Shown here piece by piece: positions 1-54,600 of a stretch of 54,600 bases of DNA. The notes below the pieces were generated by a model, which had not been told where the DNA came from, ran no database searches, and saw nothing but the letters and a program-made list of their open reading frames with translations. The translations under genes were made by a program, and so were the position numbers. Positions within the stretch are counted from its first letter, which is position 1. Every line of letters begins with the position of its first letter. This stretch comes from a virus. Taxonomy: Duplodnaviria > Caudoviricetes. Location: positions 1 to 54,600 of the IMG/VR virus record IMGVR_UViG_3300012943_000038; one strand, 5' to 3'.

Positions 1-123
1 CTCGCGCAAACTGTCGCAGGTGTGCCTCGACCTGATCGCTCACAGCGACCGTGACGCCGACTGGCGGCCGGGCATCCCCGGCCGGATCGGAGTCCTCAAC
101 GACCGCGTGCAGGATGTCCTCAA
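1..123. repeat. Terminal direct repeat, copy 1 (circular assembly overlap)
   Basis: 1-123 is identical to 54478-54600 and lies inside a continuous ORF. Confidence 0.95.
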
Positions 124-220
124 CTGGCACGACGTCCACCCGGTGCAGCGTGGCCGGATGGCGGCCGCCCTGATCGAGGAGAAGGTCCGACAGGCCTACC
201 ACCAGATGCTTGCTCCATGA
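1..220 (+). CDS. Hypothetical protein, 3' part of the gene starting at 54368 that wraps the origin
   Basis: Frame continues across the overlap (…SRKLSQVCLDLIAH…) to TGA 218-220. Confidence 0.75.
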   Translation, partial: SRKLSQVCLDLIAHSDRDADWRPGIPGRIGVLNDRVQDVLNWHDVHPVQRGRMAAALIEEKVRQAYHQMLAP

Positions 221-396
221 CGTGCGATCGCTGCGGCCGCAAGTTCTACTCCAAGACCGATCTCACCTCATGCGTGGACTGCCGAGCCGTCACTGCGTCG
301 GCCGGTAGGTACAAGCCGGGTCAAGACTCGGATGACGTGTTGACCGACGGCTACTGGTACAACGACAACGGCATCATGCGCTGGCGCAACCGCTAG
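217..396 (+). CDS. Small zinc-finger protein (59 aa, CxxC…CxxC)
   Basis: ATGA overlap with the previous gene; MTCDRCGRKF…SCVDCRAV; absent from ORF track. Confidence 0.65.
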   Translation: MTCDRCGRKFYSKTDLTSCVDCRAVTASAGRYKPGQDSDDVLTDGYWYNDNGIMRWRNR

Positions 397-515
397 TCCT
401 CGCCGTCGACGTCGATCACGTCAGAGTCCGGAAAGGCTTGTCGAAGCCATTCCATCTCGCGTCGATGCTCCCATCGCTCGAACTGCTGCCAGATCCGCAG
501 AACGAGCGAAATCAT
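393..515 (-). CDS. Small hypothetical protein (40 aa)
   Basis: TGATG coupling; MISLVLRIWQQFERWEHRREMEWLRQAF. Confidence 0.5.
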   Translation of the reverse strand: MISLVLRIWQQFERWEHRREMEWLRQAFPDSDVIDVDGED

Positions 516-598
516 CAGCGTGACCAGATGACGAGGGCGACTCCGGCCAGCCAGACGAAGATCGTCATGGCCGCCATAACAACTCGACGCCCGGTCAC
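515..598 (-). CDS. Small membrane peptide (27 aa)
   Basis: GTGA overlap; hydrophobic VVMAAMTIFVWLAGVALVIW. Confidence 0.45.
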   Translation of the reverse strand: MTGRRVVMAAMTIFVWLAGVALVIWSR

Positions 599-828
599 GG
601 CTTCCTCAGGATGTTGTTCTTCGCCATGAACCCGGCATAGGACCCGAACGCCAGCCATCCGGCCGACAGAGCGAGCATCTCCTTGGGAACCGAGCCCAGA
701 ACTGACCAGCCAACGATGGTGGCCGAGATCAGGGCCGCGCCCCACGCCCACACGCCGTACACGAGATCTCGTGACCGCTTGGGTAGGGGCGGGGTCGGCA
801 GGCTGGGGACCGGGGAGAGGTCGCTCAT
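595..828 (-). CDS. Holin-like membrane protein (2 TM)
   Basis: Two hydrophobic segments, basic C-terminus, downstream of endolysin. Confidence 0.6.
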   Translation of the reverse strand: MSDLSPVPSLPTPPLPKRSRDLVYGVWAWGAALISATIVGWSVLGSVPKEMLALSAGWLAFGSYAGFMAKNNILRKP

Positions 829-1580
829 GCGGCATCTCGCAGCCACTCAGGCATGACGTCGGTGAACAGGGGCGACTTGAGGCCCTCGCTGCCAAACGAG
901 AACACCTCTCCGTCGCGACGGACCGCGATCGACTCAGGCTGATCGACTGCTTCCACAGTGATCCGGTCAACCAGCCTGCGGGTCTCCCACTCGACGACGG
1001 CCACGTTGGTTCGTACGCCCTTCTCGCGGAACAGCGCGTGCTTGCCGTCCGGCGTGAACGAGCCGTCGCTGACGAGACTGAGATCGAGGACCCCTGCTGG
1101 AACGAGATGGTTGATTGACTTCTTGGTCAGATCATCGGGGAAGTCAAAGATCAAGGCCTCCCCCTCGCTCTTCGTCAGGACTGATTTCGCCCCAGTGATC
1201 GGGTGCACGAGAAGGGTCTCGGAGTCGAAGCGGTGTCCGGCCGGGTAGGCCAGATCATATTTCGTCGCCTTGATGGCAGCCGTCGACTTGAAAGCAGGCT
1301 CAGGAAATACATACGCCTGCAACACGCTTCGATCGAGATCATTGTTACCGCCGTCCCAGAGAGTGAAGTTCGCTCCGGTCGACAGATCGAGAGCCTCTGG
1401 GTCTTTCAACTTGACCCCCTTGAGGCTGAACTTCCAAAGCCCCTTCCCGGTCACCGGGTCAAGTGCATAGATGGGGCCGTTTTCATCATTCAGGGTATAG
1501 ACCACAGAGCGGTTTCGGACTCCGTAGACGAGAGTCGATGACTCATTGATGTCCTTGTGGGTGATCGTCGCCTTGGTCAT
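825..1580 (-). CDS. Beta-propeller protein (phytase-like/SdiA-regulated-like), paralogue of the tail-protein middle domain
   Basis: ESS…ND, DPEAL, DGGNND, HPITG…LTK, VSDGSFTPDG, QPESIAV motifs; ATGA overlap with endolysin. Confidence 0.65.
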   Translation of the reverse strand: MTKATITHKDINESSTLVYGVRNRSVVYTLNDENGPIYALDPVTGKGLWKFSLKGVKLKDPEALDLSTGANFTLWDGGNNDLDRSVLQAYVFPEPAFKSTAAIKATKYDLAYPAGHRFDSETLLVHPITGAKSVLTKSEGEALIFDFPDDLTKKSINHLVPAGVLDLSLVSDGSFTPDGKHALFREKGVRTNVAVVEWETRRLVDRITVEAVDQPESIAVRRDGEVFSFGSEGLKSPLFTDVMPEWLRDAA

Positions 1581-2284
1581 GCGTAGTCCACCGAGGTCAG
1601 TGGCTTCGTGAACAGCCGCGTCATCGTCGGCACCTTCTCCCATTTGTTCGAGTAGCCCCAACCACCGTTCTTGGTGACAAACCATCGCTTGCCATCAACG
1701 TTGACTTCCATGATCGCATCGACTTGGAAGCCCTTCTCGATCTCGCGCAGTCGCTTGCGATCGTATGACGGGCCGTCATAGGTGTGAGTGGCTTGCTTGG
1801 CTCGGAGCCTCCCGGTGCGGCCGTTGTAGACCGCCAGCGACCACAATCCTGATCGCAGGTGAGCATCCCGATCGAGGCCTCTGACGGTGAGGCCGTTGTG
1901 CCCAGACTGAACAGCCGCCGATTGCCCCCGAGCAGATGCCGCGACACACCCCATGCCCCGAGTGACGTTGTGACAGTGCTCCGGCCAATCCCCCTCGAAG
2001 GGCAGACGATGGAACACGTCGATGCCGAGAAGATCGAGAACAATGAGTCGATTGCCCCAGTTGTATGCGGTCATGTCGACGACCCCGCAGCCGGTGTGCG
2101 TGGTCCCCGAGTAGGAGGTGTAGGGGCGGTACGAGCCTTGCAGCCCAGTCATAGCCTCGTTCTCACCGCCGTACTTGGGCAGGCGCAGGAGCAAGTTCGC
2201 CACATTCATAGCCTGCACAGTCAGGGCATCCGAGTAGATCGTTCCTCCGGATGACCTGTACTTGGCCCTGCTCGATGCGCTCAT
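1577..2284 (-). CDS. Endolysin, M15-type Zn peptidase with probable C-terminal SH3-like domain
   Basis: QGSY…SGTTHTGCGVVD…WPEHCH metal-binding pattern; C-terminal VDGKRWFVT…GWGYS. Confidence 0.8.
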   Translation of the reverse strand: MSASSRAKYRSSGGTIYSDALTVQAMNVANLLLRLPKYGGENEAMTGLQGSYRPYTSYSGTTHTGCGVVDMTAYNWGNRLIVLDLLGIDVFHRLPFEGDWPEHCHNVTRGMGCVAASARGQSAAVQSGHNGLTVRGLDRDAHLRSGLWSLAVYNGRTGRLRAKQATHTYDGPSYDRKRLREIEKGFQVDAIMEVNVDGKRWFVTKNGGWGYSNKWEKVPTMTRLFTKPLTSVDYA

Positions 2285-2760
2285 GTCGACTCCCCTACTC
2301 CGAGATATTCCTCGATGCGCTCAAATCGTTCGTCACCCTTGGTCAGTCGTGTCATTATCGCTTCGACCTTGACCGTGAGTTCCTCCACTTTGCCCTCGGT
2401 GCGATTGATCGCATCCTTGGCAGACCCCCCATGATTCGGGGTCACCTCTGCCTTGATGTCCTCTACTGAGGATCTCATGCAAGCCAGACCATCCTCAATC
2501 GTCGCCATGCGCTCAAGGACGCCGGGGATGGCCGGGGCTAGAACCACTGAGGGGTTTTCCGGCAGGTGAACCGCCTCACGCCCATTGAGGACTATCAGGG
2601 CCGTTTCCAGCCTCTCCACTGCCGGGTGGACAGCCCCCTTCCACGCTCCCCGAATCTTGCGAACAATGACGATGATCGCGGTAATCACCCCAGAGATGGT
2701 GACGGCAGCCGCAACGACTTCTCCGAGGGTCATGTCGGAGACACTGTTCAGACTCATCAC
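2281..2760 (-). CDS. Membrane protein, N-terminal TM plus coiled coil (lysis-associated)
   Basis: TM VVAAAVTISGVITAIIVIV; TPNHGGSAKD motif typical of actinophage pre-lysin proteins. Confidence 0.65.
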   Translation of the reverse strand: MMSLNSVSDMTLGEVVAAAVTISGVITAIIVIVRKIRGAWKGAVHPAVERLETALIVLNGREAVHLPENPSVVLAPAIPGVLERMATIEDGLACMRSSVEDIKAEVTPNHGGSAKDAINRTEGKVEELTVKVEAIMTRLTKGDERFERIEEYLGVGEST

Positions 2761-3609
2761 TCACCACCCGTAAGCGATGTATTCGATCCGGACATTCCCG
2801 TTGGCGATCGGGTCGCCGTCCGGCTCCTTGCCGTAGACGGTGAAGCCATTGACTGTGCAGCCAGTGATGATGTAGCCCATCAGGTTCGTCGGCTGGTTCG
2901 ATCCGGCCGTCACGACGACCGTGACGACGCCATTGGGAAATGGGTCAGGGAAGGTGACAGTGCCGGACCCGCTGACGGTCGAGATGACCTGTGAGCCCTG
3001 CTTGGTGAGTTTCGCTGCCCCGGCGGGTGGGTTCGCGCCTCCGGCCTTGGCCGGTTCGTTGCCGACGTAGACGTCATCGTTTCCGCTGCCCGACCCGACA
3101 CACACACCGTACTGCGTACGCTCGTCGGTGATGTCCTCGTCGGTGGCCCCGAACTCTGCTGGGGAGCCCGTGATCGACGTCGACTCGCCAGCCGGAACGA
3201 CGATCGTGGCGAGCAAGTAGTAGGAGCAGGCGTCCACTGGCGGAACGGTCGCACCCTGAACCACGACCAACTCGAACTCTGAGGTGTCTGTGGTGAACTC
3301 GGTGTCGCACACCTTGGCCCAGATGGTGTCAGTGCGCGGAGCGCCGCCGGGGTTGTTGGCGATGGCCAGCACCTTCGGGGCGGTGTTGTAGATGTGGTAC
3401 ATGCCGCCGTTCTCGGTGTCGTTGTCACAGAGGACGAACGCACCTCCCTCGGAGACCACCACGCTCATTCCGGCCGGGGAGTTCTCGGTGACCGAGAGGG
3501 ACGTAAAGTCCCGCACACCCTCCTCGCACACGAGACTGGACATCAAGACTCGGAAGTCCTGAGGCGTGAAACAGAGATCCTGCACAAAGGCTGGATTCAA
3601 CTCGACCAT
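2761..3609 (-). CDS. Minor tail protein
   Basis: PRTDTIWA…LLATIVVPAG…ITDER and C-terminal VTFPDPFPNG…EYIAYGW pattern; tail module position. Confidence 0.75.
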   Translation of the reverse strand: MVELNPAFVQDLCFTPQDFRVLMSSLVCEEGVRDFTSLSVTENSPAGMSVVVSEGGAFVLCDNDTENGGMYHIYNTAPKVLAIANNPGGAPRTDTIWAKVCDTEFTTDTSEFELVVVQGATVPPVDACSYYLLATIVVPAGESTSITGSPAEFGATDEDITDERTQYGVCVGSGSGNDDVYVGNEPAKAGGANPPAGAAKLTKQGSQVISTVSGSGTVTFPDPFPNGVVTVVVTAGSNQPTNLMGYIITGCTVNGFTVYGKEPDGDPIANGNVRIEYIAYGW

Positions 3610-3612
3610 GAC

Positions 3613-3756
3613 CTACCCCGCATCCTCGTTCTGCGACAGAGCCTTCTCCAACACGCGCACTCGTCTTTCAAGATCCCGGATGGTCTCGATGATCGAGATC
3701 GGGAACGGGGCGTTGGACTTCTCCGATGAGAGGACCGGAATTGGTGTCGTTGCCAT
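3613..3756 (-). CDS. Small tail-associated coiled-coil protein (47 aa)
   Basis: GGAGGAG RBS; IRDLERRVRVLEKA motif. Confidence 0.65.
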   Translation of the reverse strand: MATTPIPVLSSEKSNAPFPISIIETIRDLERRVRVLEKALSQNEDAG

Positions 3757-3769
3757 GTCCCGCTCCTCC

Positions 3770-6421
3770 TTACGCCGTATGGTTCAAGATCAGGGACGCC
3801 ATCGAGACCTGCCCGTAGGCGGAACCGATGTCATAGTCCGTGTTGGACTGGGTGTAGACCCCGGCCTTGAAGTACCATCCCGACGAGACGACGGTATCAC
3901 TGACGTGATGCTCCACACCGTTGTAAACGACGTCGATGCCCTCCGGGTTGGCGATGATCGCCACCGTGAACTCGGTGCCCAAAACGTACGCCGGGTCGAG
4001 GGTCGCGAGGTTGTCACCATCGTGCTCGACGAACAGATGATTCCCTTCCAACCGAATCATCACGATGTCGTCCTCTTCATCGTGGATTTGGCCAGCGACC
4101 ACATGCTCCTTCTCAGTGAGCGTGTAGTTGATCGACTGAGTGAGGATCAGTGAATGGGTGCCTGAGGCGTTGCCCCAGTCGGCTTCCTCGGTCCCGTTGT
4201 TCTTCATCTCGCGCAGTTCGGAGCGCGGGTAGGACGAGTTCGGGGTGTGATAGCCGTCTGCCCGAGCCTTGAAGATGACGCGGCCGCCGGAGACGTAGAA
4301 GTAGTTCGGGTTCGAGAAGGTCGCCAACTCAGGCTGGTAGACCTCCTTGATCGAGGATCCGGACCCCTTGACCGGGGTCTGCAACTTCCAGTTCTTCGAT
4401 AGGTTGAGCACCTCGGCTGGAATGGTGCCACCGCCTCCTCCGCCACCGCCCCCGGCCTTGCGCCATTGAGTCGGGATAAGGACACGGTAGACCGGAGTCT
4501 GATCGAGATCGGAGTGCTTGATCTCGGTCGAGACGAGGAACGACTTGCCCGCTGCCTCGACGACGATCGCCTCGCACTTGAACATCTCGGGCGTCGGGAT
4601 CGAGCCGACCTGCGTCCAGTTGGTCGTCTCGAAAACCAAGGTCTCCTGCTTGTCGACGACCCGAACGAACGCAAACGACCCGTCCTTGTTGAAGTCGAAA
4701 TCCGACACATACTTGAGAGCCGCATTCGAGGCAACCTGCGTTCCGGCGTTGGGAGTCGACGTCGACATCGAGGCCAACGTGCCGAAGGCAACGACCTTGC
4801 CAACGCTCTCCTTGGTCATCAGGTACAGGACGCCCGTGATCGGATGGAACGCTGCACCTTCGGCGTTCCGGTTCGAGAACGGGTAGTCCAACTCGTATCG
4901 AGTTGACGTGAGGACGCCATGCGAGCCCGGCCCCGGATTCGGGGTGCGGATCATCTTCGGGATGACCCCGCTGTCGTCATCGTTGTTGCCAATGTCGAAC
5001 GTGCAGATGTCACCCGAAACGGGGTCAGTGGCCATCGACTCCGGATCGTTCAAGGACGACCCCGAGATTCCGTAGTCGCCGACCAGATCGCCGGATGTGT
5101 CCGAGCCAACGTCAGCCGAGTCGACGGCGTAGACCTGTGGGTTGGCCGCCTCATCTCCGGTGAACCAGAGCAAGGTGCCGTTCTTGACGAGCGTCATACC
5201 GGACAGTTCGGTGGTGCCACCCGTGATGTTGAATAGAAGGCCGGGGATCGGATCGGTTCCCGGATCCGGGCCGGGGTCTGGGGAGACGACATCGGAGACC
5301 GGCAGACCCATAATCGACTGCGCTGGGCGCTCCATTGGGAGGAGCGTCAGGTCACGCCGAACACCGCTGTCGTCGAGCGTCCAGTTGATCGAGAGGATCT
5401 TCGACTTCGCCTTGAAGATGAAGTTGCCGCTCTCAATGTCGATCGGATGGATGTTGCCCGGCTGCAATTCGTCAGGGTCGATCGTCAGGCCGGGAATCGT
5501 CATCGCCGGAGTGGCAATCGGGTCGCGGTGGTCGACGAGATATCCGCGAGCGTACGAGTCCAACGTCTGCTTCTGGTTCACGTCGCGCCAAGCCACCGAG
5601 GCGTCGAACTTGGGGTAGAAGTTAGAGGCGTCGTAGGCGATCGACCGCACGGTGGTGACTTGGCTCAAGGCCCCAGTGACGTCAGCGCCAGTCGCGTATA
5701 CCCACGTCGCATGATCCTTGGCGTCGACTCCCAACGAGTAGTCAGAACCGTCTCGACCGCCCTTGAGAGTCCTCGTGGACTCCACGTCCATAGCGTCCGA
5801 GAAGGTGATCGTCGAGAACCATCGACCGTCCTCGAAGTAGTGCGAGAGCCTGTATTGGAGGCCGTCGATCGCTTCACTCAACTCCCGGATGATATCGCCG
5901 ATGTTCTTCTGGTCGCGGTTCAGGTAGTTGATGTCGCGCAGCACCGAGGATGGCTCGTAGGACGGAGCCAATTTGATGCCGAGCGGCACGGTGAAGTTGA
6001 CAAGGTCGAAGGCGATCTCTGTCTGTGGACGCCCGGTGGCGGTGTAGGCCACGCCGCCCCGAGTGTCAACCAGATTACGCTCCCAAAGGTACGACTCGAT
6101 CGAGTCCATACCGATGTTGAGCGTCGGCGAGCCGAGCCCGTCGAACTTCTTCACGATGCCCGCGTACATGCACCGTTTCCCGTCCGAGACAGCAGGATCG
6201 CCGTCGAGCAGGCTGATGTAGATAGCGGTCGCGTCGGGCCAGATGTCGAATGGCGTGAGATCGCCACTTGCGAGAACCATCTGGGCCGGGCCGACCTTGG
6301 ACAGCGGCGTCTCGAAAGAGCAGCCGACCGGGTGCATCACCTTCTTGACCCGACCAGTGGTGAGTTCGACCGCCTCGAAGCGCCAGATGTTGCCGCAGCG
6401 GCAGTTGGAAGTGTGTGCCAT
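3770..6421 (-). CDS. Minor tail (hub-like) protein fused to a beta-propeller and a PL7 polysaccharide (alginate) lyase domain
   Basis: N-terminal siphovirus tail-protein region, Pro/Asp linker, propeller, poly-Gly linker, then NWKLQTP, PRSELRE, QIH, YFKAGVYTQ. Confidence 0.85.
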   Translation of the reverse strand: MAHTSNCRCGNIWRFEAVELTTGRVKKVMHPVGCSFETPLSKVGPAQMVLASGDLTPFDIWPDATAIYISLLDGDPAVSDGKRCMYAGIVKKFDGLGSPTLNIGMDSIESYLWERNLVDTRGGVAYTATGRPQTEIAFDLVNFTVPLGIKLAPSYEPSSVLRDINYLNRDQKNIGDIIRELSEAIDGLQYRLSHYFEDGRWFSTITFSDAMDVESTRTLKGGRDGSDYSLGVDAKDHATWVYATGADVTGALSQVTTVRSIAYDASNFYPKFDASVAWRDVNQKQTLDSYARGYLVDHRDPIATPAMTIPGLTIDPDELQPGNIHPIDIESGNFIFKAKSKILSINWTLDDSGVRRDLTLLPMERPAQSIMGLPVSDVVSPDPGPDPGTDPIPGLLFNITGGTTELSGMTLVKNGTLLWFTGDEAANPQVYAVDSADVGSDTSGDLVGDYGISGSSLNDPESMATDPVSGDICTFDIGNNDDDSGVIPKMIRTPNPGPGSHGVLTSTRYELDYPFSNRNAEGAAFHPITGVLYLMTKESVGKVVAFGTLASMSTSTPNAGTQVASNAALKYVSDFDFNKDGSFAFVRVVDKQETLVFETTNWTQVGSIPTPEMFKCEAIVVEAAGKSFLVSTEIKHSDLDQTPVYRVLIPTQWRKAGGGGGGGGGTIPAEVLNLSKNWKLQTPVKGSGSSIKEVYQPELATFSNPNYFYVSGGRVIFKARADGYHTPNSSYPRSELREMKNNGTEEADWGNASGTHSLILTQSINYTLTEKEHVVAGQIHDEEDDIVMIRLEGNHLFVEHDGDNLATLDPAYVLGTEFTVAIIANPEGIDVVYNGVEHHVSDTVVSSGWYFKAGVYTQSNTDYDIGSAYGQVSMASLILNHTA

Positions 6422-7509
6422 CAGGCCGTCAGAACGACTGGCCGGGAGCAAACCTCCGCATGGCCCTCGTCCTCTCCGTTCTGAGTAAGCAGTCGCAACT
6501 GATGATCGCCGGGCAGCAGATTGAAGGACCCCGTGCCGCCGATCCGGAAGGTGACGTCGGTGGTGCCCTGTTCGGCTGTCATGTCACGAGTGTCGATGAC
6601 GACTGAGTATCCGTCGGGGATGATGCCGCTGTAGGTGATGAACTGCTCGGTGACAAGATCCTCCAACTTCGGATTCGTCAGCGGCCCATAGAGCGTGATC
6701 GTCAGGTCAGCGCACTGGGTTCCGCCGACGTTCAGGTCAGTCGGAGCCACTGGGTTCGAGCCGGGTGACACGTTGTCGAAGCACATCCCGACCGGCTCTT
6801 CGTCCTCGTTGACGAAGCAGACGGGGAAGTCGGTGCAGAAGGAGTCGTTGCCCGGAAAGATCTCCACGCAGTCTGATGCTCCGGGGGTGCCGCACTGGTC
6901 GAGGACGAAGATGCGCTCGTCCACACAATCGAACCGCAGCGTCATCACGCAGCAGCCGGACGGCAGCCACGTCTTTGCGGCCACCCGTGGCCGCCCAATG
7001 AAACCGAAGGGGCCGTCGATGGCTCGCTCCGGCGAATTCATCGAGTCAATGCCGCCGAAGTACGTCTCTCCGAACGGTCCCTCACCGAAGCCCTGATTCA
7101 ATTCCGGGTCGATCTCGTTGTCGGACTGATGGCAGGGAGTGAACAGCACCAACTCGACGTCGTTGCATTGGAGTTGCCAAGCATTGATGATGTCGGAGGC
7201 GTGCTGACGAGCCGACTTGCCCGTGGCCGGAGTGCAGTCCGGGCAGTCATCGGGACAAACCGAAACGTTCTCGAACGTCAGGATGCGAGGCAAGTAGTTG
7301 TCGTTGTAGTGGCGTACCCCGTCGCGCTCGAAGAACGTGGTGTCCTGCGTGCGCTGCTCCGGCAACCCGAGGCCGTCCGGAGCCGTTTCGAGGAGGCCAG
7401 CGATCTCCGGAACGTCGCACCCAGCGGCTTCGAGGTCGTCGAGGACAGCATCATCCCCCGACGCACCCGAGAGGTACACGCCGTTGAGGAGGACGCCCCA
7501 GTTACCCAT
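6421..7509 (-). CDS. Distal tail protein (Dit-like minor tail)
   Basis: Position after TMP; RDG…YLPRILT, ITLYGPLTNP, VIDT, FNLLPG motifs. Confidence 0.75.
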   Translation of the reverse strand: MGNWGVLLNGVYLSGASGDDAVLDDLEAAGCDVPEIAGLLETAPDGLGLPEQRTQDTTFFERDGVRHYNDNYLPRILTFENVSVCPDDCPDCTPATGKSARQHASDIINAWQLQCNDVELVLFTPCHQSDNEIDPELNQGFGEGPFGETYFGGIDSMNSPERAIDGPFGFIGRPRVAAKTWLPSGCCVMTLRFDCVDERIFVLDQCGTPGASDCVEIFPGNDSFCTDFPVCFVNEDEEPVGMCFDNVSPGSNPVAPTDLNVGGTQCADLTITLYGPLTNPKLEDLVTEQFITYSGIIPDGYSVVIDTRDMTAEQGTTDVTFRIGGTGSFNLLPGDHQLRLLTQNGEDEGHAEVCSRPVVLTA

Positions 7510-7514
7510 CCTTC

Positions 7515-8441
7515 TTATCCGAACAGGGTCATGATGACGACACCGGAACCACCGTTGCCGCCCGCCCGGTTGGTGTTGGTCGTGTTCGCTCCGCTTCCTC
7601 CCGCGCCCGTGTTGGCTTGTGCGGATTCGCCCGCAGCGTCTTGCGTTGAACTGAGGGGCGACCCGCCGGGACCGATGCGGCTACTGCCGCCCTTCCCGGA
7701 ACCGGAGATGGTGCCAGAGAGACGGATACCGTTCCCGCCGCTTTCCCCACCAACGGTGACGTCACCGGCAGCACCGGAAGTTGACCCTCCCGACGCCCCC
7801 GTGGGGCCCAAGGCTACCGATGAGGAGTTGGACGCCGCTGCGCCACCGCCGCCGCCCTTGGCGATGACGATGGTCCCGAAAGAGGTCTGCGCCCCGCTCC
7901 CGCCTGTCCCGTTGGAGACCCCGGTGCCGCCCGCCCCGATGTCCACCGTCTCGTCCGTCGCCAGAGCCGACAACGCAACGGTGGCGCGGGAGTATCCTCC
8001 GGACCCCCCACCGGCCCCCATCGACGCCTGACCACCGGAGGCGCAACCGCCACCAGCCCCGCCGCCGCCGACCGCTTCGATGATCGCGTACTTGTACCCG
8101 GCGCTGACGTCTGCGGCCTTGGAGTAGGTCGTGTCCGATGTGAAGATGGTCTGCTTGACGATGACCCCGACACCAGCCGCAGCCGAGATGGCAGCGGTGA
8201 CGAAAGCCGTGGTTGCGATAGACGTGTCGTCGTCGCCCGGCGAGGGGGTCGGCGCGGTCGGGTTCCCTGTGAATACAGGAGAGTCGGTGTCGGCCTTGTC
8301 CAACACGTCGCCTTGGAGTGTGGCAACGTCACCTTCCACGGCGTTGATCGCTGCCGAGTTCGCGCCATCGGCGTCGTCAATGTAGGCCTTGAGTTCGTCG
8401 TCCCACGGGATAGATCCGTGTACGGGCCAATCAGCCATCAT
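7515..8441 (-). CDS. Glycine-rich fibre-like virion protein
   Basis: DSPVFTGNPTAPTP…SIATTAFV fibre repeat; VGGGGAGGG…GGNGGSGVVI Gly-rich domain. Confidence 0.7.
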   Translation of the reverse strand: MMADWPVHGSIPWDDELKAYIDDADGANSAAINAVEGDVATLQGDVLDKADTDSPVFTGNPTAPTPSPGDDDTSIATTAFVTAAISAAAGVGVIVKQTIFTSDTTYSKAADVSAGYKYAIIEAVGGGGAGGGCASGGQASMGAGGGSGGYSRATVALSALATDETVDIGAGGTGVSNGTGGSGAQTSFGTIVIAKGGGGGAAASNSSSVALGPTGASGGSTSGAAGDVTVGGESGGNGIRLSGTISGSGKGGSSRIGPGGSPLSSTQDAAGESAQANTGAGGSGANTTNTNRAGGNGGSGVVIMTLFG

Positions 8442-8471
8442 GCGCTCCTGTTCGTCATGCTCATCTTCGCA

Positions 8472-11174
8472 TCACCCAGTCTGTGTTGTGGGGTAACGCG
8501 GAGCGAACCGCTGATACCACTCGGCCATCTGCTTGCGGCCGGAGTCGGTGGTCGGGCCGTAGTAGTTGTTGTTGATGATGGTCTGGCCAAGCGCCTTGGC
8601 AGTCTGGCGAGCAGGAGTGACCTGAGAACCCTTCGGCAAATTGAGCAGTTCCGGCCCCTGCTCGCCGACGATGGCGGGGCCGCCCTGCCAGTTCATCGTG
8701 CCGTGGGCCAGTTTCCCGATCTCGTTGATGTGGTGGGCTCCAACGATCGCGCCGACCGAGTTCACTCCACGGATGACCGTGTTGATGCCGTCGATGATGC
8801 CGTTGAGGAAGCCCTTGACCTTGCCAAGAGCAGCCTGAGCCCCGGAGACCAAACCATCCCACACGCGCCCAAGGAAATCCTTGACCGTGGTGAACACGTC
8901 GGTCACCGTGCCGACGAATGTGGTGACCGCGTTGCTGACGAAGTTGAAGGCGGTGATCGCTGCGCTCTTGATCGTCTCCCACACCGGAGTCACGAAAGCA
9001 ACGACCTGTGCAAAGGCAGCCTTGATGCCCTCGATGAATGGCGCGAAGAAGGCCACGATCGCGTCCAGTGCCGCCATGATGTAGGGCTTCAAGAACTCGA
9101 ACACCGCGATGGCGGCCGCCTTGATTCCATCCCAGACGAACATCAGAGCCGCCACCGCAATCGTGAACAGGCCTTGGAGGACGGCAAACCATGTTGTGAA
9201 GTAAGCCTTGAGGGCTTCAAAGACCACTAGAGCCGCTGCCTTGATTGCATTCCACGCAACAAGAGCCGCAATTTGCAGCACCGTAAATGCGATCTCAATT
9301 GTCTTGAAGAAGATCCTGATAGGCAACGTGAGAACTGCGAAGATACCTGTGATGTAAGGGGCCAAGAAATCGAACACCGCCATCGCTGCGGTCTTGATCG
9401 ATTCCCACCCTGTCGTGAGTCCGGAGATCACCGTGTTGAACCCAGTGACGATGCCGTTCCACGCAGCCGTCGCCACGCTGGCGATTCCCGAGAACGCCGC
9501 ATTGACGATGTTGCGGAACGTCTCGGACTTCTTGTAGGCGATGACGAGTGCCGCACCGAGAGCCACGATCGCCGCGATCGTCAGGAACACCGGGTTGAAG
9601 GCCAGCGCCGCGAGGGCTGTACCTACAGCGCGAATCCCGGTCGCGAGGATGGCGAACACACGAGAGCCGGTCACGAGCCGGGCCAGACTTCCGCCCAACG
9701 CCACGGTGAAGTCGACGACCTGACGCAACTTGCCGCCGATCGTTCCGGCCACCCCGGAGAACGCTGAGGATGCAGCGGAGGCCGAGACGAATCCGTTTCG
9801 GACGTTGCCGAGAACGACGGCGGTGGTCTTGGCCCCGTCGTAGAGGCCTCGCATCCCCTTGACCGCGTTCCCGACCGCGCCGCTGAAAATCGAGGCTTGC
9901 AGGCGGAACGCGAAGAACACTCCGGACAGAGCCAGCAGCGGCCCGAGCACGGGAGCAAAAGCGCCGAGAGCCTTGGCTGTCGTGGTAAGAAGCGGTGCCA
10001 GCAGTTGCATGGCCTTCGCCCACTCGATGAACACGTTGACGATCCCGTTGAACACTGCAGGGTCAGCCAGAGTGGCGAACACCGGGCCGAGTTCATTGAG
10101 CAACTCGCCGAGACGAGCCATCGCGTCGACGCCGTTCTGCGCCCACTGAGCGATTGCCGACTGGCCCGAGGCCGATTCGGCGAAGGCATTGAAGCGGTCG
10201 AGAGCGTTGCTGAGCATCGTGACGAATCGGTCCCCGGCCGGAGCCGCTGCCGTGAACACGTTGCCGAGTGCCGCCCCCAACTTGCCGACGAGGCCGAGGA
10301 GTAGACCGGCCGAGTTCTGGGCGCGGCGAAGGATGCCGTCGATCCGCTCAGCGAATCCTGCCTGCTGCGTCCACTCTTGGAAGCGCTCAGCCAGCGCTCC
10401 GATCGAACCGGCCAGCCGGTTGGCCGCAGGCTGGATGGCGATGAACAGGTTGAGCAAGCCGTCGAGGAACGGAATCGCCGCCTCGCTGAGGGTCTTGAAG
10501 ATCGTGTTGTTCTGGGAGAGAGCGGTGTTGAAGCGAGTCACGAATCCCTCAGTCTGAGCGAACTGAGCGAACTCGGTGAACAGGCCGTTGAGGATCCCGC
10601 CAGTCTCTACGAATCGAGCCTGCAAGATCGGGAGGTAAGTGTCGGCCAACGCCTGAATGTCGTCAGCCACTCCCTTGAACACCGCCTGCTGGACAGCCTG
10701 CGTCAGGGACAGCCACTCCTTCTTGAGTCCGATCAGAGCCGTAGCCGTGGCGCGGGCCGCCGGACTCATTTTGGCGAGGGCCTCGGACACCTTCTTCGGA
10801 CTGGCCGCCGTGAGCGCGTCGTCGAACCCGGTGAAGGCCAGACCTGCCACCTTGACGCTCTGAATTACTGAGCCCAGAACTCCTGCGAAGGCGCTGCTGG
10901 CAATCGTGGTCTGTTGAATCGACGCACCGAGAGCGACAACGCCACCGGACAACTCCGAGATCGCCGAGGCAGCCGGGGAGGCCAGCGAGTTGAAGGTGCC
11001 GAACAGGACTGCTCCTCGGCCGAGCGAGATGTCGAACTGCCGGGCGAAGCGATTGCCCGCCTTGTCTCCGGTCTTGGAGAGGGCCTGCTCGATCTGCTTC
11101 GCAACTCGCTTGAGCGAGGACTCGTCGGCCTTGGCCTCGACATCGACTACGGCCCGTCCACCGTCAATGGGCAT
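8472..11174 (-). CDS. Tape measure protein
   Basis: 900 aa, Ala-rich helical; AYKKSETFRNIVN, periodic W/F, VGEQGPELL motif. Confidence 0.92.
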   Translation of the reverse strand: MPIDGGRAVVDVEAKADESSLKRVAKQIEQALSKTGDKAGNRFARQFDISLGRGAVLFGTFNSLASPAASAISELSGGVVALGASIQQTTIASSAFAGVLGSVIQSVKVAGLAFTGFDDALTAASPKKVSEALAKMSPAARATATALIGLKKEWLSLTQAVQQAVFKGVADDIQALADTYLPILQARFVETGGILNGLFTEFAQFAQTEGFVTRFNTALSQNNTIFKTLSEAAIPFLDGLLNLFIAIQPAANRLAGSIGALAERFQEWTQQAGFAERIDGILRRAQNSAGLLLGLVGKLGAALGNVFTAAAPAGDRFVTMLSNALDRFNAFAESASGQSAIAQWAQNGVDAMARLGELLNELGPVFATLADPAVFNGIVNVFIEWAKAMQLLAPLLTTTAKALGAFAPVLGPLLALSGVFFAFRLQASIFSGAVGNAVKGMRGLYDGAKTTAVVLGNVRNGFVSASAASSAFSGVAGTIGGKLRQVVDFTVALGGSLARLVTGSRVFAILATGIRAVGTALAALAFNPVFLTIAAIVALGAALVIAYKKSETFRNIVNAAFSGIASVATAAWNGIVTGFNTVISGLTTGWESIKTAAMAVFDFLAPYITGIFAVLTLPIRIFFKTIEIAFTVLQIAALVAWNAIKAAALVVFEALKAYFTTWFAVLQGLFTIAVAALMFVWDGIKAAAIAVFEFLKPYIMAALDAIVAFFAPFIEGIKAAFAQVVAFVTPVWETIKSAAITAFNFVSNAVTTFVGTVTDVFTTVKDFLGRVWDGLVSGAQAALGKVKGFLNGIIDGINTVIRGVNSVGAIVGAHHINEIGKLAHGTMNWQGGPAIVGEQGPELLNLPKGSQVTPARQTAKALGQTIINNNYYGPTTDSGRKQMAEWYQRFAPRYPTTQTG

Positions 11175-11177
11175 GAC

Positions 11178-11600
11178 TCACAACCCCCTTCCGGCGAGTT
11201 GAAGGGCCTCATCCAAGAACGGCTGACCCTTGGTGCCGGGGTGGTTGACCTTGAAGAACGAGACCTGCTGGCCGACCTTCTCCCAGAAGAAGTTCAACTT
11301 CGGGTTGCCTCGAATGACGTGAGGGCTCGTGTCAGCCACGACGTAGTTGACGTAAGGCGCGACGGGCCCGCCCGCACTGATGCGGTAGCCGAACCCGAAC
11401 CATCCGTTCTCTCGTCGATTCTGCTCGACGTGAATCGTGCTGGCGAGTCGACCGGAGTCTGTCGGACAGAGGGTGATCGCGATGTCCTCGACGAACTCGG
11501 CGCGACGCTTAATGCCGCGATCGACTTCACCGCCGAGGCGGAACACTTCGGTGAAGAACACCGGGGCGGGAGTCATGTGGACTTCAACATCGCTCATCAC
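11178..11600 (-). CDS. HK97 gp10-like tail completion/neck protein
   Basis: CPTDSGRLASTI…VNHPGTKGQPFL motif. Confidence 0.75.
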   Translation of the reverse strand: MMSDVEVHMTPAPVFFTEVFRLGGEVDRGIKRRAEFVEDIAITLCPTDSGRLASTIHVEQNRRENGWFGFGYRISAGGPVAPYVNYVVADTSPHVIRGNPKLNFFWEKVGQQVSFFKVNHPGTKGQPFLDEALQLAGRGL

Positions 11601-11860
11601 ATGACCCCCGTTCCCAGATCAGATTCCTTCTCGAACTTCTGTGCGTCGAGTCGCCGCAGGCCGCTCCAGTCCTCGGCCTCGGTCATGAACACGCGCTGCT
11701 TGGCAGGGCTGAGGCTGTCGACGTGGTTCTGGTAGATCATCCACGTCATCTCGGCTCCCGACCAGTTCTTCCAATCGAGGCCGTTGAGGTTCCAGCCGGT
11801 TACCTGCTCCCGCCACGACGCTGCTGCCCCCGCCCAGAGGGTGAGGACGATTCGGTAGGG
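11597..11860 (-). CDS. Tail assembly chaperone, -1 frameshifted extension
   Basis: Open -1 frame (PYRIVLTLW…) overlapping the TAC end, no obvious independent start. Confidence 0.65.
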   Translation of the reverse strand, partial: PYRIVLTLWAGAAASWREQVTGWNLNGLDWKNWSGAEMTWMIYQNHVDSLSPAKQRVFMTEAEDWSGLRRLDAQKFEKESDLGTGVM

Positions 11861-12171
11861 AGGGCGACCACCTGCTCGGCGTAGGTCGACGCGATGGCCC
11901 CGAGCACGGCCATGCCGTACTTCTTGTCCATGAACAACTTGCGCTCGTTCTCGTCGACGATCTGCGATGCGAGGGTGTCCCGCATTCGGTCGATGGCGTC
12001 CCACATGCCCTCGTTGGATTCGTCCGACATCTCCTTGCCGAGACGCTGGGTCTCGGAGAAGAACTCCTTGTCGGGGTCCGGGTTGAAGTGGAAAACCGTC
12101 TCGGCGTCCAGCCGAAGCGGCAGCGGTCGCAGGTCGATTCCAACCTGCACAGGTGTGCGTTCTGATTCCAT
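11800..12171 (-). CDS. Tail assembly chaperone
   Basis: GGAGG RBS; upstream of TMP; ends …LPTESSSPS typical of actinophage TACs. Confidence 0.75.
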   Translation of the reverse strand: MESERTPVQVGIDLRPLPLRLDAETVFHFNPDPDKEFFSETQRLGKEMSDESNEGMWDAIDRMRDTLASQIVDENERKLFMDKKYGMAVLGAIASTYAEQVVALPTESSSPSGRGQQRRGGSR

Positions 12172-12275
12172 GATGATCCTCCGTGGTGTTCTCGGTGCCA
12201 GCGCCGAGACGAGGATCTTCATGGGAGTAGAACACGCCCCGGCGCTGACGCCGCCATTCAATCACGGCGCTCATC

Positions 12276-12806
12276 TCACGAGCCAACTTCGGCAGCAGTG
12301 TTCTCGACCTTGACCTCTACAGTCACCTGACCAACGATGGTGCTGCACCCGGCCTGCGGATCGCTCTGAACAGCGACCTGTCGCACGATGAGTCGGTGCT
12401 CCGGGCAACACACGAAGGCCCGGTAGAGCGTCTCCATATCGTCGAGAACCTCGTCGGTCGCGGCGTCTACGTCGTCCGGGTCGAGGTAGCCCTGCTCGTC
12501 GATCGTCGGCCAGCAGCGCGTGATCCAGATGGTCATGTTCATCGCCTTGTATCCGGCGCGCTTGCAGGGGTAGACGCGGTTGGTGACCTCTTGGAGATCC
12601 TCGTTGGTCTCGAAGATCCGCTCGACTTGGAAGATCGCCTGACCCCGCCCCTCCACATCAGGGTCGGTGCTCTCGTCGCAGTCGCAGCAATTGACGACGT
12701 ACGGGTTGCCAACCGTGCCGTAGCACTTGCAGAGAGGCCGGGCGGCCTCCTCGAAGGCTGAGCAAACGCACGCGAGGATGTCGCGGGCTGTCTGGCTAAT
12801 AGCCAC
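12276..12806 (-). CDS. Tail terminator / neck protein
   Basis: Position; ITRCWP and PQAGC motifs; Cys-rich. Confidence 0.6.
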   Translation of the reverse strand: MAISQTARDILACVCSAFEEAARPLCKCYGTVGNPYVVNCCDCDESTDPDVEGRGQAIFQVERIFETNEDLQEVTNRVYPCKRAGYKAMNMTIWITRCWPTIDEQGYLDPDDVDAATDEVLDDMETLYRAFVCCPEHRLIVRQVAVQSDPQAGCSTIVGQVTVEVKVENTAAEVGS

Positions 12807-13500
12807 GGTAGTGACCCCCGCCTCCCAGCGGAGCCGCTTCCACCTCCGGCGAGTACACCCGTGCAGGCAGACGAGCGTTGTTCGGGTTGACCAGTTCGAC
12901 CCATCCGGCGACCTCAGGCAGAACCGTCTTGAGTTCCTGATCCGACATCGTGATCGTCACGCCCTGAGCCGTCACCGAGGTGGCGTTCTTGGGCAAGCGA
13001 CACTTCTTGTCCATGCAGGACTTCACCATCTCGCAAGCGAGCGTGGTGGCGACGGCCAGCGCGTAAGAGTCCGGGGCGACGCCGACGACGACCTCGACAG
13101 TAAAAGCCCCCTCGGCCCCGTCCTCAGCCCAGCGAGCATCCTTGGTCGGCCACTTGCCCGGAGGTACGCGCCAGAGAACTTGCTCGTCGGCGTCCCAGCG
13201 CCAGTCGGTCGTCGGGACTTCGGTCGCGCCGTCAAGCACTCGGGTCACCGAGGCGATCCATTGGTCGTCCGGACCGCTGAGACGAATGCCGTCAGCGCCC
13301 CCGCAGCACTTCACGCGGCAGCGTCGGCACTGAGAAAGGGGTCGAAGCGTGGCCGGGCACTGACCGATCTGGAAGCCCGAGAGGCGAGTCATCAGGATCG
13401 AAGCCTGCGTCACCGCCGACGCCAAGATCTCGGTCGACTTGTCCGAGAGGTCGTCACAGCAACCAGAAAGATCCAGCGGCCAGTCACAGGAACATGTCAT
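12796..13500 (-). CDS. Head-to-tail adaptor
   Basis: LSGFQIGQCPATLRP…CRLP…TSVTAQGVT…VNP pattern. Confidence 0.7.
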   Translation of the reverse strand: MTCSCDWPLDLSGCCDDLSDKSTEILASAVTQASILMTRLSGFQIGQCPATLRPLSQCRRCRVKCCGGADGIRLSGPDDQWIASVTRVLDGATEVPTTDWRWDADEQVLWRVPPGKWPTKDARWAEDGAEGAFTVEVVVGVAPDSYALAVATTLACEMVKSCMDKKCRLPKNATSVTAQGVTITMSDQELKTVLPEVAGWVELVNPNNARLPARVYSPEVEAAPLGGGGHYRGY

Positions 13501-13514
13501 GGTTCATCCTCCCA

Positions 13515-14213
13515 TCAGACCGGGGTGTGGACGGTTGCGCCGGTTCCGTCCACCCACACAGATCCGGCAGTTGACCCGACCGCCCAGACCGGCTTGCTGG
13601 TGGTCGTGTTGAACAGCATCTTCCCGGCGTACTTGCCCGCCGTGTTGATGGCGTTGCCGATTGCGGCGAGCGCTGCCGTGGTGGATGTGGGTGCTTCCCA
13701 TGACTGTCCGGTGGATACAGCGGAGTTGGCGACCAGCCTAGTGCCGTTCGCGCCTACCGCAAGACGGGCGACAACCCCTGATGCTGTGGCAACGATCAGG
13801 TCACCCTTGGCGGTGACCAACGCTTTGAGGATGGCGTCACGGGTCACGAACTGGGTGGTGGCTATCGACGTGTCGTTGTCTCCGGCAGCAGGGGTGGGGG
13901 CCTGAGGATTACCTGTGAACTCCGGAGAGTCGATATCGGCCTTGAGCGGCAAGGAGTCCAACACTGAGAAAGAGATATAGAACGCATCCGGAATCAAGAA
14001 CGACGATTGCCCAATGTCAGGCAACGTTCCCACGCCGACCAACAAATCTGAACCGTCGAGGACCACGTCAGCGTCGAGTGCTTCACCATTGATCGTTGTC
14101 GTTTTTGGCACAAGAAGATCCGTCACAGCAGCGATCAACGCCTGAATCCGTGACTCCACCACGACAGGCAGTTCACCCGTAACCGTGTCCGCCCCAACCG
14201 GCTTACGCGCCAT
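13515..14213 (-). CDS. Fibre-like virion protein
   Basis: DSPEFTGNPQAPTP…SIATTQFV repeat; TAKGDLIVAT…RLAVGANG motif. Confidence 0.6.
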   Translation of the reverse strand: MARKPVGADTVTGELPVVVESRIQALIAAVTDLLVPKTTTINGEALDADVVLDGSDLLVGVGTLPDIGQSSFLIPDAFYISFSVLDSLPLKADIDSPEFTGNPQAPTPAAGDNDTSIATTQFVTRDAILKALVTAKGDLIVATASGVVARLAVGANGTRLVANSAVSTGQSWEAPTSTTAALAAIGNAINTAGKYAGKMLFNTTTSKPVWAVGSTAGSVWVDGTGATVHTPV

Positions 14214-14824
14214 CAGTTACTCACCACCAGATCGTAGAAACCATCACCGTCATCTAGCAGGGAAACCAACACCGCGCCGACCACCCCATTCACGGACTCG
14301 ACGTCCGACGCCGTGATCGCGTCGATCTGGGCTTGGAGAAGGGCTTCACCGTCGATGCGGTCTTGGATCTCGCCGTCGATCTTGTCGTCGAGCGCAGCCA
14401 GTTCAGCCGACACGTCAGGAATGACAATCGTCCCCCCGCCATCAGGCTGACACACGGGGGTCATGGTGTCGGCATCCACCGTCGATCCGTCGTCCTCAGG
14501 CAGAACGAACGGACCGATCGTGTAGAACTTCTTCTCGCCTCCTGCGTAAACCACACGCAGTGTGTACGAATGAGACTGCTTGCCGTTCGACACGTCGACC
14601 GGAAGTCCGTTGAGCAGCCATCCCTCCTGATCGGTGACCGGCAACTGGAACGGGGACGTCACCGTCGACAGGATCGCCTTCAACGGCGTCCCAGTCTCGG
14701 CCCAGACCAGATCACGGTCGGCCTCGACTTTGATCGAGGTGACAGCGAGGGGATCCCCCGTCTCCATGACCTGAGCCGCCGAGACAGTCATCGCACGAGT
14801 TGTCACGCCAGCGGGCCATGCCAC
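14213..14824 (-). CDS. Probable virion structural protein
   Basis: GAGG RBS; LPVTDQEGW and VESVNGVVGAV motifs; coupled to the next gene. Confidence 0.55.
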   Translation of the reverse strand: MAWPAGVTTRAMTVSAAQVMETGDPLAVTSIKVEADRDLVWAETGTPLKAILSTVTSPFQLPVTDQEGWLLNGLPVDVSNGKQSHSYTLRVVYAGGEKKFYTIGPFVLPEDDGSTVDADTMTPVCQPDGGGTIVIPDVSAELAALDDKIDGEIQDRIDGEALLQAQIDAITASDVESVNGVVGAVLVSLLDDGDGFYDLVVSN

Positions 14825-14870
14825 GAGGTGTACCTCCTAAGTCACGTCCTAAGTCAGGAAGGGCTCAGGA

Positions 14871-15578
14871 TCAGGATGCCGGGGTGCAAGGAGCAGGCGG
14901 CTCAACGGTGTCGATGATGCCGCAGTCCGTCGGGTACGGGCCGCCGATGAAGCGGTAGCGGTGCTGTCCCGAGGGGAAGCAGGTGTCGGCCCATGCGGCT
15001 TCTCCGGTGAGCGCGTCGCAGAACATCTCGATCGGGCCGGACCCCAACTGCGCCGTGTCCACCGTGTTGCCGCTGATGCGGATCACGTTGTCCTCGGAGC
15101 CGATGTCGCCGTCCTCGGTCATGCGGGCACCCTTGAGGGGGTACAGCCGCCAGTAGTTGTTGCAGCCGGGGTCATCTCCGGCGCACACGTCGCCGCCGAG
15201 GATCTCCTGCACGACGGCCACGAGGACGTTGAAGCGGTCCTGCGTGCCGTCCGACCAGCCGACGACTTCGCCGTCGAAGTAGATCGGCGACGCTCCGTTC
15301 GCCAGTGCGACGAACTCGGGATCGAGCCAGTGGAAGTCCACGTTGACTTCGATGCCCTGCAACGACTGGACGCCGGGCAGGTATCGCTTGATCGAGCCAT
15401 CGGCACACCGTCGGGTGAAGTCCTCACCGTCGTCGATGTTGTCGTCGGTCTCGATGCCTGCCGGGCAGTCGTCGATGTAGCCAGCAGCGGTCCCGTAGAT
15501 CGGGGACATGCAATCGTCGAGGAGGAACAGAGCAACAGCCTTGATCCGACCAAGATCCGGGGTATCACACGTTGCCAT
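14871..15578 (-). CDS. Major tail (tube) protein
   Basis: Acidic 235 aa; LDDC, GEDFTRRCADG, LDPEFV motifs; follows the capsid genes. Confidence 0.7.
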   Translation of the reverse strand: MATCDTPDLGRIKAVALFLLDDCMSPIYGTAAGYIDDCPAGIETDDNIDDGEDFTRRCADGSIKRYLPGVQSLQGIEVNVDFHWLDPEFVALANGASPIYFDGEVVGWSDGTQDRFNVLVAVVQEILGGDVCAGDDPGCNNYWRLYPLKGARMTEDGDIGSEDNVIRISGNTVDTAQLGSGPIEMFCDALTGEAAWADTCFPSGQHRYRFIGGPYPTDCGIIDTVEPPAPCTPAS

Positions 15579-15593
15579 TGTCAGAACCTTCCG

Positions 15594-16373
15594 TTAGGAA
15601 CCTGCTGGGACCGGGCAAGCAGGCACGGTCACGTCGATTGCGATGTTGATGCAGGGGTCGAACGCTGCGATCCCCACGTTGGAGGCGTAGGCCTCATTGG
15701 TGTTGCGCCGCCAGTCGGTGTCGTCCAAGATGAACGACTCGCCCTTGGCAGCCCAGACTGGGCCGGTGGCCCAGAGCCGGATCGTGGTGGCGTCCTCCAC
15801 CGGGTAACCCGAGGAGATCGCCCAAGGAGCCCCAGCGGCCGAGTAGCCGTCAATCGAAATCTGATCGGCAGTGGAGAGGTACGCCGCTGCGCGAACCGGA
15901 GCGTGCAAGAACCACGAGGAGCCGAAGCCAGCGTCGGCGGCAGCCTGCTCAAGGCACCCGACGGCGGCCACGAAATCGGCTCCGGCAACGGTGCCGAGGA
16001 CGATCGCGTCAGCCAGTGAGGGATTACCGAGGCCCAAGAAGTCAGTCGCGAACTGTCGTCCCAGACCCCACTCAGAAGTGGCATCAAGACGACCGCGAGC
16101 ATGGTCACGGTAGCGGTCAGGCTGGTTGCTGAGCGTCGAGCACGCAGCGCCTTGCCGGATCTCGAAAGAACGGAAGGCCGCCACGCCATCGCGCTTCGCC
16201 AGATCCTCACCGACCATGCAGCCGTTGAGGAGTTCCGGCTCACCGCACCCGTAGAACGGGATGACCAGACCGCGCTCCCAGCCTTCGGGAGCGGGGAGGG
16301 CCGCCGCGAGCAGCCCTCCCCTCTGCGGGATGGACTGATCGACTTCGACTACCTCAGGCAGCGTCGCCGTCAT
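15594..16373 (-). CDS. Second capsid protein (pentamer/minor capsid type)
   Basis: Directly after MCP; GGLL…WERG, FLHAP, SSGYP, LWATGPV, TNEAY motifs. Confidence 0.6.
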   Translation of the reverse strand: MTATLPEVVEVDQSIPQRGGLLAAALPAPEGWERGLVIPFYGCGEPELLNGCMVGEDLAKRDGVAAFRSFEIRQGAACSTLSNQPDRYRDHARGRLDATSEWGLGRQFATDFLGLGNPSLADAIVLGTVAGADFVAAVGCLEQAAADAGFGSSWFLHAPVRAAAYLSTADQISIDGYSAAGAPWAISSGYPVEDATTIRLWATGPVWAAKGESFILDDTDWRRNTNEAYASNVGIAAFDPCINIAIDVTVPACPVPAGS

Positions 16374-16401
16374 GTCTATCTCCTAGTTTCCGAGGTTCCG
16401 A

Positions 16402-17949
16402 TCAGGCCGGGCAATCCGCGACCGCGCAGGTCTCGACCGGGATGTCGAGCGACTTCGCGTTGCAGCCGCGAGCCAACAGGCCCTCGAACGACTCCGCGAA
16501 GGCGGCCAACTTGTTCTGCCGGTTGAGGTCGTGATCCCGGATCTCGGTGCCGAGGTCCAGCGTCCCGCCGTCGAGGAAGGAGAAGAACCCGTCGGCCGCG
16601 AGCACGGTCGAGGCGGTGTCCGGGTAATCGGCCAACGCGCCGTCGTACTGCACGGTCTCGATGTCGTCGATGTCCTGCGACCAGACGGCCCGGATGTTCT
16701 CGTTCGCCAGAGCCGCTTCCAGCCGGGCCATGATGAGTTCGATCTCATCGCGGCCGGTGTTCAGACCCCGCACGCGGAAGTCCTCACGGATGGCGACCGG
16801 GAGCCACGAGGGAGCCCAGACCGTCAGTCGAACCTCTTCGAGGCGCTGATCCTGACGGATCAGGGCACCTGCACGGCCAACCGTGTTGAGGAAGTTGGCG
16901 TAGGTGCTGCCGGTCGAGATGCCGGTGTGCGTCGAGGTCGTCGCCGCACGCATCTTGCCGAACAGGTTGGCGTCGGCCAGTCGGGCCTGACGGATGCTCA
17001 CTGCACGAAGGTGGCCACGCCACTGTTCGTTGGCGAAGCGATCCATGAAGTTGCCGACCGTGTTGCAGGCGTAGATGCCTTCGACGTTGACGGTCTCCGG
17101 CTCGTCGCACTCGGCGTCCAAGCAGTCCTTCCACGTCTCCGGGTCGTCGGTGACGGCTGCGTCGTCCTCGCAGGTCCAGACGTCCGAACCGCCATCGGCG
17201 ATGCAGATGGCCGGGAAGAAGGTCACCGCGCCGCGACCACGAACACCGATGGTCGGCAGGCTGTCCCGGATCGGGCGAGCCAGCGACCCGGCGACCGGGT
17301 TTTCGTAGATCGGCGTCGGCAGCGAGCAACAACCACCGGCAGCCGTGACGGCCTCCGGGCTGACGAACGAGTCGATCAGCCGGGTGTTGCCTGCGGTGTC
17401 GCCCACCGTGACCGAACGCTCATCGGCGAACTCCGACGTGATCCGGGCGATGCGCTCCTTGCCGGGGCGCTGCGAGCGGGTGGACTCGGAGAACGCCTGA
17501 GCCAGATCGTCCCAAGAAGCGGAGTCCCGCTTCTCGTTGCCGATCGTGACTTCGGTGCGAACCATCGAGAGGGTGTCGACCGGATCCGGCTCGTTGACGA
17601 CCTCGACGGTCTGCGTGCGAAGACCGAGGCGGCTGAGCGCCTCGTCCATCGGAAGCACCTGCGGCACTTCGTCGGCTTCGACTTCGAGGGCGGCGTCCGG
17701 ATCGACAACGCCATCGAGGACGTCATCGACTTCGGCGGCAGCCTCAGCCTCGGCGGCTTCGGCGGCGGCGACGGCCTGCTCGGCCAGATCGTAGGCCGCA
17801 CGGAGCGACATCAGCGCTTCGAGGTCGTTGCTCTTGCCCTTCTGAGCGCGGAGTTCGCGAGCGATCTCGTTGCGGGCCGAAAGCAGTTCGGCGTGAGTGG
17901 GCGGGTTGTCGGTGCCCAGTCGGGCGAGGATTTCGAGTGCGGTTTCCAT
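16402..17949 (-). CDS. Major capsid protein with N-terminal scaffold-like region
   Basis: Ala/Glu-rich N-terminus; VTAAGGCC…PIRDSLP; GTLDLGTEIRDHDLN…FAESFEG. Confidence 0.85.
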   Translation of the reverse strand: METALEILARLGTDNPPTHAELLSARNEIARELRAQKGKSNDLEALMSLRAAYDLAEQAVAAAEAAEAEAAAEVDDVLDGVVDPDAALEVEADEVPQVLPMDEALSRLGLRTQTVEVVNEPDPVDTLSMVRTEVTIGNEKRDSASWDDLAQAFSESTRSQRPGKERIARITSEFADERSVTVGDTAGNTRLIDSFVSPEAVTAAGGCCSLPTPIYENPVAGSLARPIRDSLPTIGVRGRGAVTFFPAICIADGGSDVWTCEDDAAVTDDPETWKDCLDAECDEPETVNVEGIYACNTVGNFMDRFANEQWRGHLRAVSIRQARLADANLFGKMRAATTSTHTGISTGSTYANFLNTVGRAGALIRQDQRLEEVRLTVWAPSWLPVAIREDFRVRGLNTGRDEIELIMARLEAALANENIRAVWSQDIDDIETVQYDGALADYPDTASTVLAADGFFSFLDGGTLDLGTEIRDHDLNRQNKLAAFAESFEGLLARGCNAKSLDIPVETCAVADCPA

Positions 17950-18044
17950 GAGGGATCTGCCTCCACAGCAAGTTCGGATTATCGAAAGTGGTGTGAGGCG
18001 GTAGCCCACCGCTGGCTGGACTCTTTAGAAGTCCCTCATCGCGA

Positions 18045-18072
18045 ACAGTAGCAGCACAATTCTCCGCGTCAA
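18045..18072 (-). promoter_or_regulatory. SigA-type promoter for the capsid/tail operon
   Basis: TTGACG-N16-TACTGT with TG extension. Confidence 0.55.
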
Positions 18073-18077
18073 ATAAC

Positions 18078-19148
18078 TCAGGCCGAGACAGGTTGCGTTT
18101 GTGTCAATTCCTCAAGAGCGCCCACAAACAGATCGAGGTCAGTTTGAGTCTGCGCGCACTTGGATTCAGAGTTCGAGAGGGACGCAGCAGAAGCCGATTC
18201 GTAGCCCTCATTGAGCAGAGCACGGATGGCCGACTCCCACTCATTGAGGTGAGTTTCAGAGGGCTTGCCCCACTCGGCCATCCACGCCGGGTCGTTCCAG
18301 AAGTCGCTACGCTCACGGGGCAGGTGCTCCCCTGACCACGAGACGAACAATCCAGCGCTGCCGAGAGATTCCTTGAGTCCGGGCGTCACGTTGGCGAGGG
18401 TCGGAATGCCGGAACACCCTGCCTCGACCCCGACCAAACCGTAGGACTCGTAGATCGACGGCATCAGTAGGAGTCTGGTCTGGGCCCACACTGGCTTGAG
18501 GTCAGGAGCGTGCTTGACCATCGACAGGTTCGGGATTCGTGGGGGTGGCAGTTGCTTGCCGTGCCCGCCCTCAACCGCGATGAACTGGACGTCGTGCATC
18601 CGTTGGGCCAGTGCATAAAAGATCCTCCCACCCTTGTGCTCGTTCACGTTGATGAGCGTCACAGCATCGCCGGTCGCGCCGACCCGGTGCCGGGAACAGT
18701 CCAGCGGCGGGTGGACGATCATCGTCGCTGACCGCTGGTGAGGGAACCGCTCGGCCAGTGACTTCGACACCCACTCGGAGTTGTGCACCACGAGGTCCGG
18801 AGACTGGCGCAACGGGAGCCGGTTCACGTCCATGTCGTTGTGGGTGAGGTAGACCGTCTTGACTCCCCACTGACGGCCGTACCGCATCACGCTGGTCGCG
18901 TTCTGATGATGGGAGACCATCACGTCAGGCTTCCACCGTCGAGCCTGTTGCAGCGCGATCGTGATGTTGCGAACCGGGACCAGCCGGACGCCCTCGAAAT
19001 ACTGCTCGCGCGCTCCGGGGCAATCGGTCACCCAGCAGACGACTTCATGCCCAGCCTCGACCAGATGCTTGAGCATCAGGTGAAGGACGGTCTCAGAACC
19101 GGCGTTCCGCAGCGGAGTGGCGAAGTGGACGAGGGCTCCTACCTTCAT
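18078..19148 (-). CDS. Glycosyltransferase family 4 (GT-B)
   Basis: AGSE…L…AGHEV; HKGG; LLMPSIYESYGLVGVEA (EX7E) motif. Confidence 0.9.
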   Translation of the reverse strand: MKVGALVHFATPLRNAGSETVLHLMLKHLVEAGHEVVCWVTDCPGAREQYFEGVRLVPVRNITIALQQARRWKPDVMVSHHQNATSVMRYGRQWGVKTVYLTHNDMDVNRLPLRQSPDLVVHNSEWVSKSLAERFPHQRSATMIVHPPLDCSRHRVGATGDAVTLINVNEHKGGRIFYALAQRMHDVQFIAVEGGHGKQLPPPRIPNLSMVKHAPDLKPVWAQTRLLLMPSIYESYGLVGVEAGCSGIPTLANVTPGLKESLGSAGLFVSWSGEHLPRERSDFWNDPAWMAEWGKPSETHLNEWESAIRALLNEGYESASAASLSNSESKCAQTQTDLDLFVGALEELTQTQPVSA

Positions 19149-19711
19149 GGCAGCACCTCCAACTCGGGGCCTTCTTCACCGACGAGAGTCCGGACGACCT
19201 CCGGCCGCCGCCACCAGTAGCGACCGACCATGACTCCTTGGAACGACTCGCAACCGGGGAGCAGATCGCGCATCTCCTCGAACTCCCAGTGATAGAGGTG
19301 CGCCTCGTGCTCGTTGCCGAAGCAGGCGTCCTGTGGGGAATACACGATCGGCACCGAGACGTAGATCTCTTCGGCGTGGCGCTGGTGGAATTCCAGCAGC
19401 GCGACTGCCTGCTCTCGCTCCATGTGCTCAAGAACGTCACCGAACAGGATGACGTACGGGGCCGAGTGAATCGGCTCACGCCACGTTCGGATGTCAGCCC
19501 TGACCACATCGTCGTACTTGTCACGGAGCATGAACCGTTCGATGTAAGGCTCGTGGATCTCGACGCCGATCCACTTGGCATCGAGACGAGTGTGGCGCGC
19601 AAGGATCGCGTGCGTTCCTTCGCCCGCCCCGACGTCAACGATCACGTCAGCCGTGGTGTCCCTGATCCGGTCGTACACCCATCCCCGGCCGTCCATCGCA
19701 CTCGTCGGCAT
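19145..19711 (-). CDS. Class I SAM-dependent methyltransferase
   Basis: IVDVGAGEG, GVEI, FGDVLEH motifs. Confidence 0.88.
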   Translation of the reverse strand: MPTSAMDGRGWVYDRIRDTTADVIVDVGAGEGTHAILARHTRLDAKWIGVEIHEPYIERFMLRDKYDDVVRADIRTWREPIHSAPYVILFGDVLEHMEREQAVALLEFHQRHAEEIYVSVPIVYSPQDACFGNEHEAHLYHWEFEEMRDLLPGCESFQGVMVGRYWWRRPEVVRTLVGEEGPELEVLP

Positions 19712-19721
19712 GGACGAGAGC

Positions 19722-21680
19722 CTACTCCTCGTCGGGGACTTCGACTCCGTTGTCGATCTGGTTGGTAACGAGGAGTGCCAAGGCTCCTTCGATGCGCTTC
19801 AAGGACGACAGGAGATCGTCGGCCGAGAGGCTCTGGATCAGGGTTCCGAACAGATCCTCGACCTCCGGCTCGGCTTCCAGATCGTCAACCTCGACCGACT
19901 GAGTGGAGGCCATCTCCATCGCTTCGCCGACTGAGGCGACGACCGGCCATGCTGGGGTCGGGACGAGGTGAATGCCGACCGTGGTGCGCCCCCGGCCCGA
20001 CGGCCAGAGTTCGACCGAAGGAGCACACGCAAGAGCCCGCATCAGGTCACTCGGAGTCACGTCCGGCGGAACGACGCCCGAAACGGCGAGACCGTGGACG
20101 TCCTCCCAAGCATGCACCATCGCCAGCGTGTTGCGAGAGTCCTCGCGATGCCGGTTCAGTTCCCGGATGCCCACCCCCTGACGGGACAACTTGGCATCGA
20201 CGTGCAGGCCGCCCATCGTCAGTGCGCCGACACGGATCGACTTGCCATTGTCGAGGGTGATCGGGGCCCCGGTGTGGAACTCGCGCAGCATCGGGTCGAC
20301 GTCGCCGGGGAACTGGAAGCACGCGCCCATGTCGGAGCGGTGGCAGACGCCCTTCGGCGCAGCGTGGCCCCAGATCCGGCGCAGGCCGAAGGCGTCCGGC
20401 GCATCGACGTGCAGCGGCATCGGCTTGGCCGACTTGAACTCATCGAAGTACCGAGCAGGCATCGTGGTGAACCCTGCGGCGGCCGTGACCGCCTCCACCT
20501 CGTCCTCGGTGACGACGGTGCCGGGCTCCCACCCGTCCATGCGCTCCAACTTGTCGATGTAGCCGATGACCGGGGGCTGCGTACCCCCCGGACCTTCATG
20601 ACCCATCGTGATCGGGATGGGGAGCAGGTTGTCATCCCAAGTCAGCGTGCCGTACGGCAGCCGCCGAATGTCGCCGGTCCACTTGCCCTCGAAGGCGACC
20701 GGGCCGGAGACCGTGCCGTCATCGTTGGCCGTGAGCCGCGAATTGGAGAACGCCGCCGTGTCGACGACCGCCACGTGACGCGGCCGTGCGCTGACTTCGG
20801 ACATCAGGGCTTCGAGTTCCTCGAACCGCTCCTCGTCTTGGAGCGCCTGAATCGTCTCGGGATCCGGCATGTCGTCCGGATTCATGTCGTGCTTGATCGA
20901 GACGCCGACCGCTCCTTCGAGGAGGAGTTCGCGGGCTCGGTTGACGAGGGCCTGCGTCTCGGGATCCTCGGACTCGGACAGACGCCCGTAGCCGAAGATC
21001 GCGGCCGACTCAGCCGGGGCCTCGTCGCCGTCGATCAGAGAAGCCTCAAGATCATGTTCGTCATCATGTTCATGCTGGCACTCCGAGCACTCGATCTCCA
21101 TGTCGTCGTCTTCGGTCTCGTCGTCCGGCTTCTCGGCCACCGGGCAGTCACCGAACTCGTCGTGAACCTTCTTGACGGCGGCGTACAGCGAGCACACCTT
21201 CTTCTCGACGCCTGCGCGATCCTCATCCGGGAGATCGACTCCGCCCCGGCCTCCGGCCAACGCCCCGGCCGCCGCGATGACTCCGGCGGGGATGATGGTC
21301 AGCGCACCGTCTACCACGTCAGCGAACGGCAACTTGTAGGCCGCCTTGGTGGCCGGGTCGGCCTCCGTATCGACGAACAAGAACGCCTTGGAGATCCCGG
21401 CCGTGTCCACCTTGTCGTCCTCGCCAGTGAACATCTCGAAGATGCGGTCGGTTGCTCCTGCGCCGTCCCACTTGGTCGACAGGTCACCGACGGGGAGCGA
21501 GGCATCGCCCGTCACCTCAAGGGTTTCCTCGGCGGTTGCGTAGGCTTCGAGCGCCTCGCGCAGGACCTCGGAGACCTTCTCGTCGCGCTCGGCCGCACGG
21601 CTCATGGCGGTCTGCCAGAGTTCGTCCGGCACGCGGAGGGAGCGGATCGTCATGGACGGCGTATCGACAGGCTTCGGCAT
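19722..21680 (-). CDS. Capsid maturation protease-like protein with N-terminal ribbon-helix-helix domain
   Basis: N-terminal IRSLRVPDELWQTA…VSEVLREALEAY; WDG…YKLPFADVVDG domain; C-terminal WGHAA…CH…FHTG…VGALT…WED; lies between portal and MCP. Confidence 0.7.
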   Translation of the reverse strand: MPKPVDTPSMTIRSLRVPDELWQTAMSRAAERDEKVSEVLREALEAYATAEETLEVTGDASLPVGDLSTKWDGAGATDRIFEMFTGEDDKVDTAGISKAFLFVDTEADPATKAAYKLPFADVVDGALTIIPAGVIAAAGALAGGRGGVDLPDEDRAGVEKKVCSLYAAVKKVHDEFGDCPVAEKPDDETEDDDMEIECSECQHEHDDEHDLEASLIDGDEAPAESAAIFGYGRLSESEDPETQALVNRARELLLEGAVGVSIKHDMNPDDMPDPETIQALQDEERFEELEALMSEVSARPRHVAVVDTAAFSNSRLTANDDGTVSGPVAFEGKWTGDIRRLPYGTLTWDDNLLPIPITMGHEGPGGTQPPVIGYIDKLERMDGWEPGTVVTEDEVEAVTAAAGFTTMPARYFDEFKSAKPMPLHVDAPDAFGLRRIWGHAAPKGVCHRSDMGACFQFPGDVDPMLREFHTGAPITLDNGKSIRVGALTMGGLHVDAKLSRQGVGIRELNRHREDSRNTLAMVHAWEDVHGLAVSGVVPPDVTPSDLMRALACAPSVELWPSGRGRTTVGIHLVPTPAWPVVASVGEAMEMASTQSVEVDDLEAEPEVEDLFGTLIQSLSADDLLSSLKRIEGALALLVTNQIDNGVEVPDEE

Positions 21681-21727
21681 GTGCCGCAGCGTATACACGC
21701 TAGAGCCGATCGCGCAAGATCTCCTGC

Positions 21728-22330
21728 TTAGAGTTTGACCCAGACGCTCGGAGTCTCGTCGCCGACAGGAGCAAGGCCAGCAGCCTCGGCCACAGCCAAC
21801 CGCTGCTTCGGCTCCCACGTCGTCACGTCGATCCAGTCGCGACGCTCGTGCGGTCGAGCACGGTCGGCCAGCGGCCAGTCGGCGACCAGATGGCCGCCCT
21901 TCTTGAGCACTGAGGCGAACGCCTTCACGAGAGCCTCGACGCCTTCATAGTCGTGATGGATGAGAACAGCGCGGCAGACGATTCCGTCGACCTTGCCCTT
22001 CACCTTCTTCGATAGGTCACGGCCGTCGGACTTCACCGTGGTGAGTTCGACGTCCATCTTCTTCGCCCGCTTGCGAACACGATCGAGCATGGCCGGAGAC
22101 GAATCCACCGCCACCACCTCGAAGTCCATCCCAGCCAGCGGGATCGCCAATCTGCCATCGCCGCAGCCGAAGTCCATCACCTTCGAGCCCTTGTCGAACC
22201 ACGACGCCGCGAAGTGAGCCTGCACCTGTCCGGACTTCCAGTAGGCGTCCTCGCTGACGGTGCGGAGGGGATGTATGTGCTGGACGTCGGCCTGCTGCCA
22301 TGCTTCCACCACGTCGTCGAACTTGGTCAT
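21728..22330 (-). CDS. Class I SAM-dependent methyltransferase
   Basis: VMDFGCGDGR, AVDSSPAML, VLIH, LKKGG motifs. Confidence 0.9.
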   Translation of the reverse strand: MTKFDDVVEAWQQADVQHIHPLRTVSEDAYWKSGQVQAHFAASWFDKGSKVMDFGCGDGRLAIPLAGMDFEVVAVDSSPAMLDRVRKRAKKMDVELTTVKSDGRDLSKKVKGKVDGIVCRAVLIHHDYEGVEALVKAFASVLKKGGHLVADWPLADRARPHERRDWIDVTTWEPKQRLAVAEAAGLAPVGDETPSVWVKL

Positions 22331-22602
22331 CCTGTCACCTTCGGTTTGGTGAATCGGCCCCGCTCGTCGCGGAGAACGAATTGCAACTGACACTGACAGT
22401 ACCGAGCATTGATGTCGGTGTCTGGATGATGGTGGTCCGGGAAGGCGAACTCGTTCGGTGCTCGGGTCTTGTTCAACTTCCGGTGGTCCTCAAAGACCCC
22501 TCCTTGGAGACCTGCGTGCCAGCGCCAGACGACGGCCGTCACCCGAACCCCTCGCGAGGCGAGGAAGTCCTCGACGAACTTTCCTTGGGCGAAGGCCTTC
22601 AC
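22327..22602 (-). CDS. Short MuF-like (C-terminal part) protein
   Basis: WRW…FEDHRKLN…FP…CQC pattern; GTGA overlap with the portal stop. Confidence 0.5.
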   Translation of the reverse strand: MKAFAQGKFVEDFLASRGVRVTAVVWRWHAGLQGGVFEDHRKLNKTRAPNEFAFPDHHHPDTDINARYCQCQLQFVLRDERGRFTKPKVTG

Positions 22603-24416
22603 TCCGGGCTCTCTCCACCGGCCACGGCCATCACCTGACGCCGGTCGTCTGTCGGGAGCGGGAGCGACGCTGGCGCTTCCAGCGTGTTCATCACATGCGC
22701 GACGGTGAGATCACGAAGCGTGTCGACCGACCCCTTGAGGAAGGACTCGTCGAGTTCCTGCATTACCTCAATGTCGAGGATTCGGGCCAACTGCTGACGG
22801 GCATCGTGGATTCGATGACCCCACCATGAGGTCAACGGTTCAAGAGCGTTCTGCACGATCGTCTCGACAGGAATCCCAGCCTCCTCCAAAGTCTTGACCG
22901 TCAGTTCGACGGCCACCTCGGAGTTCGGGACTTCCTTGTCGATCGCGTTCCGCAACTGTGTGTAGGTACGCGCCCGAGCACCAACACGATCTCGCGCCCG
23001 GTCAACAGCCTGTTGCGTCGCACCTCCCAGTTCAAGGAGGAGTGCTTGATCCAGTTCATAGAGATCTTGCGAGAGATCGCTGAGTTCCTCCGAGGTGAGC
23101 CCCTCGCCCTGAGGGCCTCCTACCGAAGCGGTGATCGGCTCCTGTGCAGCGATGTTCGCCGGGTCGCGACCAGCCGGAGACCTGAGTCCGGACTTGACGG
23201 CGGCCAGCAGCGCAAGGTCGTCCTCGGTCGCGGCCTCGGTCTCGGGGATGTCGAGGATCTGCCGGAAGAACTTGTACGAGGTCGCTCCGTGCTCCAAGGC
23301 GTACTTGACGTCCTCGATCGAGTGGCGGCGAGCCAGAAGTTCAGTCGGGTCGGGCTCGACGGCGATCTCAAGATCGGGAAGCAACAGGCTCAAGGCCTCG
23401 ACCGCGACATTCGCGACGAGTTGCGCCGGGGGCTCGATGTGCGCCCGGTACGAATTCTCCTCGACTTGGAAAGCCGTGGCCCGCGACTGGATCTGCAACC
23501 CGGTCAGGATCTCCGGCGGGATCGGAAGGCCGTACGCAAGACGCTGGATGTTCTTGTTGATGCGAGCGTCGAGGCGCTCGTCGTAAGGGAACTCAGGGAT
23601 CACCCACGAGAATCCCCTCATACCCCCGACAACTGGCTCGACGAGGGACTCGGCTCCTCGGATGACGAACGGCGAGAGATCGGTGGGGTCCCTCATCGGC
23701 TCGGAGAAGCCCTTCTTGAGTTCATTCCAGAAGTCGCCGCCGTTCGCCATGCTCAGACCATCGGCAGCACCGAGGAACCCGCGCATCCCGACGCGGCTGG
23801 CCGACTGCCAGCGGGACAACTTGGACAGCCAGAGCAGATCGTCGAGCACCGACAGGACGCCGAACAGTGGTGCGTCCGGCATTTCCGGATCAGCCGGGTG
23901 AGGCCACAGGATCGGAACCCTGTGAGACGCCTTGGTGAGGACCGCCTTGCGATCTCGTCGAACGACCGAGACGACCGTCCAGACGTACTCGTCCTGCTTG
24001 TCCTTGGCCTTCGACTTGTTCGGCTTCTTGGTGGCGACGTAATCGCCCTTGCCCGCGACGAACAGGTTGGTGCCGATCTGACGAACTGAATCCTTGCCCC
24101 AGCCGATCAGGGAGAGCACCTTGTCGGAGGCCCCTCGCAAATCCTGCGAGGAGTCGACGGTCTCTCCATTGGGGAGTTTGACCTTCCACTGAGTCGAGCC
24201 GCCGATGACGACGTTCCATTGGAGACGACTGAGTTGGTCGCTCATCCAGCCAACGATGTAGCGAACCTCCCCGACGGCTTCGGTCGGCAGCGCGTCCTTG
24301 TTGCTCTTGCTAGTCGCTCCCGGAGTGAACGGCAGCCCGTAGTAGGACCACGCCTTGACCTGTTCGGGAAGCGGGGAGTCGCCGGGAGTCTCCTCAGCCA
24401 GAGTTCCTGTCGCCAT
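22599..24416 (-). CDS. Portal protein with C-terminal extension
   Basis: VGEVRY, LWPHP…PDAP, IQRLAYGLPIPPEILTG, HIEP motifs; follows terminase. Confidence 0.85.
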   Translation of the reverse strand: MATGTLAEETPGDSPLPEQVKAWSYYGLPFTPGATSKSNKDALPTEAVGEVRYIVGWMSDQLSRLQWNVVIGGSTQWKVKLPNGETVDSSQDLRGASDKVLSLIGWGKDSVRQIGTNLFVAGKGDYVATKKPNKSKAKDKQDEYVWTVVSVVRRDRKAVLTKASHRVPILWPHPADPEMPDAPLFGVLSVLDDLLWLSKLSRWQSASRVGMRGFLGAADGLSMANGGDFWNELKKGFSEPMRDPTDLSPFVIRGAESLVEPVVGGMRGFSWVIPEFPYDERLDARINKNIQRLAYGLPIPPEILTGLQIQSRATAFQVEENSYRAHIEPPAQLVANVAVEALSLLLPDLEIAVEPDPTELLARRHSIEDVKYALEHGATSYKFFRQILDIPETEAATEDDLALLAAVKSGLRSPAGRDPANIAAQEPITASVGGPQGEGLTSEELSDLSQDLYELDQALLLELGGATQQAVDRARDRVGARARTYTQLRNAIDKEVPNSEVAVELTVKTLEEAGIPVETIVQNALEPLTSWWGHRIHDARQQLARILDIEVMQELDESFLKGSVDTLRDLTVAHVMNTLEAPASLPLPTDDRRQVMAVAGGESPE

Positions 24417-24419
24417 TGG

Positions 24420-24731
24420 TCAGACCCACCGGCTTTCAAGTTGAGCGGCCTTGATTTGGCACTTCGCCAACTGGTACTGGCACGAGGAGCCGCGCTTGCG
24501 CCACGAGAGGACTTGCCCGTCCGGGAGAACGCCTTGGCCCCTGAACTTGTTGCGACTGCGAAGACTGTCGGCTGTCGCGACGAACTTGAGGACCGGGGCC
24601 TGCTGGCCGACCACGAACACCGCCGCGTTGCCGTCGCTGTCGATTAGCAAACGAGTCTGGGGGAGGTTTCCGGTGGGGCTGAGAATCGACGCTACTTCGT
24701 CGACAACAATCTGACGTGTCACTGGGGGCAT
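24420..24731 (-). CDS. Hypothetical protein
   Basis: AAGGA RBS; fills the TerL-portal gap. Confidence 0.6.
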   Translation of the reverse strand: MPPVTRQIVVDEVASILSPTGNLPQTRLLIDSDGNAAVFVVGQQAPVLKFVATADSLRSRNKFRGQGVLPDGQVLSWRKRGSSCQYQLAKCQIKAAQLESRWV

Positions 24732-24735
24732 CCTT

Positions 24736-26292
24736 TCAGAACGCTCCGCGCCGCAAAGCGGATAGGCTTCTCGCAGATGATATGGCACGCACGCTCTCTG
24801 GCGCATAAATCGTCGCGGTCGAGGGCTCGCGGAACCTCTTGAGGGCTTGTGTCAGGGCGTCCACCTGATCGTCGTGGGTGCCGCCAGTCGGGAACGCCTG
24901 CAACTCCATGATGAGGTCGTCGGCCCACTTGACCTTGCTCGGCAGCCAGACCTGACCGGCTTCAACCATCGGGGAGACCGCCTGTGCACGGATCTCCTTG
25001 GAGCCCTTCGGCGGGATCGGAATGATGCCGGGGATCTCTTGGACGAGGGTGTCGATCGCGGCGAAACCGTCGGCCGCCTTCTCGATCAGGTGCGCGGTCG
25101 CGTGCGGGTAGCGTTCGGCCAACTCTCGGATCTGGCGCAGTTGCTCGGTGAACTGCCAGCGGCCCCGGACCTGATCTATCAGGTACGCCTGCCCCTCGTG
25201 ATACTGCCAGACCTGACCGACAACAAAGTCTCCGGTCTGCGCGTTGCCGGTGCCGAAGGTCAAGTCCCATGAGGTGATCCATGTTCCCTCGGTGTTCGGT
25301 GGCAACTCGTGGGGCTCGTACCACTTGAACCAGTCGGCTTGGAAGGTCGCGCCGCCGGGCGGAGCCGGGTTCTGCTGGTAGGAGGCGTCGAATACATAGG
25401 AGCCCACGCGCTCGCGGATCTTGTTCCAGCGTTCGAGCGCCGACTCCTTGGTCTCGACGCGCTGTGGGGAGAGCATCGGCTCTCCGATCTCGCGGCCGAG
25501 AGGGTCGTTGGCTTCGGCGATGGCCGGGATCTTGGTGACCTGCCAGTCGTCGGTCTCGTCCTCGATCACGCGCCCGGCCAGATCGTCGCCGTGCCAACGT
25601 GTCTGGATAAGAAGGACGAGGTGAACCGGGTGGAGGCGCTGGCTCAGGACGCCGACCCATCGCTCCCAGAGCAGGTTACGGGCGACCGACGACAAAGCCT
25701 CGGCGAAGTCCTTGATCGGGTCGTCGATGATGAGGACGTTGAGACGGCGGCCGACGATCGTTGCACCGACGCCACGGGCGATGAGAGATCCGCCCTCGGT
25801 GGTCTCCCACTCGGTCAGGGCTGTGGAGTCCGAGGCCAACTTGACCGGCACCTGATCGGCGATGACTGCGCGCCGAATGTCTCGCGACCACTTGTTCGCG
25901 AGAGACTGCTCGGCCGAGACGATGCCGACGTTCCAATCGGGGTGTGCCGACAGTAGGTGCAACGGAGTCGCCACCGATCCGATCGTCGACTTGCCGGAGC
26001 CGGGCGGCATAGAGATCACGCGCCGGACGGAGTGCCCCGCCTCGACTCGGGCGATGTCATCGGCCAACGTCGTCGAGAGGTACTCGGAGTGGTCTCGCTC
26101 CTGCCAGTTGTCCCCGGCGATGGCTCGGCCGATCTCGGCGATCGAGGGGATCTCCATGTCGGCCTTCGGGGTGATCGACTCGATGATCGCGTTGAGCATC
26201 TCCGGGTTGTCCGGCAGCCCCTTGACCAACTCGATGATCTCCTCCGTGGTCATGCCTTGGAGAAGTTCAGGGTCGATCAGCGGCTCAGTCAC
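24736..26292 (-). CDS. terL: Terminase large subunit
   Basis: Walker A MPPGSGKS, Walker B LIIDDPIKD, QTRWHGDD, nuclease SWD…DF…HDDQVDA. Confidence 0.96.
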   Translation of the reverse strand: MTEPLIDPELLQGMTTEEIIELVKGLPDNPEMLNAIIESITPKADMEIPSIAEIGRAIAGDNWQERDHSEYLSTTLADDIARVEAGHSVRRVISMPPGSGKSTIGSVATPLHLLSAHPDWNVGIVSAEQSLANKWSRDIRRAVIADQVPVKLASDSTALTEWETTEGGSLIARGVGATIVGRRLNVLIIDDPIKDFAEALSSVARNLLWERWVGVLSQRLHPVHLVLLIQTRWHGDDLAGRVIEDETDDWQVTKIPAIAEANDPLGREIGEPMLSPQRVETKESALERWNKIRERVGSYVFDASYQQNPAPPGGATFQADWFKWYEPHELPPNTEGTWITSWDLTFGTGNAQTGDFVVGQVWQYHEGQAYLIDQVRGRWQFTEQLRQIRELAERYPHATAHLIEKAADGFAAIDTLVQEIPGIIPIPPKGSKEIRAQAVSPMVEAGQVWLPSKVKWADDLIMELQAFPTGGTHDDQVDALTQALKRFREPSTATIYAPESVRAISSARSLSALRRGAF

Positions 26293-26587
26293 GCGAGGCC
26301 GAAATGTGCGCGACGAGGTAGTTCAGCGCGAACGGAGCGATGGCCCAGCGCCACAAATCTGAGGCGTCGCCCGGACCCCCGGCCACGGCCAGAGAAGCAG
26401 TCGTGGCGACCCCGGCCCAGAAACCGATGCAGAACGGACAGTTCAGGAGTTCGTCCATCAACTCGTTGGTCTGGAAGTGCTCGCGCATCGGATCGGTAAT
26501 CGAGTCCGAGGTGAACAGGCGGGTGAGCCGCAGGGTGCCGAGCACCAACAGCATCACGTCCAGCAAGAAGCACAGATAGAAGTGCAC
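26285..26587 (-). CDS. DUF1360-like membrane protein
   Basis: RLTRLFTSDSITDPMR…LLNCPFCIGFW signature. Confidence 0.75.
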   Translation of the reverse strand: MHFYLCFLLDVMLLVLGTLRLTRLFTSDSITDPMREHFQTNELMDELLNCPFCIGFWAGVATTASLAVAGGPGDASDLWRWAIAPFALNYLVAHISASRD

Positions 26588-27165
26588 TAGTCCTCCACGA
26601 TGTCGGCGTCGATGACACTCTCGACTGCCCGAGGAGAGGGGGCAGTCGCAGCCATCGCCATCTCATTCTGGCGTTCGATGAGACGCTGAATCAGGATGTC
26701 CTTGGCCGAAGCGGCATCATCCATCCAGCCGATGTGTCGGCCCATGCCCGCTCGGTCGAGGATCGAGTCGGCGGCCTTGATCCGGTCGGAGTTGCGCGCC
26801 GTGTCGTCGGCCATGATCTTCGTCAAGACCGAGATCGCCGGGTCGACCAGTGCGGCGAGACGCACGTTCGCGGCCGCCCGCGTGTTGACGTTCGGGTTGG
26901 TCAGCGCAGCGTCGTGACTCGTGCAGACAGCCGAGCCCTTGGTAGCCGGGCGCTTGCAGCGATCGCCGTCCTTCTTGATGCCCATGCATCGGGGAACTTG
27001 ACGATCACCTTGCGTCGTCTTGCCGCCGCCGATCGAGATCGTCACTCCGTCGTGCGGTTGATTCGCCACGCGGCCAGAGACATCGGCTCGGGACCCGATC
27101 TGTCGACGGTCAGGATGGATCGCATCCTGAACCACGCGCAGATGAGAGATCCCGGCCTCCGTCAT
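26587..27165 (-). CDS. Terminase small subunit (putative)
   Basis: C…KKDGDRCKRPA…VCTSH zinc motif; RIKAADSILDRAG; upstream of TerL. Confidence 0.7.
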   Translation of the reverse strand: MTEAGISHLRVVQDAIHPDRRQIGSRADVSGRVANQPHDGVTISIGGGKTTQGDRQVPRCMGIKKDGDRCKRPATKGSAVCTSHDAALTNPNVNTRAAANVRLAALVDPAISVLTKIMADDTARNSDRIKAADSILDRAGMGRHIGWMDDAASAKDILIQRLIERQNEMAMAATAPSPRAVESVIDADIVED

Positions 27166-27171
27166 GGCTGC

Positions 27172-27186
27172 ATCGTAGCGCGGCTA
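27172..27186 (-). promoter_or_regulatory. TAGC-N3-GCTA element plus -10 (TACGAT), leaderless promoter of terS
   Basis: Palindrome overlaps the -10; ATG 6 nt downstream. Confidence 0.6.
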
Positions 27187-27405
27187 TGAATCTGCGGGGA
27201 GCCTCTCGTGGGGATTCGTCAGCGTGCCCTCGTGTGTGATCGCAATTCGGTAGAGGACTCCGTTGGCAAGTCGAACGTGAATCAGGTCGACTCCGGGGTC
27301 GGAACGGTCGATCCTCAGCGGGTCCAGACGCTCCTCCGCGAGGAGGATGTCAGCGTGCTTGACGAGGGCCTCGGCAACGGCCTTGGTGAAGTAGCGGGTG
27401 GTCAT
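27184..27405 (-). CDS. Hypothetical protein
   Basis: ORF with RBS in a co-oriented run. Confidence 0.6.
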   Translation of the reverse strand: MTTRYFTKAVAEALVKHADILLAEERLDPLRIDRSDPGVDLIHVRLANGVLYRIAITHEGTLTNPHERLPADS

Positions 27406-27570
27406 CAGAGTCCTGTCGTCATTCGGTTGGGAGAAGAATCTCGGGGAGCAGCGCGAGTCTTAGAGGAGAGAAAGGAGGCCCCTCTCGTCGGCTTGGCATC
27501 GTCCGGCACCTGCGGCACTCGTCGGGACTGTCCATGATCCCTGTCCTGCTTTGACTCCCCGAGATTTGGT

Positions 27571-27837
27571 CTAGGTCGTTTCCTCTTGCTGCTTCATTCT
27601 GTACTCCTTCACTCGGCCAGCCCACCCCACAGGGTCCGTCATGGCGGAGCGGAGAGCGGCATCCCATCCTGTCGAGTATCCGATCCGGTATCCGCCCCAC
27701 GCCAAGTTGTCGCGGGCTCCGTGAAGGTAGACTGCCCAATTCCCAGATCGAGTCACACACCACTCGCCCCGAGGCGCTTTGCAGAAGGGGCAATCGACTT
27801 GGAGAGCCAGTTCGTGCATCTGCTCAAAGACGGTCAT
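27571..27837 (-). CDS. Zinc-finger protein
   Basis: CPFCKAPRGEWC…HGAR motif. Confidence 0.65.
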   Translation of the reverse strand: MTVFEQMHELALQVDCPFCKAPRGEWCVTRSGNWAVYLHGARDNLAWGGYRIGYSTGWDAALRSAMTDPVGWAGRVKEYRMKQQEETT

Positions 27838-28124
27838 CGGTCAGACACCCATGTCGAGAGAGGAACGAGTCGGTTCTGCCAAGCGTCACCGTCCTCCCTT
27901 CGAGTGACATGATTTCCCACCATGTGGGCGTGGTAGGCGCAGACGGCGCATGAGTAGAAGTCACCGTCGAAGTACCCGAGCAGGCCCGCCACAGCCGTCT
28001 TGTCACAAGCCTGCTCCTCACCCTTGCGCGTCACCGTGAGATCACAGGAGGCCGGGAACTGGGCGATGCTCCGGATCAAGTCGGGCAGGATCGGCACCCT
28101 CCGGACTCGCAGATCTCGGCTCAC
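27834..28124 (-). CDS. Hypothetical Cys-rich protein
   Basis: Overlapping starts and stops with neighbours. Confidence 0.6.
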   Translation of the reverse strand: MSRDLRVRRVPILPDLIRSIAQFPASCDLTVTRKGEEQACDKTAVAGLLGYFDGDFYSCAVCAYHAHMVGNHVTRREDGDAWQNRLVPLSTWVSDR

Positions 28125-28741
28125 GACTCGTCCTTGACGATCAGGGCAAGACCGGCCTGTTGGCTACAGACCTGATAGCAGTCCTCACAGATGTTCAGGC
28201 TCAGGAGCGCCGGTCCGATCTGAATCAGCCCCTCATGAAATCCATCCAAGGACTGCTTCTCGCAGCGGTCGCAGCAGTCCTCAGGGACAGTCAGAGGGAA
28301 CAGACTCAGGGGGATCGAAACGACCCCGGCCCGGATGAGAGCGGCATCGGCCGGGTAGTGAAGACCGAAATCGTCGATGCTGGCGTCAAGTGCCTCACGG
28401 AACTTCACGTTGAAATGAGCCTGCGGGGTCAAGCCGATGAGTGCGTTCTTGTCGTTGGCGCAACTGGGGCAGAGGAACACTCGGTAATCCCACCGCACAG
28501 CAAAAGGACTCGCGCCGAGGGACGGGAGGTGGTCACACAGGCCCAATGCCCCAGCGAGCATCATCTTCCACTGAGCCCGATTGCGCTTGTCCTCCTCGGA
28601 TCCGATCTCGGCATTCGAGGTTCTGGTCGCGCCTTCGCCGATCGCCTCAGCGGTACGCATGAAAGCCATGTTGGCTTCGTCAACGGCAGCGCCCCACTGA
28701 TCCGCCTTGTGGACGTTGAGGGCATCTTCTTCAATGGACAT
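28121..28741 (-). CDS. Hypothetical zinc-binding protein
   Basis: Multiple CxxC motifs; leaderless promoter upstream. Confidence 0.65.
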   Translation of the reverse strand: MSIEEDALNVHKADQWGAAVDEANMAFMRTAEAIGEGATRTSNAEIGSEEDKRNRAQWKMMLAGALGLCDHLPSLGASPFAVRWDYRVFLCPSCANDKNALIGLTPQAHFNVKFREALDASIDDFGLHYPADAALIRAGVVSIPLSLFPLTVPEDCCDRCEKQSLDGFHEGLIQIGPALLSLNICEDCYQVCSQQAGLALIVKDES

Positions 28742-28747
28742 GAGAAC

Positions 28748-28762
28748 AGCATAGCGCGGCTA
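28748..28762 (-). promoter_or_regulatory. TAGC-N3-GCTA element plus -10 (TATGCT), leaderless promoter
   Basis: GCATAGCGCGGCTATGC palindrome; ATG 6 nt from the -10. Confidence 0.6.
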
Positions 28763-28849
28763 TGCAAATACCGTGTGATTGAATGTCGGTACGTCGGCAC
28801 AGAGTCGACGACCGGCACAGAGCCGAGGATCCACAGAGGAGTGGTTTGT

Positions 28850-29197
28850 ATGGGCAACGACGAAGCGATCATCTACGGCGATCGCCACGGTGAGCAGTAT
28901 CGAGAGTTCTCTCAAAGCCTCGGTGTCAGGGTCGATTCCGAGGGCCGGATCAACGACGAGGACGCGCCGCCAAAGACCTACTACCCGAACGCAATCGCGA
29001 TGAACTGCATCGGTGGCGAGGTTCAGATCGGCGTGGTTACGTTCGACCAGAGCACCGGGGAGCGGAACCGTTTCTACGGCGACAACGACAACGAACAATG
29101 GGACTCCTTGTGGGCCTCACTGGATCGGCAAGGACTCAACCGGCTGATCCGGGAAGCGCGCAGGTTGCGAGATCGCGCCTACGGCAAGGACGAGTAG
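28850..29197 (+). CDS. Hypothetical protein
   Basis: AGAGGAG RBS; C-terminal LDRQGLNRLIREARRLRDRAYGKDE; directly upstream of the tRNA. Confidence 0.7.
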   Translation: MGNDEAIIYGDRHGEQYREFSQSLGVRVDSEGRINDEDAPPKTYYPNAIAMNCIGGEVQIGVVTFDQSTGERNRFYGDNDNEQWDSLWASLDRQGLNRLIREARRLRDRAYGKDE

Positions 29198-29209
29198 CCT
29201 TCAAGGGCT

Positions 29210-29281
29210 GGCGGGTTGGCCGAGTGGCTCAGGCGCGGGACTACAAATCCCGTCACGCGGGTTCGATCCCCGCACCCGCTT
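29210..29281 (+). tRNA. tRNA-Cys-type with anticodon ACA
   Basis: Acceptor GGCGGGT/ACCCGCT, D-arm GCCGAGTGGCTCAGGC, stem CGGGA/TCCCG with loop CT-ACA-AA, T-arm GCGGG-TTCGATC-CCCGC, discriminator T; no encoded CCA. Confidence 0.88.
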
Positions 29282-29540
29282 CTAGAAGAGAAGCCTCGAC
29301 AAGTACCTTCGCGGCCAGAGCCACAGCACCTTCGCGATAGTCATGGAAAATCAGAAATTCCTCTCTCCTTGAGTGGATATCTGGCCCCAGTGAGTTCATC
29401 GTCACCGTCTCGTTTTCCGGCGTCCACTCAACCGCGCAGGCATAGGTATTGATGCCATCCTCAGCAGTCACGCGACGTTCAGCGAACCAGTAACCGACCT
29501 CCGTGGAGTTGACTTGGATGAGTCCGTGCAGCGCCATCAC
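29253..29540 (-). CDS. Hypothetical protein (3' end overlaps the tRNA antisense)
   Basis: MALHGLIQVN…HDYREGAVALAAKVL; promoter upstream. Confidence 0.65.
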   Translation of the reverse strand: MMALHGLIQVNSTEVGYWFAERRVTAEDGINTYACAVEWTPENETVTMNSLGPDIHSRREEFLIFHDYREGAVALAAKVLVEASLLEAGAGIEPA

Positions 29541-29623
29541 TCACCGCCCTCAACTGGGTCACTGCCGGTTGTGTCCGGGGAGATCCGCGCGGTACTCTGG
29601 AACCGCGCCGTCGAATAGCGTGG

Positions 29624-29653
29624 ACTTTAGCCCTCCAGCAGAGTCCCAGTCAA
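29624..29653 (-). promoter_or_regulatory. SigA-type promoter
   Basis: TTGACT-N18-TAAAGT. Confidence 0.5.
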
Positions 29654-29684
29654 GACCCCCCGCGTCCACCACCGGGGGGTCTTG
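29651..29684. terminator. Intrinsic terminator-like hairpin
   Basis: CAAGACCCCCC / GGGGGGTCTTG 11-bp inverted repeat just after the 29690 stop. Confidence 0.65.
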
Positions 29685-29689
29685 CTGTG

Positions 29690-30061
29690 TCAGTCGTCCT
29701 CTCGATAAATCTTGGTCGGGATGCCAGCGGCGTCGGCGAGATTGAGGGTCATGGTCGCGCCCTTGCTGCCGTTCTTGATGAACGCCAGACACACGTCGAT
29801 GCCGGAGTCCACCATCTCCTTGTTGCGGAGGTAGCCGGCGCGCTTGCCGAACTTGTCCCAGTCCGCGGGGTGGCGCTCGACCTCCCACTGATTGGTTGAC
29901 CACGCCATGTCTGCGATGTGGTCCGCTCCAGTCGGGCATGCGCCGTGCACCAGCACTGGGACGTAGCCTTCACGGACCATTTGCATGGCCGTGTCCCACA
30001 GCGCCTGCACGATGACGACTTGATCGGTCCAGTCGCGCGAGCCGGTGACGAGAATCCTCAC
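29690..30061 (-). CDS. SLOG/YspA-like (DUF2493) protein
   Basis: RILVTGSRDW, LVHGACPTGAD, HPADW…AGYLRNKEMV, SKGA motifs. Confidence 0.85.
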   Translation of the reverse strand: MRILVTGSRDWTDQVVIVQALWDTAMQMVREGYVPVLVHGACPTGADHIADMAWSTNQWEVERHPADWDKFGKRAGYLRNKEMVDSGIDVCLAFIKNGSKGATMTLNLADAAGIPTKIYREDD

Positions 30062-30279
30062 GCTCTCTCCCTTGTGTCTTCGATGTGCACCTCACCGCCC
30101 CATGAGGCCCAGTACTCATTGCGCCAAGCGTCCAGTCGGGCACCGAGGTAAGTGCGGTAGCCCTGCACCCATGAGGCATGGCCTCCACCGTCATAGACCA
30201 TGTGGCTGTAGTGAACGTGCCACCTGCGGTCGAGGTGACGGTTCGGCTCTCGTCGTCCCTTCGGGTAGACCTGTCTCAT
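30058..30279 (-). CDS. Hypothetical protein
   Basis: 4-nt overlaps on both sides. Confidence 0.6.
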   Translation of the reverse strand: MRQVYPKGRREPNRHLDRRWHVHYSHMVYDGGGHASWVQGYRTYLGARLDAWRNEYWASWGGEVHIEDTRERA

Positions 30280-30479
30280 CTCGGCTCCTTGGTTGGGTCA
30301 CTGTCGGGCTCACAGTGGCGACAGGGGATTCGCCGCCCACAGCCGTTGCCACAGAACGCAGGCTCGTAGTTGACGCAGTTGCAGTTTCCTTCACCCGTCT
30401 CATAGCAGGCGCGGAAACGGTAGTCGTGGATCAGAGCCTCATGGCCGCATTCGCAGATCGCCGCGGTGATGGTCATCAC
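30276..30479 (-). CDS. Small Cys-rich protein
   Basis: CECGH…H…C…CNC, CGNGC…CRHC. Confidence 0.6.
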   Translation of the reverse strand: MMTITAAICECGHEALIHDYRFRACYETGEGNCNCVNYEPAFCGNGCGRRIPCRHCEPDSDPTKEPR

Positions 30480-30715
30480 TCGCCCCTCTCACTGTCGGGC
30501 TGGGCGAACCTCTCGGGCCTGAAACCGGGATCAGGGATACGCGCCCTGAGGTCTGTGGCGCAGGCGATGACCACGCAGTCTTTGCAACCAAAGTCCTGAC
30601 ACGCGGCGACGTGTTCGATGCCGTTTTCTTCGTCCCACCATTCATCGGCAAGAGTGAGCATCCGATCACGGAGCGCCATGTAGTACGGGTCAGGCGGCAA
30701 AATGACTGTCTTCAC
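30476..30715 (-). CDS. Hypothetical protein
   Basis: GTGA overlap; LADEW…CKDC…CATDLR. Confidence 0.55.
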   Translation of the reverse strand: MKTVILPPDPYYMALRDRMLTLADEWWDEENGIEHVAACQDFGCKDCVVIACATDLRARIPDPGFRPERFAQPDSERGE

Positions 30716-31068
30716 TTTCCCCACGTCCCTTGGGTGAAGTGCTTCCGGCACATGACCTTGATGAACGGCAGTCCACCTTCGCCGTGGTCGGATTCCACAT
30801 CGAACAACGGCCCTTCGTGGTCGCCTTCGTTCTCGATCACGCAGCGCGGGAGTGAGTCGTTGACGGTCTCGTAGTGGCGGCAGGATTCACACGGACAGTT
30901 GGCCTGATCTGAGGCAGCCCGTTCGGGGTCCTCGCGGAAGAAGATGCCCCGGTTCTGCATCTCGTTCACCGCGTCCGTTGCGCTCTGGCCGATGATCCCT
31001 ACAGCGGTCAGGGAGTCGTACACCTTCCGCAGCGTGTTCTCGTCGTGGTGGGTCGCGGTGTCATTCAT
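30712..31068 (-). CDS. Hypothetical protein
   Basis: AAGGAG RBS; HDENTLRKVY…EMQNRGIFFRE motif. Confidence 0.65.
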   Translation of the reverse strand: MNDTATHHDENTLRKVYDSLTAVGIIGQSATDAVNEMQNRGIFFREDPERAASDQANCPCESCRHYETVNDSLPRCVIENEGDHEGPLFDVESDHGEGGLPFIKVMCRKHFTQGTWGK

Positions 31069-31888
31069 TGGTTTCTCCTTCGTTGTTGTCGGGCTGGGCG
31101 AGCAGTGCGCGGAGGTCTGACACGGCATCCTGAGTCGCTTCTCGGCGTCCTCCCCAGTAACCAAGGTCGTTGTTTGTCAGAGCCGCCAGTCGCTCGTTTT
31201 CGTCAGACGCTGCATGGGTCTCCCACTCGTCGGCCAGTTGCCGGATGCCGTCATGCATGCGGGCGAGGTTGCGATTCAAACCCTCGTTCACGGCATCCAG
31301 TTCGTTGACTTCCTTCTCCGCTGCGTCTGCTCGGGCCTCGGCAGCCTTGCGCCGCTCGGCCTCCGCGTGGCCCAACAGTTCGACTTCGGTGTACGCCGTG
31401 CCCTGTTCACGGGCGATACGTTCCCACTTGTCCCGGTCGGCCTTCGCTGCGTCGAGTTCCAGAGCGAACCGTGCGTCTGATTCCTCCATGTCCTTTTCCA
31501 GCGCGTGGAGTCGGCTTCTCGCTGCGTCGAGTTGACGAGTTGTTGACGCCAACTCGTCGGACTTAGCGGAGTTGACGGTTTTCAACTCCGCCAGTTCAGC
31601 GCGGGCCTCATCTCTTTGTGCCCGAAGTGCTTGGCGACGCAGTTTCTGATGACGAACATCCGACAACAAATCATTGCGTTCTCGTGCAGCGGCGATCAGG
31701 TCGGGGGCTGCGTTGGCGATAGCAGCGATGAACTCGGCATTGGCATCGTCACCAAGGGAGCAAAGTTCAACATCGGTGTCGAGAACACTGGCGCGAACCT
31801 CACGGCCGGATGCGACGTGCCACGGTCCCGGTGTCCTTCCGGCGTCCAGCCTCTCCAACTCGTCCAGAGGCAGATCGTCGGCGGTCAT
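31061..31888 (-). CDS. Ead/Ea22-like coiled-coil protein
   Basis: TPGPW…ANAEFIAA…PDLI followed by a long coiled coil. Confidence 0.65.
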   Translation of the reverse strand: MTADDLPLDELERLDAGRTPGPWHVASGREVRASVLDTDVELCSLGDDANAEFIAAIANAAPDLIAAARERNDLLSDVRHQKLRRQALRAQRDEARAELAELKTVNSAKSDELASTTRQLDAARSRLHALEKDMEESDARFALELDAAKADRDKWERIAREQGTAYTEVELLGHAEAERRKAAEARADAAEKEVNELDAVNEGLNRNLARMHDGIRQLADEWETHAASDENERLAALTNNDLGYWGGRREATQDAVSDLRALLAQPDNNEGETNE

Positions 31889-32112
31889 CAGAGCACTACC
31901 TTTCGGTTCTTCATCGCGTATGGGCCAAGGAAGGTTTCGACCACCAAATCCTCGTCCGGTACAGCCAGCGCAGCCTGAGCCATTTCCAACTCGCGCTGAT
32001 AATGCGCTCGGTATTTGTCGATCATTTCCTGACGGGTCTGCGCCCCCCACTCTTGGAGTCCATGACGATTCGGATGCCCTACGGCTTCGATCTGCGTAAT
32101 TCGATCGCTCAT
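31888..32112 (-). CDS. Hypothetical protein
   Basis: Coupled ORF. Confidence 0.6.
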   Translation of the reverse strand: MSDRITQIEAVGHPNRHGLQEWGAQTRQEMIDKYRAHYQRELEMAQAALAVPDEDLVVETFLGPYAMKNRKVVL

Positions 32113-32300
32113 CGTGCGGCCTCAATCCGTGCGACGCGCCAAGTCGGGTGACAGAGCGACGTGTGCTTCTCGCCGTCGAACCGGATGCCGAGGTACTGGT
32201 CAGGGAAGGAGACGAGCGTTCCCGGCCTACCGTCCATCGTCAGACGGTCACCACGCTTGTAGTCCACGCCGTAGTAGCGACGCACATACTCGGCGGTCAT
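32109..32300 (-). CDS. Hypothetical protein
   Basis: YVRRYYGV…KRG…L…RFDG…HPTW small phage protein pattern. Confidence 0.7.
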   Translation of the reverse strand: MTAEYVRRYYGVDYKRGDRLTMDGRPGTLVSFPDQYLGIRFDGEKHTSLCHPTWRVARIEAAR

Positions 32301-32668
32301 CGCGCACCCTCGATCCGTGCGACCTGCTCGGGCGTGAGGGGGATGAAGTCGAGGACGCTTTCCCGATTCACGGTCTTTCCGTCGAGCAACCACTGATGGG
32401 CAAATGCAGGCTCCAAGAGGCCGAAGTGCCATTCGTCGCCGAACGTGTCTCCTGACAGATGCACGATTCCCCACGTCGGTTCACTGGGTAGGTCCAGCGG
32501 TGGACGCCACGACGAATCCACGAACCAGTCAGCCTCGGCTTTGTGGTCTGTCGGGTATCCGGTATTCCATTCTCGGATCGGGTTGAAATGTTCATCACGA
32601 CACGGCTGTCCTGCTGGGATGACGTGGCCCGGCTCAACCGGGGTCCACTTCTCGTGACGGTCCATCAT
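32297..32668 (-). CDS. Hypothetical protein
   Basis: GGAGG RBS; coupled. Confidence 0.6.
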   Translation of the reverse strand: MMDRHEKWTPVEPGHVIPAGQPCRDEHFNPIREWNTGYPTDHKAEADWFVDSSWRPPLDLPSEPTWGIVHLSGDTFGDEWHFGLLEPAFAHQWLLDGKTVNRESVLDFIPLTPEQVARIEGAR

Positions 32669-32844
32669 TTCGGTCCTCCTAGTCCGATCAGTGGGAAAGT
32701 GACAGGGGTGAAGTCCGGCCACTCACCACGCCACGAACCGCCACAGGCCTCCGGATCGCAGGCGTGAATCTCGTCCCCGGCCCCGACGTGGCCTTCCGGC
32801 TTGACGCAGACGCAACAAGCCACCTTCGCCCCGCACTCGCTCAT
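32665..32844 (-). CDS. Small Cys/His-rich protein (59 aa)
   Basis: ATGA overlaps at both ends; MSECGAKVACCVCVKPEGH…HAC; absent from ORF track. Confidence 0.6.
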   Translation of the reverse strand: MSECGAKVACCVCVKPEGHVGAGDEIHACDPEACGGSWRGEWPDFTPVTFPLIGLGGPK

Positions 32845-33296
32845 GCGTCGCCCTCGGTTTCAGCGGCGAGGAAGCCGGCCTTGTCCCATTTCTCGACGGG
32901 GATGAAGAATCCGCACATGCGACCGCTATTGGTGAAACGCGGTTCGGCTGCATCGTTCAGGGCGCCGACCCGTTCCCGCAGACGATCACGGTCGGCGGTG
33001 ACCTCTCGCCATGACTCATCCAGCATCTTCGCCGCTACGACCCCGCACTGTGCGTGACCCAGCGCCAGTTCCAACTCAGCAACACGGTCCAGCAGTACGG
33101 GTAGGGCGTTCACGGCAGCGACGATGAGAGCGGCGTCAGCGGGGTCAGCACCAGCGCAGACGTTCGGCTCAACGTCGGTGTAACTGACGTGGTAGCCCGA
33201 GTCTGCGAAGTGCTGCGTCTCTCCCGCTTCCCACGGCAGATCGGTCGCTGCGTTCACGACTTCCCGCAACGCTTCAAGGTCGTGCTTTGCGTTCAT
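32841..33296 (-). CDS. Ead/Ea22-like protein
   Basis: AATDLPW…ADAALIVAAVNALPVLLDRVAELE. Confidence 0.65.
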   Translation of the reverse strand: MNAKHDLEALREVVNAATDLPWEAGETQHFADSGYHVSYTDVEPNVCAGADPADAALIVAAVNALPVLLDRVAELELALGHAQCGVVAAKMLDESWREVTADRDRLRERVGALNDAAEPRFTNSGRMCGFFIPVEKWDKAGFLAAETEGDA

Positions 33297-33454
33297 TTCG
33301 TTTCTCCTTTGGTTGGCGCTTCAAGGTCCAGACCGGGGGCGGTCATCGGTCGCTTCGGTTCAAACGCATGATGGACAAGTGCGGGGATGCCGCAGATGCA
33401 CATAGACGCATCGGCAACGTCCTCTACAAACTCGTGCGGTTCAGGTTCACTCAT
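33293..33454 (-). CDS. Small hypothetical protein
   Basis: HEF…CICG…H motif; coupled. Confidence 0.55.
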   Translation of the reverse strand: MSEPEPHEFVEDVADASMCICGIPALVHHAFEPKRPMTAPGLDLEAPTKGETK

Positions 33455-33749
33455 GGCCGTTCTCCATCTGGTTAGCGCGGGCGGTGAGCCACTCGGCAAA
33501 CAGAATCCGCTTGAACCTGACCGCCTTGTTCCCCATCGCTCGTGGCCCGGTTGACAGACGCTCCTGTTCCCCCGCCGCTTCTCTCAGCGCCTCCACTCCT
33601 CCTGCACGGTGAGCGGCCGCGACGTGGGCAGCGAGGATGGACTCGACGACTTCGACCATCGCTGGATGGCAGGCGAACGATGGCTGGCAGAGTCCGGCGC
33701 GCAGTTGAGCCCGTTCCTCATAGGTGAGTACGGGTGCGGGGGCGCTCAC
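33447..33749 (-). CDS. Hypothetical protein
   Basis: GTGA overlap; EALREAA…EWLTARA motif. Confidence 0.6.
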   Translation of the reverse strand: MSAPAPVLTYEERAQLRAGLCQPSFACHPAMVEVVESILAAHVAAAHRAGGVEALREAAGEQERLSTGPRAMGNKAVRFKRILFAEWLTARANQMENGHE

Positions 33750-33913
33750 AGGTATCGCCTCCGACCAATGCGCTCCATCGTGCCGGAGTTGTCGGCGTTC
33801 TGGTGGATGCGCCACTTCTGGCGACAGACGGGGCACCGCTCGACCCACTCGGCCGAGATGGCGTTGCGCGGGAGCACGCACTTGGTGATGAAGCAGTCGT
33901 GGAGGATCTTCAT
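33746..33913 (-). CDS. Small zinc-ribbon protein (55 aa), first gene of a leftward operon
   Basis: MKILHDC…RCPVCRQKW; leaderless promoter upstream. Confidence 0.6.
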   Translation of the reverse strand: MKILHDCFITKCVLPRNAISAEWVERCPVCRQKWRIHQNADNSGTMERIGRRRYL

Positions 33914-33919
33914 GCAAAC

Positions 33920-33934
33920 AGTCTAGCACCGCTA
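33920..33934 (-). promoter_or_regulatory. TAGC-N3-GCTA element plus -10 (TAGACT), leaderless promoter
   Basis: Same architecture as 27172 and 28748. Confidence 0.6.
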
Positions 33935-34144
33935 TGCAATAGGGAACTTTCAGAGAGTGCCGCATTTTCTGGGCGGTCCGCCGCAAGACCCAAACCGAAA
34001 TCGAACAATTTTTCTAAAGAATCGAACATGGCATGGGACGCACACAATGGCCCATTACAGGCGTGTAGGGCGCTAGCGGGGTAAGGATGCCGTCGACGTG
34101 TGCGCGTGCCTTACAGGCCTGTTTCTGGGGCTCCTACGGGCATG

Positions 34145-34182
34145 ACTAAGCCCGGCCACCTACGACGATGACCGGGCCTAGT
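34145..34182 (-). terminator. Hairpin ending the early block
   Basis: ACTAAGCCCGG / CCGGGCCTAGT inverted repeat after the stop at 34188. Confidence 0.55.
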
Positions 34183-34187
34183 TGGGC

Positions 34188-34292
34188 CTAGCGCTGGTAC
34201 GCCTGCCAGACAGTCGCGACGACGGCCGCGTCAAACGTCAGCGACAGCACGATCGCGAGATGCCACGCACTCACGATGAGGAGTCGCTTCAT
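34188..34292 (-). CDS. Small membrane peptide (34 aa)
   Basis: ATGA overlap; MKRLLIVSAWHLAIVLSLTF. Confidence 0.5.
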   Translation of the reverse strand: MKRLLIVSAWHLAIVLSLTFDAAVVATVWQAYQR

Positions 34293-34606
34293 TCCGGGTC
34301 ACCTCCTCTCGCGATTTTTTCGGGGGAGGTGTCGATCGAGCGGGTGGGCTCGACCCTCACGGCATCCCGTAGGCCCGCCAGTGCATCCGGTTCAGGCTCG
34401 ACCTCTCGGCCATGAGATGCGGGCCCGTCGTCAGGTGCGTCCAGTGCGGGTACGTCGACGTATCCCGTACCGAGACAGGCCGGGCAATAGAGCACCCGCG
34501 CCGTGCCGCGTCCGGTCCAGTCCTCCGGCGTCGCCGGATCCAGATACGTACCCGCGTAGACGACGTGCGGCAGGTCGCACCTGACCCGCGTCACCCGGCG
34601 ACTCAT
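34289..34606 (-). CDS. Hypothetical protein with CxxCxGxG motif
   Basis: ATGA overlap; CPACLGTG. Confidence 0.55.
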   Translation of the reverse strand: MSRRVTRVRCDLPHVVYAGTYLDPATPEDWTGRGTARVLYCPACLGTGYVDVPALDAPDDGPASHGREVEPEPDALAGLRDAVRVEPTRSIDTSPEKIARGGDPE

Positions 34607-34809
34607 GCGCGCTCGACCTCGATTGTCTGCCACGGCGCGGCGAACAGGACCCGGCCGTCAGTCAGTGGCACCGAGACACCGGAGCCGCCGAACGATGGAT
34701 AGGCGTCGGCGTCGGCCGTCACCCGCTCGACGTGTGAGCCGGTGCGCACCTCCATCGAGTCACCCGCGAGGACGTCGATCGACCACACGCGGATCACCCG
34801 GCGGCTCAT
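34603..34809 (-). CDS. Hypothetical protein
   Basis: ATGA overlap. Confidence 0.6.
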   Translation of the reverse strand: MSRRVIRVWSIDVLAGDSMEVRTGSHVERVTADADAYPSFGGSGVSVPLTDGRVLFAAPWQTIEVERA

Positions 34810-34970
34810 CGTGCTACCCCGCACGCGCTCAAGAAACGCATCCGGTCGAAACGGACATTCTCGGCCGCGCACACGTTGGCGATACGGACGGCGAGAGATC
34901 GCTTGTCTTCCGGGTCGATCTCGGTCGCGCGGATCTCGCGGGCCAGTGCGACGAAATGACGGCGACTCAT
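34806..34970 (-). CDS. Hypothetical protein
   Basis: MSRRHFVALA…ENVRFDRMRFLSACG small phage early-protein pattern. Confidence 0.7.
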   Translation of the reverse strand: MSRRHFVALAREIRATEIDPEDKRSLAVRIANVCAAENVRFDRMRFLSACGVAR

Positions 34971-35245
34971 GAGGGGACCTCCTCGCCCGATCGGACATCG
35001 AGCGCACTGACGCCCGGCACGAGCGAGACGTAGAACGTGCCGTCCGGTGAGCCGCACACGTCGCCCTTGAGCGCGTGCACGGCATCGACCAGCACTGACA
35101 ACCAGCAGGCATCGAGCCCGTCGTGATCGGCGAACGAGACGCCCCGTTCCCCGTACTGACGGCGGATCTCGTTCGCCAGTCGCTGCATGTCGGCCGCGTC
35201 GTCGTGAGCCACGGTCAGCGGAGGGTGCTCCCACTGGCCGGTCAT
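34967..35245 (-). CDS. Hypothetical protein
   Basis: GAGG RBS; ATGA overlaps. Confidence 0.6.
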   Translation of the reverse strand: MTGQWEHPPLTVAHDDAADMQRLANEIRRQYGERGVSFADHDGLDACWLSVLVDAVHALKGDVCGSPDGTFYVSLVPGVSALDVRSGEEVPS

Positions 35246-35604
35246 GCGGACACCTCATGCCGAGCGTGACGGCCGGTCATGGACGCCGACTCACCGCGTG
35301 CGGCTCGACGTGCCACGGCCACCGCGTGCGCCACCTCTGCGGCTGTCGGGACGCCTGCCACGTTGCCCGCCACGAACGAGTAGCGGCCGTGCGTGAAAGC
35401 GTGCGCAACGCTCGCCTCATCCGCGTCGGGCCACATGTGCGGCAGGCACGTCCCGAGCACCTCATAGCCCGCGACGATCCGCGCGTCATGGAGGTCAGTG
35501 CCGATCAGGTGGCCCATGACGTCGCGGACGATGAGTGCCGCGAGGAGGTGATAATCGGCGCTCGATCGAATTGCGTCGATCGCTTGCTTGGTTTCGTTGG
35601 ACAT
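35242..35604 (-). CDS. Hypothetical protein
   Basis: GAAAGGG RBS. Confidence 0.6.
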   Translation of the reverse strand: MSNETKQAIDAIRSSADYHLLAALIVRDVMGHLIGTDLHDARIVAGYEVLGTCLPHMWPDADEASVAHAFTHGRYSFVAGNVAGVPTAAEVAHAVAVARRAARGESASMTGRHARHEVSA

Positions 35605-35742
35605 TTCGTTTCCCTTTCGTTCTGGGAGTAGCAGAAGCTTCTACTTCCGCTAAGTGTTTCGACCCAGTGGTCGAAATCTCCCTAGCGGGGCTGTCAGGGG
35701 CGGATCACCTGACAGCCTCACTAGCGGGATTCCGCGCGGCCG

Positions 35743-36192
35743 TCAGGCCTCCTCGATGCCGGTCACCTCGATCTGCGGGTAGTAGTCATAATCCGCGTAC
35801 TCGTTCGCCGCGATGTCGGACGCGGCGTCAGCGTCGACGGCCGTGACGCTGAATCCGTACGTGACCGTGACGGTCACGTCGAACTCGCGCTCATGCCGCC
35901 GCAACTCGACGTTGAGCGACGCGTTCAGATCATCAACGATCGTGTCAAACTCGCTGCACCAACCGCGCGAGTTGGCCTCATCAAGCAACGTCTGCCCGAT
36001 CAACTCGATGTCGCGCTCATGGTTCGCCCGCGCCGACGAGAGTTCGTTGCGGGAGTTGGCGAGACGTTCGGTGATCTCGCCCAACTCACGCCGGACGGCG
36101 TCGAGATCGGCGTGAGCCTGCGCGGCCGACTGGCGTGCGGCGTCGAGAGCGGCGAGGTTGGCCGCCTCAGTGATGCTGGATGCTTCGTACAT
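35743..36192 (-). CDS. Coiled-coil hypothetical protein
   Basis: GAGGAG RBS; EANSRGWCSEFD motif. Confidence 0.7.
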   Translation of the reverse strand: MYEASSITEAANLAALDAARQSAAQAHADLDAVRRELGEITERLANSRNELSSARANHERDIELIGQTLLDEANSRGWCSEFDTIVDDLNASLNVELRRHEREFDVTVTVTYGFSVTAVDADAASDIAANEYADYDYYPQIEVTGIEEA

Positions 36193-36279
36193 GGTGCTCT
36201 CCTCTCGGTTGGGTAGTCGCGGGATGCGGCTAGTGACCCACGGCGCGGACTCGACGTGTCGAGTCCGGCCGAAGTGCCG

Positions 36280-36486
36280 CTAGGCGTTGTGTCGCTGAAC
36301 CGGGACGGGGATGCCGTCAAGGATCTCGACCTGACGCGGATGCATCCATCCCGAGACAGTGACCCCGTCCGTGTTCCAGTCAGACTGGAAGTAGTGATAG
36401 AACACGTCGCCGATCAGCATGGAGTCCTGAACACGGCCGATCACGCCGGTGGGCAGATGACGCGCCGGGATGCCGTGGCCGCTCAT
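36280..36486 (-). CDS. Hypothetical protein
   Basis: ATGA overlap. Confidence 0.55.
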   Translation of the reverse strand: MSGHGIPARHLPTGVIGRVQDSMLIGDVFYHYFQSDWNTDGVTVSGWMHPRQVEILDGIPVPVQRHNA

Positions 36487-36770
36487 CGTCCGGCCGCCTG
36501 CCGTGCCGCGTAGTCGGCCGCGACGAACGTCATGGCATCGCTCAGGGTGTCAACCACAACCCAACCGATCTGGCGATCGCCGTGAGTGCCGACGAATGCG
36601 AGGTAGTCAACCAGTTCGCCGGACTCCCATTCGTCGGCCTCAAGGATCGTCAGACAAACCGGCTCACTGGCATAGCCATAGGCGGCATTCGCACGCCGGA
36701 CGAATTCCGGCATGAGGGACGTCGATCGCACGACGTCCGGATCGTCGACTCGGGTGAAGAATTCGGACAT
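36483..36770 (-). CDS. Hypothetical protein, first gene of the early block
   Basis: GAAAGTGAGG RBS before MSEFFTRV. Confidence 0.6.
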   Translation of the reverse strand: MSEFFTRVDDPDVVRSTSLMPEFVRRANAAYGYASEPVCLTILEADEWESGELVDYLAFVGTHGDRQIGWVVVDTLSDAMTFVAADYAARQAAGR

Positions 36771-36930
36771 GAGGGGAGCCTCACTTTCTGGCCGGGCACC
36801 TCCCGGCTCGACTCCATGATGAGGCATGACAGGCCTGTAGTGCAACCCCGCCACGCCGGGAATGGAGAGGACCACGTGCGCGTTACCACACCTATAGATC
36901 AAGGGAGGTGAGAATCGCGGAAATCGTCGA

Positions 36931-37026
36931 AAGTCCCCAAATCGACAAATCGACTCATCGACTCATCGACAAGTCAGAATGTCGACAAATCGACAAATCG
37001 ACTAGTCAACAAGTCGACAATTCGGA
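36931..37026. repeat. Tandem array of 12 in-register imperfect octamers (consensus AAATCGAC)
   Basis: AAGTCCCC AAATCGAC AAATCGAC TCATCGAC TCATCGAC AAGTCAGA ATGTCGAC AAATCGAC AAATCGAC TAGTCAAC AAGTCGAC AATTCGGA. Confidence 0.9.
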
Positions 37027-37028
37027 AA

Positions 37029-37070
37029 TCGAACAGGTGTTCGATTCCAGGAAATCGAACAAACTTTCGA
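37029..37070. promoter_or_regulatory. Two tandem LexA (SOS)-box-like palindromes
   Basis: TCGAAC-AGGT-GTTCGA (perfect) at 37029-37044; TCGAAC-AAAC-TTTCGA at 37055-37070. Confidence 0.5.
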
Positions 37071-37555
37071 TTCTCCGAATCGAGGGGAGGACAGGGCCAT
37101 GAACAGTGAATTGCCCGCAGCCCCGCGCCGCCCCGAAGCGAGCGCGTGAGGGTGAGAGGTTGGCCGTCGCCCAAACGGGTGACACGTCGGTCGAGACCTC
37201 GGACCTCACGGGGAGGAGATCACCTCGGCCCTGAACAACCCACAGTCGCAGCCACCAGAGCCCGGTAGCGAGGCTCACTAGCCTGCTGGTCCGAGCCGCT
37301 GAGCCTGAGAGGCCGTGCCCGGTACCGAGCAGCGAGACGCAGGACACGAGAGGCCGCACCCGGACGGCTGGACAGCCTGCTCGGTTAGGCGTCCATACAT
37401 ACGTTATTACAGGCACAGGGGGCCTGCCCGCAGGTGTCCACACGATGCCCAGAGAGCCGAGTACTTCACACGGTGCGCTGCACGGGACACCTTCCGCACT
37501 CCTGCACTAACTAGGAAGAGCGCTAATACATACGTAATAACAGCCCCAGACGCGA

Positions 37556-37591
37556 CGAGACCCGACACCGGGGAAGTGGTGTCGGGTCTCG
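37556..37591 (-). terminator. Terminator-like hairpin after SSB
   Basis: Perfect 14-bp stem CGAGACCCGACACC / GGTGTCGGGTCTCG. Confidence 0.65.
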
Positions 37592-37637
37592 CGCCTTACC
37601 CTGTCAGCCCTCAGGACTGACCCCCTTGCGGGGGAGC

Positions 37638-38204
37638 CTACAGGTCGATCTCGTCGAGATCGAGAACCTCGGGCTCATCGTCCTCCTCGTCTGGGGCCTT
37701 CGACTTCTTGGCCTTCTTCTTGGGCTTCTCCTCGGTGGCGTCCTCGTCGATCTCCTCGACGTCATCCTCGTCGTCGTCCGGGACTTCGAGATCGGTCACC
37801 TCATCGGCGCTGCCGGTGGCCTTCATGTAGCCGCGCACCTCCGACTTGGTGCGGCCGTTGTACGGCTCACCGTCGTCGACGGTGATGACCAACTGGCGGC
37901 CGATGAACTTGCTGATGTCGACGGCCAACTTCTTGCGCGGCGTCTTGATGCCGAGCGCCTGCATGAAGGCGACCACCCGGAACAGCGAGTTCTCGGTGAG
38001 GTACAGGTTGTCGAGGATGGTCGAGCCGTCCTCCTCACCGCCGTTGACGCGGAACCAGAGGGTAATCTGCGGCGTTCCCTTGCGGGCCGACTTGCCGTGC
38101 TGCGCGTCCTCGACGACGACCGTGTAGTCGCCCGGCGGGACTCGCGTGCCGAAGGTGTCCTTGTAGTTCGTCAGGTCGATGACGACGTTGTTGTTGCCTG
38201 CCAT
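37638..38204 (-). CDS. DUF669-like ssDNA-binding protein
   Basis: VPPGDY…KSARKGTPQI…DNLYLTENSLFR…YNG; acidic tail. Confidence 0.8.
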   Translation of the reverse strand: MAGNNNVVIDLTNYKDTFGTRVPPGDYTVVVEDAQHGKSARKGTPQITLWFRVNGGEEDGSTILDNLYLTENSLFRVVAFMQALGIKTPRKKLAVDISKFIGRQLVITVDDGEPYNGRTKSEVRGYMKATGSADEVTDLEVPDDDEDDVEEIDEDATEEKPKKKAKKSKAPDEEDDEPEVLDLDEIDL

Positions 38205-38206
38205 GT

Positions 38207-39067
38207 CTACTGCTCCTTATTCGCGGTGGCGGTTTTCTTGCGAGGGGTGGTGGACGTTCCACCGATCCCCAGAACCTTGCTGAGTTCAGCGAGGCTCGTG
38301 GGCTTCTTGCGGCCGAGCACCGACGGGATCTTGCCCCGCAAGGTGTACGGCAGTCGGGCCTTGGTCCGGTACTCGGGGTTGGCCCCGAACCGGACGACGT
38401 GGTTGACCGGGCTCAGGCTGTCATCGCTGACCGATTCGAGATTCTCCTCGACGTCGCAGAACAGGATGTAGTCCGGGCTGGCGAGGAAAATGCTGAGCGC
38501 ACCCTTCTGGACGTCGGGGATCCGCTGAATGTTCCCGAAGTCGTCCTCGTTGATCTTCGTCTGCGCTGTCATCACGACGTGCATCGGCTTGGGCCGCTGA
38601 CCATCGGCCAGCCCGTACCAGAACGTCGCGAGATCGGTCATCACGTCGAGGCTCTGGCCCCACGTTCGCATGTCGGCCGGTGCGGTGCCCTGACGGATCT
38701 CCTTGACGGCGGTCTCGTCGTGGCCCATCAGGTAGCGCATCGTCATCTTCTGCACGGCCGTGGCCGAGTCGATGACGACGGCCTTGTACGGGTGGTCGCC
38801 CTTGGCGAGGGCCCAGTACACGTCGTCGAGCGCCGTCACCGAGTCCGGCCGGATGACTGTGATCTTGTCGGCGTAGGGAGCGCCCCGGAACGACCGGGTG
38901 CCCTTCTCTCCCACGAGGTCGATGAACAGGGTCTCGCCCATCTCAGCGACCGTGGAGGCCAGCGTGGACTTGCCCGCGCCCTGAGGACCGTGGATTAGCC
39001 AACGGCCGTAGTCCTCCTTGAGGTCGGTCGAGGTGTTCAACTCGATGCCAGCGAACGTGCCGCTCAT
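38207..39067 (-). CDS. AAA ATPase (AAA_24/Sak4-like)
   Basis: LIHGPQGAGKST Walker A; VVIDSAT Walker B; next to SSB. Confidence 0.85.
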   Translation of the reverse strand: MSGTFAGIELNTSTDLKEDYGRWLIHGPQGAGKSTLASTVAEMGETLFIDLVGEKGTRSFRGAPYADKITVIRPDSVTALDDVYWALAKGDHPYKAVVIDSATAVQKMTMRYLMGHDETAVKEIRQGTAPADMRTWGQSLDVMTDLATFWYGLADGQRPKPMHVVMTAQTKINEDDFGNIQRIPDVQKGALSIFLASPDYILFCDVEENLESVSDDSLSPVNHVVRFGANPEYRTKARLPYTLRGKIPSVLGRKKPTSLAELSKVLGIGGTSTTPRKKTATANKEQ

Positions 39068-39483
39068 GCGTTCTCCTTGTGCTTGATGAACCGGCCGCGC
39101 TGCCGGTGGAACAGGGTGTCGAGATCCTCGTCGGACAGGCCGGAGAATTGCTCGAAGGACCAAGTGAACTCAGGGCTCTCGTCCTGCACCCAGATGATCT
39201 CCTTGGCGATGTCGATGCAGAGGATCGGGTGATCCGGCTCGTCGACGTACTTGCCCACGAGCAGACCGCAGGCGACGTTCGGATGGTTGTGACCCTTGAG
39301 CAGAGCCGAGACGGCGATGCGGGTCCGATGGTCGATCGTGCGCTTCTCGCCGGTCGGCGGCGACAAATGCTTCGCCGCGTCGCGCACGTCTCGGGCGTAC
39401 TTCTGGCCGCCGTGCACCTGACAGATGCTCAGTGGGGGCCAGTTGTCGGTCTGGAAGATCTGGACAATGCCAGCGTCGGTCAT
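39064..39483 (-). CDS. Hypothetical protein
   Basis: GGAG RBS; coupled to the ATPase. Confidence 0.65.
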   Translation of the reverse strand: MTDAGIVQIFQTDNWPPLSICQVHGGQKYARDVRDAAKHLSPPTGEKRTIDHRTRIAVSALLKGHNHPNVACGLLVGKYVDEPDHPILCIDIAKEIIWVQDESPEFTWSFEQFSGLSDEDLDTLFHRQRGRFIKHKENA

Positions 39484-39524
39484 GGGCTGCTCCAATTACC
39501 TAGGGGAACTATCTACTATACAGG

Positions 39525-40649
39525 CTAAGAACGCTCAGACAAGCCGTACAGTTCCGGGTCGGCCCCAGCACCGCCGATCAACTCGGCTCGGCACAGAGTC
39601 GCGAAGTCACAGAACCGGCAGCCGTAGCCGAAGTTCCGAGGAGCCTCGCCCGACTTGTCCCACCGCTTCTCAGTCTTGGCGATCGACTTGGCGGTGTCCT
39701 TGGCCGCGACGAGGTGGGCCATGATGATGTTCCGGTTCAGCGGCGAGAGGGTGCGCTGGTGCCAGATCGAGGCCGAAGCCGGGCTGGACAACTTCTCCAC
39801 CACCGACTCCTCGACCGTGTAGGTGCCGAACTTCGGCTGGCCAGCCTTCGCGCCGGACTTGTAGTAGTCACCCTCTTCGCCCCACGGCCGACCGTCGCCC
39901 ACCCAGTCCGTGTAGGTACGCAGGTCATACATCGTCACGGACTTGCTCAGCGTGCCGGTGGCCGTCAACTGCGGCTCCTTGGCCGGGGTGGTGCAGGTGC
40001 GGTCGAAGCCGACAGCATGGACGCTCAACCCCCACTCGGCAAGCATCGGAGCCGCGCCCCACGGGTAGATGTGCAACTGGGAGTCGAGGAGATCCTCACC
40101 CGACTCGGCGGTCGGCAGTTTGCCAGACGTCTTGTTGTCCCGGACGACGATCAGGCCGCGCTTGGTGTCCTCATAGATCTCGTCGATGATGCCGACCATG
40201 CGCTGACCGTTGATCTCGCGCTCCCACTTCACCTCGACGGCGATGGGTCGTTCAAGAGCGATCTCCTCGGCCCACTGGTCATGCCAACGAGCGTCGAGGA
40301 TCCAGAGCCGCTCCTTGATCGAGCCGCCGAACTTAGCGACCCAGATCTCGCGCTCCTCCTCGGAGAATTGCTTCCACCGATCCTCGGCGGCGTCGTACAC
40401 AGCGAAGGTCTCGGGCTCGATCCGGATGTTCCCGACGTCCAGATGGTAGGGGGAGAATCGCAGCGACCCCTGCTTTGTTCCGCGCTCGATCGCGTTGGCT
40501 GCGCGGAGCGCGTGCCACCACTGACCGAACTCCTGCTCGATGGTCGACTCGCCGGGCGAGAGACGCTGAAAGTAGCGGTAGGCGAACGCCTGCGGGCACT
40601 TGCGATGAAGCGCCAAAGAGGAGTACGAGTGGGTGAGGTCGCGTGTCAT
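39525..40649 (-). CDS. PD-(D/E)xK exonuclease (Cas4/RecB-like)
   Basis: SYS…CP…Y; GIIDEI…VRDNKT; QLHIY; C-terminal CRFCDFATLC. Confidence 0.85.
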   Translation of the reverse strand: MTRDLTHSYSSLALHRKCPQAFAYRYFQRLSPGESTIEQEFGQWWHALRAANAIERGTKQGSLRFSPYHLDVGNIRIEPETFAVYDAAEDRWKQFSEEEREIWVAKFGGSIKERLWILDARWHDQWAEEIALERPIAVEVKWEREINGQRMVGIIDEIYEDTKRGLIVVRDNKTSGKLPTAESGEDLLDSQLHIYPWGAAPMLAEWGLSVHAVGFDRTCTTPAKEPQLTATGTLSKSVTMYDLRTYTDWVGDGRPWGEEGDYYKSGAKAGQPKFGTYTVEESVVEKLSSPASASIWHQRTLSPLNRNIIMAHLVAAKDTAKSIAKTEKRWDKSGEAPRNFGYGCRFCDFATLCRAELIGGAGADPELYGLSERS

Positions 40650-40669
40650 GGTGATTCTCCTATCAGGGT

Positions 40670-40691
40670 CCAATGTAACATAGCGACGCTA
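40670..40691. promoter_or_regulatory. Divergent promoter region with TAGCGACGCTA palindrome
   Basis: Between exonuclease (-) and primase (+); TGTTACATTGG (minus) is shared with 48922-48932. Confidence 0.55.
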
Positions 40692-40787
40692 GACAAAAGA
40701 GAGCAGCCTCTCCCCGATATGCCCCACGAAAATCCCGGCGGGATTTCGCATGTCGAGGAGAGGCCGAAACGCCTAAGGAGCAGCCCT

Positions 40788-42899
40788 GTGACGCAAGAGA
40801 AGCATAGCACCGTTATCGAAACTGCTGTCGAAGCGTTCGAGATGGGATACACGCCCATCCCGATCACGCCCGGCGAGAAGCGGCCCGCGATCCCCCAGTG
40901 GACGCGCGTCTCCTACGACACGGCCGACGACGTTCGGCTGATGTTCAAGAACGCAGAGTCCGAGGCCGGGGCCGAGGTGAACATCGGCCTCGCGCTCGGT
41001 GAGGCCAGCGGCGGTCTGGTGGACGTCGACCTTGACCATCCGAAGGCCCTGCGCCTGCGCGACCTGTTCCTGCCGCCGACCGCGATGATGTCCGGCCGCG
41101 CCGGAGCCCGTCGGTCGCACTACTGGTACGACCTCGTGGACTCCCTTCCCGAGGGGACGCGCCGGTACAAGATGCCGGACGGTTCGGTGTCGGTGGAGTT
41201 GCGCTCGTCCGGCGGCCAGACTCTCATCGCTCCGTCGAAACATCCCTCAGGTGAGTCCTATCGCTGGGAGGGTGAGCCGTTCGGTGGTGAGGAGGGCCCG
41301 GCCCGCGAGCACGGCATGATCCTGTCGGCCCGAGTTGTGACGCTGGCGATGGCCTGCGTGCTGGTCGACGGTTGGCCGATGCGCGGCGGCCGACACGAGG
41401 CATACCTCGCGTTGGCGGGCGGTCTGCTTCGGTTCGGCACCTCGGACTCGATGAGCGTCCACCCGCTCTGGGAGTCGGCGCTGCCGAACCTGATCCGCGC
41501 ACTGGCCGAAGCGACCAACGACGAGGACGGGCCGGAGACGCGATCGTCCGAAGTCATGGGCTCGACGATGGAGCGCCTGCGGCTCGGCAAGAACGTGCAG
41601 GGCTTCCCTACGCTGGCGAAGATCATCGGCCAAGAGCACTCCGATCTGGTGCGTACCTACGCCCGCGAGATCGAGTCGATCCTCGGCCACGCCACCCGTC
41701 CGGCTCCCGAGCCGATCGTCACCGAAGTGGCCGGGGAGTCCGAGGGCGAGATCCGAGTCATCGACCCGGAGAACCGCAGCCCGCTGGACGAGCGAGCGTT
41801 CTCGTGGGAGCCCGTCGACATGGCCCCGTACTTGGAGAACAAGGTGGCCGACGTCGAACCGGGCATCCTTTACCGCAGCGATGGAGTCGGCCTGTTCTAC
41901 CCCGGCCGGGTCAACTGCCTCTACGGCCGGAGCGAGTCGGGCAAGTCGTGGCTGACCATCTTCGCGAGCAAGAGCGTGATCGAGGCTGGCGGCAAGGTTC
42001 TCTACCTCGACTGCGAGGACGAGCCGCAAGAGACCCTGAAACGCTTCTGGGCTCTCGGCGCTGCCAACGACGACATCCTGCACCGGCTGGCCTACATCCG
42101 GCCCGAGGATCCGATCGCCCGGCTGATGGTGAACAAGTGGAACGAGAACGTCGCCAGCGATGTCGCGAAGGGCAACGAGATGGCCTTCAAGACGGCGCTC
42201 GACGGATTCCAGCCGGACCTCATCATCGTCGACGGTCTGACCGTTCTGTACGGCCTGCATGGCTTCGACACCAACTCGGCGACAGACACCGAGAAGATCA
42301 CCCACTGGATGAAGTCGCTGACCGACAACGGCCGCCGCACCGTCATCCTGATCGACCACACGGCCAAGAACGCCCAACTCGGCGCGACGCCGCTCGGGTC
42401 GCAGCACAAGGTCGCCATGATCCAAGGCACCGCGATTCAGGTGCATCCGATCACGAGGCCGGTCAAGGGGCGCAAGGGTGAGGTCGTGCTGGCCGTCGGC
42501 AAGGACCGACTCGGCAGCGTCCGGCAGCACTCCGAGGGAGACGACCCGGCCATCGCGGCCGAGGTGATCCTCGACAGCACCAAGTCCGGGAGCATGGTCA
42601 TCACCATCAACCCACCGAATCCGAACAAGGTCATCATCGGCGAGACGGCCGACGGCGGCGACGCCTTCGACAAGATGGCCGAGCAGCAGGACAACATCCT
42701 CGCGGCGCTCCGGGAGGACCGGGACAACGGCGGGACAGGCCTGTCGCAGTCGGCGTTGATGGGTGCTGCGGGCGGGATGAAAAAGTACGCACAGAAGATC
42801 GTGGACAACTTGGTCCGGGACAAGTTCATCGAGCGGAGCCGCAAGGGCAACTCCCTGACTCACGTTCTGGTCCTCGACCCCTACTCACTCTCAGAGTGA
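40788..42899 (+). CDS. Bifunctional DNA primase/polymerase fused to an AAA (RepA-like) helicase
   Basis: AAGGAG-GTG start; NIGLALG…VDVDLD, HYWY, APSKHPSG; GRSESGKS, LIIVDG, LIDH motifs. Confidence 0.9.
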   Translation: MTQEKHSTVIETAVEAFEMGYTPIPITPGEKRPAIPQWTRVSYDTADDVRLMFKNAESEAGAEVNIGLALGEASGGLVDVDLDHPKALRLRDLFLPPTAMMSGRAGARRSHYWYDLVDSLPEGTRRYKMPDGSVSVELRSSGGQTLIAPSKHPSGESYRWEGEPFGGEEGPAREHGMILSARVVTLAMACVLVDGWPMRGGRHEAYLALAGGLLRFGTSDSMSVHPLWESALPNLIRALAEATNDEDGPETRSSEVMGSTMERLRLGKNVQGFPTLAKIIGQEHSDLVRTYAREIESILGHATRPAPEPIVTEVAGESEGEIRVIDPENRSPLDERAFSWEPVDMAPYLENKVADVEPGILYRSDGVGLFYPGRVNCLYGRSESGKSWLTIFASKSVIEAGGKVLYLDCEDEPQETLKRFWALGAANDDILHRLAYIRPEDPIARLMVNKWNENVASDVAKGNEMAFKTALDGFQPDLIIVDGLTVLYGLHGFDTNSATDTEKITHWMKSLTDNGRRTVILIDHTAKNAQLGATPLGSQHKVAMIQGTAIQVHPITRPVKGRKGEVVLAVGKDRLGSVRQHSEGDDPAIAAEVILDSTKSGSMVITINPPNPNKVIIGETADGGDAFDKMAEQQDNILAALREDRDNGGTGLSQSALMGAAGGMKKYAQKIVDNLVRDKFIERSRKGNSLTHVLVLDPYSLSE

Positions 42900-43150
42900 C
42901 GTACGACCTTGATGAGGGGGAGGTTTACGCTAAGACCACCGGCCCACCGGCTCCTCCGGGCCGGGGCCGGGCTTAGCGTAACCCCCTTGTCAAGCGTCAG
43001 TCAAGAATGGAAATGAAGAACGTCTATCAGGACACCTAAAAGAGGAACGAGGCCACCTCTGAGAAGTGGCCCCGTTCCGGGAGGGTGTCAAAGTCGCGGG
43101 GATAGGAGTACCCGAACTCGACGAGATCCACCTTAGCAAATCGGCCGGGC

Positions 43151-43178
43151 TTGAATGTTTCTAGTCGGGCTATACACT
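43151..43178 (+). promoter_or_regulatory. SigA-type promoter
   Basis: TTGAAT-N16-TACACT; TTGAAT-N17-CACACT recurs near 52428. Confidence 0.5.
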
Positions 43179-43205
43179 AGGACTCCACCTACCGAAAGGC
43201 TCACC

Positions 43206-43505
43206 ATGACCTCCCTCAGCCAGTATCGAGTGGTCGACACGCAGGGGCTCAAGGCCCTCGCCTTCACCTCGAAGAACTTCAACCGCTCCTTCGACGTCCC
43301 GGAGAACATCGACCCGAACGGGCTGCACCTCCTCGACATCGTGATCTGGGGGCACAACGACGACCACGCCGAGGTCGCCCATCACCGGGTCCGAGCCATG
43401 CTCAAACTGTCCCGCCTGTCCGAGCCGATGGACGTCATCTTCGACATGGAGGCCTCGACGTGGCAACTGCTCCGCAAGGTCACTCCGGACATGCTGAGCG
43501 CGTGA
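43206..43505 (+). CDS. Hypothetical protein
   Basis: GAAAGG RBS. Confidence 0.7.
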   Translation: MTSLSQYRVVDTQGLKALAFTSKNFNRSFDVPENIDPNGLHLLDIVIWGHNDDHAEVAHHRVRAMLKLSRLSEPMDVIFDMEASTWQLLRKVTPDMLSA

Positions 43506-45130
43506 GGCCGTTCATCCCGAAGGGACCTCCCCGCTATCTGCATCAGCAACGTGGACTCCGCGACATCATTCGCAATCGCGGAGTCCACGCGCTGCTGTTC
43601 GACCCCGGCCTCGGCAAGACGTCCACGGTGCTCGACTACGCGAGCCTGCTCGCCCTCAAGTCCCAGAGCGAGATCCGAGTCCTCGTGATCGCTCCTCTGG
43701 CCGCGCTGGACACTTGGGTGCTCCAAGCCGACGACTACATCGCCGACGGCATCGACATCTGGGCCGAGGCGTTGCAAGGCTCGGTCAAGGAGCGCGGCGC
43801 GATCCTCGCGGCTCGGGGCGGCAAGCCGTTCCCGCAGGACACCCTGCGCCGGTTGAAGGGCGACGATCCGCGCGCCGCCGGATGGCGCAAGTCTCCGGCG
43901 TTGAAAATTAGGTTGGGGGGTAACGAGGGATCCTGCACTTATGAAGGGCCAGAGGCCCTCGATAAGACCCGCATCGTGATCTGCTCGGTCACGACTGACT
44001 CGTTCAGCAGCCGGTCCCAGATCCTCGGATCCAAGACGTCGGCCGACTACCTCGTGGACGCCGTGAAGCGATTCGCTCCGGACCTCATCGTGCTCGACGA
44101 GAGCCACCGCGCCAAGGGGTCGAGCAGCAACACCTCGCGCGCCATCGCCCGCCTCACTCCGCTCTGCGAGCGACGGATCATCCTGACCGGCACGGTGATG
44201 CCGCACTCACCGATGGACGTGTTCGGTCAGTGGCGCTTCCTCGACCCGACCGCGTTCGCGACGGCGATGGCCGACGGATCTCGCAGGCCGTTCAGTTTCG
44301 GCCGGTTCAAGGAGAGGTACGCGGTCCTCGGGGGCTGGCAGGGCAAGCAGGTCGTCGGCTTCAAGAACCTCGACGAGATGCAGGAGATCATGGCCCAGCG
44401 ATCGACCGTCGCAACCAAGGACACCGCGCTCGATCTCCCGCCGACAACGACGATCCAAGTGCCGGTCAACCTGTCTCCCGCCGAGAAGAAGGCGTACGCC
44501 GACATGAAGAAGCAGTTGGCTACCCAACTGGACAGCGGTGCACTGGCGACGGTGCCGAACCGGCTGGCTCAAATGATGCGCCTGCGCCAGATCACGAGTG
44601 GCTTCATCAAAAACGACGGCGGTCAGATCGAGACGCTCGGCGAAAGCAAGGCTAAGGCGGTTCAGTCCCTCGTGCAGGACTCGCTCATCGGTGAGAAGCG
44701 GATCGTCGTGTTCGCTCAGTTCACCCACGAGATCGGACTGCTGACGCGACTGTTGGCAGATGCCAACACCGAGGTGTTCACCATCACCGGGTCGACCAAG
44801 GCGGCCGAGCGCGGGAAGATCAGGGCCCGGTTCGGCAGCGACGATCCGCAGCGCATGGTCATCGTCGCCCAGATCAAGACGCTGAGCCTCGGGGTCAACG
44901 AACTGGTCACCGCGAGCCACGCGATCTTCGCCAGCCTGAGCCAGCGGCGGGACGACTTCATTCAGGCCCGCGACCGGCTCGACCGGATTGGTCAGACTCG
45001 ACCCGTAACCTTCTGGGAGGTCGTGGTGCCGAACTCGGTCGACACGGTGATCCTCACCGCTCACCGAGATCGCACCTCATTGGAGGACGGTGTGGTAAAA
45101 CATATTATGAACTCAAGGAACAACTTCTGA
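43502..45130 (+). CDS. SNF2-like DNA helicase
   Basis: HQ, DPGLGKT, LDESH, LTGT, QARDRLDRIGQ motifs. Confidence 0.92.
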   Translation: MRPFIPKGPPRYLHQQRGLRDIIRNRGVHALLFDPGLGKTSTVLDYASLLALKSQSEIRVLVIAPLAALDTWVLQADDYIADGIDIWAEALQGSVKERGAILAARGGKPFPQDTLRRLKGDDPRAAGWRKSPALKIRLGGNEGSCTYEGPEALDKTRIVICSVTTDSFSSRSQILGSKTSADYLVDAVKRFAPDLIVLDESHRAKGSSSNTSRAIARLTPLCERRIILTGTVMPHSPMDVFGQWRFLDPTAFATAMADGSRRPFSFGRFKERYAVLGGWQGKQVVGFKNLDEMQEIMAQRSTVATKDTALDLPPTTTIQVPVNLSPAEKKAYADMKKQLATQLDSGALATVPNRLAQMMRLRQITSGFIKNDGGQIETLGESKAKAVQSLVQDSLIGEKRIVVFAQFTHEIGLLTRLLADANTEVFTITGSTKAAERGKIRARFGSDDPQRMVIVAQIKTLSLGVNELVTASHAIFASLSQRRDDFIQARDRLDRIGQTRPVTFWEVVVPNSVDTVILTAHRDRTSLEDGVVKHIMNSRNNF

Positions 45131-45612
45131 TGGCGTGGCCCACAAAGGGGGCCCGCTACCTCGATGGCAGAAGTAAGCATCCTCTCTACGCTCGCTGGTC
45201 TCAGATGATCGACCGATGCTCGAATGACAAAAGTCCGGTATGGAAGCACTACGGCGGCAGAGGGATTCGTGTCTGCGATCGTTGGCTTGATTTCTGGTCT
45301 TACGTTGAGGATCTTGGCGAAATTCCTTTCAAGGGTGCAGAGGTTGACCGCATTGACAACGATGGTGATTACGAACCTTCAAACGTTCGATGGGCCACCA
45401 GAAAAGAACAAATGAACAACATGCGCCGCCCTGTTCAGGGAGATCGTTGTCCTCGCGGCCATCTTTACATCGAGTACGGAAAACAATTCAAGCGTGGGGA
45501 TCGCTTTCTGTGGCTATGCATTCCCTGTGATCGAGAGCAAAAACGAGAGTCTTACCGCCGTCTTAGCGGCTACTACGACCGGCATCCCGAAGTAACGCCC
45601 CGAGACCACTAA
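45130..45612 (+). CDS. HNH endonuclease
   Basis: YGGRGIRVCDRW…DRIDNDGDYEPSNVRWAT…Q; C-terminal CPRGH…CIPC. Confidence 0.88.
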   Translation: MAWPTKGARYLDGRSKHPLYARWSQMIDRCSNDKSPVWKHYGGRGIRVCDRWLDFWSYVEDLGEIPFKGAEVDRIDNDGDYEPSNVRWATRKEQMNNMRRPVQGDRCPRGHLYIEYGKQFKRGDRFLWLCIPCDREQKRESYRRLSGYYDRHPEVTPRDH

Positions 45613-45629
45613 GCACGACAGATAGGAGA
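45610..45629 (+). repeat. 20-bp start-associated repeat, copy 1
   Basis: TAAGCACGACAGATAGGAGA identical at 48548-48567. Confidence 0.85.
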
Positions 45630-45633
45630 TCTG

Positions 45634-45786
45634 ATGACGATGAAGTCCGGCTGGTGCGTAGACGCCGAAACGTACGCCTTCCTCGACAACCCCGCCTACG
45701 CTCGGCAACTCCATGCGTCCTGCCGACGGCCGCACATCTGTACCTGCACCTGTCACGCCCCTGCCCCCGAATCGAGGAAGCCATGA
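45634..45786 (+). CDS. Small Cys/His protein (50 aa)
   Basis: SGWC…HASC…CTCTCH; strong RBS. Confidence 0.6.
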   Translation: MTMKSGWCVDAETYAFLDNPAYARQLHASCRRPHICTCTCHAPAPESRKP

Positions 45787-46064
45787 CCAACCAGCGACAG
45801 ATCTTCAAGTACCCAGTGCCCATTGACGACGAGTGGCACGAAATCCCGAACCGGCTCAACAGTCACCTCCACGTCGGGATTCAAGGTCGCACCGTGATGG
45901 TCTGGACCTCGCCGAATGAAGAAGATGCCCCCGGACCTCTGATGATGTGGGCCAAGGTTGTCGGAACCGGAGAGCCCTTCCCGATGGACGCTGGCTACGT
46001 CGGAACCGTCCAAGATCCTCCGTTCGTGTGGCACGTCATCTGCTTGGAGGAGAAGCCCGAATGA
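45783..46064 (+). CDS. Hypothetical protein
   Basis: IFKY…VVGTG…YVGTVQ…FVWHV conserved phage pattern. Confidence 0.7.
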   Translation: MTNQRQIFKYPVPIDDEWHEIPNRLNSHLHVGIQGRTVMVWTSPNEEDAPGPLMMWAKVVGTGEPFPMDAGYVGTVQDPPFVWHVICLEEKPE

Positions 46065-48052
46065 CCGACACTTTCGACGCCAGTCTGATCTCGTGGGTGA
46101 TGGATCAGGCCCAGATCGACAACCTGTGTGTGGCGATCGAGACGGCGATCGAGGTAGTCATCGACCTTGAAACCACCGGCCTCGACGAGCACGCGACCGG
46201 CAAGGACAAGTCGTGGCCCTGCCCGGCGCGGATCTCGCTGGCCTCCCTGACTCTGCCCCAGCCAGATGAGGAGGGAGATCCCTCGACGTTCGTCGTGCCG
46301 CTCTCCCACCCCGACGGACCGCTGCGGAACGTCTGGGTCAAGGTGCTCCGACAGATCTGTCAGACGATCGTCAACTACGAGCGCCCGGTCGTCAACCAGA
46401 ACATGAAGTTCGACTCGCGCTGGATCTTCGCCCACACCGGGGTCAACCTCGCGCCACTGATCTCGTGGGACACCGAACTCGCGCAGCACCTCCAAGACGA
46501 GAACGAGTCGACCAAACTCAAGGAGGTCGTGCCCCGACTGTTCGGCATCACCCGCTGGGACGACTTCAACCTGTCGACGCCGGGGGCCTCGGAGAAGGTG
46601 CCGCTGTTCGACCTCGGCCTCTACGCCGCCCGCGACACCTACTGGACGTGGAAGTTGGCGCAGTACCAGCGCCACCTCATGTTCATCGGCACCCAAGATG
46701 AGCCGGAGGACTCCGAGGAGGTGCAGGACGCGCGTCTCGGTTCACTCGCTCTCTGGTGCTCGATGCCGACCGTCCGAACGCTGGCCTCGATGGAACAGCG
46801 CGGCATCGCGCTCGACCGAGACTGGGTGGAGGCTCGGCTGGCCGAGGACCAGCGCATCGAGTCCGAACTGTCCAAGGTGCTCATCTCTCGCTACGAGATC
46901 GACGGCGAGCCCTCGTTCGCTGCGACCTCCAACTGGTTCGCCGCTTGGTCGGCGGCTGCCGTCGAAGCCGGAGATCTGCGGATCGGTGCGCTGACCCCGA
47001 CCGGCAAGCCCCAGTGGTCGAAGTCGGTGCTGACTCGGCAGGCCCGCAACGGCTCGGAAGTGGCGACCGATCTCCTCGCGCTGCGGAAGGTCATCAAGGA
47101 GCAGGAGTTCCTGAACTCGTGGCTCTCCTACGTCACCCCGGACGGCCTGATCCACTCGACCTACTACGCGGGCCGCAACTATCAGGAATGGTCATCGGCC
47201 GCCAAGGGGACGGTGACCGGACGCCTCTCGTCCGGCAGCCCGAACATGCAGCAGGTGACGAAACCGCTAAAGCCAGCGTTCGTCCCGAGGCCCGGCTTCT
47301 ACTTCGCCGAACTCGACTACAGCCAGATCGAGTTGCGGCTGGCCGCGTTCGTCAGCCGGTGCAAGCCGATGATGCAGGCGTTCCAAGAGGGTCAGGATCT
47401 CCACCAACTCACCGCCGCACAGACGACGAGCAAGTCTCTGGCCGACGTTACTCCGGCCGAACGACAGAATGCGAAGGCGGTCAACTTCGGCTACGTGTTC
47501 GGCATGAGTGCTGAGGGTTTCCGGGACTACGCCGAAACCAGTTACGGCGTCATCCTCACCGACCTCGAAGCAGTTCAATCGCGGGTCGCGTTCTTCGAGT
47601 TGTGGGACGGGATGGAGGACTGGCACATGCGCGTCATGCGTCGAGTCCGGCGCGACGGTCAGGTCGTCTCTCCTCTGGGCCGTGTGCGACGTCTGCCGGA
47701 CGTGTGGAGCGGTAGCGAGTACAAGGTCGGCCACGCGGAACGGCAAGCGATCAACAGCCCAGTCCAGTCCTTTGCTTCGGACCTGATGCAGATGTCGGCC
47801 GCCAGCATCGAGGGGATGCTGCCCGGAGTCGAGCCAGTTCCGGACGTCGCTCTGGTCGGCACTGTGCACGACTCGATCATGGTCGAGGTGCCGATCCACG
47901 ACTGGAAACGAGCAACCGCCCGGTGCATGAAGCGCATGATGGGCATGGACGAGGTGCTCCGCAGGCTGGGCTGCGATCTCGACGTCCCCCTCGGCGTCGA
48001 AGCCACCGTAGGTACGCGCTGGGGGCTGGCCGACATCGGCATCATTTCGTGA
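46061..48052 (+). CDS. polA: DNA polymerase family A with 3'-5' exonuclease
   Basis: DLETTG, NMKFD, YAARD; TGRLSS…PNMQ, DYSQIELR, RQNAKAVNFG…G, VHDS. Confidence 0.96.
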   Translation: MTDTFDASLISWVMDQAQIDNLCVAIETAIEVVIDLETTGLDEHATGKDKSWPCPARISLASLTLPQPDEEGDPSTFVVPLSHPDGPLRNVWVKVLRQICQTIVNYERPVVNQNMKFDSRWIFAHTGVNLAPLISWDTELAQHLQDENESTKLKEVVPRLFGITRWDDFNLSTPGASEKVPLFDLGLYAARDTYWTWKLAQYQRHLMFIGTQDEPEDSEEVQDARLGSLALWCSMPTVRTLASMEQRGIALDRDWVEARLAEDQRIESELSKVLISRYEIDGEPSFAATSNWFAAWSAAAVEAGDLRIGALTPTGKPQWSKSVLTRQARNGSEVATDLLALRKVIKEQEFLNSWLSYVTPDGLIHSTYYAGRNYQEWSSAAKGTVTGRLSSGSPNMQQVTKPLKPAFVPRPGFYFAELDYSQIELRLAAFVSRCKPMMQAFQEGQDLHQLTAAQTTSKSLADVTPAERQNAKAVNFGYVFGMSAEGFRDYAETSYGVILTDLEAVQSRVAFFELWDGMEDWHMRVMRRVRRDGQVVSPLGRVRRLPDVWSGSEYKVGHAERQAINSPVQSFASDLMQMSAASIEGMLPGVEPVPDVALVGTVHDSIMVEVPIHDWKRATARCMKRMMGMDEVLRRLGCDLDVPLGVEATVGTRWGLADIGIIS

Positions 48053-48099
48053 TGTCGACTCTGTTAGGCTTTGGCACATAATCGGTCTAAGGAGATGAC

Positions 48100-48255
48100 A
48101 TGCCGGACAGAGAGCCGAACGGTTCGCCTGAAATGCCGATCCGCTGCTTCCGGGCTCCTGACGAGTTGTGGCAGCGGGTCAAGGCGAAGGCCGCCAAGAA
48201 CAACGAGACGGTGACGTCAGCCATCATCCGATTCCTACAGGACTACTCGAAGTAA
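48100..48255 (+). CDS. Ribbon-helix-helix DNA-binding protein (51 aa)
   Basis: AAGGAG RBS; IRCFRAPDELWQRVKAKA…VTSAIIRFLQDY; absent from ORF track. Confidence 0.75.
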   Translation: MPDREPNGSPEMPIRCFRAPDELWQRVKAKAAKNNETVTSAIIRFLQDYSK

Positions 48256-48268
48256 GGGGGGCAGATTC

Positions 48269-48547
48269 ATGCGAGTTCGACGTGGCTCCTCGTTCGAGGA
48301 GACGTTGGAGGATCTCAACTACTTGGAGCGCACTTCCTTCGAGAAGGTGTTGAAGGCGCGCAGCAAGGTCGAGGAGGTCACCTCCGAATCTGACAAGGCT
48401 CAGGTGCGCCTGCGGAAGCAAATCCGCGAAGCCCTCGCCAACGGTGTACCGGCGGCGTTGATCGCCCATCACCTCGGCCTCACGGTCGGCCGGGTCTACC
48501 AGATCAAGATGGACTACCAGCCGAACCGGGAGAAGGCTGCCAGTTAG
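48269..48547 (+). CDS. Helix-turn-helix DNA-binding protein
   Basis: IREALANGVPAALIAHHLGLTVGRVYQI. Confidence 0.75.
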   Translation: MRVRRGSSFEETLEDLNYLERTSFEKVLKARSKVEEVTSESDKAQVRLRKQIREALANGVPAALIAHHLGLTVGRVYQIKMDYQPNREKAAS

Positions 48548-48567
48548 TAAGCACGACAGATAGGAGA
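48548..48567 (+). repeat. 20-bp start-associated repeat, copy 2
   Basis: Identical to 45610-45629. Confidence 0.85.
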
Positions 48568-48573
48568 CCTGAC

Positions 48574-48915
48574 GTGGCACAACTCGAAACGACGCTGACC
48601 AACCAGATCCGCAGGGCGATCGAGGCATCCTTCCCCAAGGACGAGAACGGCTTCTCCGAAGCGTGGGGCCTCAAGGTGGCCGGAGGCGGCTACCAGAACG
48701 CCGGAGTCCCGGACCTGCTCTACCTGATCCGAGGCACCTTGTTCGGCTTCGAGGTCAAGGCTCAGCGCTCTGGCGAATCCAAGGAGCATGCTCGCAATCG
48801 AGCCACGCTGCGCCAGTTGATCGAGATCGACAAGATCAACCGGGCCGGAGGATGCGCTCTGGTCGTGATCTCCGTCGACGAAGTGATGTCGGCGATTTGG
48901 AATAACCTGACTTGA
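48574..48915 (+). CDS. VRR-NUC nuclease / Holliday junction resolvase
   Basis: E…AGVPDL…FEVK…Q…AGG. Confidence 0.85.
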   Translation: MAQLETTLTNQIRRAIEASFPKDENGFSEAWGLKVAGGGYQNAGVPDLLYLIRGTLFGFEVKAQRSGESKEHARNRATLRQLIEIDKINRAGGCALVVISVDEVMSAIWNNLT

Positions 48916-48953
48916 ACCTTGTGTTACATTGGGTAAGTCGATAGGAGAGGACC

Positions 48954-49139
48954 ATGCTGACTGTGACCTACAGCGTCCTTGACGCCGAAACAAGCGATTA
49001 CGTTCGCCAACCGTCGATCGAGGTCGAGGCGGCACAGCCGCAGGACGCTGCCCGGTGGGTACGCGAAACCTTCGGCCCCAACGTCAACGTGCTCGCTGTG
49101 CGGGACGACGAAATCGGTTCGATCGAGTTCAATCTATGA
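48954..49139 (+). CDS. Hypothetical protein
   Basis: GATAGGAG RBS; promoter upstream. Confidence 0.65.
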   Translation: MLTVTYSVLDAETSDYVRQPSIEVEAAQPQDAARWVRETFGPNVNVLAVRDDEIGSIEFNL

Positions 49140-49294
49140 GAACTCTCTCCTGCACCGGATCAGTGGAAGTCATCCCCGGCGCTCGCTACCCCTTCAAGCC
49201 TCAGTGCATCTGCGGCTGGACGACGTGGGGCTATGCCACGTTCGACTCGGCGAAGATCCTCGCCAACGCCCACGAGAACGGGGAGCGTGTCTGA
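49136..49294 (+). CDS. Small hypothetical protein
   Basis: ATGA overlap; CICGW…H. Confidence 0.6.
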   Translation: MRTLSCTGSVEVIPGARYPFKPQCICGWTTWGYATFDSAKILANAHENGERV

Positions 49295-49698
49295 TGTTCA
49301 ACCGCATCCCCTCATGGGTATTGGGAGGCGTACTCGGCGGCGTCCTCGGCGGCACCGGCGCTTTCCTCGTGTCCTCTGCCATTCAGGACGACCCGAAACC
49401 CGCCCCCGCCGTCACGGTCACCGTCAGCCCTGAACCTGAACCTGAACCCGTGACCGAGGCTCCGACTGTCGAGCCCACTACGGCTCCGGTTCCGGTCCCC
49501 GTCCAGCCTCGCGTCGCCCCGGCTCCCGCGTCTCGTGACAACGACGACGACGACGACGACGACAAGGAGTCACGTCAAACCCCGCAGCAAAGTTGCGAGG
49601 AGAAGATGAAGGCTGAGTACGGCGACCGCTACGACTCCGATTGGTGTGTCGACGACGATGATGTCGACGTCGACCTTGAGAAAGATGAGGACGACTGA
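49294..49698 (+). CDS. Membrane-anchored Pro-rich/acidic protein
   Basis: N-terminal TM, PAPAVTVTVSP linker, acidic C-terminus. Confidence 0.65.
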   Translation: MFNRIPSWVLGGVLGGVLGGTGAFLVSSAIQDDPKPAPAVTVTVSPEPEPEPVTEAPTVEPTTAPVPVPVQPRVAPAPASRDNDDDDDDDKESRQTPQQSCEEKMKAEYGDRYDSDWCVDDDDVDVDLEKDEDD

Positions 49699-49919
49699 TG
49701 AGCCTGTCGAATTTCCCTCCCGGAGTCTCGGGAAACGAGCCCGAGATCGCGGGCTACGACGAGATCGACTGGACTTGCGCCGAGTGCGGCCTCGAAAGCA
49801 TCGCCTACGGTTCGCGCCGTCAGGACTACTTCACCTTCGAGTGTGAACAGTGCGGATCCTTCGAGGAGATCTCCGGAGCCCACGAGCCCGATGAGCCTGA
49901 CTGGAAGGACGAACGATGA
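49698..49919 (+). CDS. Small zinc-ribbon protein
   Basis: NFPPGV…CAEC…CEQC. Confidence 0.65.
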   Translation: MSLSNFPPGVSGNEPEIAGYDEIDWTCAECGLESIAYGSRRQDYFTFECEQCGSFEEISGAHEPDEPDWKDER

Positions 49920-50224
49920 GCGTGACTCCGACTTGCGTCGACTGTGGCTTCACCATTCCTGTAGGAGACCCCTCCGTCTACGGAGAGGATCGTCGCCTCC
50001 GCCACGTTGATTGTGGCCCAACGATCGATCTCGTCAACCACCCGCCGCACTACGGCAGCCACCCCAGCGGAGTCGAGTGCATCCAGATCACCGAGCACAT
50101 GAACTTCTGCCTCGGCAACGCCGTGAAGTACATCTGGCGCGCTGACGAGAAGGGCAACGCGATCGAGGACTTGGAGAAGGCCCGCTGGTACATCGACCGC
50201 GAGATCCAACGGAGGAAAGCATGA
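49916..50224 (+). CDS. DUF3310 domain protein with N-terminal zinc motif
   Basis: VNHPPHY…ECI…FCLGNAVKYIWRA…EDLEKARWYI. Confidence 0.88.
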   Translation: MSVTPTCVDCGFTIPVGDPSVYGEDRRLRHVDCGPTIDLVNHPPHYGSHPSGVECIQITEHMNFCLGNAVKYIWRADEKGNAIEDLEKARWYIDREIQRRKA

Positions 50225-50267
50225 GCACTCCCACTCAACCGGCCCCCTGCGGCTGCTGGCTCGACTG

Positions 50268-50438
50268 ATGAAGCACCCTTTTGATTCTGGCCTTATTGAG
50301 TGCGGATTCTGCGGATCTGAGATCCGTGGGCGTACTCGGCGCGAGGTGCTGGAAGATGCCCGCAACCTAGGTTGGAAGCACCGAGGGGACTATTTCCTTT
50401 GCCCGGACTGCATCACCGAAATGGAGAATCTCTCGTGA
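50268..50438 (+). CDS. Small zinc-finger protein (56 aa)
   Basis: CGFCG…GW…CPDC; absent from ORF track. Confidence 0.6.
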   Translation: MKHPFDSGLIECGFCGSEIRGRTRREVLEDARNLGWKHRGDYFLCPDCITEMENLS

Positions 50439-50674
50439 CCCTCTACATCGTCTTTCTCGTCATCTTCACGGTCGCTTGGGCGGCCGTCACGATCGTCCTA
50501 ACCGTCGATGCCTTCGACTTCCGGCGAACGGAGAAGGCCAAGAACGCCCGCATCGCGTGGCTCTCGTTCTTCCTGCTGCCGATCTATCCGGCGGTCGTCT
50601 GCGTCGCTCTGGTCCTCGGGCCAATCATGGTTTTCCGCTCACTCGGGCGGATCAACAAGGAGAACACCGAATGA
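50435..50674 (+). CDS. Membrane protein (2 TM)
   Basis: Two hydrophobic segments; coupled to the SPFH gene. Confidence 0.7.
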   Translation: MTLYIVFLVIFTVAWAAVTIVLTVDAFDFRRTEKAKNARIAWLSFFLLPIYPAVVCVALVLGPIMVFRSLGRINKENTE

Positions 50675-51555
50675 AGAAACTCACCCTGTTGCTCATCGCT
50701 GCCGCGCTTCTGCTCGGTGGCTGTGGCTACTCCATCCCCCCGGACATGGTGGCGCTTCGAGTGGGCGCGGGCCCGTTCGAGCCGAAGAAGATCAAGGAGT
50801 GCATCCCAGCGAACGACCGCAAGTTGTTCTGGGAGACGAACGACTCCTACTACCCGTTCCCGACGTCGGAGCGCGAGTGGGATGCCACCGGCAAGAAGGG
50901 CTCGGACTCCTCGCCCTTCACCTCAGTGACCAAGGACAACGTGGTCATGCAGATCCCGGTGACTGTGCGCTTCACGATCAAGACCGATTGCAAGACGCTC
51001 AAGAAGTTCTACACGAACTACGTCCGTCGCTATGGTGCCGAGTTCGACACAGACGGCTCCTACAACGATCAGTGGGAGACGCTGCTGCGGAAGTTGGTGG
51101 CCGATCCGGCCGATCAGACCCTCGACCGCATCGTGCAGGGCTACGACTGGCGCAAGGTCTGGAACGAGCCCAAGACGAAGGTCGCCATCGAGCGCCAGTT
51201 CAACAAGGCTCTGACCTCGAAGCAGTCCTTGATGGTGCAGACGGCCAAGGCGTCCTACTTCGACGGCATCTCCGTCTTGGTCGGAACCCCGACGCCGGAG
51301 CGGCCGGAACTGCGGAACGCCGTGGCGCTCGAACAGCAGGCCGTGGCTGACGCTCGGAGCAAGGAGGCCGAAGCCTCGGCTCGCGCCGCACAGGCTCGCG
51401 CTGAATTGGCCGTGGCGCAGGCTGAGGCCGCGAAGAAGCGGCAGGAGATCGACGGCTATCCGAGCGTCGACGACTACCTGCGGAACAAGGCCATCCAGCA
51501 GGGCTTGAATCCGTTCATGCCCACATACATCTGGGGCGGGAACTCGCCTCGATGA
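50671..51555 (+). CDS. SPFH/band-7-like lipoprotein
   Basis: Lipobox LLLGGC; VTKDNV motif; C-terminal A/E/Q coiled coil. Confidence 0.75.
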   Translation: MKKLTLLLIAAALLLGGCGYSIPPDMVALRVGAGPFEPKKIKECIPANDRKLFWETNDSYYPFPTSEREWDATGKKGSDSSPFTSVTKDNVVMQIPVTVRFTIKTDCKTLKKFYTNYVRRYGAEFDTDGSYNDQWETLLRKLVADPADQTLDRIVQGYDWRKVWNEPKTKVAIERQFNKALTSKQSLMVQTAKASYFDGISVLVGTPTPERPELRNAVALEQQAVADARSKEAEASARAAQARAELAVAQAEAAKKRQEIDGYPSVDDYLRNKAIQQGLNPFMPTYIWGGNSPR

Positions 51556-51974
51556 AACGAACCCCGCTCCCCGATCGTCTCTATCCTCGCTGCGTTCCTG
51601 AGGGTGACTGTCTCGTCTGGACTGGCGCGACTCTCCCCAAGGGGTATGGAGTGATTGGTCGAGGCGGCGGGGGCGGGGGTCAGGTCACCGTGCATCGAGC
51701 ATCGTTTGAGATTCACAATGGACCGATACCGGAGGGGATGTGGGTGCTGCACTCCTGTGACAACCCGCCGTGCGTAAACCCTGACCATCTGTTCTTGGGT
51801 ACCGAGGAGGACAACCGATTCGATATGTACCGAAAGGGTCGAACCGCTCAGTCCCCTCTCAAGACAGAGTGCTACCGAGGTCACCCTTTGACGGGGCCTG
51901 AGGCTGATGTCTACACAAGTAAAAAGGGACATCGAGACTGTAGAAAATGCCGACGCATAAGGAGATCGAAATGA
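51552..51974 (+). CDS. HNH endonuclease
   Basis: CLVWTG…GYG…HR…VLHSCDNPPCVNPDHLFLGT…N. Confidence 0.9.
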   Translation: MKRTPLPDRLYPRCVPEGDCLVWTGATLPKGYGVIGRGGGGGGQVTVHRASFEIHNGPIPEGMWVLHSCDNPPCVNPDHLFLGTEEDNRFDMYRKGRTAQSPLKTECYRGHPLTGPEADVYTSKKGHRDCRKCRRIRRSK

Positions 51975-52186
51975 AGAAACTGCTCGTTTGGGCAACCGGC
52001 CTGATGTTCGCGTCCGGCCCGATTCAGATCATTGCTGCCCTGTACCTCTTGATCTGGGCCGAGGACGACACCCTAGTTCTCGCGGTCTCCGGGGTGTTCA
52101 CGTCGATCTGGGCTGGGCTGCTGTTCGTCATCGCACTCGGCATCGCGGGATACGTTCCGGCCAAGGAGGAGGTAGACGATGAGTGA
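51971..52186 (+). CDS. Membrane protein (2 TM)
   Basis: Hydrophobic; RBS; ATGA overlap. Confidence 0.65.
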   Translation: MKKLLVWATGLMFASGPIQIIAALYLLIWAEDDTLVLAVSGVFTSIWAGLLFVIALGIAGYVPAKEEVDDE

Positions 52187-52421
52187 CATCGAGCACGGTA
52201 CCTACGCGGGCTACAACTCCCACCTGCGCCTCGACGTGCCAATGACCGACGAGTGCGGCTGCGCCAAGGCCCGCAACGCCTACATGCAGGAGTACCGCAA
52301 CGCGAACCCTGACGCTCGGGCCCGCCAGCAGACCCGCGCCAACCTGCGTCGCCGGGCGCTCAACGAACTGGCCGAGAGGCACCAGAGGGAGTTCCAGAAA
52401 ATTCTCAAAGAAATGTCATAG
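52179..52421 (+). CDS. Hypothetical protein
   Basis: HGTYAGY…H…CGC…A motif. Confidence 0.7.
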   Translation: MSDIEHGTYAGYNSHLRLDVPMTDECGCAKARNAYMQEYRNANPDARARQQTRANLRRRALNELAERHQREFQKILKEMS

Positions 52422-52498
52422 CCGGACTTGAATATAACCGTACGACCCTGCACACTAGAGGGACAGGTAAGACTCACCCACTGAGATAGGAGCCTCCC

Positions 52499-53518
52499 AT
52501 GGGGCACGGAATCACCGACACCGACCAGATGTTCAGCGTTCGCAAGATGCCGTGGCATGGCCTCGGCGTCATCCTGAGCGACAGCCCGACCCGCGAGGAG
52601 GCCCAGAGCCTCATCACCCCGTGGGAGGCCGTCGAGTCCTCGGTCTACAAGAAGGTGCCCGTCATCACCGGGTCCGGCGAACTGATGGAGACCTTCGAGG
52701 AGATCGAGGGATCGAAGATCATCGAGCGCAGCGACAACGGCTTCACGCTCGGCGTCCCGAACGAGACCTACGGCATCGTCACCAATCAGGAGTTCTGGGA
52801 TGTCGCCGAGGCGGTCGGTCTGGCCGACGATCAGGCGGTCCTCGAAACCGGCGGCACGCTCGACGGAGGAAAGCGGATCTGGGCGCTCATGCGCTTCGCG
52901 GAGCCGCTGCACATCAAGGGCGACCCGAACGGGGCCACGATCGCCCACCTAGCCTTGCAGAACAGCCACGACGGCTCCTCGTCCTTCCGGGCGCAGGCCG
53001 TCAACACCCGGATCGTCTGCGCCAACACGTCGGCCGCCGCTGACGCCGAGGCCCAGCGCGGCGGGTACGAGTTCACCTTCCGGCACTCCAAGAACGTCAG
53101 CGACCGCATCGACGACGCGAAGGCGGCCGTCGAGATGTGGCGCGAGGGTGTCGTCGTCTGGCAGAACGCGATGGAGCACCTCGTCACCGTCAAGGTGACC
53201 AAGGAACAGCGCGACCTGTTCGTCGAGAAGTTCCAGCCGCTCCCCCCCTCGCACCTCATCACCGATCGGGTCCGGGGCAACGTCGAGTCGGCGCGTGGCG
53301 AACTCCGCTCGATCCTGAGCAGCGCGACGTCCGAGGGCATCGACCTCACGGCGTACGGCCTGTTTCAGGCTGGCATCGAGTGGGCCGGTCACGTCCGGGG
53401 CGTCCGGGGCAAGGACGAGCGGAGCCGCATGGAGTCCTACTTCAAGCGGAACATGCTCACCGACTCCGGCCTGCGGCAGGCAACGCTGGAACTGGCGCTC
53501 GAAGTGGCGAACGCCTGA
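52499..53518 (+). CDS. DUF932 family protein
   Basis: PWHGLG, Y…N, ETGGTLDGGKRIW, NSHDGSSS, RIVCANT. Confidence 0.9.
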   Translation: MGHGITDTDQMFSVRKMPWHGLGVILSDSPTREEAQSLITPWEAVESSVYKKVPVITGSGELMETFEEIEGSKIIERSDNGFTLGVPNETYGIVTNQEFWDVAEAVGLADDQAVLETGGTLDGGKRIWALMRFAEPLHIKGDPNGATIAHLALQNSHDGSSSFRAQAVNTRIVCANTSAAADAEAQRGGYEFTFRHSKNVSDRIDDAKAAVEMWREGVVVWQNAMEHLVTVKVTKEQRDLFVEKFQPLPPSHLITDRVRGNVESARGELRSILSSATSEGIDLTAYGLFQAGIEWAGHVRGVRGKDERSRMESYFKRNMLTDSGLRQATLELALEVANA

Positions 53519-53724
53519 TGGCACAGGCTTACCGCCTCCCGGCCTCCAAGGAATACACCTTGGAGGTCCGGGTGCTCGACGACGATTCGAGAGTGGTTGC
53601 TGAGACACGAGTCAAGACTTTTCCCAGTGATTCCAGTTCGATCATCTCCCTCGATTGGGAAGAAGTTCACGACCGTTCCCGGATTTCGCTCAACGTCAAA
53701 GCCGAGAACGTGATGGTGTTCTGA
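53518..53724 (+). CDS. Hypothetical protein
   Basis: TGATG coupling. Confidence 0.6.
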   Translation: MAQAYRLPASKEYTLEVRVLDDDSRVVAETRVKTFPSDSSSIISLDWEEVHDRSRISLNVKAENVMVF

Positions 53725-53727
53725 ACC

Positions 53728-54117
53728 ATGTGCGGGACGATGCGTGAGTACCGACGAGGCTGCCGGTGTGCACCGTGTCGCGGGGCGAACGCCGAGAGGG
53801 TGAGGCTGAACCGGGCATCCCGGTTGGCCGACCCCTCTCGGCTGTCCTGCGGCTCCCGCTCGGCCTACGACGCCGGATGCCGGTGCGAGGAGTGCAAGTG
53901 GGCCCGTAGGTACGTCTACTGGTTCCGCGAGAACGGCCCCAGACGTCACCGTTGGCGCGAGGATCGGACTCAGGAGTTCTTCCTCGCCCGGCAGACGTGG
54001 CACGAGGCCAAGGAAGCCGAGACGTTCCTGTGGCCGGAGGAGAGCCGGGAGTTCGACGAGGTGAATCCGGGGCCGACCTTCAAGCAAGTCCTGATCTTCA
54101 ACCGGGGGCAACGATGA
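53728..54117 (+). CDS. Hypothetical protein with two GCRCxxC repeats
   Basis: YRRGCRCAPC and YDAGCRCEEC. Confidence 0.65.
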   Translation: MCGTMREYRRGCRCAPCRGANAERVRLNRASRLADPSRLSCGSRSAYDAGCRCEECKWARRYVYWFRENGPRRHRWREDRTQEFFLARQTWHEAKEAETFLWPEESREFDEVNPGPTFKQVLIFNRGQR

Positions 54118-54371
54118 CGTGGGAGTTCAGCCCTGCGGTGATCTCCAAGGGCAAGACGCTTCCCGTCGACGAGACGCAATTCGTCAACGTCTACTGGGTG
54201 CAATCCAGTTCGGGCGACAAGTCTTACCGAGTCCAAACCGACTTCAATCCCAAGACTCGGAAGGTGACTTGGGCATCCTGTACCTGTAGGCATGGCATGA
54301 ACCGTGGAGGACGGGCCAGATGCGCCCACGTTGTAGCAGTCCTCCTAAGACTCAAGGAGAGCAGCAAATGA
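54114..54371 (+). CDS. SWIM zinc-finger protein
   Basis: VQSSSG…YRV…CTC…CAHV. Confidence 0.75.
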   Translation: MTWEFSPAVISKGKTLPVDETQFVNVYWVQSSSGDKSYRVQTDFNPKTRKVTWASCTCRHGMNRGGRARCAHVVAVLLRLKESSK

Positions 54372-54600
54372 GCGACGTGATGACGGCCGGAGAGATCGTG
54401 TTGGCGAGCATGGGCGTGATCGCCTTGCGGGACACCCGGACGGAGATCGTCCAGTCCTCATCGCTCGCCGGAGCACCCTCGCGCAAACTGTCGCAGGTGT
54501 GCCTCGACCTGATCGCTCACAGCGACCGTGACGCCGACTGGCGGCCGGGCATCCCCGGCCGGATCGGAGTCCTCAACGACCGCGTGCAGGATGTCCTCAA
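54368..54600 (+). CDS. Hypothetical protein (continues at the window start to 220)
   Basis: AAGGAG RBS, ATGA overlap, open to the window end. Confidence 0.7.
   Translation, partial: MSDVMTAGEIVLASMGVIALRDTRTEIVQSSSLAGAPSRKLSQVCLDLIAHSDRDADWRPGIPGRIGVLNDRVQDVL
54478..54600. repeat. Terminal direct repeat, copy 2
   Basis: Identical to 1-123. Confidence 0.95.

Follow-up and report, generated by a model that had tools for sequence, protein, structure and literature searches.

In a tRNA that serves a two-codon box, an adenosine at the wobble position (A34) gives up the C-ending codon and, if deaminated, puts neighbouring codons at risk, which in the cysteine box means the UGA stop. To our knowledge, A at this position of a two-codon-box tRNA is almost never found in bacteria or phages. 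Unmodified A34 can reportedly decode each of the four codons in a box, preferring U, and, if this applied to the cysteine box, some misreading of UGG and UGA would follow. The VapC4 toxin of Mycobacterium tuberculosis is said to cut tRNA-Cys. For the deamination of A34, the available text of one study describes the TadA-dependent editing sites of Escherichia coli as a UACG motif in an Arg2-like stem-loop and sites without UACG as not TadA-dependent (PMC13170351, 2026). The major determinants of CysRS are given as U73 and the GCA anticodon in the available text of PMC9976931, which agrees with an earlier reading of the present DNA from its letters (the sequence-only reading) in counting G34 as part of CysRS identity. 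Finally, phage tRNAs with changes in the anticodon loop have been predicted to resist host tRNases in mycobacteriophages and coliphages, as described in the available text of van den Berg et al. (2023; PMC10264068). Here, a phage tRNA gene that combines a cysteine-type body with the anticodon ACA is compared with these systems.

The window, i.e. the whole stretch of 54,600 nucleotides that was analysed, is a complete-looking viral record with about 62% G+C and an exact direct terminal repeat of 123 bases (1-123 and 54478-54600). A PHROGs scan of 67 ORFs assigns to the minus strand a siphovirus-like virion and lysis module that runs from the large terminase (about 26.3 kb) to about 0.8 kb, and then a replication module with a Sak4-like annealing protein, an exonuclease, a primase, a helicase and DNA polymerase I. 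As claimed in the sequence-only reading, the tRNA gene is a lone one: over the whole 54.6 kb ARAGORN reports as its sole tRNA a tRNA-Cys (aca) at 29210-29282 on the plus strand, and the only Rfam match above threshold is to RF00005 at 29210-29281 (+), which covers the model in full length (positions 1-71) with 55.8 bits (gathering score 29; E = 2.1e-09). The features of the locus are collected in Table 1.

Table 1. Features of the tRNA locus, in positions of the window.
Feature	Position	Strand	Basis
115-aa ORF, co-oriented with the tRNA gene, 12-base gap (29198-29209) to it	28850..29197	+	GC by codon phase, about 28820-29200 coding
tRNA gene, cysteine-type body, 72 nt including U73	29210..29281	+	ARAGORN, Rfam, nearest bacterial tRNAs Cys(GCA)
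Anticodon loop C32-U33-A34-C35-A36-A37-A38	29241..29247	+	Sequence and Rfam alignment
Anticodon ACA, A34 = 29243	29243..29245	+	Sequence, ARAGORN; same letter in Logan contig
Converging 95-aa ORF, last codons overlap the 3' part of the tRNA gene	29253..29540	-	ORF list; phrog_3491 (unknown function), E = 3.7e-06

In the sequence and its Rfam alignment, the acceptor stem (GGCGGGU/ACCCGCU) consists of a G1-U72 wobble and six Watson-Crick pairs, the D arm (GCCG/AGGC) has three pairs with G13-A22 unpaired, and the anticodon stem (CGGGA/UCCCG) is made of five Watson-Crick pairs. The variable loop has 4 nt, the T arm (GCGGG-UUCGAUC-CCCGC) is canonical, the discriminator U73 lies at 29281 and the gene does not encode CCA. 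Beyond position 34, neither the Rfam alignment nor the score contains a sign of decay. The earlier description of Cys-type features with a short variable loop, U73 and a loop that reads CT-ACA-AA is accurate; its statement that all stems are intact holds if one G-U pair (G1-U72) is allowed for, but not for the D arm with its 13:22 mismatch. A reading of the minus strand, which would give a threonine tRNA with the anticodon UGU, was ruled out: the canonical GGTTCGATCC T arm lies on the plus strand, which is the only one called by ARAGORN and Rfam.

The isotype of the body was judged from nearest neighbours and from identity features, of which the Cys-type U73, G2:C71 and C3:G70 are present. Matches among GenBank phages comprise six records with 76-78% identity, five of which are annotated as tRNA-Cys; the sixth, with two accessions, is without annotation. 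In a sample of 401 Actinomycetota genomes (two of them flagged as unpublished and counted in the tally only), 55 have a match to the tRNA at E <= 1e-6, and in the best 12 of these 55 loci the matching gene is tRNA-Cys(gca) in every case, with 75-83% identity and often within a Gly-Cys-Val cluster. The anticodon arm of several of these 12 equals that of the window apart from position 34, which is also the only place where the window's loop differs from those of the nearest bacterial Cys tRNAs. Among viruses, at least 120 loci carry the same body pattern with GCA, and from these 110 distinct tRNAs were obtained, 105 of them with at most one acceptor mismatch. Among the matches listed, these 105 well-formed phage Cys(GCA) tRNAs all have U73; the 1:72 pair is G-C in 92 and G-U, as in the window, in 5, and the three bases after U73 are CTA, again as in the window, in 10. 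Rfam scores of the Cys tRNAs in 20 viral Cys(GCA) loci range from 46.4 to 65.5 bits, with 7 of the 20 below the 55.8 bits of the window, which is thus mid-range. Since the anticodon is A34-C35-A36 and not the G34-C35-A36 of a standard tRNA-Cys, the tRNA is filed as Cys-type by its body. On these comparisons, the body is that of an ordinary phage tRNA-Cys, unusual solely at A34, and the earlier claim of a real, lone, cysteine-type phage tRNA with A34 is borne out by ARAGORN, Rfam and the neighbours alike.

The 115-aa ORF upstream starts with an ATG at 28850 that is preceded by GAGGAG. No Pfam family was found for its product, the C-terminal 36 aa of which match phrog_10659 (unknown function; E = 3.4e-05), and the coding signal of the converging 95-aa ORF by GC phase is moderate. 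Together, the 115-aa ORF and the tRNA gene probably form one small rightward transcription unit between leftward genes and, judged from this gene layout, the tRNA looks expressed. Simple scans of 28500-29800 detected neither a promoter-like site on the plus strand nor a terminator-like site, and the sequencing runs listed for 28200-30200 include no RNA run. A 345-aa plus-strand ORF (28160-29197) was considered as an integrase and rejected, given that it matches no Pfam family and that GC phase indicates plus-strand coding only in its last third (about 28820-29197). No integrase was found among the 67 ORFs with PHROGs at E <= 1e-5; therefore, the tRNA gene is not regarded as part of an attachment site, and an attP or tRNA-derived integration site was ruled out on this ground and because the tRNA is full length and not a partial copy.

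Several observations concern the wider surroundings. In each of three small runs from 2025 (X2-X4, 'organism A'), one 188-base contig is identical to 29799-29986, with nothing else of 28200-30200 present and the tRNA not covered. The ORF around this segment (29690-30061, minus) encodes a YAcAr/SLOG-family protein (Pfam PF10686), and many Mycobacterium cluster A-like phages have genes with 73-82% identity to the segment, annotated as hypothetical, 'ssDNA binding' or 'DprA-like'. Within the virion block, between capsid and portal-like genes, a family 4 glycosyltransferase and a SAM-dependent methyltransferase are encoded on the minus strand (18078-19148 and 21728-22393); for the latter, the PHROGs label is 'tRNA methyltransferase' and the Pfam label is generic.

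Close relatives of the phage were found neither among GenBank phages nor in the viral_contigs collection of IMG/VR, scans of which may omit the window's own record. Among GenBank phages, megablast with 28700-29800 found nothing, a single query with the terminase gave no match in viral_contigs, and exact stretches of 38, 23 and 21 bases of the tRNA were each found 0 times there. The nearest cultured phages by terminase are Microbacterium phages with 38-43% identity. Seven of these have an annotated tRNA-Cys, namely MementoMori, Cinna, Matzah, Cressida, Margaery, Terij and MO526; the first six are also the closest by terminase (about 42-43%), and MO526 (about 41%) ranks after Kozie, which is outside the seven. 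In MementoMori, the one record of the seven that was read for its anticodon, the annotation is tRNA-Cys with gca, and its whole record of 55,572 bases contains exactly one Rfam tRNA. Like the window, these are actinobacteriophages of 53-56 kb with a cysteine-type tRNA, U73 and a CCGAG D arm. They differ from it in the anticodon (GCA, as read in MementoMori, versus ACA), in the identity of the tRNAs, which is only about 70%, in that the aligned relatives encode CCA and the window does not, and in the place of the gene, which is between terminase and portal in MementoMori and about 3 kb upstream of the terminase, on the strand opposite to it, in the window. Given the different genome place and the identity of about 70%, tRNA-Cys seems to have been acquired repeatedly within this broad group of phages, with G34 as its normal state. 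Of the finding that would refute the sequence-only reading, GCA in close relatives, only a distant counterpart was seen: the relatives with GCA are remote, and the collections searched contain no close one.

The rarity of ACA was assessed with two pattern scans. The first combined an actinobacterial-type Cys body with the loop TACAAA and found 0 other contigs with ACA in viral_contigs, against at least 120 with TGCAAA. Across 185,579 species genomes it gave 9 pattern matches with one real ACA tRNA (Luedemannella), and in metagenome contigs 63 matches with two ACA tRNAs, of which one is clean and lies on a contig of 33% G+C (L149) and the other has several mismatches and is decayed (L185). The second, looser pattern required the loop CTACAAA, a canonical T loop and T at the discriminator place; 8 of its 39 matches in viral_contigs hold an ACA tRNA. 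One Cys-like ACA sequence occurs with identical flanks in three samples, which points to one genome sampled three times; its neighbours in a five-tRNA cluster (G601) are Leu(taa), Lys(ttt), Glu(ttc) and Asn(gtt), and the G+C content of the loci is about 40%. Another Cys-like ACA copy has a C3-A70 mismatch and lies on a tRNA-rich phage fragment (G602) that also carries a diverged Cys(GCA) paralog, and a complete 38 kb phage has a low-scoring ACA tRNA (38.2 bits) as its sole tRNA. The remaining three are related copies with A73 and a body that is not Cys-like.

In total, the census counts Cys-type ACA tRNAs in the present phage, in a single bacterial tRNA array and in four further families from viral or metagenome contigs, one of which is decayed. 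These tRNAs are rare and scattered, mostly where the copy is one of several or dispensable, and they define no clade of diverged genomes. To gauge mutational noise, the general pattern was also run with the anticodon GTA, and among the 120 matches listed 17 loci hold a GUA tRNA (5 distinct), a figure confounded by genuine short-arm Tyr tRNAs. The view that A34 tRNAs outside the TadA substrates are very rare is supported by the ACA scans. Two further observations were made on the contigs concerned. The tRNA with A73 and a AGCTCAGTTGG-type D arm is kept in related but diverged IMG/VR phage contigs (L235, 149,664 bases; L246, 144,768; L241, 33,283) and may be a UGU-reading tRNA of different identity. 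The AT-rich fragment with both Cys(gca) and Cys(aca) (G602, locus L287) also holds, at 16789-16865, an ARAGORN tRNA with the amber-reading anticodon CUA, labelled Pyl.

In the literature, a 'tRNA-Cys-ACA' is printed for four E. coli Schitoviridae phages in an unanalysed listing, as seen in the available text of PMC11927229, and apart from this listing a literature search returned no work on a Cys(ACA) tRNA from bacteria or phages. For PP175015 (Escherichia phage UE-S5a), the Rfam hits score 63, 40.7 and 22.9 bits, of which 22.9 falls short of the cut-off, and ARAGORN gives Ile(aat) and one undetermined tRNA. A Cys(aca) was found in PP175015 neither by ARAGORN nor above the Rfam threshold, and the tRNAscan output behind the listing may sit in the paper's supplement. 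The listing, so far as its available text extends, is a weak precedent for a phage Cys(ACA). The 63-bit hit, a strong tRNA-Ile at 1497-1575 (L270) with the anticodon AAU, is another phage tRNA with A34.

The only bacterial ACA case, Luedemannella helvata JCM 13249, allows the origin of such an anticodon to be followed among homologues. Its ACA tRNA stands in a chromosomal Gly-Leu(gag)-Cys(aca)-Met cluster, and the genome also has a canonical Gly-Cys(gca)-Val cluster, which makes the ACA copy a spare. A family search with the ACA region covered 201 genomes, of which 101 matched (three flagged unpublished genomes entered the tally only), and the 30 loci that were fetched are mostly large tRNA arrays. 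A Cys tRNA is present in 11 of the 30, with GCA in 10 and ACA in Luedemannella itself. Eight of the ten GCA homologues are 79-89% identical to the Luedemannella ACA tRNA and the other two 75% and 68%; the nearest one (89%) has the same anticodon arm, but with G34. By comparison with these homologues, the A34 of Luedemannella is a private G34A change in an intact spare Cys tRNA, and the case demonstrates that private G34A changes do arise in such copies. This weakens the argument that intact stems speak against simple decay, since Luedemannella combines G34A with an intact cloverleaf while the Cys tRNAs of its family are GCA in 10 of 10. The arrays of this family also show other peculiarities: Micromonosporaceae loci L201-L229 (e.g. 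L205, L207, L216 and L217) are tRNA arrays of 10-20 genes with a 76-nt 'Leu(gag)' that lacks a long variable arm, and further A34 variants occur as Ala(agc) in L218 and Leu(aag) in L229.

Codon usage was counted over 64 heuristically called ORFs (15,516 codons, with some overlaps counted twice) and gives 170 UGC and 61 UGU codons for cysteine. Unmodified A34 would form clean Watson-Crick pairs with UGU alone, i.e. with 26% of the Cys codons of the phage, whereas a G34 tRNA serves all of them. This does not match the needs of the phage, in which UGC dominates both overall and in the virion and lysis genes (91 UGC and 27 UGU among 118 Cys codons), and the latter count weakens the idea of a dedicated UGU reader for Cys-rich virion genes. 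Cysteine-rich virion proteins are encoded on the minus strand at 12276-12806 (12 Cys in 176 aa), 6421-7509 (16 in 362), 12796-13500 (12 in 234) and 14871-15578 (10 in 235), with nearly all Cys encoded by UGC; proteins of this kind may be the reason why phages of this group carry tRNA-Cys. As G34 is an identity base of CysRS, A34 should also lower charging.

Because pairing would be limited to UGU and a CysRS base is lost, the ACA anticodon is read as a private change in a dispensable copy: a recent G34A transition in a spare phage tRNA-Cys that creates no new decoding device, a reading to which about an even chance is given. The ancestor would most likely have been an ordinary tRNA-Cys(GCA) like that of the nearest cultured phages, and a single G-to-A transition at wobble position 34 would have produced the anticodon ACA. 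The tRNA would probably still be transcribed together with the small upstream ORF and processed, and its unmodified A34 would give Watson-Crick pairing with no codon but UGU, at the cost of one anticodon base for CysRS. The outcome would be a lineage-private change, neutral or mildly harmful, and at best a weakened UGU reader. Against the private-mutation reading stand the otherwise undecayed gene, the presence of ACA as consensus at about 21x and the position directly behind a co-oriented ORF, as is expected of an expressed gene; in addition, the intact Cys-like ACA tRNAs of other viral contigs indicate that ACA copies can persist.

These same observations favour the alternative that survives best, in which A34 is adaptive and the gene encodes a working, adequately charged tRNA-Cys that escapes a host anticodon nuclease or another tRNA-depleting defence directed against tRNA-Cys(GCA), or serves UGU specifically. 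It is considered unlikely, even though the gene is intact and looks expressed and loop-altered phage tRNAs with predicted resistance to host tRNases provide a precedent (PMC10264068, available text). The recurrence of tRNA-Cys in the phage group at a different position and with about 70% identity suggests repeated selection for a Cys tRNA supply, intact Cys-like ACA tRNAs recur in unrelated viral contigs, and the tRNA set of the five-gene cluster (G601), in loci of about 40% G+C, fits A/U-rich codon use. A more specific version, in which CysRS tolerates A34 and the tRNA maintains the supply of Cys-tRNA when a defence destroys or sequesters tRNA-Cys(GCA), either unmodified (reading UGU and, sloppily, UGC) or with inosine, is likewise doubtful. 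However, no Watson-Crick or standard wobble pairing would be available for 74% of the Cys codons (UGC), CysRS has GCA as a major determinant, and the UGU share of 26% is no higher than the U-ending share of His (25%) or Asp (24%). ACA is also not common to any phage clade, the three-sample case being one genome, and where a nuclease cuts the anticodon itself, the available text of PMC10264068 has phages mostly avoid encoding that tRNA and not change its anticodon.

Deamination of A34 to inosine, which would allow UGU and UGC and weakly UGA to be read and would let the tRNA either decode Cys generally or act as an opal suppressor that inserts Cys, is very unlikely. The loop C-U-A-C-A-A-A differs from the TadA-recognised loop of tRNA-Arg(ACG) at position 36 only, and I34 would restore the reading of UGC, the main Cys codon of the phage. 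Nevertheless, the loop reads UACA where the E. coli TadA motif in the available text of PMC13170351 is UACG, so deamination of A34 is not expected, with the qualification that an E. coli criterion may not hold for actinobacterial TadA. No deaminase was found among the 67 ORFs compared with PHROGs or the 8 compared with Pfam. As to suppression, ACA is complementary to UGU and not to a stop codon, and UGA is reachable only as I34; moreover, 48 of the 64 ORFs (75%) end in TGA, 11 in TAG and 5 in TAA, so that suppression would extend most phage proteins. Both the motif and the stop codons thus tell against the option of I34 with opal suppression raised in the sequence-only reading.

A non-decoding role, in which an uncharged RNA titrates a host factor that binds tRNAs, as a decoy or sponge, or supplies tRNA fragments, would account for a cloverleaf that is intact while an identity nucleotide is lost, and is rated equally improbable: nothing at the locus suggests such a role, a conserved partner gene was not found, the 115-aa ORF next to the tRNA gene is without a known family, and a recent mutation is the simpler account of the same pattern. 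That the A at 29243 is an artefact or a minority variant of a phage with GCA is hardly credible even for a single genome from one metagenome that was inspected as contigs, since the Logan assembly of run X1 contains a contig of 54,507 bases (word depth 20.8) with the same letter and zero differing letters over the 2 kb of 28200-30200. Run X1 is a soil metagenome and the probable source sample, which makes the Logan contig a second assembly and not an independent sample; the same letter from a second assembler renders an assembly error unlikely, and at about 21x the sampled population has ACA as its consensus, in contigs that cannot show minority variants at 29243.

What the locus means depends on the reading. 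Should the tRNA work, it would show that CysRS can tolerate the loss of G34, that a phage can change the anticodon proper to evade defences directed at tRNAs, and that translation copes with A34 or I34 beside a stop codon; natural A34 tRNAs in two-codon boxes adjoining a stop codon would then have their first example, and the rare ACA Cys tRNAs of other viral contigs would be independent cases of the same trick. If the change is a private mutation, which is judged likelier, it provides a small example of drift in dispensable phage and array copies of tRNAs. As a by-product, the census describes Cys-type ACA tRNAs as rare yet recurrent in spare copies.

Compared with known systems, the window tRNA has A34, U33 and C35 in common with tRNA-Arg(ACG), within a 7-nt loop on a 5-bp stem, and differs from it in position 36, which is A and not G, and in its two-fold box, where I34 would touch a stop codon. 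With the tRNAs in the available text of van den Berg et al. (2023; PMC10264068) it has in common that the anticodon loop of a phage tRNA departs from the normal bacterial form; there, however, the anticodon itself is unchanged, whereas in the window the anticodon is changed and decoding is narrowed. A further likeness is found in Luedemannella, which has the same intact Cys-type cloverleaf with U73 and the loop C-U-A-C-A-A-A, in a chromosomal array where, unlike in the window, homologues show that A34 is private.
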